Origin: the human T2T-CHM13v2.0 reference genome, Homo sapiens
Length of the DNA: 64,000 bases
Direction of reading: 5' to 3'
Assembly: GCA_009914755.4 (NCBI GenBank)
Contig: CP068257.2
Location: 40,928,001 to 40,992,000, forward strand
Position numbers and translations under genes: made by a program. The notes below the pieces were generated by a model, which did no database searches, was not told the origin of the DNA, and saw nothing but the letters and a program-made list of their open reading frames with translations. Numbering within the stretch: position 1 is the stretch's first letter; the number at the start of each line of letters is the position of its first letter. Shown one piece after another: positions 1 through 64,000 of the stretch.

Positions 1-1223
1 GGTTTTAGCTGAAATTTTCACCTGGATGTTGTCTATAATTTTAAGTTACTTTCTTCTGCTTTAGTGTTTAAAAGGTCATTTGCATGATCCAAGGTAGATC
101 TTTTTTACTTGGTGAATTCGGAAGGAAAATCTCTCTGGCGTAGGTTTTTGAGATGAAAGCTGAGAACATTGGAGCTGACTCCCGGAGTGGGGTTCATGGC
201 AGGCAGGTGTCACTGTGTGTTAGGTTTCCTGTTTATCTGACTCCTAGAATGACCCTACAGAAGAAAGTGAGACCCATAGAGTCTCTAATGCTTGTGAAGG
301 GCTCACGTCCATCCGTGATACTCTACAGCTTTTCTGTTTACTTAATAAGTCACAATGTTAAGTTGGTCCATAGTGACATTTCCCATAAAACAGTAAGGGA
401 TGTTTTGGATGGCATTAGGTATTGTGCTGTGATGGCGGCTAAAGACTGTTAAGTCTGTTCCCTGCTGTGAAGCTGGAGACTTTTTACCACCCCCCTCGAG
501 GCTGTTTTAGTGAGGCGCTAAGCATCCCTTATGCCACCAGGTCCCCAGACAGCTCTAGAAGATAAGACACCAAAGAGGGTAGCTGTTTAGTGAATCGCAT
601 TGCTGTTCAGAAGGATCAGAGAGATGCCACCCCAGCATTTCAGACCTTACCATAGAGCAAATCTTCTGCCTTTAAATCAGGTCAAAGTGGTGTGGCAGGA
701 GGCGGTAGTGGCAAAGCAGCTGAAAGCCACTTCCCCACTGAGCCCAGCCAGCCAGGTGTATTAACACAGGTGACTTAATTACAGCTCGTGGGGCCGAATG
801 ACTTGCTCAGGGTCATAAGTGATCTCATGACATTTGGTGTAGTTTGACAACTGGAATTTTAAGACACTATATACATTTACTGGATATGGTTTATGTGAAA
901 GCAGGATTAACTAGCAAGACGAGTTCCTGTTTCCTTTCATTGGCAGCTATCATAGATAAGTCCTAGTGTTTGAATTTTATTATTTGACAGATAGGACTTC
1001 TACTAGAAATAAAATCTTCTAAGATGTTGCCAGTCTCTGGTTTCTGGTGAGTAAGCGCTCCATAGGGAAATAAGTGTATGAAATCTTCCTGGAAATTGTA
1101 AGGCTTGAGAGTTCCCCAAGCTCAGAGAACAGCATGAAAGCATCCGGCAAGAAACAGCCACGAGGTTGCTAACATTCGGGCGTGTTTGTTATTCCTATTT
1201 GTCTTTCCTTCTCTCCACCTCAG

Positions 1224-1359
1224 TGGCATCATTGGGGAGCGCCTGCCGATTAGGTATTACCTAACTTTCGGGATGCTCGCCAGCGGAGCCTTCACCGCCC
1301 TGTTCGGCTTAGGGTATTTCTACAACATCCACAGTTTCGGATTCTACGTGGTAACTCAG
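1224..1359 (+). CDS. SLC37A1: SLC37A1 internal coding exon (…SGIIGERLPIRYYLTFGMLASGAFTALFGLGYFYNIHSFGFYVVTQ), phase-2 start
   Basis: Polypyrimidine tract + CAG acceptor at 1221-1223. ORF encodes an MFS transporter segment matching recalled SLC37A1/SPX1 sequence. Donor CAG|GTAAGG at 1360. Frame is continuous with the next exon. Confidence 0.85.
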
Positions 1360-3021
1360 GTAAGGGTTTGGGTCCGTGGCTCACCATGTACGGGGTTTCC
1401 TTGGTGAATAGGGTGGAGTGTTTATGTCACGTCACCTCTGTCAAGGTGTTGGGAAGGGGCAGAAGTGCGTCCTGTCGGAAGTCAGGGTCAGCTGACGTAA
1501 CAAAGTCCTTCCCTTTCTCTTCTGCTTAGAAATTCCAGCAACCAGGAGGTTTTCCTTAATTTCAGGAGTTGCCTCGTAAAGAATGCTGTCTGTCAGTGCC
1601 CCGGCAGGGAGACTGACATGCAGAGCCCTTGGGAGTCACTCTGTCTTCATGTGGATAAGTTTGAGATGTTTTATCTTGCGAAAGATTTGACCACTTAGGG
1701 GTTGGAGGGTGTGTCCTCCAGCTGAAGCCCCAGCTGCAGTCACCCTAACAGCGGTGGCAGGGAGTTCCCACCAGGGAGCGCCCCAAACCATCCCAAGATG
1801 GGGCTGGTTGGGATTCCAACGAACAAAGCACTAAATGCTGGGTGATCAATTTAAAGCATGTATTAGGGGAACTTACATACTGAGGGCTGCAGTGTATGGT
1901 CGCAACACACAGCGGGACAGGGCGTTCCACCTAGGTCTGTCCACAGTGAGGGGTTGGCATATGGAGTTTATTTGAGGGTTTAAGGAATTTGGCTCAGGGC
2001 CAGGGTTAGTTTCTTTCCATGTTTTGGGTCAACAACTGAAACACCTTTATCAGTGCCTAGGAGTGTTCAGGGACCAACTTGGGTCCAAGCCTACAAAGGA
2101 AAACCTGCAGCTGGTTGGGTCACAGTGAGAGGAAAAAGGGGGAGACCTGAGGAGTCTACAGAGGGATGCAAGGGCGGAAGGAAGGGCCGACTTTGGAGTT
2201 GGGCAGCAGGAGGGGGTGTGAGGCAGTCAGTGGAGAGAACAGGAGAGATCATGAAGGTGCTAGAAGGGGAGAAGGCCTGAGGACAGCGCGCGCTGGCTTT
2301 GCCCTTGGAGCTGGAGCCCTTCCGGAATCTCCTGGCTTCTGCCCTTCCCAGCAGTCCTGTGGATCAATATTCAGCAGCCGAGGGAAGCTGCTGAAATAAT
2401 GATGCTCATCTCGGGCTTTGTGATGCTTCTGGGGCTCCCCAGATAGGTCAGGGGAATGCTATAAAACCATCAAGCAGATTGTATTTAATTTTGCTTTTCA
2501 AGATTTTGCCATAACACTTGAAAAAGTTTGGCTATTTTAATTACAAAAGCAATTCACACTTGTGTAGTAATATAGAAAATTAGAAGGGAGGAGAAAACAA
2601 TTTTCCAGAGTCCCAGCATGTTTCTGGAGTGAAGGCCCAGCCCGGTCAGCCCAGAGGCAGCAACAGTTAGACCAGCGGCTCCCAGGCGTCTTCTAGAGCA
2701 GCAGTTTCCAACCTTTTTGGCACCAGGGACCAGTTTTGTGGAAGACAGTCTTTCCACTGGGGACCAGGGTTGGGGAGAGGAGGATGGTTTGGGGATGAAA
2801 CTGTTCCCCCTCAGGTCATCAGGCATTCGATTCTCATAAGGAGCGCACAACCTGGATCCCTCACATGTGCAGTTCACAGTAGGGTTCGCGCTCCTATGAG
2901 AATCTAACGCCCCGCTGATCTGACAGGAGGTGGAGCTCAGGCGGCAATGCTTGCTCTCCCACTACTCACCTCCTGCTGTGTGGCCCGGTTCCTAATAGGC
3001 CACGGATCAGGACTAGTCTGT

Positions 3022-3165
3022 GCCTGGGGTTGGGGACCCTGCTCTAGAGAGCTGGCTTACTGCAGTGAGGTGGTCAGAGCTGCCAGGCTGGCCCAGGGTT
3101 GGGGACCCTGCTCTAGAGAGCTGGCTTACTGCAGTGAGGTAGTCGGAGCTGCCAGGCTGGCCCTG
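3022..3165. repeat. 69-bp tandem duplication (2 copies), intronic
   Basis: GGGTTGGGGACCCTGCTCTAGAGAGCTGGCTTACTGCAGTGAGGT(G/A)GTC(A/G)GAGCTGCCAGGCTGGCCC occurs at 3027 and again at 3096. Confidence 0.85.
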
Positions 3166-3462
3166 GTTTCGTGCAGTCTTGTAGAGCCACCCCCGAGTCT
3201 CAAGACGCTAGAGCGTCCTCAGCAATACATTCCCCAAGTCCCTTCATGAAACTCAAGTCAGGGATTCTTCAAAAGTGCAGAGATACTTTGTCCAGGCGCG
3301 AAGTCAAGTTCGTGTTCATTCCAGAGAATGATTAACAACAGTACCTTCTCCATGGCATGGTAAGGGAAACATGCAATTCACAAGCCATGTTTATCATACA
3401 ATTCTATAAACAGTTCATAAAGAGAAGAAAGGTTTTCTCTCTTTAAAAAGTTTGTATTTGTT

Positions 3463-3752
<290 letters not shown>

Positions 3753-4114
3753 TCTTTCTATGAAGTTTTTGGATTCAAAAGAGACCGGGAAGCTTGGCCC
3801 CACACTGTTATGAGGTGTGATCTGCTGGTGGTGGGGTTCTGGCTGGGTTTTTTTTCCTTGCTTTTCTCTGCTTATTCTAAAATTTCCACAATAGGCATGC
3901 ATTGCTTTTATTTTGAAAAATATATAGATACCTGTATACATGGTTTTAAAATATATATGTAGTTTAAACTGTATATAAATATAAAATTGACAGTCCATCT
4001 CTGGCTGTCGTGCCCCCTGCTTTGTGTAAGTGGAGCAAGCTCTGTGCACCTCCCTGCAGCGCTGTCCCGGGCCTGCTTCCCACAGGTCAGTCTCTCCTTT
4101 GGCCTCTCCTGCAG

Positions 4115-4191
4115 GTCATCAACGGGCTGGTGCAGACCACCGGCTGGCCCAGCGTCGTCACCTGCCTCGGCAACTGGTTTGGAAAAGGAAG
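4115..4191 (+). CDS. SLC37A1: SLC37A1 coding exon (VINGLVQTTGWPSVVTCLGNWFGKG+R split)
   Basis: Acceptor CAG at 4112-4114 and donor AAG|GTGAGA at 4192. Joins in frame to VVTQ upstream and to RGLIMGV downstream. Conserved organophosphate:Pi antiporter motif. Confidence 0.85.
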
Positions 4192-5146
4192 GTGAGAAAA
4201 AGCAGCCCTGTTTCCAATAGCAGATGAAAACTAGACCATTTTACTTTTAGTTTTTCTGTAGACTGATTACAGCAAAAACACTTTAGTATCCTCTTTAAAA
4301 TAAGATGGCTGAAACCTCTGGGGCTTGAATTGCTGAAATTCAGATGGCCTGTGTCCCACGAGACAGGGGAGCTCCGCCCTCCCACTGTGGGCCTGGTGAA
4401 GTCCGTGTCACTCGGCGGCTCCTCTGACAGCTGCATCTGGCCTCCCAGGTGTTGTGGGAGATGCAGAGTCCAGGACCCTGCCCCAGGCCTTTTGAAGCCA
4501 AAGCTACATGTTAACATGGGAGTTTGGGAAGTCCCGACCTGGGTCACCCAGCGCACAGCACCAAAGTAGCAGAGCTGGGACCCAGCCTGGCGAGTCCAGA
4601 TTTATTTGTAAATGGCTTTTATTTTATACAGATAAAATTTATTTATTTGTAAAATTCAGCTCAGCCAGGCCAAAGGCTTATTTATGGTGGACGATCGCAA
4701 ACAAGATGCGGAAGCTAAAACGGGAACACCAGCGTCATCAGGTCTTAAGTCTTAGATACTGTGCCTCATTCACCTGGTGTGTGCATCCATGAGTTTTGTT
4801 CAAATGACAGTTCATCAAGTGACTGTATGTATTAATTGATTGTAGAGGCACAAATTTTAATTTCAGGCCTTCCAAGACTTTCAGGGAAAGGCCTCTTTCT
4901 TCTTCTTGAGTACAGAATGCGCTCAGAGCAAGAGGTAGAATGGGTGATGGCACAGCCTGAGGCCACATAAACACATCAGCTCTCGTGAGCATCGCGAGTC
5001 CTGCATGGCACAGAAGCAGGGTCTGCATGGCCCCCCGTTGATTCTGCGCCGACTCCCTACTTTGCAGGCACTGCTGCGCCCTGCACTGCTGGACTCGTTT
5101 CAGCTTCTCAGCTCCATCTTCTGTCTTCTGTTTTGTTGTGCTGCAG

Positions 5147-5313
5147 GAGAGGTTTGATTATGGGGGTCTGGAACTCCCACACCTCCGTGGGCAACATCTT
5201 GGGGTCATTGATCGCTGGCTACTGGGTGTCCACATGCTGGGGCCTGTCCTTCGTCGTGCCTGGAGCCATCGTGGCAGCCATGGGGATAGTGTGCTTTCTC
5301 TTCCTCATTGAAC
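5147..5313 (+). CDS. SLC37A1: SLC37A1 coding exon (RGLIMGVWNSHTSVGNILGSLIAGYWVSTCWGLSFVVPGAIVAAMGIVCFLFLIE)
   Basis: Acceptor CAG 5144-5146 and donor C|GTAAGT at 5314. 167 nt, and the phase bookkeeping is consistent (1+165+1). Confidence 0.85.
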
Positions 5314-8300
5314 GTAAGTGCACGTGGCCTTGGAGACCACCCACCAAGGGAGGCCTCGGGTTTCCCTGCCTGGGTGGGCCTTGGGGGCGAGTGTGAGAGC
5401 TGCGTGGCCTAGCGCCCTGTTTGCCCGTGGCTGCCTCAGCGCTCTTCTTACCAGGGAGACTTCCCCGGGGAGCCGGTTCTCTCCTGGTTTTGCTGGATTT
5501 CCTACTCTCCCCTGATTCTGGAGTGACCCATGTCCCCATTCCTTCCTCCCGTCCTCCTGTCCTCCCTTGCCCCGGCATCAGGCGTTCATGCATGGGAGTC
5601 TTCCATCTTCCCACAGGCTGTTCCTTCTCATGCCCATCTTGCCACCACAGCCTGAATTGGACCCAGTCAGCTCTTTGCCTTCTGATAAGATATATCTTGG
5701 ACAGTGTTATAAAAGACTGACTTAATATCTTAACTGGGTAAAAAGTATCTCTTGGAAAATCAAATCTCTTATTCCATTTCAGATTCAATAGCAAACTCTT
5801 TATTTAATTGAATTTGAAATTCATTTCTGAAGTAGAGATCCAGCAGGCTCTGGTGCTGAGAAGATTCAGGACAGTTACAGCAAGAATAGAGATGCCCGGG
5901 TGGCCCTGGCGGTCACACGACAGGGGCTCGAATCCCGCAAGCCATTCTGATAAGCTGTACTCAACTCTTAGTTCTTTGACTGAGTTTAAACCATATGGCA
6001 GGAGACAGCTCCCTCATGCTGCCTGCCAGGTAGGGACACTCAGAGCCAGCTCCCTCCAGCCACACTGGGCATTGCTGATCACTTCAGCTCTGCATGCAAA
6101 AGTTCATCCATATTCCATTTAGTCGCTCACTTTTTTTGTCTTGCAAAAGCTAACCTTTTAATTTTTAAGGTAACCATCATCTGGCCACACTGTGAGTTTG
6201 GAGACTCTCACCCCATGCTTCTGTGTTGGTGAAAATGGAAATAAACATTCAGATGAGGAATGTCCAGACACACCCATTGGTGTGAGCAAAAAGTGGGGGC
6301 CCCGGGCTGCACTCCGCTCCCCTTTCCCCGCTTCTGCAGAGGCTGAGTAAGCCTTCGGCCACACCCCAAACAGCCTGAGCAGGGGCCTCCTGGGATGGGT
6401 GGGGGTCTGGATCCCTCCCAGTGGGCCAGCATGTGGCTTTCAGCTCTGGCTGGTGTGTCACTGCAGTTCTGAGAAAGGCCATTTCCACCACCTGTTTTCT
6501 TCCGCTCTGGTTCCTAGAACCTGGAGTTCTGTGCCCCTGCGCTCCAAGTGTTTGAGACACCAGCCACCCGGAGAACAATGTGCCTCTCTTTGTTAGCGCA
6601 CAGGGGCCCCTGGGTGTCTCCTGCCTGAGGGTAGAGTCCATGGGGTCTTCTGTTCTCTTCCTTAACTGGAAAGGGGCTGGCTCTGGGGAGAAAAGGACAT
6701 GTGGAAGGGAAAGGAGCTTGCTCAATGGCCGGGACCTCAGCACCCGCTCCAGGCATTCACGGCCCTATGTTGATGTTTGTCTCTGTAAGCAGAGAGAGCT
6801 CAGCTCTTGTGAATAAGCCTCCCTGATCCAATTTGGGCAGATAGCAATGAGCCAGATGCCCCCTGTCCCTGGGTCCTCTGGCCACAGGCCCACTCACCTA
6901 CAGGAAGGCTGCATGCTTCATCTCTAGCCAAACAAAACCAAACTACCAGAACCTCCTGCCCAGGGAATCTTTCTGACACTCTTTCCCCTTGTGCCTGGGA
7001 GGTGCACTGTGTCTGAATGATGAGACCCAGCTGTGACAACAGTGGCTGGATGCTGAGTCTGAGAACAGGAGCTCTTTGCAGATAGGGAGGAAACATCAAG
7101 TGCCCCTTGGTTTGTTTCTGCCCCTCCTTGTCCCGAATCACTGATCCTGGGCAGGTACTAAAGGCATCAGATGTGCCATTCTTGCGGTCAACAGAGGATG
7201 TGGCTTTCTCTGCTGCTCCTTCACTCTTGTCTCCTGCCCAGGGTGAGCCCCAAAGGACAGGGCGTCCCCTGCTCCTTTCTCAGGCCTCTCTGAGTCTCCT
7301 TTCTGAAGCTGTTCTCAAATGTGTCCCAGCCAAGGGACGTGTGTGCCCAAGTCCCTGAAGGTGAAAGTCCAGGAAGAGCCATATCAGGGGAAGCCCCTGG
7401 CTTACCCCTGGGGGCATCACACTGTGAGTGGATACCGATGGGGTGAGTTGGCTGATGTCCTTTAAATTGGTGACCATACATCACAGGTGGACCATTGGGA
7501 CTGCCCAACATGCCGACCATGTGTCCTTGGTCAGTGGCCTCGCCCTATGGGCTGTGCCCAGGACAGGAGGGCGACGCACCCCACAGCCAGCCACGGACCT
7601 CTGGGTGCAGACCCACCTGGCCCTACGGCATGTTGATAATAACCTTATCAACAAAACCCAGACAAGAGGTTTGATGCTGGCCTCGAGGCCAGCAGGAGTG
7701 TGCTCGGCAGCTGCATGTCCCTCTATGATGTCACCCTGTGTTGTATGGGAATGGACTTGGCTGTGGGGAGCCTGCAGCCCTGTAGCTCAGTTTGGGTTGC
7801 AAGGCAGTAACCAGTTTCATCCAAGGTGATAAAGAGACCAAGGTGCTTGGTAGTCAGAGGGGGCTGCAGAGGTGGAGCGAGAAGCAGTAGGGCTGGTTTC
7901 CCGCAGCACCTAGAGGCCTGGGGTCTGACTCTGGGTTCCCGCATTGCTCGGGGCAGGTTGCTGGTGTCTGTAAAGGACACGCTGAAGCCTCACTTCTGGT
8001 TCTGTTCCTTTTCAAGTTTCCTCCCTTCCTTGCATTTACACAAAGATGTTTGTTCCATATCAAGATAGATGTTTTATCTCCACTCATTTTTATTTCTAAT
8101 GAATTTCATAACATGAAATACCTCATTACAGACATTCTTCCAGCCTCGCTCCCCTGATGTGCTTTTCCTGGTTTTGCTTTTCTTCTGGGGCTTGTCCTCT
8201 GAATGAGAGTCGTGGGCTTGTCCACACAGCGTCCGCATGCTCTGCTTGTGATTATTGGCCACGCTGGGAAGTATTTTCCATATTTAAAGTAGCGTTCACG

Positions 8301-8813
8301 TTCACAGTGTTGGCACTGGCTGGCGGTGATCTGCCATACCCCCCTTGCACACAAGTGGGCTGCCAGGCCGAGTGACTGGGGACAGGCCGGGGCGTGTGCG
8401 GGAGTCACTGGTGGGACAGCCAAGCTGTGCCCTTGCCCTCACCTGGCATGCTATGGCGATGGCTTTTTTCTGAAACGAATGCCAATTTAGTAAAGGTATA
8501 AGATGGCATCTTGTGTTTTATTAAATTTTATTGTGTATATTTAAGGTATGCAACATGGTGTTACAGATACATAGAGATAGTAAAAAGGTTACTAGTAAAG
8601 CGAAGCAAGTTAACATAGCCATCGCAACTCACAGCTGCCCGCTTTTGTTTTTGTGGCAAGAGCAGCTCAAATCCACTCATTTAATGTGAATCCTGCATAC
8701 AGTCCAGTTTCACACCCGGTGCTCCCGTGTTGCCCTGTCCTCGGGTTACGTAGCTTACTTGGCATTGCCATGGTGGTGGACCTGCTCAGCCTCACTCATG
8801 TTTGCTCTTTCAG

Positions 8814-8851
8814 ATCCGAACGACGTCAGGTGCTCCTCCACCCTGGTGACG
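8814..8851 (+). CDS. SLC37A1: SLC37A1 38-nt microexon (H-PNDVRCSSTLVT)
   Basis: Acceptor TTTCAG at 8808-8813 and donor ACG|GTAAGG at 8852. Completes the His codon split from the previous exon. The frame continues into HSKGYENG. Confidence 0.8.
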
Positions 8852-11834
8852 GTAAGGACCCTGTTTTCTTGTCCTTTTCTAGAACAGTGTGCGGTTCTGA
8901 CCACTTCCCCAGCCTGCTCCTGCCTGTGCGGTGTCAGACAGAAACACACAGGGTAGACAGAAGTCCCACCCTCAAAACATTGGCAGTTCTAGGAATAGAG
9001 AATATTCTGTTTTGGGTTTCGCTGATAATAACCTTATCAGCAAAACCCAGACAAGAGGTTCAATGCTGTCCAGATGAAGGACTTCATGCTAAGGGGAACC
9101 AAAGGCTGGGCCCTGGCCAGGCCTCCTCAGGAGTGGAGACCTCCTGGTTTCCCCAGGGGCCTCAGTGTGACGGGGAAAAACGCACGTGTCAGCTGCCTGC
9201 CATCACTTAAGTTGGTGGCTGCACGTCTCAGGTGGCCGAGAGGTCTGCCCAGCACGCCATTCCTTCTCTTCTGTACCCCTGCCCAGCTCAGCCAGCGTAG
9301 GCCCTGCAGGCAGGATTGCTGACCACGTTGGCTGCCATGAATGAGCCCTGCCCTAGCTGCCTCCACCCGCAGCCAGTCACCACTGGCCACTTTCCCACCT
9401 GGCTAAGGCCAGCCCTCCCGCGGTACCGGTCCCCTCCCTCTCATGGCCCAGGGCTTGACTCCCGCAGACACACCCCCCGCCCCAAATACCATTCCTGGCA
9501 CACTCATGTAGTATTGGTGGCTGTCTTGGAAGAAAGTCCCTCTGGCCCTCATGCCTGCTCCCAGCCGCCCCGCTCCCCATGTCCACTGGCATGACACCCC
9601 TCCTGTCTGCAGGCCACCGCCACCTCACGGGAACAGCCCATCAGATCCCAGCAACGTCACCCGGACACATAGGGTGGTCAGCTCTCTGGCCTCACCCTGC
9701 TGGGCCCGTCGCCCGCGTCTGACCCAATGCTTCCCTCCCTCTGGGGGTCAGCTCTCTTCCCTCCCTCTGGGAAAGGCTCCCCTACCCGGGCTAACATGTT
9801 AGTCACGTCTGTGCCGAGTGTCAGACCCCAGATGTGGGGGTGCCCCCAGGCTGCCCTGCGGCCTCCTCTCTCCTTGTCTGCCCGCTCACTGCAGGAGAGC
9901 GCGCTCGGGCCTTTCAGCGGCTCCAGGTGCGTTGATGTCGAGTCACCATGCTGTCCCCAGAGTGACCCACCCCTGAGCTCCGCAATCTGAGGTCTCACCA
10001 CCACTCAACCTTCCCACGGAGATGTCTGAGTGTCCTTCAGACTTAACACGACTGGAGGAGATCTCTTGATTTTACCCCTGCACAAGCCGATCCCCCAGCA
10101 TCCCCCATCTCAGTCAGGAAGCTGCTGTCCACCCTGTGGACAGGCCAGACCCGAGGAGCCAGCCCAACACCCCCTCCCTTCAGCCCCGCACCCCATCCTT
10201 GGCCATGTTCTGTCAGTTCTGCTCTGTTCTGTGAGGGGATGTGGAATGGAAACCCTCTCACCTCCTCCGCCTCTACCACCCTGGTCCCCGTCACCACCGT
10301 CAGCTCTCCTCCGAGCCACTGCTCATCAGCCTCCTAGAACGATCCACTCTTGCTCCCCAGAATCTCTTCTTCACACCGCACTTGCAGAGACTGTATTGAT
10401 ACAGACGCCAGAGCACATCAGCCCTTGCACAACACAGTCCAGTGGCTCCATGTCGCCCCGTGTGAAATCCTCACCAGTCCATCTGGTTGGTCTCTGTCAC
10501 CCTCACAGAAGGGTGCGAGCCCCTCGGGCCTGGATCATCACTGGGTCCCGGCACCTGGGGCAGCACCTGGCCTCGTGCGGGAGGGGGGCCAGAGTCCTTT
10601 TTCTGTCTTTTCATACCTCGGGCTCCTGGGTGTGATTCATATGGAAAGAAGGGTTCTGATACTTGATGACAAAAACAAAGAAACAAAATGAAGTTTGAAA
10701 ACCAGTGCCTTCAGGAAGGTCAAACACCATATGATGTTCTTAAAACTATGGTTGATATTTTAAAATGTTTTAAAAAGCCGTGTTCCTGCCCTGAGCATGA
10801 ATTTCAGTTTCCAAGCTTGTACAGTCGTGCCGTGAAGTAGCTTAAAGCTGCCCGGACCAGCCGTCTTGAGACTGGGGAGAACTTCGCACACACCTTCCGC
10901 CCTGGAACACCTTCTGTCCTCTAAGAAGAGCTTTTCTCACCCAGGGGCGGCCAGGCCTGAGGATAGGAAGCAGGCGTGCAGGGGGTTTTGGGGAGGAGCA
11001 GCTCTTCCTCACACACAGCTTTTAGGAATATGAGAGCTCATCTAGGCGAGAGGCATTGCTTCTGCTCCTCGTGTGTATGAGTTTGGGGCTGAAGCCTGTG
11101 TTTCATTCTCCCCGTTCAAATCCTCTCCGAGCAGTTCACTGAGATCTACTGGTGCCCAGGTGTCCCCGACGTGCCCTGAGGCAGGTGGTCCAGAGAAACA
11201 GCTTCTCGTCCTCTCTCCTCTCCATGTTGGCTGGTCGCAGAGGGAGAGATGGCTGATATCTGGGGATATTTTATCAGCTTCTGCAAACAGCCCCAAAGTT
11301 CTTTTTCCTGCAGGAATGTTACCTGCTCTGTGCAGGACACCAACGAGACCCTTGTCACGGGCCTTCCTGAGGGAGCTGAGGGCAGTTTGGCCAATGTCCC
11401 ATCAGCTGCTGTCCTTCTGTAGTATCTTCCCTTTATCACAAATGGGAGCTTTTGGGCAAAGCAAAATGCATTTGTAAGAGATTTCAGATGTGCTGACTTG
11501 TTCTGGGAAGTTCCCATGTGGAAGTGTTATTTTTAGGATAAAATTCTAATTTTTTCCAATATTTTAAAGTTCTTGTTATGGAGACTTTAAACATATAAAA
11601 AGGTAAAAATAACAGCATAACGAACCCCTGTGTACCCATTACCCAAGTTTCCAACAGTTGGCCAATCTGACTCTATCAACGCCCCTTCTAATACTATCCC
11701 TTCCCACCTCCTGCTGATGTATTTTGCAAGCAAATAGCAATCATCTTAATATTTTGTCTCTGACTACTTCAGTATGTTTCCAAAATATAAGGACTCTTTT
11801 ATGTGAAACAAAATGTACTATACCATTATCACAC

Positions 11835-13335
11835 TTAAAAACCAATGGCAAAGAATAGAAAAACAGTAGAGAAAATCAATGAAACCAAAAGTTGGTTCTT
11901 TGGAAAGATCAACAAAATTGATCATCCTGCACCTAGACTGACCAAGAATAAAGGAGGACTCAAATTACCAAAATCAGGACCAGGAAAGGTGGCATTTCTG
12001 CCACATTTACTGAAATAAAATGGATTATGAGGGAACTATATGCCAACCAATTAGAAAACTTTGAATAAATGGAAAAATTCATAGAAGGACAGAAACTACC
12101 AAAACTGACTCAAGAGAGGAGGAAATCTGAATAGATCTAAAACAAGTAAAGAAATTAAATTGTTAATTTAAAAACTTCACTCAAAGAAAATCCCAGGACC
12201 AGATGGCTTTACTGGTAAATTCTGCCAAACATGGAAAGAAGAGCTAATACTAATTACTCACAAACTCTTCCAAAAAATAAAAGTGGGGGGAAACTTCCTA
12301 ATTCATTCTATGAGGTGTTATCGTAATAACAAAAGACTAAAACCTCTTAAGAAAACTGTACAACAGTATCTTTTATGAGTGTAGATGCAAAACTCAATAG
12401 CAGCAACCAGAATTCAGCCACCTACAAAAGGATTATTTACCATGATCAAGTGGGATTTATCCCAGGAATACACAGCTGGCTTAACAGGTAATGTTAATGT
12501 AATACACCATTTGAATGGATAAAGGACAAAAGCTGCATGATCATCTCAGTAGAAGCAGGCAAAGCACTGGACAAAATCCAGCACCCTTTCATGTGAAAAC
12601 ACTCAACAAACTAGGAATAGAAAGCAACTTCCTTGACCTGACAAAGGGCATCTAATAAAACCCACACCTCACAGTGTGCTTAATGGTGAAAGACCAGGTG
12701 CTTTCCGCCTGAGATCAGGAACAAGACTAGGAGGCCTGCTCTTGCCGTTTCTATTTACCATTGTAATGCAGGCAGGCCAGTTAGGCAAGAAAAGGATATA
12801 AACGGCATGCAGATTAGACAAGAAGTAAGACTACTTCTCTTTGCAGATGACATGATCTTTTATACAGAAAATCATAAGGAGTCCTCAAAAAAATGGTTAG
12901 AGTGAATTAATAAGTTAGCAAGGTTGCAGAAAACAAGACCAGTATACAAAAATCAATTGTATTTCTATACACTAGCAGTCAACAATCCAAAGATGAAATT
13001 AAGGCCGTTTCATTTACAATAGCATCAAAAAACATTACGCGAAGCAGAAGAAACCAGTCACAAAAGGTCACATATTGTATGATTTCATTCATATGAAATG
13101 TCCAGAATAGGCAAACCTAGAGATAGAAAGAAGATGAGTGGTTGTCAGGGACTAGGGTGGGAAGAAAGGGGGGATGACTGCTGACAGGTATGAGGTTTCT
13201 TTTTGGAGGTGATGAAAATGTTCTCAAATTGTAGTGATGGTTGCAAAACTGAATTTAAAAACCACTGAATTGTGAACATTAAATGAGTGAATGGTACAGT
13301 ATGTGAATTCTGTCTCAACAATGCTATTACAAATT
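11835..13335 (+). mobile_element. Ancient L1 (L1M-type) fragment covering a degenerate ORF2 RT region and 3' end
   Basis: Strong nucleotide similarity to L1 ORF2 (…AATAGAAAAACAGTAGAGAAAATCAATGAAACCAAAAGTTGGTTCTTTGGAAAGATCAACAAAATTGA… and …TATTTCTATACACTAGCAGTCAACAATCCAAAGATGAAATTAAG…). Many frameshifts and stops. Followed by a (TTTTG)n tail. Confidence 0.75.
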
Positions 13336-13494
13336 TTTAAAATCTATAATCCTTTCTATTATCATACAGCTACTCAATGGTCAGATCTGCTGATTGTCTT
13401 ATAAATGATTTTGCACTGTGTTTGAGCAAGGCCTAGGCAAGGTCCACTCCTTCTGATTGGTTAATTTAATGTGCCTCTTAAGGCTCTTCTAATT

Positions 13495-13519
13495 TATAGG
13501 ACCTCAATGGTTTTTTTTG

Positions 13520-13550
<31 letters not shown>

Positions 13551-13562
13551 TGGTTTGGTGTT
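13495..13562. repeat. (TTTTG)n simple repeat
   Basis: Eight or more tandem TTTTG units. Confidence 0.9.
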
Positions 13563-15772
13563 ATTCTCCTTTGAATTGCTTTTGTCAAAATAAAAAATGG
13601 TCATTTTTTCTACCAAGTTTCCCACATTTGAGGCTTTGCTGACCTTGTACCTGGGGTGTGTTTCACGTGTTCCTCTATCCCCTGTATCTCCTGTAAACTG
13701 GAAACCTTCATCTGATCCAGATTTGATTTTTCTAATTAGTTTTTGTTTCAAATGAATCACAATTAATATGAAAGAGAGTATTCAATTCTTTACCATTTGC
13801 CTTGAGTCTGAGGGTGCTAATAAGAATGTGTCTCTTTATGCTTCTGCCCTGTGCTATTGAAGAGCCATGGGAACTTGTTCTTTTGATTTGTATTTGATTC
13901 CTAGGTTACTTAGGTTTAGGATATCTATTTTGTGCCCTAATCTAGGACCTCATTGGGTCCAAAACCCTGTATCAGTTGTGTCAAAATTAATGTTTTTATT
14001 AATATCTTCAGATTAGTTGGGGTTGTGTTCAGCAGCAAGCAATAGAAAAGCCCACAGGCAGTTACTAAAACAAGATGGGAAGGTATTTCTCTCTTCTATT
14101 CAAGAAATCTGGAGAGAGCCAGCCCAGGATGATGTGGGGTGTGCGTGTTGAGTGTCAGGGACACAGACTCCTCTTGTCTTTTCGTTCTTCCCCTGTGCAT
14201 GGCTTCATGCCAAAGGTGATATATTCCAACCAATTAGAACAGTGCCAGGCACAGAGTTGATGCTTAATAATTATTTGTTGAATGAGTGAATGAATGATTG
14301 GTCAGTGGCTGCTGGAGCTCCAGCCATTACATCTGTATTCCAGCCAGCAGGAAGGAGGGAAAGGACATTAGGGACAGGCCCCTTCCCTTTCAGGAGACTT
14401 CCTAGCATTTCCTAACATCATTTCTGCTTAGCTGACCACATCAAGCTGAAAAGGAATTTTAAGATAGGCTTTGCCTGAGCACCCACGTTCCTGGCTGAAA
14501 AGCAGGAAGAAGAGGGCCCGGGTGATGCTGGCAGCCTCTGCTCACTGCGGGGGACGGGGGGCCGAGTGCTGGGGAGCAGGAACCCATCTCTGCTTCTGCC
14601 TGGAATGGTCGGATGATAAACTGGCCAGATAATCACCCCTAGCCTGGCAGGCTTTGCCCTCCCTCTGAGCACAAAACAAATGTATTTTTAAAGGTGTTTT
14701 GTTACATTTTCAAGTAATAAGATCAATAGTTTTTCTTAACCTTCAGAAACCTTTTCAGGGGAAATGCCTCGAAATGTAAAGGGTGGGATCCAACTGTCCA
14801 TCTGAACGGAGTTTAACCCATGCTCTGTCTTCCCCGTGTTTCCCGCCTTTTGGAGGCCCCATAGATCTCTACTTGCAGATCTCACAGTTAGCGTGCAAGC
14901 CTGGTGGTTTTTCTTCTCAAATGCATCCAGCACTAGTGCCAGAAATCTAAATCATCTGGGCCTCTCTAAGCCTTAGAAATTGTTTTGTTATCATTTATAC
15001 TAGAGTGAGTGAATAACATCTTTCTAAGTACAGACTGATTCCTTATTTTAAAGGAAGTTTGTTTGGACTATTTCATCAACAAACAACAACATTTTACCAC
15101 TGGAGAATTTCAACAATTATTTTTATACCATTAATTATCTTCAAAAGGGGTTCTACATAGAGCCCTGTAGAAATAATGATTAGGAAATGGTACCTTTATT
15201 CTAGTGCCCAAGAAACTGCCTTCATTTCTTCACTTTTCACTTGGTAACAGGAGATAATTTTGAAATGATTTTGAGTTTTGGAGTGCATCAGTGCAGTCCT
15301 TCCACCTCCCTGCCCTCTAGCAGCAGGTCCACATTCTGGGGCTGTTGAGCAAGCCACACTCTCCTTCCCTAGAGACGGTTTTTTTTTTTTCCTTCAGAAG
15401 CATTCGGCTGACCTAGGGAGGGCAGGTGTTCCTCACATGTTAAAGGGAAAGATTGGTCTGTGCCTTTTCATTTCAAAACCATTGAAACAATCTCACGGCC
15501 ATTCAGAAAAGTTAAGTTGGCTTAATGGGTATTTTTACATTTGATTACACCTCTGTCTTAGCTCTTTCTTCAAGAGAGGATTTTATGCTCACATTCTATT
15601 ATCTGAGAGTCTGGAGTGTTGAGATCAACCATTATTCTGTTTAAATCAGTTGTCTTATGTCCTCTTGGTAGCTTTTTTGGGACGATAGTAAGTATCCTTG
15701 CTACAGTAAAGCCAGGTTTAATTTCTAGCTGTTGAATCAGTATCGCTCTAATGAAACTTTTTTTTTTACCAG

Positions 15773-15853
15773 CACTCAAAAGGCTATGAGAATGGTACAA
15801 ACAGATTGAGACTCCAGAAGCAAATCTTGAAGAGCGAAAAGAACAAGCCTCTG
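15773..15853 (+). CDS. SLC37A1: SLC37A1 coding exon (HSKGYENGTNRLRLQKQILKSEKNKPL), cytosolic loop
   Basis: T-rich tract + CCAG acceptor at 15769-15772 and donor CTG|GTAAGT at 15854. 81 nt, phase 0 to phase 0. Confidence 0.8.
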
Positions 15854-16661
15854 GTAAGTCACACACAACTTCCACTTCCTAGAATGTCGGAGCTGCAGGA
15901 AAACTCCTTTGAGCCACGTCGGCTCTCTGTCCCTCTGCCTATGTGACATGTGTCACAAACATCCAGGTCTTAAAAAAATTCTGTCTCATTGTATTTCTTC
16001 AGTAAAATTTGAGTTTGCCCTTATTGGCTTTCTTTGGATTTTACACTTAACCAGTTCATTCATTCAGCAGCTCCGCACCTTTCAATGTCCCAGGCACTAT
16101 TCCAGGTGTTGGGGGCGGTGCTGGTGTAGACGGAACGCAGGCAGAGACATCCCCCAAGCGGTGCCAAGCAGCAGGAAGACAGGCTGAGCAGGCTCTATTT
16201 TCAGCTGGCCTTGGGAGGCTTCCCTAGGCAGGCAGTGTTGAAACAGAGCTGTGAGGGACTGGAGGGAGAGTCTGCAGGTGCCTGAGCACAGAGGGTGTCA
16301 GGGTGAGGGGCGCACGGTGGGCTGGCCACGTGAGGTGCACACAGAAAACTGACATCATGGGACCAAGAAAAGGGAGAAGCAGGTAACAGAAGGAGGCATC
16401 TCCACCTCCCCTATGTCACAGATGAGGAATTCCGGACACAGAAATGCTAAGTTAATCTGCCTTGTCATCCGCGGTAGCAGGGAGGCCTCAGTGCAGGTCT
16501 GGCCCACCCCTAGCACCTGAGCCTCCTGTGCCCTACCCTTCCCATCATCGATCCTTGTAGAGGCTCCTCACATTGCTGCTGCTTAGCTGACCACACCAAG
16601 CTGCAGCGGGCATTTTAAATTTGAGTTTAATCATTGAAGTTATAAGCTGTTCTCTTTCTAG

Positions 16662-17011
<350 letters not shown>

Positions 17012-19671
17012 TAACCTTCTACAGCAGACACAGGGCCTCTCCTCTGTCAGAAAGACCCCTCCAGCATGTGTAAGGGGCTGCTCTCCCTATCTTTTTAAAT
17101 TAAATAGCTTAAAGGATTAATGTACTAAACATGCATCTCACTTTTTTATTGACTGCAGAAATTTATTTGTAGTGGCTGAAATATTAGAAAAGGGAAGAAT
17201 GATGTCTCGTGCATCTGGGTTCTTGGATTTTAGGGAGACAGTAGGCAGTGACTAATTCAACCAAAATGCTTTAAAATCTGTACTTACTTCTGAATTCACA
17301 TTTAAACAAATCATGTCCCAGTGTCCAAAAGGCTGTCACCCCTCTCTGATGATACTGAAGCCTGCCACTTCTTCTGAATCAAGACCACAGGCCCTTTCTT
17401 CTGGTGTAGTAACTGACCCATAGAACTAGCCTTGGCTTCTAAGTATAGTTTCTCTCTTTCCTTTTCCGGCCCTCTAAGAAAGGCTGTTTACAGACTTGCC
17501 ATCAAGGAGCCAGTTATGTAAGTAAAGGCACTGGCAGGCCTTATTTCAGGCTGAGGGTGACGACCACAACCGGGCGCATGCTGACCTCGCTTACGTGGCA
17601 TCCCCTTTCGGCGGGCCTGCCATTGCTCTTGGGTCAGGGTAGGCGGGGAGAGTCCCCATGAGGTTGGCTGGACACCCTGGATGTCCCCTTTCCCAGAGTG
17701 ACCTCTGGGCTCAGTGGGGTGTCACCCAGCCCCTGACCTCCACTCCTTTTCAGACAGAGCTGCTACACTATGTCACGTAGCAGGCAGTTTCTCAGTGGCC
17801 TCTTGAAGAGACATGTAAAGAAAGCTGGGGGGCGGGGAGCAAATGTGGGAAAGAGAATGAGGCGCTGCTGTCACTTGGCCACGTGGCGAGCCCGCAGGTC
17901 CCCGCGGGCGTTTTAGAGGATTGTCTTGGGGACGGTCGCACTTGCCATCCCTGTAGTCACTTGTCACTTTTCCTCCTTGACGTCTCTGAGGATCCTTCTG
18001 ATTGGCTGTGGCTCAAGAACTGTTGGGCCCACCAAACGCGGCGTGAGCACGGAGTGGGTATTTGGAGGTTGAATGTGACTCCACCGTGCACTTTGCACGC
18101 CAAGTGGGGACTCCACAAATCTCTCTTGTGATGGCCTTTCCCAAAGGGAAGCTGCAGACAGCATCGGGTAGCGGGGTGAGCTTAGCATTTTTAGATAAAG
18201 CGATCGTTATTACGCAGTCCCCCCACATGCGTCTGTGTGTATTTTTGTTGTGTGTGGGGGCATTTTAGTAGAGGGAACCCTTTTCTCTTTGAAAGTGTAA
18301 GCCCTAAGCGTGGAGTGCACTGGCCACAGAAGCCCCCACACCCACCGGGGGCTCCACAGATCCCATTTGGGGCTCTTGGGACACAGACTGGAAACTGCTT
18401 GTTTAGAGGCAGAGGTGCCTCTTGGCCTCCAGCCTTGTCTTGGTCCACCCAGTGGCTTCTTGTTTGCTATGTAAGGAGGAGGCAGCAGCAGCCCCCTGTT
18501 TGTTTTGGAAAACCAGCCATGGCCCCACACTCTTTCCCATCTCCTCCAGGAGCAAACAACTCAGGTATGGTGGCTACAAGTCCTGTTTAAGATGAGTGGC
18601 TGTGAGCACAGGGCCCGTTCTCAGCAGAAACAGAGCCTTCTGTCTGTCTCGGGGGCTCCTTGCTGCTTAGATAAGGAGCAGAGGGTCTGTGTCTGTGGCT
18701 TTAAACCAGCCCAGCAAGTGGACCCTGAAGCACTTTACAAATCCTGCAAGGGCCGTGGGCGGCCTTTGGGCATCTGGGTCCTACCTGAGGCCAAGTAGGT
18801 CTTCTGTGTTGACCTGCGGTCACTTCTCTGCGGGTCAGAGGGTGCGCTTCTCCTGGCTAAGCGGCCTCGTTCCGCTTGACTTTTCTCCAGCTGGCTGCAT
18901 TTCACCCACTGCTGAGCCTGTTTCCTGCGGAACGGCCTGTGAAGTCCTGTAGCCCTCAGCTTGCTATGAGTGGAACTCGCCTGGGGCTGCCCCAGGGACT
19001 GCTTCCGTGGGGCTGGGGGAATTCGAGGCTTCTCAAAGCCCCCCGAGGAGATTCCAGTGCTTAGCCACAGTAGAGCATTACTGATGTAGTTTTCTAAACT
19101 GGACGATTAGCAGAATTCATGAGAGAAAAGTTTATTCAGAAACTCAAGTCGCCATTCTTTGCTTTCACGTGCCGTGATGGGATTATCATCGGGAGCATGT
19201 TAGGCATCTGCACTCAGCCTTGTCATCTTCATTCCAGAGCACCTGACTATGTGGCCACATGTGAATATCTTCATCAGAGACCCGCTCTCCATGCCAGAGT
19301 CCTAGCTGTGAAGCCGGGCTTCCTGGGGCACGTAGACGCTGGGCTGCCCCCAAGGCCACCCACTGGGTGCCCACACTGGGCTGCACTCGGTGCCACCTGC
19401 CACCCGGTTTCCAAATGTCTGTTTTCCACTGGAAGAGAATTCTAAATATTCTAAATATCAAGGGGCAGGGGAATGTGGAATACATTACCATTTTCTTTTT
19501 TTTTTTTAATTAAACTACATTTTTAGTCCAACTTATAACAGGTTATAGTGAGATAAGTACCACAAAGCCTGTTTGATTTTGTGAAAGGTCTGAGATACCT
19601 AGAAGCATTTCTTTGTAAGACCTTGAACCTCATAGCTCACTCATGAAGAATATTTTTATTTTATTTTCATT

Positions 19672-19890
19672 CTTTTTTGAGACAGGGTCTTGCCCGGGCT
19701 GAAGGACAGCCGCACAATCACAGCTCACTGCAGCCTCCACCTCCTGGGCTCAGGTGATCCTCCTGCCTCAGCCTCCAGAGCAGCTAGGACTACAAGCGCA
19801 TACCACCACATTCCACTATTTTTTTTTAGGTCTTACTGTGTGGCCCAGGCTAAGATTATTTTTATGTTATCCTTGCTCTGACTTGAAATC
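19672..19890 (-). mobile_element. Truncated/diverged Alu fragment, antisense
   Basis: TTTTTGAGACAGGGTCTTGCCCGGGCTGAAGGACAGC…CTCCTGCCTCAGCCTCC…, then a diverged remainder. Confidence 0.7.
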
Positions 19891-20668
19891 CCACTCTAGG
19901 TTGGGGAATCACTCTTCTTTGCTTTAATGAATGTACACTTTGTCCTTTAGGAACGTCTAGACAATCAGAATTCATAAATATCAGAATAGGTGTATTTTAA
20001 AATAATGTTGGTGTATTTTAAAATAATGTTATTTCTGGTCATATATGGCCATTGTGAACTCCTAAAAAATGCAGGATCATGTAAAGAATTTCTTATTAGC
20101 ATTTCGATAAAAATTACACATAATTCCACCACTCGCTGACAACCATTGTTGGCTTAGATTTTAGCTTCTTTCTTTCTAGAAATAGATCCTATAGTTGCCT
20201 AGTTACATACGTAGATATTTAAACATTCTTTGAGGTTATAATGACATGCAGTTTTGAATGATGTGTTATTTAATGTGTCATAAGCATTTTCCGTCATTAA
20301 AATCTCCCAACCTTTTTTTTACAAGATGTCATTCGTATGGATGTATTTGAATTTTCTATTTTTTCTCAATGATGATGTGACATCCATTTTACTTTATAAG
20401 TATCTTTTTACTTTTCAAATTATTTTTTGCCAATAGATTCCTAGAATTTCTGGATCAGAGGATCTGTGTACCTAGCCGTTCATGAAAATGCATGAATGCT
20501 AATCATTCTAACACAGTGGCCAGGTGGGAATGTCACCCAGGATGTCTCCAAGGCAGTGGAAGAGAGAGCCGCCAGGCACCCTCGTCATTAGGAAGCCTGG
20601 CCCCACTTCACCCAGACTGCCCGGCTGGTAACACCTTTCCTTTTTGTTCCCAATGGATTTGCCTCCAG

Positions 20669-20800
20669 GACCCAGAGATGCAGTGCCTGCTGCTCTCAGA
20701 TGGGAAGGGCTCCATCCACCCGAACCACGTCGTCATTCTCCCCGGGGACGGTGGGAGTGGCACGGCCGCCATCAGCTTCACAGGGGCCTTGAAAATTCCA
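20669..20800 (+). CDS. SLC37A1: SLC37A1 coding exon (DPEMQCLLLSDGKGSIHPNHVVILPGDGGSGTAAISFTGALKIP)
   Basis: Acceptor CAG 20666-20668 and donor CCA|GTAAGT at 20801. 132 nt in frame. Matches the loop region of SLC37A1 and is homologous to the SLC37A2 ...AAISFFGALRIP segment. Confidence 0.85.
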
Positions 20801-21307
20801 GTAAGTAAACGTGCCCAGGAGGAGTTTCAGAAAGGGCTGCTGTGCTGGCTGTGGGAAGTCTGGTCGGTTGATGATTAAGCTTAAAAAGACATCTGTGGTT
20901 GTAGAACCCGGGGATTCGAATCCATAGCCAAAGCTAGACGCTGCACAGTGCTAGCTTCAGGACTGAATATGGCTGCAGTGATATTTGTTCGCCTCATACC
21001 ATGTTTAAATTTTTTTTGAAATTCGTTTTCTCCATTTAGAAATTCAGAAGGTTCATAGAAAAATGGGGCTCCCTGCCTTCACTGGAAAAACGGAAAGCCT
21101 GGCACCCTGGGCCTGCCCCCATGTGACAGGTTGGGGAACTGAGGCCCTGACTACTGTGCCACCTGGCCCCTGTGGCCCGGCCCCTCCCCAGTGCACTTGC
21201 CCTCCCACAGGCCTTGAGCGTGAGCCCATGGGAGGCGCTGGCACTGAGTGCTGCGCCGTGGCCTTCGCGAGCCCGGCTGGATTCTCTTTCCCTTTAAAGT
21301 GCCTTTA

Positions 21308-21603
<296 letters not shown>

Positions 21604-22021
21604 CCCAAAAAGTGCCTTCAGTGCCACAGCCCGTGGTCTGATTGCCCGTGTGTGTGAGCAGAGGATGCCAAGAGTGAGGGGGAGGATGCAGGGACCAAGG
21701 GAAGAACGAGTAGCACAGGCGGGAGAAGCCCTCAGAAGCTGGACCGGGCTGGTCCTCGGTGGTGCTGCTGGCCTTGCCTCCAGACTAGAAGGGCGTGATC
21801 AGCGGGTGATCAGTATCGGGAACAAGGTGACTTGGAGCAGATGAGCGGGAGGGGCACTGTAGGGAGATTTCTTGCTGCTTTCAGTTTTTATTACATTGAT
21901 GGACTCTCTCAGCAGAGAATCTAAGGAGCTGTGCACAGGGTGTGGAGACACTGTGTTCTTCCGATGGGGGCAGAGGGCTGAGAGCAGGGGCGTGGGAGGG
22001 AGACCAGACCCTGCTGTGTGG

Positions 22022-22100
22022 GCTGGGCAGGCTGTCCAGGGTGGGCTGTCCAGGGGGCGCTGTCCAGGGTGGGCTGTTTGGCGGGGCTGTCCAGGCCGTG
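22022..22100. repeat. ~14-bp GC-rich tandem repeat (GGCTGTCCAGGGTG)n, ~5 copies, intronic
   Basis: Visible imperfect tandem iteration of GGCTGTCCAGGG(T/G)G. Confidence 0.7.
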
Positions 22101-23790
22101 CTCTCCAGCACTGACAGCCACAGCACCAGGGAGCAGACACAGCTCTCGCTTGTTGACACAACCTAGAGAAAGGCAGAGGGCCAGGGGCACAGGCCCGAGG
22201 CCCCTCAGCAGGTCAGGGCTGGAAGTATAAACAATGCAACCCAGACCTCAAAATCATATCACAGAAATTAAAGACTGGGGAGAACCTTGGCTTCAGAACA
22301 GAAAGTATTCCAGTGCCCAGGAGAAACTGGGTCTGCAGAGGTGGACCCTGGAGCCAGTGTTCAGCCAGAGGAGAACGTCCCAGCCCAGGGTGGGCACCAG
22401 CTTATGGGGAAAGGGCTGTGCATGCTGGCCTGTGGAAGCTGCTGGGTTTAAGTAAAAAGATTTGTTTTTAATTGTGTCCTTAATGCTAGTGACCTTTTCT
22501 GCTGTACCTTCCTCTGTAGCTACCCCCAAATACTTGTACCAAAAGTAGGGTGCACACTAGCATAAAAATACAGGTTTTTATATAGTGGAGGTATAGACAG
22601 TATGGGCTTCAGAGGTCCCGCTCAAGCCTCCCCCTGCCACCGCCAGGCTGAGTGTTCAGGCAAGTGTGGCACACTCTGAGCCTCCATGTCCTCATCTGTC
22701 ACACGGGTTCCATCCCTGGGGTAATACCATATGTTGTTCTGAGGATGAAGTGAGGTCATTTAATGACAACTAAGCACAATGCCAGGCCCATGAAAGGCAT
22801 ACGGTAAATTACACGTACACATCCTCATCAACTGTGAAGACATCAACTCGTTTCATTTTAGAATGACTTGGCAAAGTAGAGCGCTGGGTTCCCCCGGCCC
22901 CCATTCTGATTGATTTCCAGTGCACAGACGGCTGGGGGATTCAGTGCCACAATGTTACTGGATTTCTCACTCTGAATTTTCAGATGGCATCTGGAATTTT
23001 TATCTCACAAGTGCCACCTCTTTCTAAAAGTAGACATAAAACAAACACAAACAGGCATTTTACAGAACCCACCACTCGATTTCCTCACTCATACCTACGT
23101 GTCTCTTTTCACTGTTTTCCCTGATACGGACTGGTCTGTAGTACTCACAAGGCGGGATGCGGTAGCCTGTACGCCTGTGTGCTGACACAATGGTCGGAAT
23201 TGTTTCATCTGTGTGTTTCCAGGTGGCTTGATAATGTACAATGATTTCAGTTCCAGGGAAAAAGAAGGAGCCATTCGATACTCAGTCCACTGCACCCGGC
23301 TATACGAGAACTCTTTTAATAGCTAAGTTTTCCAGGCGATGTAGTATGAAAATCAAACCCGTCCATGTTTGCATTGACTCGACTCTGATGTAAAGACACT
23401 GGGTTTTGATCCTGAACTCCATTTCGAAATTCAGAAACGCCGTAGATAAACAGGGCTTCCTGTCTTCACTTGAAAAGTAGAAAATCTGGCCACGCTGGGC
23501 CTGCACCCCATGTGACAGTGGCCGAGGAGCTGCAGCTGGGGCCCCACCCTTCTCAGAGGCCCCGCCCCTCCCTGGTGCCCCTGCTCGGGGTGAGCGCTCC
23601 ACTGTTCCCGCGTCCTCACTACACCACACAGCGGTGCAGCACCCTCCCCAGTACGTGTCTGGAGGTGCTAAAGCCAGACCAGAGACAGGATGTCTTTATG
23701 GGAGCGAAGTCATATTTAACTCTGTTGCATGTTTACACACACCTGCTGACTCCACATTTGGAGGAGACGCCTGACTGCTCTCTCTTTCAG

Positions 23791-23881
23791 GGCGTGATAG
23801 AGTTCTCACTGTGTCTGCTGTTTGCCAAGCTGGTCAGCTATACTTTCCTCTTCTGGCTGCCCCTGTACATCACGAATGTGG
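23791..23881 (+). CDS. SLC37A1: SLC37A1 coding exon (GVIEFSLCLLFAKLVSYTFLFWLPLYITNV+G)
   Basis: Acceptor TTTCAG ending 23790 and donor G|GTGAGT at 23882. The split codon G+AT gives Asp in the next exon. Confidence 0.85.
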
Positions 23882-25526
23882 GTGAGTATCCACGCTAGAA
23901 CACATTAAATTCCGCACAGTGACTGGGGTCCGAAGTCTCTTCTGTCTGCTGGTTTCTAGAGTATTGAAAACACAAGGTCATGAAGGGTGATTTGAGAGGT
24001 ACACCTTTGAATAAAGTACTATGATGAAACATAGGCTAAAAGAATTCAGATATGCACATTGTATTGCCATAATGGTAAACTTTATGGGGCTTCACGGTTG
24101 ACACGTTCTATCCCAGCTAGGGCTACCAGTTCATGAGGTACTTCCTGTTCTGGGGCAGCCTGCGTTTAAACGTGGGCTACACTGAACTTTGGATCATAGC
24201 AGCCAGTGAGCAGAAGCAGAGCCTTTGGGGACCTGAGAAAAGAAATCTCTGATACTCTGACCTGGAAATGGCTTCTGGGAGATAGCGTCTCATTTTTGGC
24301 AGGGCCGACAGTTTGCTTTATGTTTCAGAAGCCCCGCAGTGGCTGCAGCTATAGATTATCAGAAAACGTGCCAGTGAAATAGTAACATGCCCCCCCATGT
24401 CATGTGTGAACACAGGACAGACAAGAGGAGATGAACAGTGCTTAAGGGAAGGAGCCGTTGAGTGGGGAAATTGGAACCCTGGCTGAGAGGAAGCGGGGAT
24501 GGTCCAGGAGCACGTGGAGGGCTCTTCGCCCCGGGAGCCAGAGAGAGCGAGAGGAAGGAGAAGACACACGCTGGGCCGTCAGGGAGGGGCAGAATCCGGC
24601 AATGTCTCAAAGAGGAGGCCTTTGAGAATGGGGGAGGCTGAGGAGCACAGACCACCTATTCTGGGGATGCAGATCCCACCAGAGGAGGATGCTGGCAGCA
24701 CGAGGCTGGAGACTGAATACCCTGGGAGGGAAGTTGAGGAGGCGGTCTGGGGACTGTCCCACAGCCTAGCAGGGACAGGGCCTGCCCCAAGGGCCAGTGA
24801 CTGGGGAGGCAGCAAGGAGCACCCTTGGATCCTGAGGTTCCTTCCCTGCCTTGTGACCCCCGCCTCACTTTGGCCAGTGAGCTGCACACAGCTGGGCCTT
24901 CTTTCTCCCTTCTTCCCCTGTGGTTGCAAAAGGGGTGACGTTCTCAGGACTTGAGTCTTGAACTGCTGACATTTCCAGTCTGTTTGAAAAAAGCAAAATT
25001 TTCTGTCCATGCCATTGATGATTCGGAACGGCTGGGTTTGACCCACAGCCCCAGATGCCGTGCAGTTTCCTCTCCCACACCCGGCTGGCTCAGTCCACCT
25101 TAAAGCCCAGAACCTGTACAAAACCTCATGGAGGGCACCCTGAGCTGGTGCCGGGAGGCCTCTGTGTCCTCATCTGCAGTTCTAAAGCCGTGTGACAGGA
25201 TGATCGAGCATCCAGGCGCCTTGCACACCTCCACTTCTGTCCTGTGTTAATCTAACTTTATGGCGGAGGGGCCCCTGGGGGGGTCTCTGAACCAAAGGTG
25301 GGATAATTAGACTGAGCAGAGGAAAGCCACGGTTTTTGGTTAAGAGTGTTTTCATCCTTTCTGTGTTACTTGTTTTTTAAATCTGAGTTAACTACTAATT
25401 GCTCCTCGGTATAAATCAAGCTTATGAAGCCAGAGTCCCGTGCACGGGTCCTGTTCTGCCATGGTGTGTCGCTGCGATGCGTGAAGGAGATCCTCACTGT
25501 TTCACACTCCGTTGTCATTTCAATAG

Positions 25527-25589
25527 ATCACCTTGATGCCAAAAAGGCGGGGGAGCTCTCCACCCTGTTTGACGTGGGCGGAATCTTTG
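25527..25589 (+). CDS. SLC37A1: SLC37A1 coding exon (D-HLDAKKAGELSTLFDVGGIF-G)
   Basis: Acceptor AATAG at 25522-25526 and donor G|GTGAGT at 25590. 63 nt with consistent phase. Confidence 0.85.
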
Positions 25590-25814
25590 GTGAGTTCATT
25601 AAGACTTGTTCTGCTGCAACAATAATTTCGCAAGGCGCATGATCTCTGAGTTGATTCACTGCTCAGGGGAACAGGGTTCCCCAAGGTCTCATATCCCCTG
25701 AGTGGGCCCAGCCCAAGAGGGTCAGGCTGTCACCTGGGGGTGGTTTTATTGTCTCCCGTCCCTCCCCAGGGCCCTGACTCTGCACTTGAACAGCTTCCCT
25801 CAGAAATAGCATGC

Positions 25815-26240
<426 letters not shown>

Positions 26241-26430
26241 TCACATCTGACCACAACCAATGGAGGCCTGTGGGGAGGTCAGGGCTGTGAGAAGGCTGCC
26301 TGCCCGTGATGCATGGAGAGAGGGGCTTGGGAAAGGAGGAGGCCGTTCTCCGAGCTCCTGCAGTTCTGCTTCCTCCCCGTGGGCTCATGCCCTGGGACGT
26401 CAGTGCCTGAAGCCCGCCTCTCCGTTGCAG

Positions 26431-26516
26431 GTGGGATCCTGGCAGGTGTGATCTCAGACCGACTGGAGAAAAGGGCCTCCACCTGCGGCCTGATGCTGCT
26501 GCTCGCGGCCCCCACG
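26431..26516 (+). CDS. SLC37A1: SLC37A1 coding exon (G-GILAGVISDRLEKRASTCGLMLLLAAPT)
   Basis: Acceptor TTGCAG ending 26430. The donor ACG|GTCAGC at 26517 is a weaker-than-consensus GT donor. 86 nt. Confidence 0.8.
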
Positions 26517-27549
26517 GTCAGCCGTGCTGCCTTCCCTGGGCCCCAAAGCCTGCAGACAGTCCCCCACTGTCCTCCTCGCCAGCCAGCATCCTTCCATCTG
26601 GCCCGTGCTCCACTTTCCTGACAAGCCCACTTCATTCCCTCTCATGCCTCCTGTCCCCCGACCCCTCCCTTGGCACCTGCAGGCCTCCACCAGGCTCCCT
26701 CTGCCACGTGCACAGCTGCTGCTGGTTTAGCATGGGCTGCGCGCAAGCTGCTCCTCTCTTTGGGGTGCCCCCTTGCCCCAGACAAGCTCCTGCCCATCCT
26801 TTGGGATCCGCAACACCTCCCCAACCTCTTAGGCATCGTTGACACCTCCCGTCATGATGCATGGTGCATAGTGCTTTTCAGGCATTTCGTAGCTCCTGAC
26901 CTTGGGCTGTGACACCCCCCTCTATGCCCCAGTTCCCTCATCTGGAAAATGGGACGTCAGTATCACCACCTTGCAGTGGGTTAGAAACAATGCACATGGT
27001 TACTGTTTTTATCATCGTAACATTAGAGGTAACAGGCTTGTCAGTGGACGCTGTAGCTCTGCGCGTCTGCCCCTCCGCTAGCCCCAGAACAAGGCCTGGC
27101 TTTCAGCCATCTTGGGGTTCTGGACATGGCCCAACACAGAACATGAAAGAATGCTGAGTGAAGAAATGCTTGGGTGGGCCCCTTGCTGCCACTGGGGGGT
27201 GGGCAGCCTGAGGACTTGGCAGTCAGACTAGCAAATCAGGAGCTCAAGAAGGCAGCCCCTTGGCTGGGTAGGAGCTCAGGAAGGCTGCCCTTGGCTGGGG
27301 GTGTAGGGTGGGAGCACCCTGCAGACTTCCCCAGGTCGCCTGGGGTGCTTGGTCCAAAGCCCTCGTGGTGGGGACAAGGCTCAGTACCTGAGACGGGAGG
27401 GGGCGTGGCCGTCACGCTTTTTTAGGGGTTTCCACTCTTGGGATGGCTGCCTGAGAATCACCCGCCGGGTTTTTGAGAAGTAGATTTCCAGCAATCTCGC
27501 ACTGCTTGCAGCCAGCCATGGCTTTGACCTTGTGTCTTGATGTCCACAG

Positions 27550-27598
27550 CTCTACATCTTCTCCACCATCAGCAAGATGGGGCTTGAGGCCACCATCG
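27550..27598 (+). CDS. SLC37A1: SLC37A1 49-nt coding exon (LYIFSTISKMGLEATI+g)
   Basis: Acceptor CACAG ending 27549 and donor G|GTGAGT at 27599. In frame with flanking exons. Confidence 0.8.
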
Positions 27599-28708
27599 GT
27601 GAGTATGGAGGCCTTCCTGCTTTTCTTCCACACACGTTTTTAAAGTTCACACAGCTGGCAAGATGAAATACTAAAATCAACAGGCGCATTGAGCTGGTTT
27701 AACTGGAGCACATGGTGTGGCTAAAATTGTCCCGTGTCCTCCTTTGGGCAAGACCATCTGGAGAGGCCGGGGTCTCCTCTCCCCAGTGTGAGGCTTGCCA
27801 TTCTGTGGGTTTCACTGTGAGCTGGAAGTGTGCAAGCCTGGTCTGGGGCAGTGGCCCTGGGCACTCAGTGGAGAAGCCAGATGTGACCTTGAGGGCAGCC
27901 CCTCCTGGGGCCTTGGTGGGGCTGGCGGGGCTGCAGCAGCCTGCGACCTGCCACCTGCACCCTGCACCCCTGGTGGTGAGAGCAGCTCAGGCTGGCTCTT
28001 GGGCCACGTCAGGTAGCCAGGAACCTGGCGGTGTGACCTGAACAGGGTCCGGCCAGGAGCCAGGGCAGGTGGCCCCCCAGCCACCTCCTCCCAGCTTTGT
28101 CAGCTGCCCCTCCAGGATCGGTTGCGTAACCTTGGAGGACTATTTTGAACACCCTGCAGGCAGCGCTATCAAACTATGCCTCCAGCACTTAGAAGTATGC
28201 TTTCTGTCCTAATGAGCCAGCAGTGGGGATGTGTGGTCCCCTTAAATGTTATCCAGAAGGCAGCTTGCCCACAGGAGAGGAAGCGGAATTTCCTGTGACC
28301 CCCCCTCAGGCCAGAAGCTTCCTCACCTGAGTGTGAGCCTAGAGGAGAGTTTAGGAAATGACCTGGTCCGGAGAGAGGGTGGGGGTCTGCCCTCAGCGAG
28401 CACCACAGCAGCTGTGGGTGAGGAGAGGAAGGCCTTTCTGCTGCAGATGAAGCAGGGGTCAGCCCAGGCCCAGGGTCCGGCCTGTGATCGCTCCCTCATG
28501 GTGGCAGCTGCTGCCCTTCGAGGGTGGATGAGCCTGAGTCTTAGGGAGGGTATGATTTGCTTTAGCTCCTCACTAGACAAGTTTAGAGGAAGCTGTTTCT
28601 GCTGCATCCCCTCCCTGTGCTCCCCAGGCGCCCACCTCAGGCTGCTCCTATGCATGCGGGGCTCTCTGGAGGGCACATTTCCATTCTTTGCCCCTCTGCC
28701 TCCCACAG

Positions 28709-28782
28709 CCATGCTGCTGCTCAGCGGAGCCCTGGTCAGTGGGCCCTACACACTCATCACCACCGCCGTCTCCGCCGACCTG
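28709..28782 (+). CDS. SLC37A1: SLC37A1 coding exon (A-MLLLSGALVSGPYTLITTAVSADL)
   Basis: Acceptor CACAG ending 28708 and donor CTG|GTGAGT at 28783. 74 nt. Confidence 0.85.
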
Positions 28783-30083
28783 GTGAGTAGAACCGGGAGA
28801 GACACCAGCCCTGTGGGCACCCTGCCATGTGCCATTCATGACAAAAGTGGCCTCCATTACTGTTAGTAAAACTGCATTTGCAGAAGCACGTTTTTGGCAG
28901 CTCACCTACACCTGTGGTCTCCAGCCTTCCCGCACCTGTCCCCCTGCTCACCCTTCTCCTAAAATCATGGGCAGGTTGGTGCAAAACTCACCGTTCAGCA
29001 CAACAAAAGGCTCTTGGGCGCCATCCTCATGACTCAGGCGCCTTTTCAATCCAAGGGGGCAGGGGAGAGGTCCTGTCCTGGACGCCTCTGCAGAGAGAGA
29101 GGGGCCACGAAGAGGCGCTGGGGGATTCGGCCCTTCTCATCCAGGTACCATGCCCTGCCTTGGTCACCTTTGTATTGGACGTGTCCTGAAACTGCCTGAG
29201 TGTGCGTGAGCATGCAGACTTGTGTCTACATGGGCATGGAAAATTCTGGAAGGATCCACATCAGACCATTAGCAATGGTCAGCCTTCACGGGGTAGAGGC
29301 AGAGGAGAGACTTTCACTTATTTTTTAGACTTCAAAATACGTAGGTTCTGGATGATTTTCATATTGTGTGTTCTTTATTTTATATACATATTACGTGCAT
29401 ATACAAGCATTTATTTTTTTGAACGCTGGTTCATTTTTATAGTTTTAGGCTTCTAGGCACTGTTTCCCCTGATCTTTTTCCCCTCCTATTGTCCTCATTT
29501 TGGCTTTTTTCCCATTATCTATGCAACATTTTCAAAACCAGAGCTCCTGGCGGCTGCTCACCGAGGACCTGTGCCAGCCTTGGTTTCTCAGCTCTCCCCT
29601 CCTCCCTTCTTCCCCTGGCGTTTGCTATTGATCAGGTTGAATTTTAGGTCCTGCAGAGACATCTGACAGGGGTCCCAGGAAGGCCCTGGCTGTCGAGGAA
29701 TCCAGCAGACACGTGGATGTGTCTGGGAAGGAAGGCCGGCGCAGCTCAGGGCAGGGGCGCGCGTTGCGCACCTTCACGCCTCTCACGCTGGCTGCTCTGG
29801 GGCCTCAGGGAGGAGCAGGACTGTGCGGAACAAACGTTTTTTATTTGAAGAGAATCCTAAGAGTTCTTGTAACTAGAACCAAGCATTTCTGATGACTTTT
29901 GACTCTTAAAAACCCTTGAAGTTTTAACTCTCCAAGGCAAGCTTGGGGTGGAGTTTAAATAATGGGAAACACCCTCACGATGAGTTGTTTTGCAGAGCAG
30001 TTTGAGTAAATGGTCATACAGAGGCTTAGGTTTACTTCTCATGCTGTGGCAATAACTGCACGTCTGTTTTTCCTCTCTTCTAG

Positions 30084-30162
30084 GGGACTCATAAAAGTCT
30101 GAAAGGCAACGCGCACGCCCTCTCCACCGTGACGGCCATCATTGACGGGACGGGCTCTGTAG
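30084..30162 (+). CDS. SLC37A1: SLC37A1 coding exon (GTHKSLKGNAHALSTVTAIIDGTGSV+g)
   Basis: Pyrimidine tract + TAG acceptor at 30081-30083 and donor G|GTGCGC at 30163. Segment is highly conserved in SLC37A2. Confidence 0.85.
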
Positions 30163-31639
30163 GTGCGCAGAGAGTTTTAGCTCTGGGAGGTTTGGTGTCT
30201 TAGGGGAAATCACATTGTCACATGCTCGTGAACAGGTACCCAGGGTTCCAACTGCATCTATAACATTGGGTGGGCCGGCTTCTTACTATACGAGCAGATG
30301 AGCAGGGGACATCGGCACACAGAGATGGTCACGCATGCCTGGGTGGCTTGAGAGAGACGGGCGTGTGACTAGCTGTGCGTGTCCAGGTTTTCACCCGAGG
30401 CAGTGGTTGGCAAACTACAGCCCGTGGGCTAACTCAGGTCCACTCATTATTTATCGCCTTCATCTCAAGAAAGGCAGAATCTTATTTAAATTACAGAAAA
30501 ACCAATTGGTCCAAAATCATACAGGGTTCTGAGGTTACCAGCATCGTCGAAGCTCTTGAAGAGAATTCAGTGGCATATTCTGGAATTTAAAAAGGTGGCA
30601 GAATAAGCAAGCCATCCCCTTAGGGAGCAGGCAGGTGGAGCTGGCAGAGTGCCAGTCTCCTCGCCCATGTGCAGCCTGACGGCACGGCTGTGGCCTTCCC
30701 TGAGCCCTTGTATGGGGAGCACGCACAGTGGCTGCACCTGCCAGGCGAAAATCAGGAGTTGCCACACCTGCCAGGTGAAGATCAGGAGGGTCCTTCCTAC
30801 ATGGGGGACGTTATGGGGGGCTGCCTGGTGTGGCTGTCACAGCTAATAAGGAGGACCTGGGGTGCCAACCTGTGTGTCAGTTGCTGCGTGGGGGTCTCCA
30901 GTAAAGCCGAGTGTTTGGTAGATGAAGGTGGCTCGGTAGACCCAGGTCAGCCAGAACCTGGTGCTGGAGCCTTCCCACTGGCTCGTGCAGGGAGCTGATG
31001 TTGCTCTTGGCTGCCCCTGGCCTTGGTGCCAGCAGGCTGGAAACATCACAGCACGTTTCTGGGTGCCCACTGCTGTCTCAGTGATGCAGAATGCAAAGCC
31101 CTCCCGCCACATGGCCTCCCTGCTGCTCCTCCGAAGGCCAGGCTGGCCCCCGTGCGGGCTCTTTGCTCTGGTCACACCCCGTGCCTGGGAAGGTCCCCAC
31201 AGGTGACCTCGTGCCGCACTCCCTCATGCCGCACTCCCTCGTGCCTTGAGTCTTTGCCCAGATATCATCCTGTCAACAAGACTTCCTGGGACCACCCTGC
31301 TGAGAACGCGTGAACCCTTCCGACTCGGCCTCCAGGCCCCTCTCCCGGGTCTGTTCTCTGGAGCGCTCTCCCCATCCGCAGTGGGATTCGGTGCACTCCT
31401 CTGTTTTGTCTCCTCTGTCTCCTGCCACTGGAACGGAAGCTCCAGGAGGACGGGATTTGCCTGATTCTTTGCTGTATCCCAGTGAACTGAATGAGCTGCT
31501 CCCAGACAGTTAGAATCACAGCCGGGGCCCAGGCGGCTGACTGCACAGTGAGGAGCCAGGCCGGACAGGCCCCAGGCGCCCCCGCCCAGCCCTGGGTGGC
31601 GGGAACCCCAGCTCCACGCTGCTGCTGCTGCGTTTCCTT

Positions 31640-31920
31640 GTTCTGCGTTTCCTTGTTCTGGCCTTGTTCTGAGAAGCGGCGGGCAGGGTGGCCGTTGCCA
31701 TGTGACACACGGCCTGATTCTGAGAAGCGGCGGGCAGGGTGGCCATTGCCATGTCATGTGACACACGGCCTGGTTCTGAGAAGCGGCGGGCAGGGTGGCC
31801 GTTGTCATGCGACACACGGCCTGGTTCTGAGAAGCGGCGGGCAGGGTGGCCGTTGCCATGTCATGTGACACACGGCCTGGTTCTGAGAAGTGGTGGGCAG
31901 GGTGGCTGTTGCTCAGAAAG
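31640..31920. repeat. Intronic minisatellite, 51/56-bp unit, ~5 copies
   Basis: TTCTGAGAAGCGGCGGGCAGGGTGGCCGTTGCCATG(TCATG)TGACACACGGCCTGG recurs at 31657, 31708, 31764, 31815 and 31871. Alternate units carry a 5-bp TCATG insertion. Confidence 0.9.
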
Positions 31921-34245
31921 CCACACTTTGGCTTTTGCTGTTCACCAAAGTGAGACCAGACCAGCCTCGTCTCTGCCCTTCATGTTGGTTCCTTCCTTTC
32001 ACTGGATCCAGAGGGGCTTTGAGTGTATTGGGTGGCGGCAGTAGTCACCCCTCTGATCTTCTGTCTTGGGCATCTCAGTAGGAAGTCGGGGGACTGCGGG
32101 GCTGAGCTCAGTTCTGGTTGACGTTGTGACTGTGTGGCCTTCTCTTGGCCTTGTGCCTCAGTGGCCTGCAGTCTGCAATTCGGTCTGACTCTGCTGTGAA
32201 ACCCTGTTCTTAAAGCTAACTTGGCGCTCTACTGGCAACCCCGATTGCTGTTTTAAAAGCAGAAGATCAGCATAAAAAAAGAGAAGGAAATCATGAACTA
32301 GGTGAAAAAACACATTTTTCTTCATATTCTCAAAATGAGAGGGAAGCAGAAGTCTGTGGCTAAGGGTGGAGACCCTGCGTCTGTGAACAGAGGCCACTGC
32401 CCACCACTGCCCCCAAGCAGGTGGAGGGAGGCACAGTTCTGAATGCCTTTGGCCCCTCACAAGGAAGGTGGCACACACACCGGACCCCCTCTGGCCTTCT
32501 GTTAACCTGCACCAAGTCCTGACTGTCCGCGGAGCTGCCACGCCCACCTTGATGGCTGCTGCGTTACACCAGAGGCAGGACCAGGACCTGACTCCTCCAG
32601 GCTCCACTGCCCATCAGTGCCTGCTGCCTGCTCAGTGAATGGTCACCATGGAAACGGCGCTCAGGCCTACCCACCCCCACCACCACGCCTTGGTCATTGT
32701 TCCTTCCATGAGTGAGTGCTGCCCAGCAAGACAAAGTACAGGCTCCAGTGGGAAGGCCACCATGTCAGCCAAGTCCCTTCCCGAAGGAGGTGCCCGCATG
32801 CTTATTCAGTGTCACTGTCCACTCCTTGGCAGTGACTCGGGTGGAGGCGAAACATGACTAATCGTAAATCACCCCTGCCTTCTCCCAAGTGCCACACGGT
32901 TTGTTGACACGGTGTGCGCCTGGGGCGTTCACAGTGCTTAGAATCGCAGAGGTTGCCGTTTCTGTACATTTCATGCAGAGCAATTAAATAGGGCACTGCA
33001 TTTTTCTTCAAGTTAATTTTTATTTATTAAAGTAAAACATAATGTACCTTAGAAGCCAGACAGTCCTACAAGCTTATTATGTTGTACAGCGGCGTTCCGT
33101 CCCCCTCCCCAGCCCTCTCTTTCTAGAGGCAGCCAATTTCAGCTGCCTCTCTCTGCTTACCTACGTATTTCCATGTTTCTTGGTTCATCATCTGAACGTC
33201 ATCAGCTGTGCTCCTCTTACAGAAGAGGGGACCTGGCTCCCTTCCACCCCGACATTGCCCACCCCTCCTCCTCCTCAGTTATACCAGCCATGCTTCTGCC
33301 CTTCACTTTCCAGCCAAGAAACAAACTTTAATTATGCACCCTCAATAGATACATCTTGTTTTTTCCCGGGTAAGTAAACATCTCATCTTTTCCTCTTTTT
33401 CACATTTCCGGCAAAGTTCTTCCTTCCCTGCACCGTGGTCGCCATCCTGCCCTGCCCCACCCCTTTCACGCCATCAGCCTCACTCCGCCCACTGCGCGGC
33501 TTGGCCCCAGAGCACCTGTCACCACGGTGCTGGGAGTCCCCCTCCTCTCTTGCCTGCGACACAGCCCTAGCAGTCTAGACCCCTGTTTACCACTCCTGTG
33601 GTGGAAACTGGCTCCTAGCAGCTTCCTGAGTTAGGGGAGGTGGGTTCTGCAAGCTTACAAGTGCGTGATGGCTGGATTCTGCTCTCGCCTGAGGCAATGT
33701 GGACGTGGAAACACCTTCTCTTCAGAACCCCCGTCTTCCAGCCTCCATTGCTGTCACTGACACGTTCACAGACATTCTGACCCCAGCCCTTGCTTTCTGA
33801 CCTTCTCTTTTTTCTCTTAGATCTCCAGGTTCCCTTCCTTACCCCGGGAGCCTTTCTTCATCCACCGTCCTGGGGCACCTGGTGGCACCTTCAGTCTGGA
33901 AACACCTGCCCTTCACTTTAGGGGAATTGGGCCCCTGTTCGTTTGCTAAGTTTTCCTACCATTTTCTGATTTGTTTTTTCTTTCTGGAAAATGTATTAGT
34001 CAGATGTAGGCTTTTCTGGATTAATCCTTCAACTTTCCTTTCTTTCTTTCCCTTCCTGCCTGTCTCCCTGTTCTTTCTTACACTTTCTCAGGGAGATTCT
34101 TGACTGTATTTTCCAACTTTGTATCGACCATTTTACTTTTCCTGCCATATTTTCAATGTTTACTGATGTTTCTCTGCCCTTTCAGTGCATCCTGTTTTAT
34201 TTCATGTTAGACTGAATCATGTGAAATTGATAACAGGTTTTCAGC

Positions 34246-34278
<33 letters not shown>

Positions 34279-36406
34279 AGAGAGTGTCCTGAGGTTCAGC
34301 TTAGTCTTCTGTTGGCTCTCTGGGGGGAGGTTCAACTTAGTCTTCTGTTGGCTCTCTGTGGGTGCTGTGAGCTCTGGGAATGTTCTCCTCCAGGCTCCCT
34401 CCTGCCAGCTTGCTTGCTTTCACGTTGGGGTGTTCCCCAGACACAGGGCAGACCTAGGTTGCCCCTTCATCACTTCCCATGGAAGAAGGGGCCCTGCATA
34501 GTGGTTTGAAGTCTCTCTGTGGGGACAGTGTGCTGGCTGCTGGTCTCCAGGCAGTGGGACCCTGCGGAACCTGCAGGAGGAGACTCCTTCAGTGCCCAGG
34601 GGAGCCTGGGTCCAGCTGCCAACATCCTTGCCATGGCATGGAAGCTTGGTGGAAGCTGGTGTCTTTCCCCAGATCCCCTGTCGCCTGTTAGGTGAGCATC
34701 CCTGTCCTGCACTGGGCTTAGTGTCCCCACGGGTTAAGCTGCGCTGTCCTGCACGGGGGCGTCAGGAGGAGTCTCTTTATCAGTGAGGATGAGAAAAGAG
34801 ACCTGGGATCCGAGGTGCGGCAGAGGGAATGTAGCTAACAGTTTGTGATAAAAGACTCAACCCATGCACCTTTTTTCTCTTGCTGACCCCCTTCCGTTCC
34901 CACTGCGTTCCTCCTTCCTTGCCTTCCCCCTCCCCTGTCTCTTGGGCTCCGCTGGGCCTCGCTCTGCTCCAGGTGTCCCTGTGCTGTCTCCCTCTGAGGA
35001 TGCTCAGTGGAGCAGGGAACACTGGAGGCTGTGTTAGCTGTCAGCCCTTCTGTGTCCATCTTCCAAAACTACGTGCCCTTCGGTGGGAGGTTTTATCATC
35101 TTTAGAAGTCAGTGATGGTGCAGTTCATGTTGCTTGGGGGTGTGGAGATAACACATGAGTAGCCGACCATGTTTACCTGGAAGTTCTGAGAATTAAAAAA
35201 AAAAACATACAATTGCTCCTGGGATTATAAAATAGTAAGTGCACTTTGTGAACACTTGAAAAAAACAAGTGCCTAGGGCGTGAAAGACCCTGGTTATCTT
35301 ACCTCTCAGAGTTGAATATGTCAGTTCATAGGTTGGTGGAAATTCTTCATGCTTTTTCCCATGCATCTACCAAAACAGGCCATCCTACATGTGTATCAGA
35401 ATTCATTTCAGTCCCTCTTGGTAAAATGCACCAGATGCTACAAAACACATTCTTAAACAGCAGTCCTTGGGCATTTAGGGGGATACGTTATTTGTTTTCA
35501 TCATTTAAAAACACATCTTGACATAATTTCAGACTTTGAGAAAGTTGCAGAAATAGTACAAAGAATTCAGACATTTTAGTACATGTGGTTCATCATGCAC
35601 CCCTCGTGTTTTTACACACACACATGCACACACACATATATGCACACACACATGCATAATTTTTCTGAACCACTTAAGAGTAAGATGCACACATGCTGCC
35701 CCTTTCCTCGTAACTATTCAGCATGTACTTCCTAAAAACAAGGAGTTCCATGACAGACCACAGTGCATGATCAGAATCAGAAAGTGAGCATTGAAAGAAT
35801 ATTAGTATCTACAATTCTTATTCAAATTTTACCCAGTTACATTTTTATAGCATAAGAATATCTAAGATTGTGCATTGAATTCAGATTTCCTTACGTGTAC
35901 TCAAGAAAATAATGGGAGTGTTGGATGAAAAGAATGAACATTGCAATGTCAACACACATTTTTAGGATGGTTCTGGGAAAAGGCTGTGCCAGCTCTGCCT
36001 TCCCAGTACGGAGGCGTACAGGTGGAGTATCCTTATCTGAAGTACTTGGGACCAGAAGTGGTTATGTCTTTTTATTTTTTCAGATTGTGGGATATTTGCA
36101 TTACACTGGTTGAGCATCTCAAATCCCAATTCTGAAATGCCCCAGTGAGCATTTCCTTTGAGTGTCAGCACTCAAAAAGTTACAAATTCTAGAGATTTTG
36201 GATTTCAGGTTTTCAGATTTGGAAGGCTCAACCTATACTAGGCCTTGTACCCGCTCCCAATCTGATAGGCCAGGATGAGGTAGTGTAGTTCCATATGTGT
36301 TCCTTTCATTGTGAGTGAGGTGTTGAGCCCCATTCTCTGTGGCTGCTAGTTATGTGCTGGGATTTTCTCTAAACAGCACCATGTGTGTCCATTTGCCTGA
36401 TTTCAG

Positions 36407-36504
36407 GAGCAGCCCTGGGCCCCCTGCTGGCTGGGCTCCTCTCCCCGTCCGGCTGGAGCAATGTGTTTTACATGCTGATGTTTGCAGATGCCTGTGCCTT
36501 ACTG
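36407..36504 (+). CDS. SLC37A1: SLC37A1 coding exon (G-AALGPLLAGLLSPSGWSNVFYMLMFADACALL)
   Basis: Acceptor TTTCAG ending 36406 and donor CTG|GTAAGT at 36505. 98 nt. Confidence 0.85.
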
Positions 36505-37329
36505 GTAAGTCGGCCTATTTTTAGTCCAATCCACCTTGAATGCAGATCTCTGTGGTTGTGTCCAAACACTGGTGGAACTTTCTCCCATGCATTCCTGAGT
36601 TATCAGAGAGGTTTGGGTCTTCCCATCTTTTCTAAATATGCGTGGTCTAAAGCTCCTTCTCTCTCTGATTAGAAAAAGTCAGAAACAGAAGCAGGACAGT
36701 CTTGCTCTGCAGCCTTGGGCGGGATAGCACAAAGGCCAGGAGCGTGGAGCTCCGTGGCTCTAGATCCTGCCTGTCACCTGTCATGTGTGTGACTTGGGCA
36801 GGTTTCGTAACCTCTGCTCCACAGTTTCCACAGCTTTAAAATGGGCATGATAATGGCACCCAGTGACAAGATTGTTGTGGGAATTAAAGCAGATGATACA
36901 CAGAGCCTGGCCTCCCAGTGGTCATCAGTGTCCTGGTGTCCCTCCTGCAGCCATGCTGTCAGACGGCGGGAGCGGCCCCAACTTCTTTCACCTGAAGGGA
37001 TGGGAGAGAATAAAGGAGCAAAGAGGTTGCCAGTGCAGACACTGAGTCGCCTTCTGGCTTCTGCCCCCTTTTCTCTGGGCTCCTGCTTCTGTGCCCTCCT
37101 GTGTTGAGAAAGTTTGAGGTTTTCCCCTGGGTAAGGAAGACCAGTGATGATGTCACAGTCACATAGATGTGCAGCTGTGAGGGGTGCATACACATCTTTA
37201 CAAGTCACCTGGCCACAAAGTCCCCAGACCCACAGCCATGCCTCTCCTCTCACTTCACCAGACAAAACCTTAGGCTGATCCCAATAAAAATGAGTTGAGA
37301 ATTTCAGAAATATCAACTCACTCAATTAA

Positions 37330-39530
37330 ATGAAAGTCTTATATTTTAATTCCAGGAAATTCTAAAACTCAACTTCCCCACCACATACAAAATCAAATAC
37401 CAACTCTCAACCTATGAACTTACTAGGTTTAAGTGGCTGTTCTTTGGATCATCTGTGGGTTCTTTTAATGCCTGAATGTTCTAATGAAGCCTCCAGATGG
37501 ATTTCCACTAAGTAGCAGTAAAATTCCTGTCATTACAACTGTTCAGAGAATCTGAAATATCTTCTTTAGAACTATCTGGTAATATATATTGAAAATTGTT
37601 TTGATGCTTAGCCAAACTCATAAGAAAGTAAAGGAACTCCCCAGGAGCCAGAATTGTAAAGGCAATATAAATACACAAGCTCAGGAATCAACGGGTTGGG
37701 GTGGTTGTGCCCACACTGGGTAAGAGACAAGGCGTTAGGCTGGCACAAGATGAAGATTTGGAACTGGAGACTTCGTCATAGAGCCAGGACCCTCGAAGAG
37801 CCATGCTTGCAGTGAAAGAGTATACTAGATGATATCTGCACACTGGCACAGGAAGACAATGGGAATCTGCCCATCTTAGCCAGATTAGGGGGAAGAAATC
37901 TCCCTTGAAAATTTTTAGCCATAGACCTCCCCACAGTCAGCTTTAATCTTTGAGCTTATATAAATATATTTTAAATGAGCAAAGTTGGTCCTTAGGCAGT
38001 GATAATACAGAAGCAAATAGGGACAAATCTCAACCCTGCAGCATAGGATTTCTGTAGCTAACACCCTACAAAAGATGAGCTCACAATCCAAAATAATGAA
38101 ACATAAGGAAGCAATCCACATTGAATGACAGTAACAGACATAAAAAATGGTGGAATTGGACTCCCCCAAAACTGCAGATAAAAGAGTTATGTAAACTAAA
38201 AATAAATATATGCAATGTTACTAATGACATAAGAAAAAGGAACTGACCTCATGAAAAAAAGAACAAGACACTATTGAAAAGACAGAGCAGGCTTCAAAAA
38301 CAACCAAACAGGAGTTATAGAAATGAAAAATGTGATCTTTAGCCTGGAAAAAGACTCAATGGATGGGTTAGAAAAGCAAATTAGATACCGCTGAAGAGAA
38401 GATTACTGAAGTGAAATATAGATATGAAGAAATTATCCAGAATTCAGCACAAAAAGAGAGATGGAAAATATTAGAGAGAAATTAAATATAAAATGGAGGA
38501 CCAAATGAGATGGCCTAAAGTTATCTGAAAGTAATTCCAGAGGAAGATGATAGACTGGATTTGAAGCAATATTTTAAGACAAAATAGCTGAGAATTTTCC
38601 AGATACATGAAAGACAAACATTCTTAGATTCAGGAATCAAATGACTTAGAATTCTGTACCTAGATAAACTTGCACACAAGAGTAAGGGTGAAGTGAAAAC
38701 ATTTTTAACCAAAGATGCTCCCAGCAAAAATTGCTAAACAATGTATTTAGAGAAGGAAGATAGATCCAGAAGGAAAGTCTGAGATGCAAGGAGAAATGCA
38801 AGCAAAAACAAGTGATATTCCTAAGGATGAATCTAAAGGAGTATTGACCATATAAAATAGGGGCCAGCTAACTGTGGCCTATTTTTGTGTGATCCTCCAG
38901 CTGGGAATGGTTTATATTTTTAAATATGTCTTTAAAAAATCAACAAAAGAATGTGCAACAGAAACCATATGGCTGCAAAGCCTGAAATATTTACTATCTA
39001 GACCTTTACAGAAAAAGCTTTCTGACTCTCAGTTTAAAACAACAGCAATAATGACTAATTTGGGCAATATAAAAAAGAACTGAAATACTGAAAATGTAAG
39101 GTACAAGTGGGACAATGAGAGTTCCAGTACACTGCAGTTCTTATGTTGTCAAGCCAATAGCAATAGAATGTGTAACCTTCAAGGCAATACAGGGAAATGA
39201 AGACTTAATCTAAGAGAACCTAGGGTCAGGGGAAGCATAGAAAAAAACAGGGTAAATACAGAAATACAGAGCAACATGGATGAAAATGATCCCAGCATGC
39301 CAGCAACACAGTGACAATAAATGGACTTAAACTCATCAGTTAGGAGCAGAGATTGTCAGGTTGCTTTTAAAAATACAGGCACTGGTTATTTGCAAGAAAC
39401 ACACCTGCTACACTGGAATTCCGAAAAGACAAAAGTAAAAGAATGGGAAACTACACGACAGGTAAATAATAACCAGAGGAAGCCGGATTTGCTGCGTTGG
39501 AAGAAAGAGACCTAAAGCTGAAGCACTTGG
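37330..39530 (+). mobile_element. Ancient L1 (L1M-type) 5' portion: 5'UTR/ORF1 remnant into the start of ORF2
   Basis: Conceptual translation gives degenerate L1 ORF1p motifs (…AIF.DKIAENFP…ILYLDKLAHKSKGEVKTF…). The junction into ORF2 (…AAAGAATGGGAAACTACACGACAGGTAAATAATAACCAGAGGAAGCCGGATTTGC…) has multiple stops and frameshifts. Confidence 0.6.
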
Positions 39531-41100
39531 GAGACGGGGGCTTGTCGCAGTGGAGAAGGAACTATACCAGGATGTGCAGCAGGTCCGTGAGCTTGAGTTG
39601 GGCTTTTCAAACCTAAGAACTAGACATACCTTTTTCTCTTCACTGATCAACATGCTTTTTGGTATCTTTTCACCAAAATAGACAAGTGTTTCCTCCCGAG
39701 TCTGGAGCTGAGAACCTCCATGATCTGAGCAGGTGTCCTGGGGGGCCAGAGGGCACCATGCTTCCTGCCTCACAACGCACACTGATGGCCAGCTCCAGGG
39801 CCTGCAGGACTGCCTGGCGCACGACCGAAGGCCTCAGGTCTCCAGTGCGTGTCGCCTGGGCTCCTGGAGTTGGTAGGGCCCCTCCTTGTTGGTCATTCTT
39901 GCATGCGTGAGCCAAACACGTGGGCATGTTTTGAAATTGGATCTCTGTTCTTCAGAACTGTCACCATTTACAGTTCATCCCGTACCCACAGATAACACTT
40001 GCTACTATATTCTTCATCTTTTTCTCTCTTAATGATCAGCTTTTCATAATCATAGGCCTCTTTGGGCTAGCACTTTTCATACATCACACTTGGCAGGATG
40101 TAGATGTGGGTAAGGTACCAGCTCAAACACAATAAGCCTGTGCCGGTAGTTGGAGCTAGAGGTTCAGATTCACACAGATGGATTTATTTAACAAAAATCT
40201 TGCTATTGTCACCAGCACTATTGTTCGTACCTGCCGTGTTCCCACGACCTTTACCACCTAATTGTCGCAAACACCTTTCATGCACCAAGCAGAGCAGCTG
40301 GATGCATCTTATCTGTAGGAGGGGCCCCTGTTCTCTCCAGCTTGAACTCACCTCATACAAGGGACTCCTAAGCTCCTACTTGAACCACAAGCACCTAAGA
40401 AAATAGAAGAGTTTCTGCCTTCTAGAGCTCTGGCCTGAGGCTTGGTGGTGGGGCCATGTGTTTGGTTTTTAAGTAGCCCCTCGAGACCCTCCAGCACCCC
40501 TTCCCTGCCTCCCCTGGACCAGTGATCCACCCTGGGTCTGAGGGCATCTGCTGCCCTCTAAGAACGAGGGGCCACGTCCAGGGAGAGCCCTCCTGTGGGC
40601 TGATGTCCCACTTGGGGAGAGACTGGATCCACACTGGAAAATGCACTAGTTAAATTGGAGGTAGCACAATCATTTGTCTGGATTTGTAGGCTGGCGTTGA
40701 GCCCTCAAACATGTGAAGGGCACGGAGTTAAAGCTCTGGGTCCGGCGAGGAGCCAAGGCTGAGGCAGTGATGTTGGTGGAAAGCCCTGGGCCCCGGCCAG
40801 GCCTGGCCTCCAAGGGGCTCCCAGTGGGGTGCGGCTGTCCTGTGACAGCCTCTTCAGACCCCAGGGCTGGCGCCAGAGGAAGTGCTCACCTGGCTTTAGA
40901 GTCACCTGAGAAGCTCGCAGGTCCACCCACTGGGCCACCCGCATTATGGTCCTCTTGTCTTTATTTCCTTTTTCCCACTGTGGACATTTCATGATTGGAT
41001 TAATTTTAGTCTAAACGTGACTTGAACCCAGAAGTAGTTCAGGCTGCATCTCTCCCAAAAGCCTTGTTTTCAGGGCAGCTCCTGGTTCTTCGTGGGCCTT

Positions 41101-41195
41101 CATCAGACAGCCCTGCCCTCATCAGACAGCCCTGCCCTCATCAGACAGCCCTGCCCTCATCAGACAGCCCTGCCCACATCAGACAGCCCTGCCCA
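41101..41195. repeat. 19-bp tandem repeat (CATCAGACAGCCCTGCCCT)x5, intronic, ~190 bp upstream of the exon at 41384
   Basis: Five near-perfect tandem copies. The last two carry a T>A change (…GCCCACATCAG…). Confidence 0.9.
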
Positions 41196-41383
41196 CAGGA
41201 GCCCAGGCCTCCGGCTGAGCATGCAAGCCCCGCTGCTCTTGCAGGGAGGCCACCCCAGGGAAGGTGCTGTGGGGAGAGAGCCACCCGCCCAGGCCTTGCG
41301 GGCCAGGTCCTCATGGTGCCCACGGCGCGGGCCGCCCTGTGCCTGCTCCAGTAACAGGTGGGCTCACCTTTGTTTTGGTGCAG

Positions 41384-41448
41384 TTCCTGATCCGCCTCAT
41401 ACACAAGGAGCTGAGCTGCCCAGGGTCAGCTACGGGGGACCAAGTTCC
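41384..41448 (+). CDS. SLC37A1: SLC37A1 penultimate coding exon (FLIRLIHKELSCPGSATGDQV+cc)
   Basis: Acceptor GGTGCAG ending 41383 and donor CC|GTAAGT at 41449. 65 nt. Confidence 0.85.
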
Positions 41449-41992
41449 GTAAGTCCCACTCGGGCCCTGTCTCCGTGCGTGAAAGCCGGCTCCAAAGTGC
41501 CTTCTGTCCTATCTGCCTTCCGCACCTGGCTTTCCTGAAAGAAAGAAAACGCGTGGCTTATCTTTTCACGGCACGCCACCTTCACTCTCGCTTTTTCTTT
41601 GCTAATAAATACCTCCGGATGGGTTAGTGGTAATCTCTCCTCAAACCCTGAGTGGAAAATGTGAGGGAATTGCCGTCTTTGGCATTCTGTTGGAGCTGCA
41701 GCCCCCCGAGCTCTCCTTGCCTTCCTGCTCGCCCCCTTCTCCCTCCCTCCTCTTTTCCCTCCCCCCTTGGTCCTCCCTCGCTCCCTTCTCACTTCTTCCT
41801 GGCCCCCAGAAGGCTGCGGGAAAGGTGCAAGGGTTTATCCAGCATCCAGCACCCCTGCAGGAGAGGAATCCCTGCTGGGCCGGGAGGGCAGCTGGCTCCC
41901 CATGGGATTTGCACATGGTGTGTGAAGTTCAGCATCTCTTGCTGAGCCACTGCTGGCTGTTAGAGCAGCTCTTCTTTCAACCTTTCTTTCAG

Positions 41993-42008
41993 ATTTAAGG
42001 AACAGTGA
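41993..42008 (+). CDS. SLC37A1: SLC37A1 terminal coding segment (P-FKEQ-stop); last exon continues as 3'UTR
   Basis: Acceptor CTTTCAG ending 41992. cc+a completes Pro, then TTT AAG GAA CAG TGA. Matches the recalled SLC37A1 C-terminus ...QVPFKEQ. Confidence 0.8.
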
Positions 42009-43078
42009 CACCCCACCCCAGTCCCGTGGAGGGGGTCTGGGCCCACCCTTCACAACTGCCTTTCAAGGACAGTTCAGACAAAGGGCCCTGCATGGAAAGA
42101 GTGACCTCCCTTTGCCTTTTGCACACGCACCTGGAAAAGACACAGAAGCCAACCTGAGAACCCCTGGTGCTATTTTAAAGGAGACATATTGCTGAACAGC
42201 AGTGAGAAAAGTCTGCAGGAACTGCTGCCTGAGCCAAGCCAGAGAACCGAAGACCCGGCCGGCCCTGGCCTCACAGGCGTGTGCCCATGCAGCCACCCAA
42301 ATGCACGCGTGACAACAAGGCCGGGAGGGTGGGGGGGGTGCACAGGTAGCCCCGACCCTCTCAGGCATTCCAGCCACAGAACATCAAAGTGAGCGAGTAC
42401 TGCGCTGGCTGTGGCTTCAGAGAACCTGTATGTGCCACGTGGAAAAACAGGACACCAGAGCCCACCAGACAGTGCCGGCCAGCAGAGAAGCAGAGAGCCA
42501 GCGCCACACAACATCAAGAAGGCCGACAACCAGGTTGGAAACCAAGACGGAGCTCAGACCCACCACATCGCCCCAGAGGCTTTTCCAGCACCCATGATGT
42601 TCCGGACTGACCTAAAAACTAATTGTCGAGAAGCCAAGGGTGAGGAGGCAGGAAGCACCTCCGGTTGGAGGCACCCAGGCTTGCCAGCCACAGAGCGCCC
42701 CGAAGTCACCGTCATCCCAGCCCCTGGCCTTCCTGCCGCCCTCCGGGGCCATGGCGCTGCTGTTCAGCTCAGGCACAGGGGCACAGCAGAGGTTTGGGAA
42801 GCGGTCTCCCCACCGGCACTGGGATTGGCGGGTCCAAGCCCAGCAACCGGCTTCGCTCCACAACACACACCACACCTGGGACTGTTTTTAATACATAGCA
42901 ACAGACTGGGTTATTTATTTAAGATGTGTATTGTGTCATATGAAGTTTAAGAGACATAAATGGCATTTTGTTATTTATTAAGACAAACTCCAATTGTTCT
43001 CTGGCTGTTTTTTTCAGTTGTGTCTAGCAAAATACTTATCTGCCCTTTGAAATAAAATGTTTTTGTTTAAAAAATCTC
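42009..43078 (+). other. SLC37A1: SLC37A1 3'UTR (approximate extent), ending after the poly(A) signal
   Basis: No splice donor follows the stop codon. The first canonical AATAAA downstream is followed by a U/GU-rich element. Confidence 0.5.
43051..43056 (+). other. SLC37A1: Polyadenylation signal AATAAA with downstream TGTTTTTGTTT element
   Basis: AATAAA at 43051-43056 and GU/U-rich TGTTTTTGTTT at 43059-43069, about 1 kb after the stop. Confidence 0.5.
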
Positions 43079-44567
43079 AGAACACTCAGAGAATGTTGAT
43101 GATTTCTGCTTACATTTCCATTACGCTAAAAAAGGGAACTTCCAAATCGTGTTGTGTGTTTTGGGTTTTCTCAGGCTTGGACACATTGAGGTTTCTCGGG
43201 TTTGGACACATACTGGGAAAAGACCATTTCCAGCAGAAAAGGGGCCTACCTCTCGGTCCCTTGTTTGCACAGAAGGCCAAGCTGAAGTAAACAGCCATCT
43301 GGGTATTTTATAAATCACGCAGTTTAAAGAATGTCCTAAGATTTGTCCTTGACGAGGAGGTGTCACACCCCGTGGTGGTGGGGAAAGGTGCTGACCTTGG
43401 GAACTACATGGTGGGGTCCAGGCTTTCAAACGTCCTCAGAATGCTGACCGTCCAGATGTGCATGGTGCGGGCTTTCTCTGGATGGAGTGCTGTGGAAGTT
43501 CACTTGGGGACCTCTCACAGCAGCAGGGCAAAGGTCAGAAACAACACACTGTGTGTCCCGCAGTTCTCAGGGGCCTCCTGCTTGAGCTCTGCGGAGAAGC
43601 CCACAGGAGGAACAGACCTGGCTGTGGCGGCTTCTGTGTGCCAGCTGCCCCACTAGATTGGCTCACTCTCTTTTTAATGGCAAGTTATTTATACATTTAA
43701 AAGATTTCTGCTAAAAAAGAACTTCCCTAAACACCAAATGGATGGAGTGTGTTTCCCACACACGCAGCGCACTCAGCTTGTGCTGGCCTTTCCCGGTCCT
43801 CCACCCAATGCTTCCCGCTCCTGGGAGCCTCCCACTTTCCCTCTCTCCCTGACCTGGCTCCAGGCACCAGTCCAGCCCTCTCCCGCTGGTGTCACAGTGG
43901 CCTGGGCTGCCCTGAGCCCCTGCCGGCTGCCATCCCTGAGGACGGGCACCAGCCCCGTGCTCACCACAGGGCACCTCTTCCCTCTGGGTGTGCAGCACTC
44001 GTATCCATGGGGTGAACAAGCGAGGGATGACGCAGATGGCACAGTATCATTACAGGATGCACAGAGGGCTTTTTCCATAAACAAAATTCTTTGCATTCAC
44101 TGCCCCCTGCCTCTCCAGAACTGTCCCCTCTGAGGCCTCATCTAGTCAGAGGCCCAGGGCTGGTGGGCCGGAGCGGACCTTCCTCACCCCATAGCCACCA
44201 GCCAGCATTCAGCACAGCAGCTTTGAGGTGGCGATCGCTATTTCCCCAACTCAATGAACTAAAGTACTAGAAGAAAATCTCCCACAGCTCACAAAGGAAG
44301 AGCAACTTCCCATTTCTGAACCCTCTGAGCTAAACCCTGAGAACTTTTGGAAATGGAGAGTCGATCCTTTTTTTAAAATGAAGAGTATACACACAGCTAT
44401 TTTTTTAAAGCAATTTAGCGGAAATTCACCTTGATTCATGGATGGAAGATTTCATTATGACTTTTAAGGAAAAAAGTACATGATTTCAATATAAAAATAC
44501 ATCTTCATTTGAGCATAGCTGAGGTATTTTCCATCTGCAAACAGCCAGCTCTGAGACACACACACTT

Positions 44568-44756
44568 GCCGTCCTGTGGAAGCGTGGCTCTGCCTGTCAC
44601 GCATGTCTGCGCTTGCCGTCCTGTGGAAGCGTGGCTCTGCCTGTCACGCACGTCTGTGCTTGCCGTCCTGTGGAAGCGTGGCTCTGCCTGTCACGCACGT
44701 CTGCGCTTGCCGTCCTGTGGAAGCGTGGCTCTCCCTGTCACGCACGTGTGCGCTTA
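44568..44756. repeat. 47-bp minisatellite, 4 copies (downstream of SLC37A1)
   Basis: GCCGTCCTGTGGAAGCGTGGCTCTGCCTGTCACGCACGTCTGCGCTT recurs at 44568, 44615, 44662 and 44709 with single-base variants. Confidence 0.9.
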
Positions 44757-47038
44757 GTGCACATCACTAAGACTCTCCTATTCATGTTGACAAAAAAATG
44801 CCGGATCATGGAAACACAAGCTGGTGACAGGGCCAACAAAAGAGCTCAAGGTGGGACTCCAGCTCTCCAGCCTGTCTGTAGGTAGGAAAAACTACTCCTG
44901 GAAGCTCACCTCAGTGAATGCACCTCAGAGTCCAAGAGCTGCCGCGAATACAGGGCCTGGTGGCTGCTATACTGTGCGTCTCAGAGCAGAGCCAGCTCTC
45001 CCATCGCCAGCTTGTAAAATCCAAGAAAACGAAATTGCTTGATAAACTACGAACTGAAAAAAAATGAGCCCTGATTTATTATTATTCAATTCAACAGACA
45101 TAAAAACCACTCTGCTAAATGGCCACAGGACCACTCCAGTCTTGACTCAGCAGAGCACAGCTGGGCCAGGTGAGAAGCAGGTGTGAGGGCACTGTGTCCC
45201 TTGCAGGCTGTGCCCACAAGGCACCCAGGCTGTCCCCCACAGGGCTCCGATGCGCCAGGTCACCTCCCTTCCCAAGGCTCCGCATTGACCCACAGTCTCT
45301 GCACAGGACACCCCAGGTCCCTGGAGGGCAGTAGAAGAGGCTGTAGCACTGGCTGCCAAGGCAGGGGCAGCTGCCAGGCCCACCAGAGACCACGGGCAGT
45401 AGGCAGGTCACTTCCCAGGGTGGGGAGGGGGGCTGAGGTGGGAGCACAACCTAGGCCCCTCCTGGGGAGGTGGTGGAGTCAGAATCACGTAAGAGACAAA
45501 GTTCCAGTCCCTCAGTGCCGGCTCCATTGTCCCCTGGACTTCCCTTACAAACCACAGATGCAAAGAGAGCACTTCTCGGAATCTCCACACAGCCACGGTG
45601 GAGCACTCAACCCACGCGACCCTCGGGCGCAGGTGCTGGGTGACTGCCCTGGCCATGTGCCCTGTGGCCCCGCAGAATGACACCTCATCCAGGATGGAAG
45701 CGGGAACCGAAAGCCTGGCTGAGAGACCCCAGGGGTCTGAGTCGGGAGGAGCGATGGTTCATTTGGAACCCAGTGGTGCCCTTCACTGAGTTTGGGTTAA
45801 CTGTCATCACTTCCCTGTCCCGTGCGTTCCAACGTGCCCCGCCCCTGAGAACAGATCCAAGGGACTCTGAAGAACGCAGTCCTGAGCTGCTTGCTCATTC
45901 TGAAGCCAGCTCTTGTTGCTGGCCCCCTCCAAGGGGGCCTGTGAGCTCCAGACATGGGGATAATGTGGGGTCTGGGCCACCCGTAGTGGTGGCCAAGTGC
46001 AGCATGTTCCCCGCCACACCCCTTGGGAGCTGGAATTTAACTCCAGCTGCTGAACACAGGCAGTGTTTCTGGCACCCAGGGCCTCACCCTCCCAGGAGAG
46101 TCCATCATTGCTGAGCCAGTCGCAGGTCACCATGAAGCATCGCCCTGGGCAGCAAGTGGGATGCAGGGGCACAGCAGGGCACGTCCCAGGCGGCTGAGAA
46201 AGTCCACGGAGGGCAAGGGCAGGGGCGTGCGCCATCGTCGGAGACAGTCGGGGTGGGCAGCACCCTGGACTGCTGGGAAGGACAGTGGGGGGAGGGTGGA
46301 AGGCAGGGGAGCCCTTGCCAGTTGAGAATTTCTTGATCCTTGGAATTGGTCCCCAACATCCTCTGGGACACGCTTAACAATGGTCAGGTCTGGTAACTGA
46401 AAGAAGCAATTGAGGCAAATATCTCAATCAACCGAGGTTTATTCTGCCAGCGTTAGGGCATGTCCAGGAAAACACAAGCCACAGACACATCTGTGGCTGT
46501 TTTTCTAAAGAGGCTTACAAGAGGTTTGGTATTTAGACATTGAGGTGAGGTGAATGGTGACATTCTTGTGAGACTTCAGTTAGCACCCAGTAAATCTGCA
46601 TTTCACATAAGGTAAATATTTGAAGAAGAAAAGGGAGCAAAGGAGGAATCCATTTTGCAGACTTCTCTGGGTAGGTGGAGGAACACTTGATCTCGTCTTG
46701 TCTTTGGCCTGCCCCTGGGAGGACAAGCTTGTAAAGGACATTATCAGCATAGAATGGAACAGACTCTCATTTTAGGAGCTGGACTTACATTGCACACCTA
46801 AATTTATGATTGGCATGTCCTTGTTTATGGGAGGCCAGCAAAGAATGTACTGATGAAAGATCTGTGGGAGCACTTGCAGACGGCTGTGGCCTCCACCTTT
46901 CTGTGGGGACCTGGCTGATGCATCCTATTCATGACAGCTGTCCATACGGATGCAGCGTTGCATGATTCTCACTCCAGGCTTAATCTTCCCTTTGGCATAA
47001 GAAGTTTGGGCATCCTGTGATTTTTACGCCCACAGCCA

Positions 47039-47350
<312 letters not shown>

Positions 47351-48185
47351 AATTTTTGACCAAAACAGGATCGGTGAGTGGATGTCATGTGTCATTTGGG
47401 CCAACAGTGAACACGGACTTTGAAGGCATCTTGATCCAGAATATTCCATTCCCTTCTTCCTTGACTTGGTAATAACCAAGACGGTTCTGTCTCTCTTTGA
47501 AATTCTAAAATGAGGCAGGCATTGGACATTCTGTTACTGTTAAAATCCACACCCTGCCTGCCTCTAAAAGGAACTTGGAGTGGAGATGCAGAAAAACGGC
47601 AGGTGCGTTTAAGGAGTCCCTGCACCCCACGACGAAGTGACAGCCACACCCAGACATCCTGGAGCCCAAAAGGAGGAGCTAGTGGCTCTGGAGGGGCAGC
47701 CTCTCCCGGTCTCAAGGGCTATTATTATTATTATTATTTTTTTTGGAACTGAGGTGACATTTACATAACATGCAAATAATCATTTCAAAGCATATGGTCG
47801 GTGGCGTCTGGTGCATTCACAGTGCTGTGCAGCCACCAGCTCTCTCAAGGTCAACACGTCTCATCACCCCAGAAGATCACTAGAACCTGGTAAGCGATAG
47901 CTCCCCTTCCCCTCCCACTTAAAATGAGAGTTTTCAAGGAGATTGGGTCCAGGGTGGCTGTGAGCACTAAAATTCTGGAGCAAGGTGAAAAATAGACCCC
48001 ACTTCTCCTTCCATGCTAAGCCACTGATTCATTAAAGAAACACAGGGAAGGAGCCTATACTCAAAATTAGCATCTCCAGTGGAAACATGGCTTGAGAATT
48101 ATGCGTCCTTACGGACCAGAGACCAGGCCTCCAAGAATTCTCCCAGGAAACAAATGTCCAGCAGGACCATGGCTGGGCTGTCACG

Positions 48186-48492
48186 TCCAGAAGCCACCAG
48201 GCCACAGCAGGGGCCCCGGCAGGCAGGCCACCGTCGGAAGCCGGCAGGCCACCGTCGGAAGCCACCAGACCACAGCAGGGGCCCCGGCAGGCAGGCCACG
48301 GTCCAGAAGCCACCAGGCCACAGCAGGGGCCCCGGCAGGCAGGCCACGGTCCAGAAGCCACCAGGCCACAGCAGGGGCCCTGGCAGGCAGGCCACGGTCC
48401 AGAAGCCACCAGGCCACAGGAGGGGCCCCGGCAGGCAGGCCACGGTCGGAAGCCACCAGGCCACAGCAGGGGCCCCCGGCAGGCAAGCCATG
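48186..48492. repeat. 48-bp GC-rich minisatellite, ~6.5 copies
   Basis: CCAGAAGCCACCAGGCCACAGCAGGGGCCCCGGCAGGCAGGCCACGGT iterated, including one truncated 21-bp unit. The period is a multiple of 3, so all frames stay open (ORF-track artefacts 48032-48813). Confidence 0.9.
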
Positions 48493-49138
48493 GTTGGGGC
48501 TGCTTTGGCCTCTCTTTCCCTTTTGCACCAGCTTTCAATAAGGCTTTCTTCTTCCACGTCCCCACGACCCCTTGATCGTCCACCTGCTATTGGCAGCGAA
48601 GCCTTGAGGCTCTCATGGTGTGTCCCCACATGTCCGCAGACGGGAAGGAGTCACCCCAGCCTCCTGGGGCAGCAGGATGCAGCATATCTGACTCTCATCA
48701 CACTTTCTGTATCTCAGCAAGTTACCAACATTTCTTTGTATTTACTTCTGGTAAGAACAAAAACCTTAGCTGGGGCCTTGGCTGCCCTTGGAGCTGCTGG
48801 GAAAGTTACATGAGTAGAAGGGTTGGGTTAAAGGATGGAAACACCTCTGTCTACACCAGCTCACGATAAGCCTGAAGAGGAGTTTGGAGTCCCTCAGACG
48901 CTTTCGGCACCACTTAGTCAGCGGGGGGAATAATAGCTTTCCGGGAAATAGGCCCGAGACGCGGGAAGGGAAGGGAAGGGAACCCCGTGGGAAAGACCTT
49001 ACTCATTCTGCCCCTTGCAGTCAGCACCTGAGGAGAAGCAGCGGGGAAAAGAAGTGCCAAGCTCGCCGCGTTGACCAGTGTCAGGGCCGAGTAGCCACAG
49101 GACGGAACTGAGAAGCGAGTACCAACATCAAGCCTGCC

Positions 49139-50090
49139 GCGCCATTTATATCCACGCATGCGTTTCCCCTTACCTGCACCGAGCCTCCCGCCCCGTTTAT
49201 ATCCACGCAGGCGTTTCCCCTTACCTGCACCGAGCCTCCATTCCCGTTTACATCCACGCAGGCGTTTCCCCTTACCTGCACCGAGCCTCCCGCCCCGTTT
49301 ACATCCACGCAGGCGTTTCCCCTTACCTGCACCGAGCCTCCATTCCCGTTTATATCCACGCAGGCGTTTCCCCTTACCTGCACCGAGCCTGCCGCCCCGT
49401 TTACATCCACGCAGGCGTTTCCCCTTACCTGCACTGAGCCTCCCGCCCCGTTTATATCCACGCAGGCGTTTCCCCTTACCTGCACCGAGCCTCCCGCCCC
49501 GTTTACATCCACGCAGGCGTTTCCCCTTACCTGCACCGAGCCTCCCGCCCCGTTTATATCCACGCAGGCGTTTCCCCTTACCTGCACCGAGCCTCCATTC
49601 CCGTTTACATCCACGCAGGCGTTTCCCCTTACCTGCACCGAGCCTCCCGCCCCGTTTACATCCACGCAGGCGTTTCCCCTTACCTGCACCGAGCCTCCCG
49701 CCCCGTTTATATCCACGCAGGCGTTTCCCCTTACCTGCACCGAGCCTCCATTCCCGTTTACATCCACGCAGGCGTTTCCCCTTACCTGCACCGAGCCTCC
49801 ATTCCCGTTTATATCCACGCAGGCGTTTCCCCTTACCTGCACCGAGCCTCCCGCCCCGTTTATATCCACGCAGGCGTTTCCCCTTACCTGCACCGGGCCT
49901 CCATTCCCGTTTATATCCACGCAGGCGTTTCCCCTTACCTGCACCGAGCCTCCATTCCCGTTTATATCCACGCAGGCGTTTCCCCTTACCTGCACCGGGC
50001 CTGCCGCCCCGTTTACATCCACGCATGCGTTTCCCCTTACCTGCACTGGGCCTGCCACCCTGTTTATATCTATGCCTGCGTTTTCCTCTT
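49139..50090. repeat. 51-bp CpG-rich minisatellite (VNTR), ~18-19 copies
   Basis: Unit GTTTA(T/C)ATCCACGCAGGCGTTTCCCCTTACCTGCACCGAGCCTCC(CGCCCC/ATTCCC) recurs at 49195, 49246 and onward with strict 51-bp period. Two unit subtypes alternate. 51 = 17 codons, so all six frames are stop-free across the array. Confidence 0.95.
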
Positions 50091-51194
50091 GCCTTTTCAA
50101 TCCAGAGGCCTCACTAGCTTTGGCCTAGTCATCCTTTCTCCTTGTCTTCTCTTCAGGTATTTTATTGATGACTTCCTGATAGCACCAAATGGCTCCCCGA
50201 GGGCTCTGAGGCATTCACACGTGTGTGAGAGTGTGCAGGGATTCCCTGGAATTCAGAGGGACTGCCTTAGACTAATTTGACTGCTTTTGGGCAAAATAAG
50301 CTTATGGCCTGAAACTTGCCGATTATCCTGGCCCAGCCGTGCCTTGCCAAAGGTGTCTCTGGCCTGGCTAGCGGGTTGGGGCAGCAGCAGCAATCACCAG
50401 TGTGACCTGAGGGCGCCGTGTCACAAGCGCAGGGTACTTTGGTGGACACCTGAGAGGCAGGAATCCTGCTCAGGAGGATGAGGCTGCAGGACGCCCCCAC
50501 AGCCTGTTGTGGTCAGACCCCGAGGATCCAGTGCCAGCTTGTGGTCCCCCTACTCGCTTACTGAGAACCCAGAGCCTGCCCCCAGGGCCCCGAGAGCCTT
50601 TACGCACAGTTTAATAACTAGCTGTGACTGCACACCCATGCAAGCGCTCTCCCGGGCAGGAAATCAAATGTCACCAGCACTCCGGAAACAGCCCTTATGA
50701 GGAAACGGCATTCTGGCCCCGGGGGTTTTAACTGACTTTACCTGGTGGGCCATGTGGATCCCCTCAGCCGCGCCTCTCCTCTTTACAGCCTTTGCCCACT
50801 GTCCTACTGGGCCGTTTGTCTCTTTCTAACTAATTTGTGTCAGTACCTTCTGAGCTCCGTTCACGTCTGTGAGGGTTAGTTTTCTGCGCCCTCTTGACCA
50901 GGCCTTAGGACCCAGTTATTCAAGTGAACACTACTTAGGATGTTGTCGTGAAAGCATTTTATAAATGTGCTTAACATCGCCAATCCATCAACTTTAACTA
51001 AAGGAGATTTATCCTCCATAACTTGGGTGGGCCTGGTTCAGTCAGTTGAAGGGTTTGAGAGCAAAACTGAGGCTTCCCCGAGGAAGGAGAAATTCCACCC
51101 GTGGACTCAGCCTCAGCTCTGGCCTGAGAGTTTCCAGCCTGACACCTGCCCTGGATTTCAGACTTGCCTAGCCAGCCCCCACAGTTACATAAGC

Positions 51195-51470
51195 CAGTTC
51201 CTTGAAGTGAATCTGTGTGTGCACATGTGCATGTGTGTGTGTGTGCATGTGTGTGTCCATATGTGTGTGTCCGTGCATGAGTGTGCATGTGTGTATGCAT
51301 GCATGTGTCCGTGTGTGTGCATCCATGTGTGCATGCACATGTGCATGTGTGTGCATGCATGTGTGTGCACGTGTGCGTGCATGTGTGCACGTGTGCGTGT
51401 GTGTGCATGCATGTGTGTGCATGTGTGTGTGCGTGTGTGTGCGCGTGTGCGTGTGATCTCCAACTGGTTC
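51195..51470. repeat. Cryptic (TG)n/(TGTGCA)n-type purine-pyrimidine alternating repeat
   Basis: Approximately 275 bp composed almost entirely of GTGTGCATGTGTGTG-like iterations; the strand is essentially all G/T. Confidence 0.85.
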
Positions 51471-53767
51471 TGTTCCTCTGGCTGAACCTGGAGGATGCAT
51501 CGTCTTTCTGCATTGTCTACCTGTTTTACAGGGACCTGCCTTATCTTTAAAATCAGAAGTAATTAAGTTCATTTTAAAAGTCAAGGCGAGTACCAAAAAG
51601 AATGTAAACACTCTATTCCAAGGCTGTTTCTTCCTGGGACAGTTGTATTTTTAACACATTTTCCCAAGAGTTGCTGCAGCCACTCTGTGTGAGCCCCGCA
51701 TCCTACCACAGCCTTAGGGACAGCAAGGTCACCAGCTCTAGAAGCTCTGCCTTCAGAACGGCCCACTCTGCAGCCAGCCCCATGAAGACACCTCTTGGGT
51801 GCCTGGTGTTGTAAAATTTACCCAAATCCAGAGCCATGATTCCAAACCTGATGGTAGAAGAGCAGCATTCATTTGCTTGTTCATTCATTCAGCACACTCG
51901 TATTGCCAAGCCCTGAGAATAAGCGCAGGGATACGGTAATAAACCGGGAGAGCCAAATCGGCCCCATGGAGTCGAGTCTAGGGGAAGCAATAGACGACTA
52001 ACAAAGGAACAGTAAACAGTCTGGGGCAGGAGCGGGGGGTGTATGATTGTGTATTGACGGTCGTCTTCGAGGATGGGATAAGGGTGTGATGGAATGAACC
52101 CTGCAGATCTAAGGAAAGGCCATTCCAGACCCTAGAGGAGGTCCAGGAAGGAAGTTCAGGAGCACAGGCCACAGAGGGTCACTGATTTCACCAATTTCAC
52201 CAGGATCAGGGTTTTCCATACCACTAAGGCTGGAGGGACAAGGGACAGGAGCGTGAAAGGAGAGGCGAGGCTGGTGCCCCAGGAAACCCAAGCCTGGTCT
52301 CAGGCTGGTGAAGAGGTGGATGATGGAGCGAGTGGGGAATGAGTGGTCCCAGTGGCCGGAAAGCTTGCTGGGGGCTGATCTGGACAGATGGGAGGTGGGT
52401 GAGGTCCTGGGAGCGGAGGTTCTGGAGACCGGCGGGCATGGCCAATGATGAGCCCTAGGACGTGACTCTCACAATGGGGACTGAAGGGGTTGGAGGGAGG
52501 TGCCGTTGGAAAATTGCAGTAAGTGAGAAGAGTCAGAAATGGGAGGACCAGAGGGAAAGCCACTTCTCAGAGAAGAGTAACAGGTTCAACTTTGGTCCAA
52601 TAATCACAATTTAGAGCTGACAGCAGCTTCAGAGGCCATGTGACAGATAAGGAAACTAAGGCCCCAAAAGCAGCCGTGGAGACCAGACCCAGGGGTTCCG
52701 GCCACGGCTCTGTGCCTTTTGTAAAGGCAGCCTATGTCTGCACTCACCTGTGCTCTGGCCCAGGCCGGCCCTGCACTTCGATTGCCGGGAGCCCTGCACG
52801 CGGAACTGTGTCTGCAGAAGCTCCTTTTGGCACCTGGGAGGGCACCTCTCATCAGTACTCCAGGACCTCGGCCATCGCCACGGACCGCAGGGTGAACGCT
52901 GGGTGGGCTGTACCATGGCCTCGGCCACCGCCTGCAGATCCAGGCTCCCTGCAGCCTGCTGGGCTGGTGGCCTCAGGGGACCGGTGAGCTGCGTCTGCCT
53001 GGGCTCCCGAAAGGCCGCTCCCAGGTTTTGATTTTGCTTTGTTACCTAGAACCCAGGCCCTCTGTTGCCACAAGAGGGCCCCCCAGCCCCGGCTCACTGA
53101 GGCCCTCCCCGTGGAGGAGCGTATCCTGTCCGGTCCGCAGCTCAAATATCCAGAGATCGGGAGACCCCGGCCCTGGCCCCACCCCCGCCCCAGCTGGGCC
53201 ACACTGCCCCCTCCACCACACCCCGGCAAGCCCCTCCTGGGGCTGCACTCAGTCCTGGGTGTCAGAGGGTCCTCTGGCTTCGCTTGTCACATTTAATGAC
53301 AAATCAGAAATCAAATGTATCCAGAGCCAGCCTGGGCTTTAGGATAGAAGGGGAGGGCAGGAGTGGGGGCTCCGGGGACAGGGGCTGGCCGAGGAGGGAG
53401 GATGGGGGCAAGAGGATATTCGTGGGGCACCCACTCCCCACCCATCCGCCACCCCCTCCTCCCAGTGCTCCTTCTGAGGCCTCGCTGTCCCCGCCTTTTA
53501 GTAAAAAGTGGAGAAACAGCCTCACAGGGTGACCTGCTTCAGCTCCCAAAGCCATGCTGTGGCTGACCAGGGTCAGGACCCAGGTACCAGGTCCACGGCT
53601 CAGGGGTGGGAGCCAAGCCTCACTCGACTCCACGCTCAGGGCCGGGACCCAGGCCACAAGCCCGACCTTTGTCCTTTCCTCGAGCTTGCTGGGAAGCCTA
53701 GACTCACCCAAATCCAACCCAAAAAAGGCTGCAACAAACCAGCCTTGCTTGTGATTTCGTTTTATGA

Positions 53768-54250
<483 letters not shown>

Positions 54251-56837
54251 TTATTATGTATTTTTAAGCAAATTATTGGATCATACCATTGCACCCAAAC
54301 AATGCTGCCGTGTTACACAGCCATTTGTCCAGCCTCCTGTTCTATGGATGAAGATCACCAGGGTTCTCCACTTTCCAGACGAACGAAGCCACTGACGACC
54401 CGACAGGCCACGTGACTTGGCACAGCGCAGCCCTCAGGATCAGGGTCCTATCAGAGCCCTCTGGGGATGCTGGTTGTGCCTGGTGGCATTGCAGGAGGGA
54501 ACGAGCCCTGCCTGGACTGTCCCCAGGTGATCACACACATGCCACCGGGATGAGGCAGGAGGGTGGACCCTTGTGAGAGGAACAAGCCACGGGTGCTCTG
54601 TCCCCTGGCATCCCCTCAGCAGCAGGACTCTAAATCCCCTCGCCTCCTACTGAAGGAGGAGAGAAATGAGTAAGAAATTGAAGTTACCACTAACGTTATT
54701 TTTAGAAACTGCAGTACGAAATGAAAAAAAAATGTCTCCAGACTGCCGAGTGGGGGAAACGAGAAATACATGCCTCCAAATTATATGAAAGGCAAGAAAA
54801 CCACCCAAGTGCCAGTGACTCACAGGAGCTGGGGTGGGTTCAATCAGGATAGGGAACTCCTGGAGGGCCTTCAACTGGGCGGCAAGTTGATGGCACTGCT
54901 GTCACCCTGCAGGAAAGACCCGGCTCTCTTCCAAAGCCTCCCCAGCCATTTGCAAGCTCAGCGTGGGAAGCAGGCTGGGCTGAGCACGTCCAGGGCTCCC
55001 AAACTACGCTGGAGCCAAAATCCAGGACTCCCGCCTGAATTGGGATCCTTGGAGCGGGGTGCTGGAGGGAATGCTGCGGCCTCTCAGGTCTGTGACCGCG
55101 TCCACGCCAAGGCTTGCTGCATGCAACCCGTAAGCTGAGAGTTGCCACCATCCAGACACCACCCTGTGCAGCGGAGTGGGGCAGGGCAGGACTGAGAGAC
55201 GGTGTCTGCCCTCCAGACCACCTTGCAGGCCCATGCTGTGGGGCTCAGTCTCCCTCACCCTGGGGCATGGATCAAGCAGGCCTGTCCCCTCTAAGAATGC
55301 CCCATCTCTGTAGTCCTCTGTAAAAGTCACTAATGCTTTCTGCCAAGTATTTCCAATTCTTGCCCCTTCTAGGCTCCTGCAGCAATTCCGCTCCCAGCCT
55401 CCTACCATGTTGGCCAACATTTTGACACGTGAACCTTCTGGGCTGGGCATGGGTCATGTGGCAGAGCCATTTCCCCTGGCCATGGGGACTGGCAACATCC
55501 GACACGTCGGCTGCTCAGTGAGCCTGGTCCAGGCGTGGCAGTGTGAGGCAGAGTCCCCCAGCCCAGTAGCCCCCCAGTAACTGGGTAACCAATGTGACAG
55601 GACGGCCACGGGGAGGCCGGGGTGGTGCTCAGTGGGCAGAGGTGGCTCATTTACAGCACTGTGCCTGTGACGCTGTGGGAAGCCGACCTCACACCTAACA
55701 AAATCGCAGCTCCAGAGGAGGGGCCTGGAAACGATGTTAGTAGTAATGGGTGTTGCTTGCCTTTGGATTGCTTTAGAAAGATATTATAAGGAAATGATGC
55801 ACTCAGAAAGTAATTATGTGGTTTGTAAGCCAGGATGAAAGGGAACGGAGAGTTCAATTCAGGAACGTGCAGGACTAAACAGAAGCTCCTCAAATACCAA
55901 CAGCAAAATGGTAAAATGGAAAGATGCCTGAAGCAACAGCTGCCACAAAAGCTCAACGTCTTCAAGAGGGAAATCAAGCCATGGCCTCATGTCCACTTCC
56001 ACCACATCTCTTAAGAAAAAACTCAAATCTTTTTTTCTCTGCTCTCACACAACTACAACAATCAGCACAGAAGACTTCTGTGACCCCAAAATATGTGGAG
56101 ATTTCTCCCCACCAGCAAGCAAGCAGTCAGCACTACAGCAGACACCGTCTGGGTGTCCTGTAATTCCATCCTGACACTCTACCTGGAGAGAGCTTGTATT
56201 CCATAGGATGGGGGCTCCGTCCCCAAGACTGCCCCCTCCCACCTCAGACACCAGTTGCAAGCCTGTGCCTCTGGAACTTCTGACCAACTGGCTATAAATC
56301 AGGGTTCCCACAACCCCATCTCTGGGTTCAATTAATTTGCTGGAGCAGCTCATACAACTCAGGAAAACACTTATGTTTACCAGTTTGTTATAAAAGACAT
56401 TGCAAAAGATACAGATGAAGAAACACATAGGGCAAAGTATGGGGGAAAGGGTGCAGAGCTTCCATGCCCTCCCCAGGGGCCACCCTCCAGGAGCCTCTGT
56501 GTGGTCAGTGTTCAGCCATCCTGAAGAGCCCTTTCCTCTTGGGCCTTTCATGGAGATGCATGGGGTGGGCATGATTGACAACCATGTAGAAATATGATTG
56601 GCCCAAAAGGATATGGTCTAAACCCGGCGAGGCTGTCTGGCCACATTCTTCTTGGCTTTTCTGGGCAGCATTCCCTCCTCCAGGGTGTGGGGTAGGACCC
56701 CCTCTGGAATGAGGGGCTTATGACCCACAAGCAGATTAGGGTTCCACCTGCCCAAGGCAGGTGAAAAGAGGGCAGAAGAAGATCAGGGAGAGAGATTCTG
56801 TTTGTTAGGGCTGTGGGAGTTATAAGCCAGGAACTGT

Positions 56838-56962
56838 GGACAAAACCCCATATATATATATATGTATATACATACATATATGCATATATTAAGCCATATG
56901 TGTATGTATGTATATATACATATACATATATGTATATACATCTATATGGGGTTTTGTCCACA
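56838..56962. repeat. AT-rich near-palindrome with perfect 14-bp terminal inverted arms
   Basis: TGGACAAAACCCCA at 56838-56851 is the exact reverse complement of TGGGGTTTTGTCCA at 56947-56960. The interior is (TATATA/TACATA)n. Confidence 0.85.
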
Positions 56963-59900
56963 TTTTTTATACATTTTTTTTATATATAAGATAATATTAC
57001 AATGTCTGAATGGACCGAAGTGAATCATGTCAGGTGGACACAATGGCTCGGGAAAAACAGACAAAGGGTATGGCATTCCTATGTAAGCTCTGTCGCCTCG
57101 AGAGGCCTGCAATCGTCTCTCTCCATAATTTCAGTAAGAAGCCGAACAAACGCATTTTTAAGAGGATGGTAACACCAAAGGACCTATAAACCTAGAAGAA
57201 AATCATCAATTATCATTATCTGTAGCAGTTTATGTTCTAAAAAGTCACTGTAAACACGGATTTAGAGATGAATGAACCATGCTCCTAGGAGAAAGACAGG
57301 GTTAAGGTTCCTGAGAGCTCTGGTCACTAAATTTTCATCAATCCACACACGATCTTGTTTTATGTGTGTTTCTGTTTAAAGACACCTGTGTAATATTGTT
57401 GACTCATTAACATTGAAGCTTTCTCTAAGATGCCTTTTTTCTCTGTCTGGCACATGGCACCCGGCTTCCCAGTGCTTAGGACCACATCAGCACTATGCTT
57501 GGGCCAACTTAGACAGCAAAACCACCCAAAAAAAAAAAAAAGTCACTAAGGAGACCATGGAAAGACCCGTGTTTACAGGATGAGCTAGAACGAGAAGGCA
57601 GAACGTCACTGTGTGCGACCTCAGCTGGGAACATGCACATCCTATGTCTTAAACTTTCCCCCTCCCTGTATGTGTCCAGTGACCCGGAGTGCCCCAAGTA
57701 TTGATGTGGGGGTTACAAATACATTTTCCCCAGCGGGTGAATTCACAGACTGCATTTGTGATCGTTTGAGAACTTGAGAATAACCCAGGGCTCCCATTCT
57801 TTGAGGAGTGGCAGAGAGGCTGAGAAAGTGGGGACTCTCCAGTGCCTGGGACGCAGGTGGCCCAGGGGACAGACCAAAGGAAGGGCCAGTCACTGCCACC
57901 AAGAACATGGACTGGGGCCTGCCTAGGGAGGAGAGCTAGGGCCACATCAGGGAGTGTCCCCTACCGAACTGGGATCTCCGGCTGGCCGCACTCCACGATT
58001 GCCATGTGCTTGCCACTCTGCCCCTCTCTGAATGGGGGCTGGTTGCTATTGTCTCTGCTCCCACATTTCATAGTAAACAGGTAGGAAAAGTGAATGACTT
58101 GTCTTTCCACTTCATAGGTCTCCAGTCCAGAAAGGGCCTGTCCAGACCCGCTGAGGACCACTGGACACCACCCACAATGGAGAGACCACCTAGATCGCCA
58201 GGGCAGCCGTAGCACTTCCGGCAGGACTGGTGGGAACTTCAGGTAGGACTGGCGGGAACTTCAGGTGGGAGAGAGAGAATGTTCTTCATACGTGAGGGGA
58301 AGAAGCTTGACCTTGGGATGGCCATGTGATGTCAGCACTGGTCAGTTACTTCTGGTTTCTCTACTCTGGGAGGGTGGCAGTGTGGTAGGCGGGTCCCCAG
58401 GAAACAGACTCAGATTCGGACCCTAGCAGGCAGGAGGCTCATCGTGAAGTTCCCTTGGGGTCAAGGGTCATGGAAAGGAGGCAGCAGAGGATGGCACAGG
58501 GAGAGAGACGGCAGCCTTGAGCCCCCATGGAGAGAGAGAACCATCCCATCACGCTTGGCCCAAACAGCCATGCCTGACCTTCCCTAGGGGTCGTTCAGGC
58601 CTCCTCTGCGGCAGGTGCTCTCTGGGAGCACCTGCCTGTTACACACAGATCTTTGCACCTCCTGCCCACTCCCCCACGTCCAACCCATGCCTCATCCCTG
58701 ACTGCCCATCCCCACTCTCCACATCGCTCCCATTCTGGGTTCAGCCGGCAAAGTCGTTGGCCATTGCCCATGGGTTCAGAGATCTTCTAACCTCACAGCC
58801 ACTTACACAGAGGGGATGACCACTGGGAGAATGTTCCCTCATCACCCTCTGTGTTAGTCCATTCTCACATTGCTATAAAGATACTACCCAAGACTGGGTA
58901 ATTTATAAAGAAAAGAGGTTTCATTGACTCACAGTTCTGCATGGCTGGGGACGCCTCAGGAAACTTACAATCATGGCAGAAGGGGAAGCAGGCACGTCTT
59001 ACGTGGTGGTGGGCGAGAAAGACAAGTGCAAGCAGGGGAATTGCCAGACACTTATAAAACCATCAGATCTCATGAGAACTCCTTCACCATCACGAGAACA
59101 GCATGGGGAAAACAGCCCCCATGATCCAATCACTTCCCATCAGGTCTCACCCTCATCACCTGGGGATTACAGTTCAAGATGAGATTTGGGTGGGGACACA
59201 GAGCCAAACCATATCACCCTCTTTAAAGGGCAGCTTGCTGAGACTGGAGTATGGCAGCCAGGCGATTTGGGCTGGCCCCACAGGCAGAGCAGACACCTCC
59301 ATGAACTGAGGCCGGGCTTGTCCCTCCCTCCTCAGTTCACCAGAAGGTTCCTCCACTGGGGCTGTGGGGACTGCTGTGGAGGGTGGGGGGGGTACTGGGC
59401 AGCTGCCGCTGCTTGGCCTCCTGCTCCTGCTTCTGCTGCTGCCACACGCACACTCCCACCTGTGATGGGTTATTTCTGAGTCCCCAACCTCATGACCCAG
59501 GGGTGAGACAGAATCCAGCTCATCTGAGCAGTTCCACATGCACAATCAGGTATTCCATCACCCCAGGCCCCAGGAGCACATCAGCAGGGACTTTTCAGAA
59601 TTTTTTGCAGAATCCTCTGCCGCAGATGGCACGGCTTTGTTTCTGAATCCCAGGGGCCTGCACTGTGATTCTGGCATAGTGGCTTGCCATAAACACACAG
59701 CATTGCTTTCCCACGTCTGATACCTCTCATAACACAGGGTCCGACCAGCTGCAGGGCCTGAGTCACAGGGCTGCCAGCACTGCAGCCTCGACCTGCTGCA
59801 GGCTCAGGGAAGGCCGACAGCTTCTCCTATCAATGGTACATAGGCTGGAGTAGTCTTCATGTGTGTGGAACGTGCTGCCTCCAGAAGGCGTACTGGCATT

Positions 59901-60867
59901 GTCTGTCTCTCTTGGTCATGGGAGATGCAAGATGCAGTAATTGGCTCTTTGCTGTGGACGGGAGGCCCAATATGCTCCTGGTTATGGGATATGGGACCTC
60001 CCCACCAAGAGTGTTATTAGTGGCAGTTCCCAGAATCTTTGTAGGATTTGTCTGCCAGCTGCAGGCACTCAGGCATCTTACCAAGACTCCCAGTGTGTTA
60101 GCTGCTTCTTGGTTAGCACCCGGCCAGCGCAATGTAATCAATGTGGTGGGCCAGTGCCATGCTCTTTGGGATATCCAGCTTGTCCAGCTCTCTCTGGGCT
60201 TCCTTAGGGCATAGAATACATGGTTTATTAGCACATAACACTGAGGCAAAGCCAAGGTCCACTGTTATTCATCCTATGTGAAGGCAGGCTCTTTCGGATG
60301 CTCTTTCCTCGTAGGAATAGAAAAGAATGCACTTGCCATCTCAGTGGGGCAGAGCACACACCTGAGGCTGTGTTGATCCACCTTGACCGAGATCCCGCGC
60401 CTGGCAGGGCAGCTGCCGCTGTGGATTCTCCTTGGTGCAGCTTGCTGAAGTCCACTGTCTTCCTCCAGGAGTCTCCTATTTCTGCAGAGGCCAGCCTGGT
60501 AAATTAAATAGAGATACATTGAAGACCACCACCCCTATCCTTCAGCTCCTTAAGAGTAAAACTGAGTCACAACAGCTTGCATAAATCCTGTTTAAACATT
60601 TCAACTTACATAATCCTATCAACTTTTCATTTGTATGCTGTGGTCCTATTAGGGGTGGAAAATATCTGAGTCTCATGGTACCACATATGTTACCAGTGGA
60701 GGTATCCGAGTTATTGGCAGTGAATCCTTATGGGTCTGCAGCAACCTCAATTCTTGCCTCCTCAGAAGAAAGAATTAGACTGAGGGGCATAAGGCAAAAA
60801 AAGACACCAAGGCAACTTTCAGAAGAGGAATGGAAGTTTCTTTCAAAAGGCTTTAGAACAGGAAAGA

Positions 60868-61227
<360 letters not shown>

Positions 61228-61980
61228 TTAACCATGATCCTAGGACTTTCCAGGCTGGCCCCTTTCCCATGGTTCTTCCCTTAGGATGGGCTGCCCGCAT
61301 GCACATGCCCCCCTTACCCTTGGGAGGTGAGCACACACAGTGTGTTTAGGAAGTGGTACGCATGTCCCTCTGAGGCTTTCTTCCCTTTTCCTGTGGTGTG
61401 CCCCTGGAAGGTCACATTCTGCCATTTTGTTTCTTAATGCACATGGCTGGGAAGGTGCTTCTCCCTGGCGCCTGCATTCAGTGAACACTTTAGTGCAACA
61501 GGTGTAGACCATCAGGAAATGGCCTCTCGCTGGTGCCGGCTGCCAATTTATCCCTTTTAGAGAGACAATGTGATCATTGCCAAAGCATCACCTGACGTTC
61601 CTAGTGGGTGGGAGAAGAGCTCTCTCCTCCCTCTGCTCATGAGTGTCTAACTATACCTGTAACAGCACCAGGAACTTCTTTTTTCAACCCCCAGACCATT
61701 CTTCCCTCTCTTGTAAAAAAGATTTAGGTTCCCAGCAGGGGCTGAGCCAAGGGTCTCTCTTGCCAAACTTTAATCTGGACTTATCTGCATCAGCATTGCC
61801 CTAGGTAACTATTGCTCAGCTTTCTCATTGCAATCTTTGCCCTCTGATTTTTTTTTTTAATTTATCCAATCTGGGATAAATACAGAAAACTGGTTTGGGG
61901 CCCTTTAACATTGTGGGGGCCAGTGGAGGCTTCCTTTGGTTCACCCAACTTTTGACAGCATTGATTAAGACCTTTGTTTC

Positions 61981-62280
61981 TGCTGGGCGTGGTGGCTCAC
62001 ACCTGTAATCCCAGCACTTTGGAAGGCTGAGGTGGGTGAATCATTTAAGGTCAGGAGTTTGAGACCATCCTGGCCAACATGGCAAAACCCTGTCTCTACT
62101 AAAAAATACAAAAAAATTAGCAGGGCATGTTGGTGCACGCCTATAGTCCCAGCTACTCGGGAAGCTGAGGCAAACGACTTGCTTGAACCTGGGAGGCTGA
62201 GGTTGCAGTGAGCAGCTGAGATTGTGCAGTGCCAGCCTGGGCAACAGAGCAAGACTAAATCTCAAAAAAAAAAAGAAAAA
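61981..62280 (+). mobile_element. Alu SINE (AluS-like), sense
   Basis: GCTGGGCGTGGTGGCTCACACCTGTAATCCCAGCACTTTGGAAGGCTGAGGTGGG… with a poly-A at 62265-62280. Confidence 0.9.
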
Positions 62281-63185
62281 CTTTTATTTTAACTCCATCA
62301 ATTTCCATTTTATTCTTTTGCCGCTATAAAATATTTGAAGAGATTTATTCTGTGCCAAATCTGAGTGACCATGGCCTGTGACACAGCCCTCAGGAGTTCC
62401 TGAGAACATGTGCCCAAGGTGGTCGGGGCACAGCTTGTTTTTATATATTTTAGGGAGGCATGAGACATCAATCAAATACATTTAAGAAATACATTGGTTT
62501 GGTTCAGAGAGGCGGGACAACTCAAAGCGGGGCCTTCCAGGCTATAGGTAAATTTAAACATTTTCTGGTTGACAATTGGTTGAGTTTATCTGAAGACCTG
62601 GGATCAATGGAAAGGAATGTTTAGGTTAAGGTAAAGGATTGTGGAGACCAAGTTTTATTGTGCAGAGGAATCGCTCAGATAGCAGACTTCAGAGAGAGAG
62701 AGAGCAGGTTGTAAAATGTTTCTTTTCAGACCTAAAAGGGTGCCTGGCTCTTAGTTGATTATCTCCGGGATCTGGAAAAAAAGGGAAGGAAAACAAAGTG
62801 GGAAGGGCATTCTCTATAGAATGCGGATTTTTCCCACAAGAGACTTTGCAGGGCAATTTCAAGGTATGGCAAGGAAATATATTTTGGGGTTAAATATTTT
62901 TTTCCTTGTCTCATAATGTTATGCCAGAGTCAGATTGAAAGTAAGTCACAATATATAGGGTTAAATAAAACCCACCTGATGAGAATTTATGGTTTGTAGG
63001 GCATGATTCCCCAGACCCCTTAAGTAGGAATTTGGGCAAGATAAAAAATAAGAAAAAATAAGTCCTCCATTCATTCCATTTCTTAGTAATTATCTAAAGA
63101 TTGCCACCCTGGGATAAGCCCCAAGACTCTCTCGTCTTTCCTCTTAGCCTCATCTATCAATTTTTAAAAATTTATTTACCGTATT

Positions 63186-63511
63186 TTTATTTTATTTTTT
63201 ATTTTTTATTTTTTTGAGACGGAGTTTCGCTCTTTCACCCAGGCTGGAGTGAAGTGGCGTGATCTCAGCTCACTACAACCTCCGTCCCCCCGGGTTCAAG
63301 TGATTCTCCTTCCTCAGCCTCCTGAGTAGCTGGGATTATAGGCACCTGCCACCACGCCCGGCTAATTTTTGTGTGTGTGTTTATTTTTAGTAGAGATGGG
63401 GTTTCTCCATGTTGGCCAGGCTGGTCTTGAATTCCTGACCTCAGGTGATCCACCTGCCTCGGCCTCCCAAAGTGCTAGGATTACAGGCGTGAGCCACCAC
63501 GGTACCTGGCC
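63186..63511 (-). mobile_element. Alu SINE, antisense
   Basis: T-rich head (TTTTATTTTTTATTTTTTATTTTTTTGAGACGGAG…) then reverse-complement Alu ending …GGCGTGAGCCACCACGGTACCTGGCC. Confidence 0.9.
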
Positions 63512-64000
63512 TATTTACCTTATTTTTAAATAACCATTTAAAAATGTCCACTTCCCTTTGATGGATTCTGACTCTTCCTTTTGCCTTTCCCCTGCTCTTA
63601 ACTAACCTCATGTTTTTATCAGCATCTGTAAGACCCATGAGAAGAAACCAGCTGCTTCATCTGAGGTGCTGCACTTGGCATTTATATTGGAGTCAGACCG
63701 TCCCTTCTCAGGGTAAACAGACCTTCCAGTGCCTTTTATCCGGTTCCCCAGGCTGGCTGCTCCCTCAGGAATACTCTCCTGTGTGTCTGGATTGTGTATA
63801 CCCAGCTGCATTGTTCAGTGGTGAGTGTGGGTCCTGCATCAACCCAAACATGCTCTTTCCCTCTGCAGCATTTTAAACCAGAGACACTGCTCCCAAATTA
63901 GTCACTCTCACAATCCATTTTCATAAAGGTTCTTCAGGGAGCTGATGATCCAGATCTACAAAATGGAACAATTCCTTCACACGCCCCTCTAGTTTCAATA

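What the first reader, a model, noticed from the sequence alone, without database searches (positions are those of the whole stretch)
49139..50090. CpG-rich 51-bp minisatellite, ~19 copies, open in all six reading frames
This is a strictly periodic 951-bp array. Each 51-bp unit carries about 5 CpGs, and two subtypes alternate (…CCTCCCGCCCC vs …CCTCCATTCCC). The complementary strand is G-run rich (GGGGCGGGAGG…GGTAAGGGGAAACGCC), so it could form a G-quadruplex. The period is a multiple of 3 and the units are stop-free. This produces the longest ORFs in the window (370, 339 and 319 aa) on both strands, which are artefacts. Minisatellites of this type are usually highly length-polymorphic and can be differentially methylated. 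21q22.3 is known to be minisatellite-rich. Lying about 7 kb 3' of SLC37A1, it could be a useful VNTR marker or a methylation-sensitive element.
Basis: seen in the sequence. Interest (0 to 1): 0.5.

Follow-up and report, generated by a model that had tools for sequence, protein, structure and literature searches.

The report
Ordinary GC-rich 51-bp minisatellite downstream of SLC37A1
This is a real but ordinary non-coding tandem repeat (19 copies of a 51-base unit) about 7 kb past the end of the SLC37A1 gene; it grew from a single copy during primate evolution and changes copy number quickly between species, and its long "genes" are artefacts.

Summary
The array is real. It spans 49131-50099, with 19 in-register 51-bp units, no indels and 82 CpGs (observed/expected 1.14 against 0.39 in the flanks). 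Two details of the observation are wrong. Only five of six frames of the consensus unit are stop-free, because one minus-strand frame has two TAA per unit. The two subtypes do not strictly alternate, and there are two independent dimorphisms. No canonical G-quadruplex motif exists on either strand, and G4Hunter peaks at 1.40.

The gene context is confirmed. The SLC37A1 stop codon lies 7.1 kb upstream on the same strand.

Orthologous loci fetched through SLC37A1 proteins show the history:
- Black rhino has one roughly 52-nt proto-unit.
- Baboon and macaque have about 6 and 8 decayed, CpG-poor units that match one-to-one.
- Chimpanzee has about 37 CpG-rich units.
- Human has 19.

The first and last units are orthologous across catarrhines. 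The human and chimp interiors are homogenised with species-specific variants.

This is a typical GC-rich, long-motif subtelomeric VNTR evolving by unequal exchange and conversion. The 370, 339 and 319 aa ORFs are by-products. Human length polymorphism and methylation could not be tested here. The cross-species data make polymorphism likely.

The parts
49131..50099 (+). Whole 51-bp minisatellite array: 19 in-register units, the + strand is C-rich
   Evidence: TRF; register listing; GC skew -0.32 to -0.43; CpG observed/expected 1.14-1.17
49131..49181 (+). Unit 1, an old edge unit carrying variants G6, G11, A14 and T29. It is orthologous to chimp unit 1 and close to unit 1 of macaque and baboon
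49182..49997 (+). Homogenised interior, units 2-17. There are four unit haplotypes (CGC/ATT at positions 8-10 combined with T/C at position 19) and only 3 private substitutions in 816 nt
49998..50099 (+). Units 18-19, old edge units. Unit 19 is degenerate and has lost 4 of 5 CpGs by transitions. It is orthologous to the last unit in chimp, macaque and baboon and aligns to the single rhino proto-unit
49041..49130 (+). Unique left flank used as anchor. It is conserved in chimp, macaque and baboon
50173..50195 (+). Unique right anchor TTCCTGATAGCACCAAATGGCTC, an exact match to the degenerate pattern (M = A or C) in chimp, macaque, baboon and rhino
48914..50026 (-). Artefactual 370-aa ORF produced by the stop-free repeat frame
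49081..50100 (-). Artefactual 339-aa ORF. It has no homologues, and its Pfam 'Sarcoglycan_1' score comes only from summing repeats (0 stretches pass on their own)
49158..50117 (+). Artefactual 319-aa ORF

Best explanation
This is a non-coding, GC-rich, long-motif subtelomeric minisatellite (VNTR) in the intergenic DNA 7.1 kb downstream of the SLC37A1 stop codon.

History, with each step marked shown or inferred:
- A single roughly 52-nt sequence, still single-copy in black rhino, was the starting point (shown).
- It was tandemly duplicated before the catarrhine ancestor (inferred from shared first and last units).
- In Old World monkeys the array stayed short, at 6-8 units. The units drifted apart and lost their CpGs (shown).
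- In the human/chimp lineage the interior was amplified and kept homogeneous (shown). The likely processes are unequal exchange, replication slippage and gene conversion between repeats (inferred).
- The result is 19 units in this human sequence and about 37 in chimpanzee, each with species-specific repeat variants. The outermost units stayed old and decayed (shown).

The CpG density is a property of the amplified unit combined with recent homogenisation (inferred). The long ORFs are a by-product of a period divisible by 3 and a unit that lacks stop codons in five frames (shown). It most probably has no selected function. Its likely consequences are length polymorphism in people and a roughly 1-kb CpG-dense block that may be methylated.
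For: - Array anatomy.
- SLC37A1 identity of the upstream exons: 100% to a transcript-derived protein, 96-98% to mouse and primate SLC37A1. Stop codon at 42006-42008.
- Colinear orthologous loci: rhino has no array and one proto-unit. Macaque has 8.1 copies of period 52, 80% matches. Baboon has 5.7 copies, 84% matches. Chimp has 36.3 copies.
- Anchor-to-anchor distances: 1043 bp human, 1939 chimp, 496 macaque, 383 baboon.
- CpG per 100 bp: 8.5 human, 8.8 chimp, 2.4 macaque, 2.6 baboon.
- First and last units are orthologous across species. Macaque and baboon units match 1:1. Chimp-specific variants GTCTCCCC and GTTCACAT contrast with human GTTTCCCC.
- The unit occurs nowhere else in the window or in the other six loci scanned (L001-L004, L006, L007), about 0.5 Mb in all.
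- The ORFs have no homologues and no real Pfam match.
- Class properties match published genome-wide findings. VNTRs with GC above 60% and motif above 15 bp are 21-fold enriched within 5 Mb of chromosome ends (PMC7608644). Human VNTRs concentrate in subtelomeres (PMC13308034). The chimp locus lies 4.1 Mb from the end of the chimp chromosome 21 record.
Against: - No second human haplotype could be examined, so polymorphism in people is inferred, not shown.
- The chimp array comes from an older long-read assembly. It has many 1-4-nt indels and a 38-nt poly-C run, so its unit count is approximate and some variants may be errors.
- The timing of the first duplication is poorly bounded. Capuchin, colugo and mouse lemur lack or have lost the orthologous segment.
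- It is unresolved whether the interior CpGs are ancestral and protected or partly gained. All five weak/strong differences from the monkey edge unit are G/C in hominines, and three of them are at non-CpG sites.
- A regulatory role cannot be excluded with sequence alone.
Confidence: 0.85

Rival explanations
1. Regulatory VNTR or CpG island: the roughly 1-kb CpG-dense block acts as a methylation-sensitive enhancer, promoter or insulator. Its copy number would tune expression of SLC37A1, PDE9A or a nearby non-coding RNA.
For: - It meets sequence criteria for a CpG island: 969 bp, GC 60%, observed/expected 1.14.
- Each CCCGCCCC-type unit carries a GC-box-like GGGGCGGG on the minus strand.
- Common VNTRs are enriched in CpG islands and TF-binding clusters genome-wide (PMC8096271).
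- CpG density rose about 3.5-fold and total CpG count 8- to 20-fold between monkeys and hominines.
Against: - No expression, methylation or chromatin data are available here.
- The array is absent or tiny in rhino, capuchin, colugo and lemur, and decayed in monkeys, so there is no deep conservation.
- Copy number differs 2-fold between human and chimp, which argues against tight constraint.
- No paper links a VNTR here to SLC37A1 or PDE9A.
Confidence: 0.08
2. G-quadruplex or other non-B DNA element: the G-rich minus strand folds into G4 or hairpins that stall replication and drive instability, or act as a structural signal.
For: - There are three G runs of at least 3 per CCCGCCCC-type unit on the minus strand.
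- G4Hunter reaches 1.2-1.4 in 166 of 893 windows.
- 67 motif starts appear if loops up to 25 nt are allowed.
Against: - No G3+ motif with loops up to 7 or up to 12 nt on either strand.
- No window reaches G4Hunter 1.5.
- The CCATTCCC subtype loses one of the G runs.
- Single-strand DNA folding of three units is not better than shuffles: z -1.04 for the minus strand and -1.65 for the plus strand.
Confidence: 0.04
3. Protein-coding repeat: one of the open frames, for example SLPPRLYPRRRFPLPAP on the + strand, is a real repetitive exon.
For: ORFs of 319-370 aa are the longest in the window.
Against: - Five frames are open at once, which is what composition and period predict and not what selection predicts.
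- No homologue at E<=1e-5 for the 339-aa ORF.
- No real Pfam domain. The single hit has 0 stretches passing on their own.
- The array is missing or non-orthologous in most mammals examined. Monkey copies have 52- and 63-nt units that break the frame.
Confidence: 0.01
4. Transposon-derived VNTR: the array is the internal tandem-repeat region of a composite retroelement such as an SVA-like element.
For: GC-rich 35-50-bp VNTRs occur inside SVA elements (own knowledge). Long TR motifs often match VNTRs in composite retrotransposons (PMC13308034).
Against: - The flanks are unique and colinear from rhino to human, with a single proto-unit at the same position in rhino.
- There is no other copy of the unit in about 0.5 Mb examined.
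- No Alu-like or SINE-R-like parts adjoin it.
- No Dfam or RepeatMasker search was possible.
Confidence: 0.02

Closest known systems
GC-rich long-motif subtelomeric VNTRs of the human genome (class described by Linthorst et al. 2020, PMC7608644; classical minisatellites reviewed by Vergnaud & Denoeud 2000)
   Same: - Motif of 51 bp, above the 15-bp threshold, and GC of 60-61%.
- Strong strand asymmetry and internal variant repeats.
- Old, decayed edge units with a homogenised interior.
- Location about 4 Mb from the chromosome end.
- Clustered with other minisatellites.
- Large copy-number differences between closely related species.
   Different: Nothing in kind. Population polymorphism, the defining 'V' of VNTR, was not measured here. 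No exact PRDM9 13-mer hotspot motif is present in or near the array.
Hypermutable minisatellites such as CEB1, MS32 and the insulin VNTR (own knowledge)
   Same: Tandem GC-rich units, variant-repeat maps, and polarity between array ends and interior.
   Different: - CEB1 and the insulin VNTR carry canonical G4 motifs. This array does not.
- Turnover here looks slower, on a million-year scale: 3 private substitutions in 816 interior nt and species-level differences, with no measured germline rate.
CpG islands by sequence criteria (Gardiner-Garden & Frommer)
   Same: Length, GC content and CpG observed/expected thresholds are all met.
   Different: The CpG density comes from amplification of one unit. 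There is no evidence of a promoter, and the orthologous monkey sequence is CpG-depleted, at observed/expected 0.53-0.61.

Membership tests
Minisatellite / VNTR | Head-to-tail tandem array with a unit of roughly 10-100 bp | tested here: met
   Period 51, 18.4-19 copies, 0 indels
Minisatellite / VNTR | Internal variant repeats, with older and more diverged units at the array ends | tested here: met
   Four interior unit haplotypes. Units 1, 18 and 19 carry 4, 4 and 18 differences from the consensus
Minisatellite / VNTR | Copy number varies among individuals of the species | not testable with these tools
   No second human haplotype was reachable. GRCh38 and T2T chromosome 21 are in the collection, but their longest SLC37A1 isoform could not be looked up. 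Short-read catalogues cannot span a 950-bp array (PMC8096271)
Minisatellite / VNTR | Rapid copy-number change between related species, with concerted evolution of units | tested here: met
   About 6, 8, 19 and 37 units in baboon, macaque, human and chimp. Interior variants are species-specific
GC-rich subtelomeric VNTR class (PMC7608644) | GC above 60%, motif above 15 bp, within 5 Mb of a chromosome end | tested here: met
   GC 0.604-0.610. Motif 51 bp. The chimp orthologue ends at 29.11 Mb of a 33.23-Mb chromosome 21 record. The human position was not measured directly
CpG island (sequence definition) | At least 200 bp, GC at least 50%, CpG observed/expected at least 0.6 | tested here: met
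   969 bp, GC 60%, observed/expected 1.14
CpG island (functional definition) | Unmethylated in the germline, or associated with a promoter | not testable with these tools
   No methylation or transcription data. CpG-to-TpG/CpA decay in edge units 1, 18 and 19 and in the monkey arrays suggests germline methylation
G-quadruplex-forming sequence | Four G runs of at least 3 with loops of 1-7 nt (or up to 12 nt), or G4Hunter of at least 1.5 | tested here: not met
   0 motifs in the array on either strand at loops up to 12 nt. Maximum |G4Hunter| is 1.40
Protein-coding tandem repeat | One frame preferentially open, homologues or domain matches, and frame kept in orthologues | tested here: not met
   Five frames are open. 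No homologues. No real Pfam match. Monkey units of 52 and 63 nt break the frame
Higher-order repeat array | Identity at a multiple of the basic period clearly exceeds identity at the basic period | tested here: not met
   Identity is 94.4% at a 51-bp shift against 95.7-96.3% at 102, 153 and 357 bp, so there is no sharp multi-unit period
PRDM9-motif recombination hotspot | Exact CCNCCNTNNCCNC 13-mer | tested here: not met
   None between 48000 and 51500 on either strand. By eye (no tool run), the ATT subtype matches 7 of the 8 fixed positions

The most novel reading that the evidence does not exclude
The expansion in the human/chimp lineage created a new 1-2-kb CpG-island-like block from CpG-poor ancestral DNA. 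Its copy number and methylation might now modulate SLC37A1, PDE9A or a local non-coding transcript. Alternatively, if the region is transcribed antisense, its 18 tandem consensus 5' splice sites (CAG|GTAAGG on the minus strand) might act as a U1 snRNP-binding platform.
Probability: 0.05. Interest if true: 0.5.

Novelty: new member of a known kind. Interest (0 to 1): 0.2.

Why it matters
In itself it matters little. It is one of many GC-rich minisatellites near human chromosome ends, and it is very likely already listed in automated tandem-repeat catalogues, although no paper describing it was found.

It is a clean worked example of how such arrays arise. One copy in an outgroup became a short, decayed, CpG-poor array in monkeys and a large, homogenised, CpG-rich array in human and chimp, with fixed old edge units.

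Practically, it warns annotators that the three longest ORFs of this 64-kb window are repeat artefacts. It is also a plausible long-read VNTR marker between SLC37A1 and PDE9A.

Tried and rejected
- Searched for the 339-aa array ORF among 5.8 billion proteins, hoping for versions from other assemblies. There were no hits.\n- Made exact-pattern scans of metagenome and prokaryote-genome contigs for the unit core and for the right flank, looking for human contamination. All four scans found nothing.\n- Ran a full-text search for six substrings of the unit on both strands. No paper holds any of them.\n- Searched the literature for SLC37A1 or PDE9A together with VNTR, minisatellite or methylation. 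Nothing concerns this locus. One paper reports an unrelated 654-bp non-reference insertion in an SLC37A1 intron.\n- Tried to fetch a second human haplotype (GRCh38, T2T) and other apes through SLC37A1 isoforms. The index holds only the longest isoform, so P0003, P0125, P0121, P0243 and P0249 failed. A second cluster listing gave the same members.\n- Capuchin, colugo and mouse lemur loci turned out to be uninformative because the orthologous segment is deleted or unalignable.\n- Tested for an ancient local duplication flanking the array. Only an Alu pair was found.\n- Single-strand folding was not significant.\n- The Pfam 'Sarcoglycan_1' hit was rejected as a repeat-summation artefact.\n- The Rfam scan found only an Alu-type SRP match, far from the array.

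Full report
**1. The observation**

Tandem Repeats Finder reports one array at 49131-50070: period 51, 18.4 copies, 93% matches, no indels, score 1572. That is by far the highest score in the window. Laid out in register from 49131 there are 19 units ending at 50099, and the last one is degenerate. A 30-nt core of the unit occurs 18 times, against none in 100 shuffles.

Units carry 5 CpGs (CCCGCCCC subtype) or 4 CpGs (CCATTCCC subtype). The array has 81 CpG in 918 bp, GC 61% and CpG observed/expected 1.17. The 2-kb flanks are at 0.39-0.40 and the whole window at 0.34. ORFs of 370, 339 and 319 aa are present and are the three longest in the window.

Two statements in the finding are wrong:
- The consensus unit is stop-free in five frames, not six. 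One minus-strand frame has two TAA per unit, 39 stops over the array. One plus-strand frame is interrupted by a TGA created by a CpG-to-TpG change in unit 6.
- The subtypes do not strictly alternate. Their order over units 1-19 is G G A G A G G G G A G G A A G A A G G.

A second dimorphism, T/C at position 19, segregates independently, so the interior consists of four unit haplotypes. Identity at shifts of 102-357 bp (94.3-96.3%) is barely higher than at 51 bp (94.4%), so there is no higher-order period.

**2. Context**

The window is mammalian. It has an Alu-type SRP match and a CpG observed/expected of 0.34.

Plus-strand exons at 5.2-42.0 kb encode the C-terminal 345 residues of SLC37A1. They are 100% identical to a transcript-derived protein and 96-98% identical to mouse, baboon and chimpanzee SLC37A1. 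The stop codon is at 42006-42008, and an AATAAA follows at 43051.

The array therefore starts 7.1 kb after the stop codon and about 6.1 kb after the likely poly(A) signal, on the same strand.

The surrounding 10 kb holds four more minisatellites or compound repeats: 41096-41194, 44565-44755, 48190-48494 and 51214-51455.

**3. Related sequences**

No public DNA collection offered here holds primate genomes directly. I therefore used SLC37A1 proteins to fetch the gene plus 10 kb of downstream DNA from annotated assemblies. All loci are colinear with the window.

I used a conserved left flank (human 49041-49130) and an exact right anchor (human 50173-50195) as boundaries. The table gives the interval between them and what it contains.

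| Species | Anchor-to-anchor interval | Array length | Units | TRF period, copies, matches | CpG per 100 bp (obs/exp) |
|---|---|---|---|---|---|
| Human | 1043 bp | 969 bp | 19 | 51, 18.4, 93% | 8.5 (1.14) |
| Chimpanzee | 1939 bp | 1865 bp | about 37 | 51, 36.3, 80% | 8.8 (1.12) |
| Macaque | 496 bp | 422 bp | about 8 | 52, 8.1, 80% | 2.4 (0.53) |
| Baboon | 383 bp | 309 bp | about 6 | 51, 5.7, 84% | 2.6 (0.61) |

Black rhino has no tandem repeat at this position. It has one roughly 52-nt sequence that aligns to the unit, best to the terminal human unit, directly followed by the conserved right flank.

Three other species were uninformative:
- Capuchin lacks human 49124-51675 altogether.
- In colugo, human 48894-52112 is reduced to 441 unalignable bp.
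- Mouse lemur has no 51-bp array between the gene and the TG-rich repeat.

**4. Anatomy across species**

- The first unit is orthologous between human and chimp, as are the last two units. The last unit is recognisably the same in human, chimp, macaque and baboon.
- Macaque and baboon units match one-to-one. Little has happened there since those genera split.
- Human interior units are nearly identical to each other, with 3 private substitutions in 816 nt.
- The human interior differs from the chimp interior by variants that are common within each species' array: chimp GTCTCCCC and GTTCACAT against human GTTTCCCC. This is concerted evolution.
- The ATT subtype occurs in both human (7 of 18 units) and chimp (3 units). 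The TAT/TAC dimorphism is also seen in macaque units and the rhino copy, so both variants are old.
- Human edge units show CpG-to-TpG/CpA decay. Unit 19 has lost 4 of 5 CpGs, whereas the 16 interior units have lost one.

**5. How it most likely works**

Shown:
- A single-copy progenitor exists in an outgroup.
- A short, decayed array exists in monkeys.
- A large, homogenised array exists in human and chimp, with a 2-fold copy-number difference between them.
- The edge units are stable.

Inferred from established knowledge of minisatellites: the interior turns over by unequal exchange, replication slippage and conversion between repeats, probably linked to the high recombination of subtelomeric DNA.

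The CpG richness follows from amplifying a CpG-bearing unit faster than CpGs decay. Decay at the edges and in the monkey arrays suggests that the sequence is methylated in the germline, not protected.

One point is unresolved. All five weak/strong differences between the hominine interior consensus and the monkey edge unit are G/C in hominines, and three are at non-CpG sites. This fits either decay in monkeys or GC-biased conversion in apes. More apes and outgroups are needed to decide.

**6. Rejected or weakened readings**

*G-quadruplex.* There is no G3+ motif with loops up to 12 nt on either strand. G4Hunter maximum |score| is 1.40, and motifs appear only when loops up to 25 nt are allowed. 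Folding three units as single-stranded DNA is not better than shuffles, with z of -1.04 and -1.65.

*Coding.* Five frames are open at once. The one ORF searched (339 aa) has no homologue. The only Pfam hit is a summed-repeat artefact with no stretch passing on its own. Monkey units of 52 and 63 nt break the frame.

*Transposon origin.* The flanks are unique and colinear, and there is no other copy of the unit in about 0.5 Mb. Dfam could not be searched.

*PRDM9 motif.* None is present.

**7. Comparison with what is known**

The array fits the published class exactly. VNTRs with GC above 60% and motifs above 15 bp are 21-fold enriched within 5 Mb of chromosome ends and make up most subtelomeric structural variation (PMC7608644; also PMC13308034). 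The chimp orthologue lies 4.1 Mb from the end of the chimp chromosome 21 record (chromosome assignment from my own recall).

Short-read VNTR catalogues cannot genotype arrays longer than a read (PMC8096271). This may be why no locus-specific literature was found.

**8. Verdict**

This is a real feature, correctly recognised as a minisatellite with artefactual ORFs. The six-frame and G4 claims are overstated, and the polymorphism and methylation claims are untested.

It is an ordinary member of a well-known class. The evolutionary series adds detail and makes human length polymorphism likely, but it is not surprising to a specialist. Interest is 0.2.

Noticed in passing
window 44565-44755; L003 77184-77470; L002 73819-74279; L006 73822-73999: The neighbouring 47-bp minisatellite also changes copy number between species: 4.1 in human, 6.1 in chimp, 10.1 in macaque, and 4.0 copies of a 43-bp unit in baboon. 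The 48-bp array at 48190-48494 has 5.3 copies in human but only 2 x 77 bp in chimp.
   Followed up: partly
window 49168-50043, minus strand: Every unit carries CAGGTAAGG, a near-perfect 5' splice-site consensus, on the minus strand. There are 18 copies against 0.7 expected in the window. The plus strand therefore reads CTTACCTG, like the 5' end of U1 snRNA. TTACCTGCA is kept in nearly all non-terminal macaque and baboon units (baboon unit 4 reads TTACTTGCA) but is absent from the terminal unit and the rhino copy. This is probably a founder effect of the amplified unit.
   Followed up: partly
L004 73560-73579 (capuchin) and L007 73657-74098 (colugo): About 2.5-3.2 kb, comprising the array, its right flank and the TG-rich repeat (human 49124-51675 and 48894-52112 respectively), is missing in capuchin and colugo but present in rhino and catarrhines. 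These look like independent deletions or assembly collapses.
   Followed up: partly
L003 82094-82131 (chimp array): A 38-nt poly-C run and many 1-4-nt indels lie inside the chimp array. They are probably long-read assembly errors in Clint_PTRv2, so the chimp unit count (about 37) and its variants are approximate.
   Followed up: no
window 48079-48813, plus strand: The fourth-longest ORF of the window (244 aa) lies over the adjacent 48-bp minisatellite. It is likely another repeat artefact.
   Followed up: no
window 49084-50100, minus strand: The 339-aa array ORF gets Pfam Sarcoglycan_1 at E 7e-12, above the curated cut-off, although no single stretch passes on its own. This is an example of a false domain call produced by summing weak matches over tandem repeats.
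   Followed up: yes
window 41000-51182 versus L003: Human-chimp identity in the unique flanks is only 96.9-97.7%. That is lower than the roughly 98.8% genome average I recall, and consistent with a fast-evolving GC-rich subtelomeric region.
   Followed up: no
window 31660-31912: A 56/107-bp minisatellite (4.7 or 2.4 copies) lies inside an SLC37A1 intron and produces a 215-aa minus-strand ORF at 31224-31871.
   Followed up: no
window about 23700-23880: The transcript-derived protein P0001 starts with intron-encoded residues (MGAKSYLTLLHVYTHLLTPHLEETPDCSLFQG) that continue into the exon at 23791-23880. This suggests an intron-retaining or alternative-start SLC37A1 transcript in public RNA data.
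   Followed up: no
L002 70706-81275 minus strand and 6146-81275 plus strand: The macaque annotation has a 153-aa minus-strand gene and a 550-aa NDUFV3-family call, and both run across the whole region including the array. They are probably annotation artefacts.
   Followed up: no
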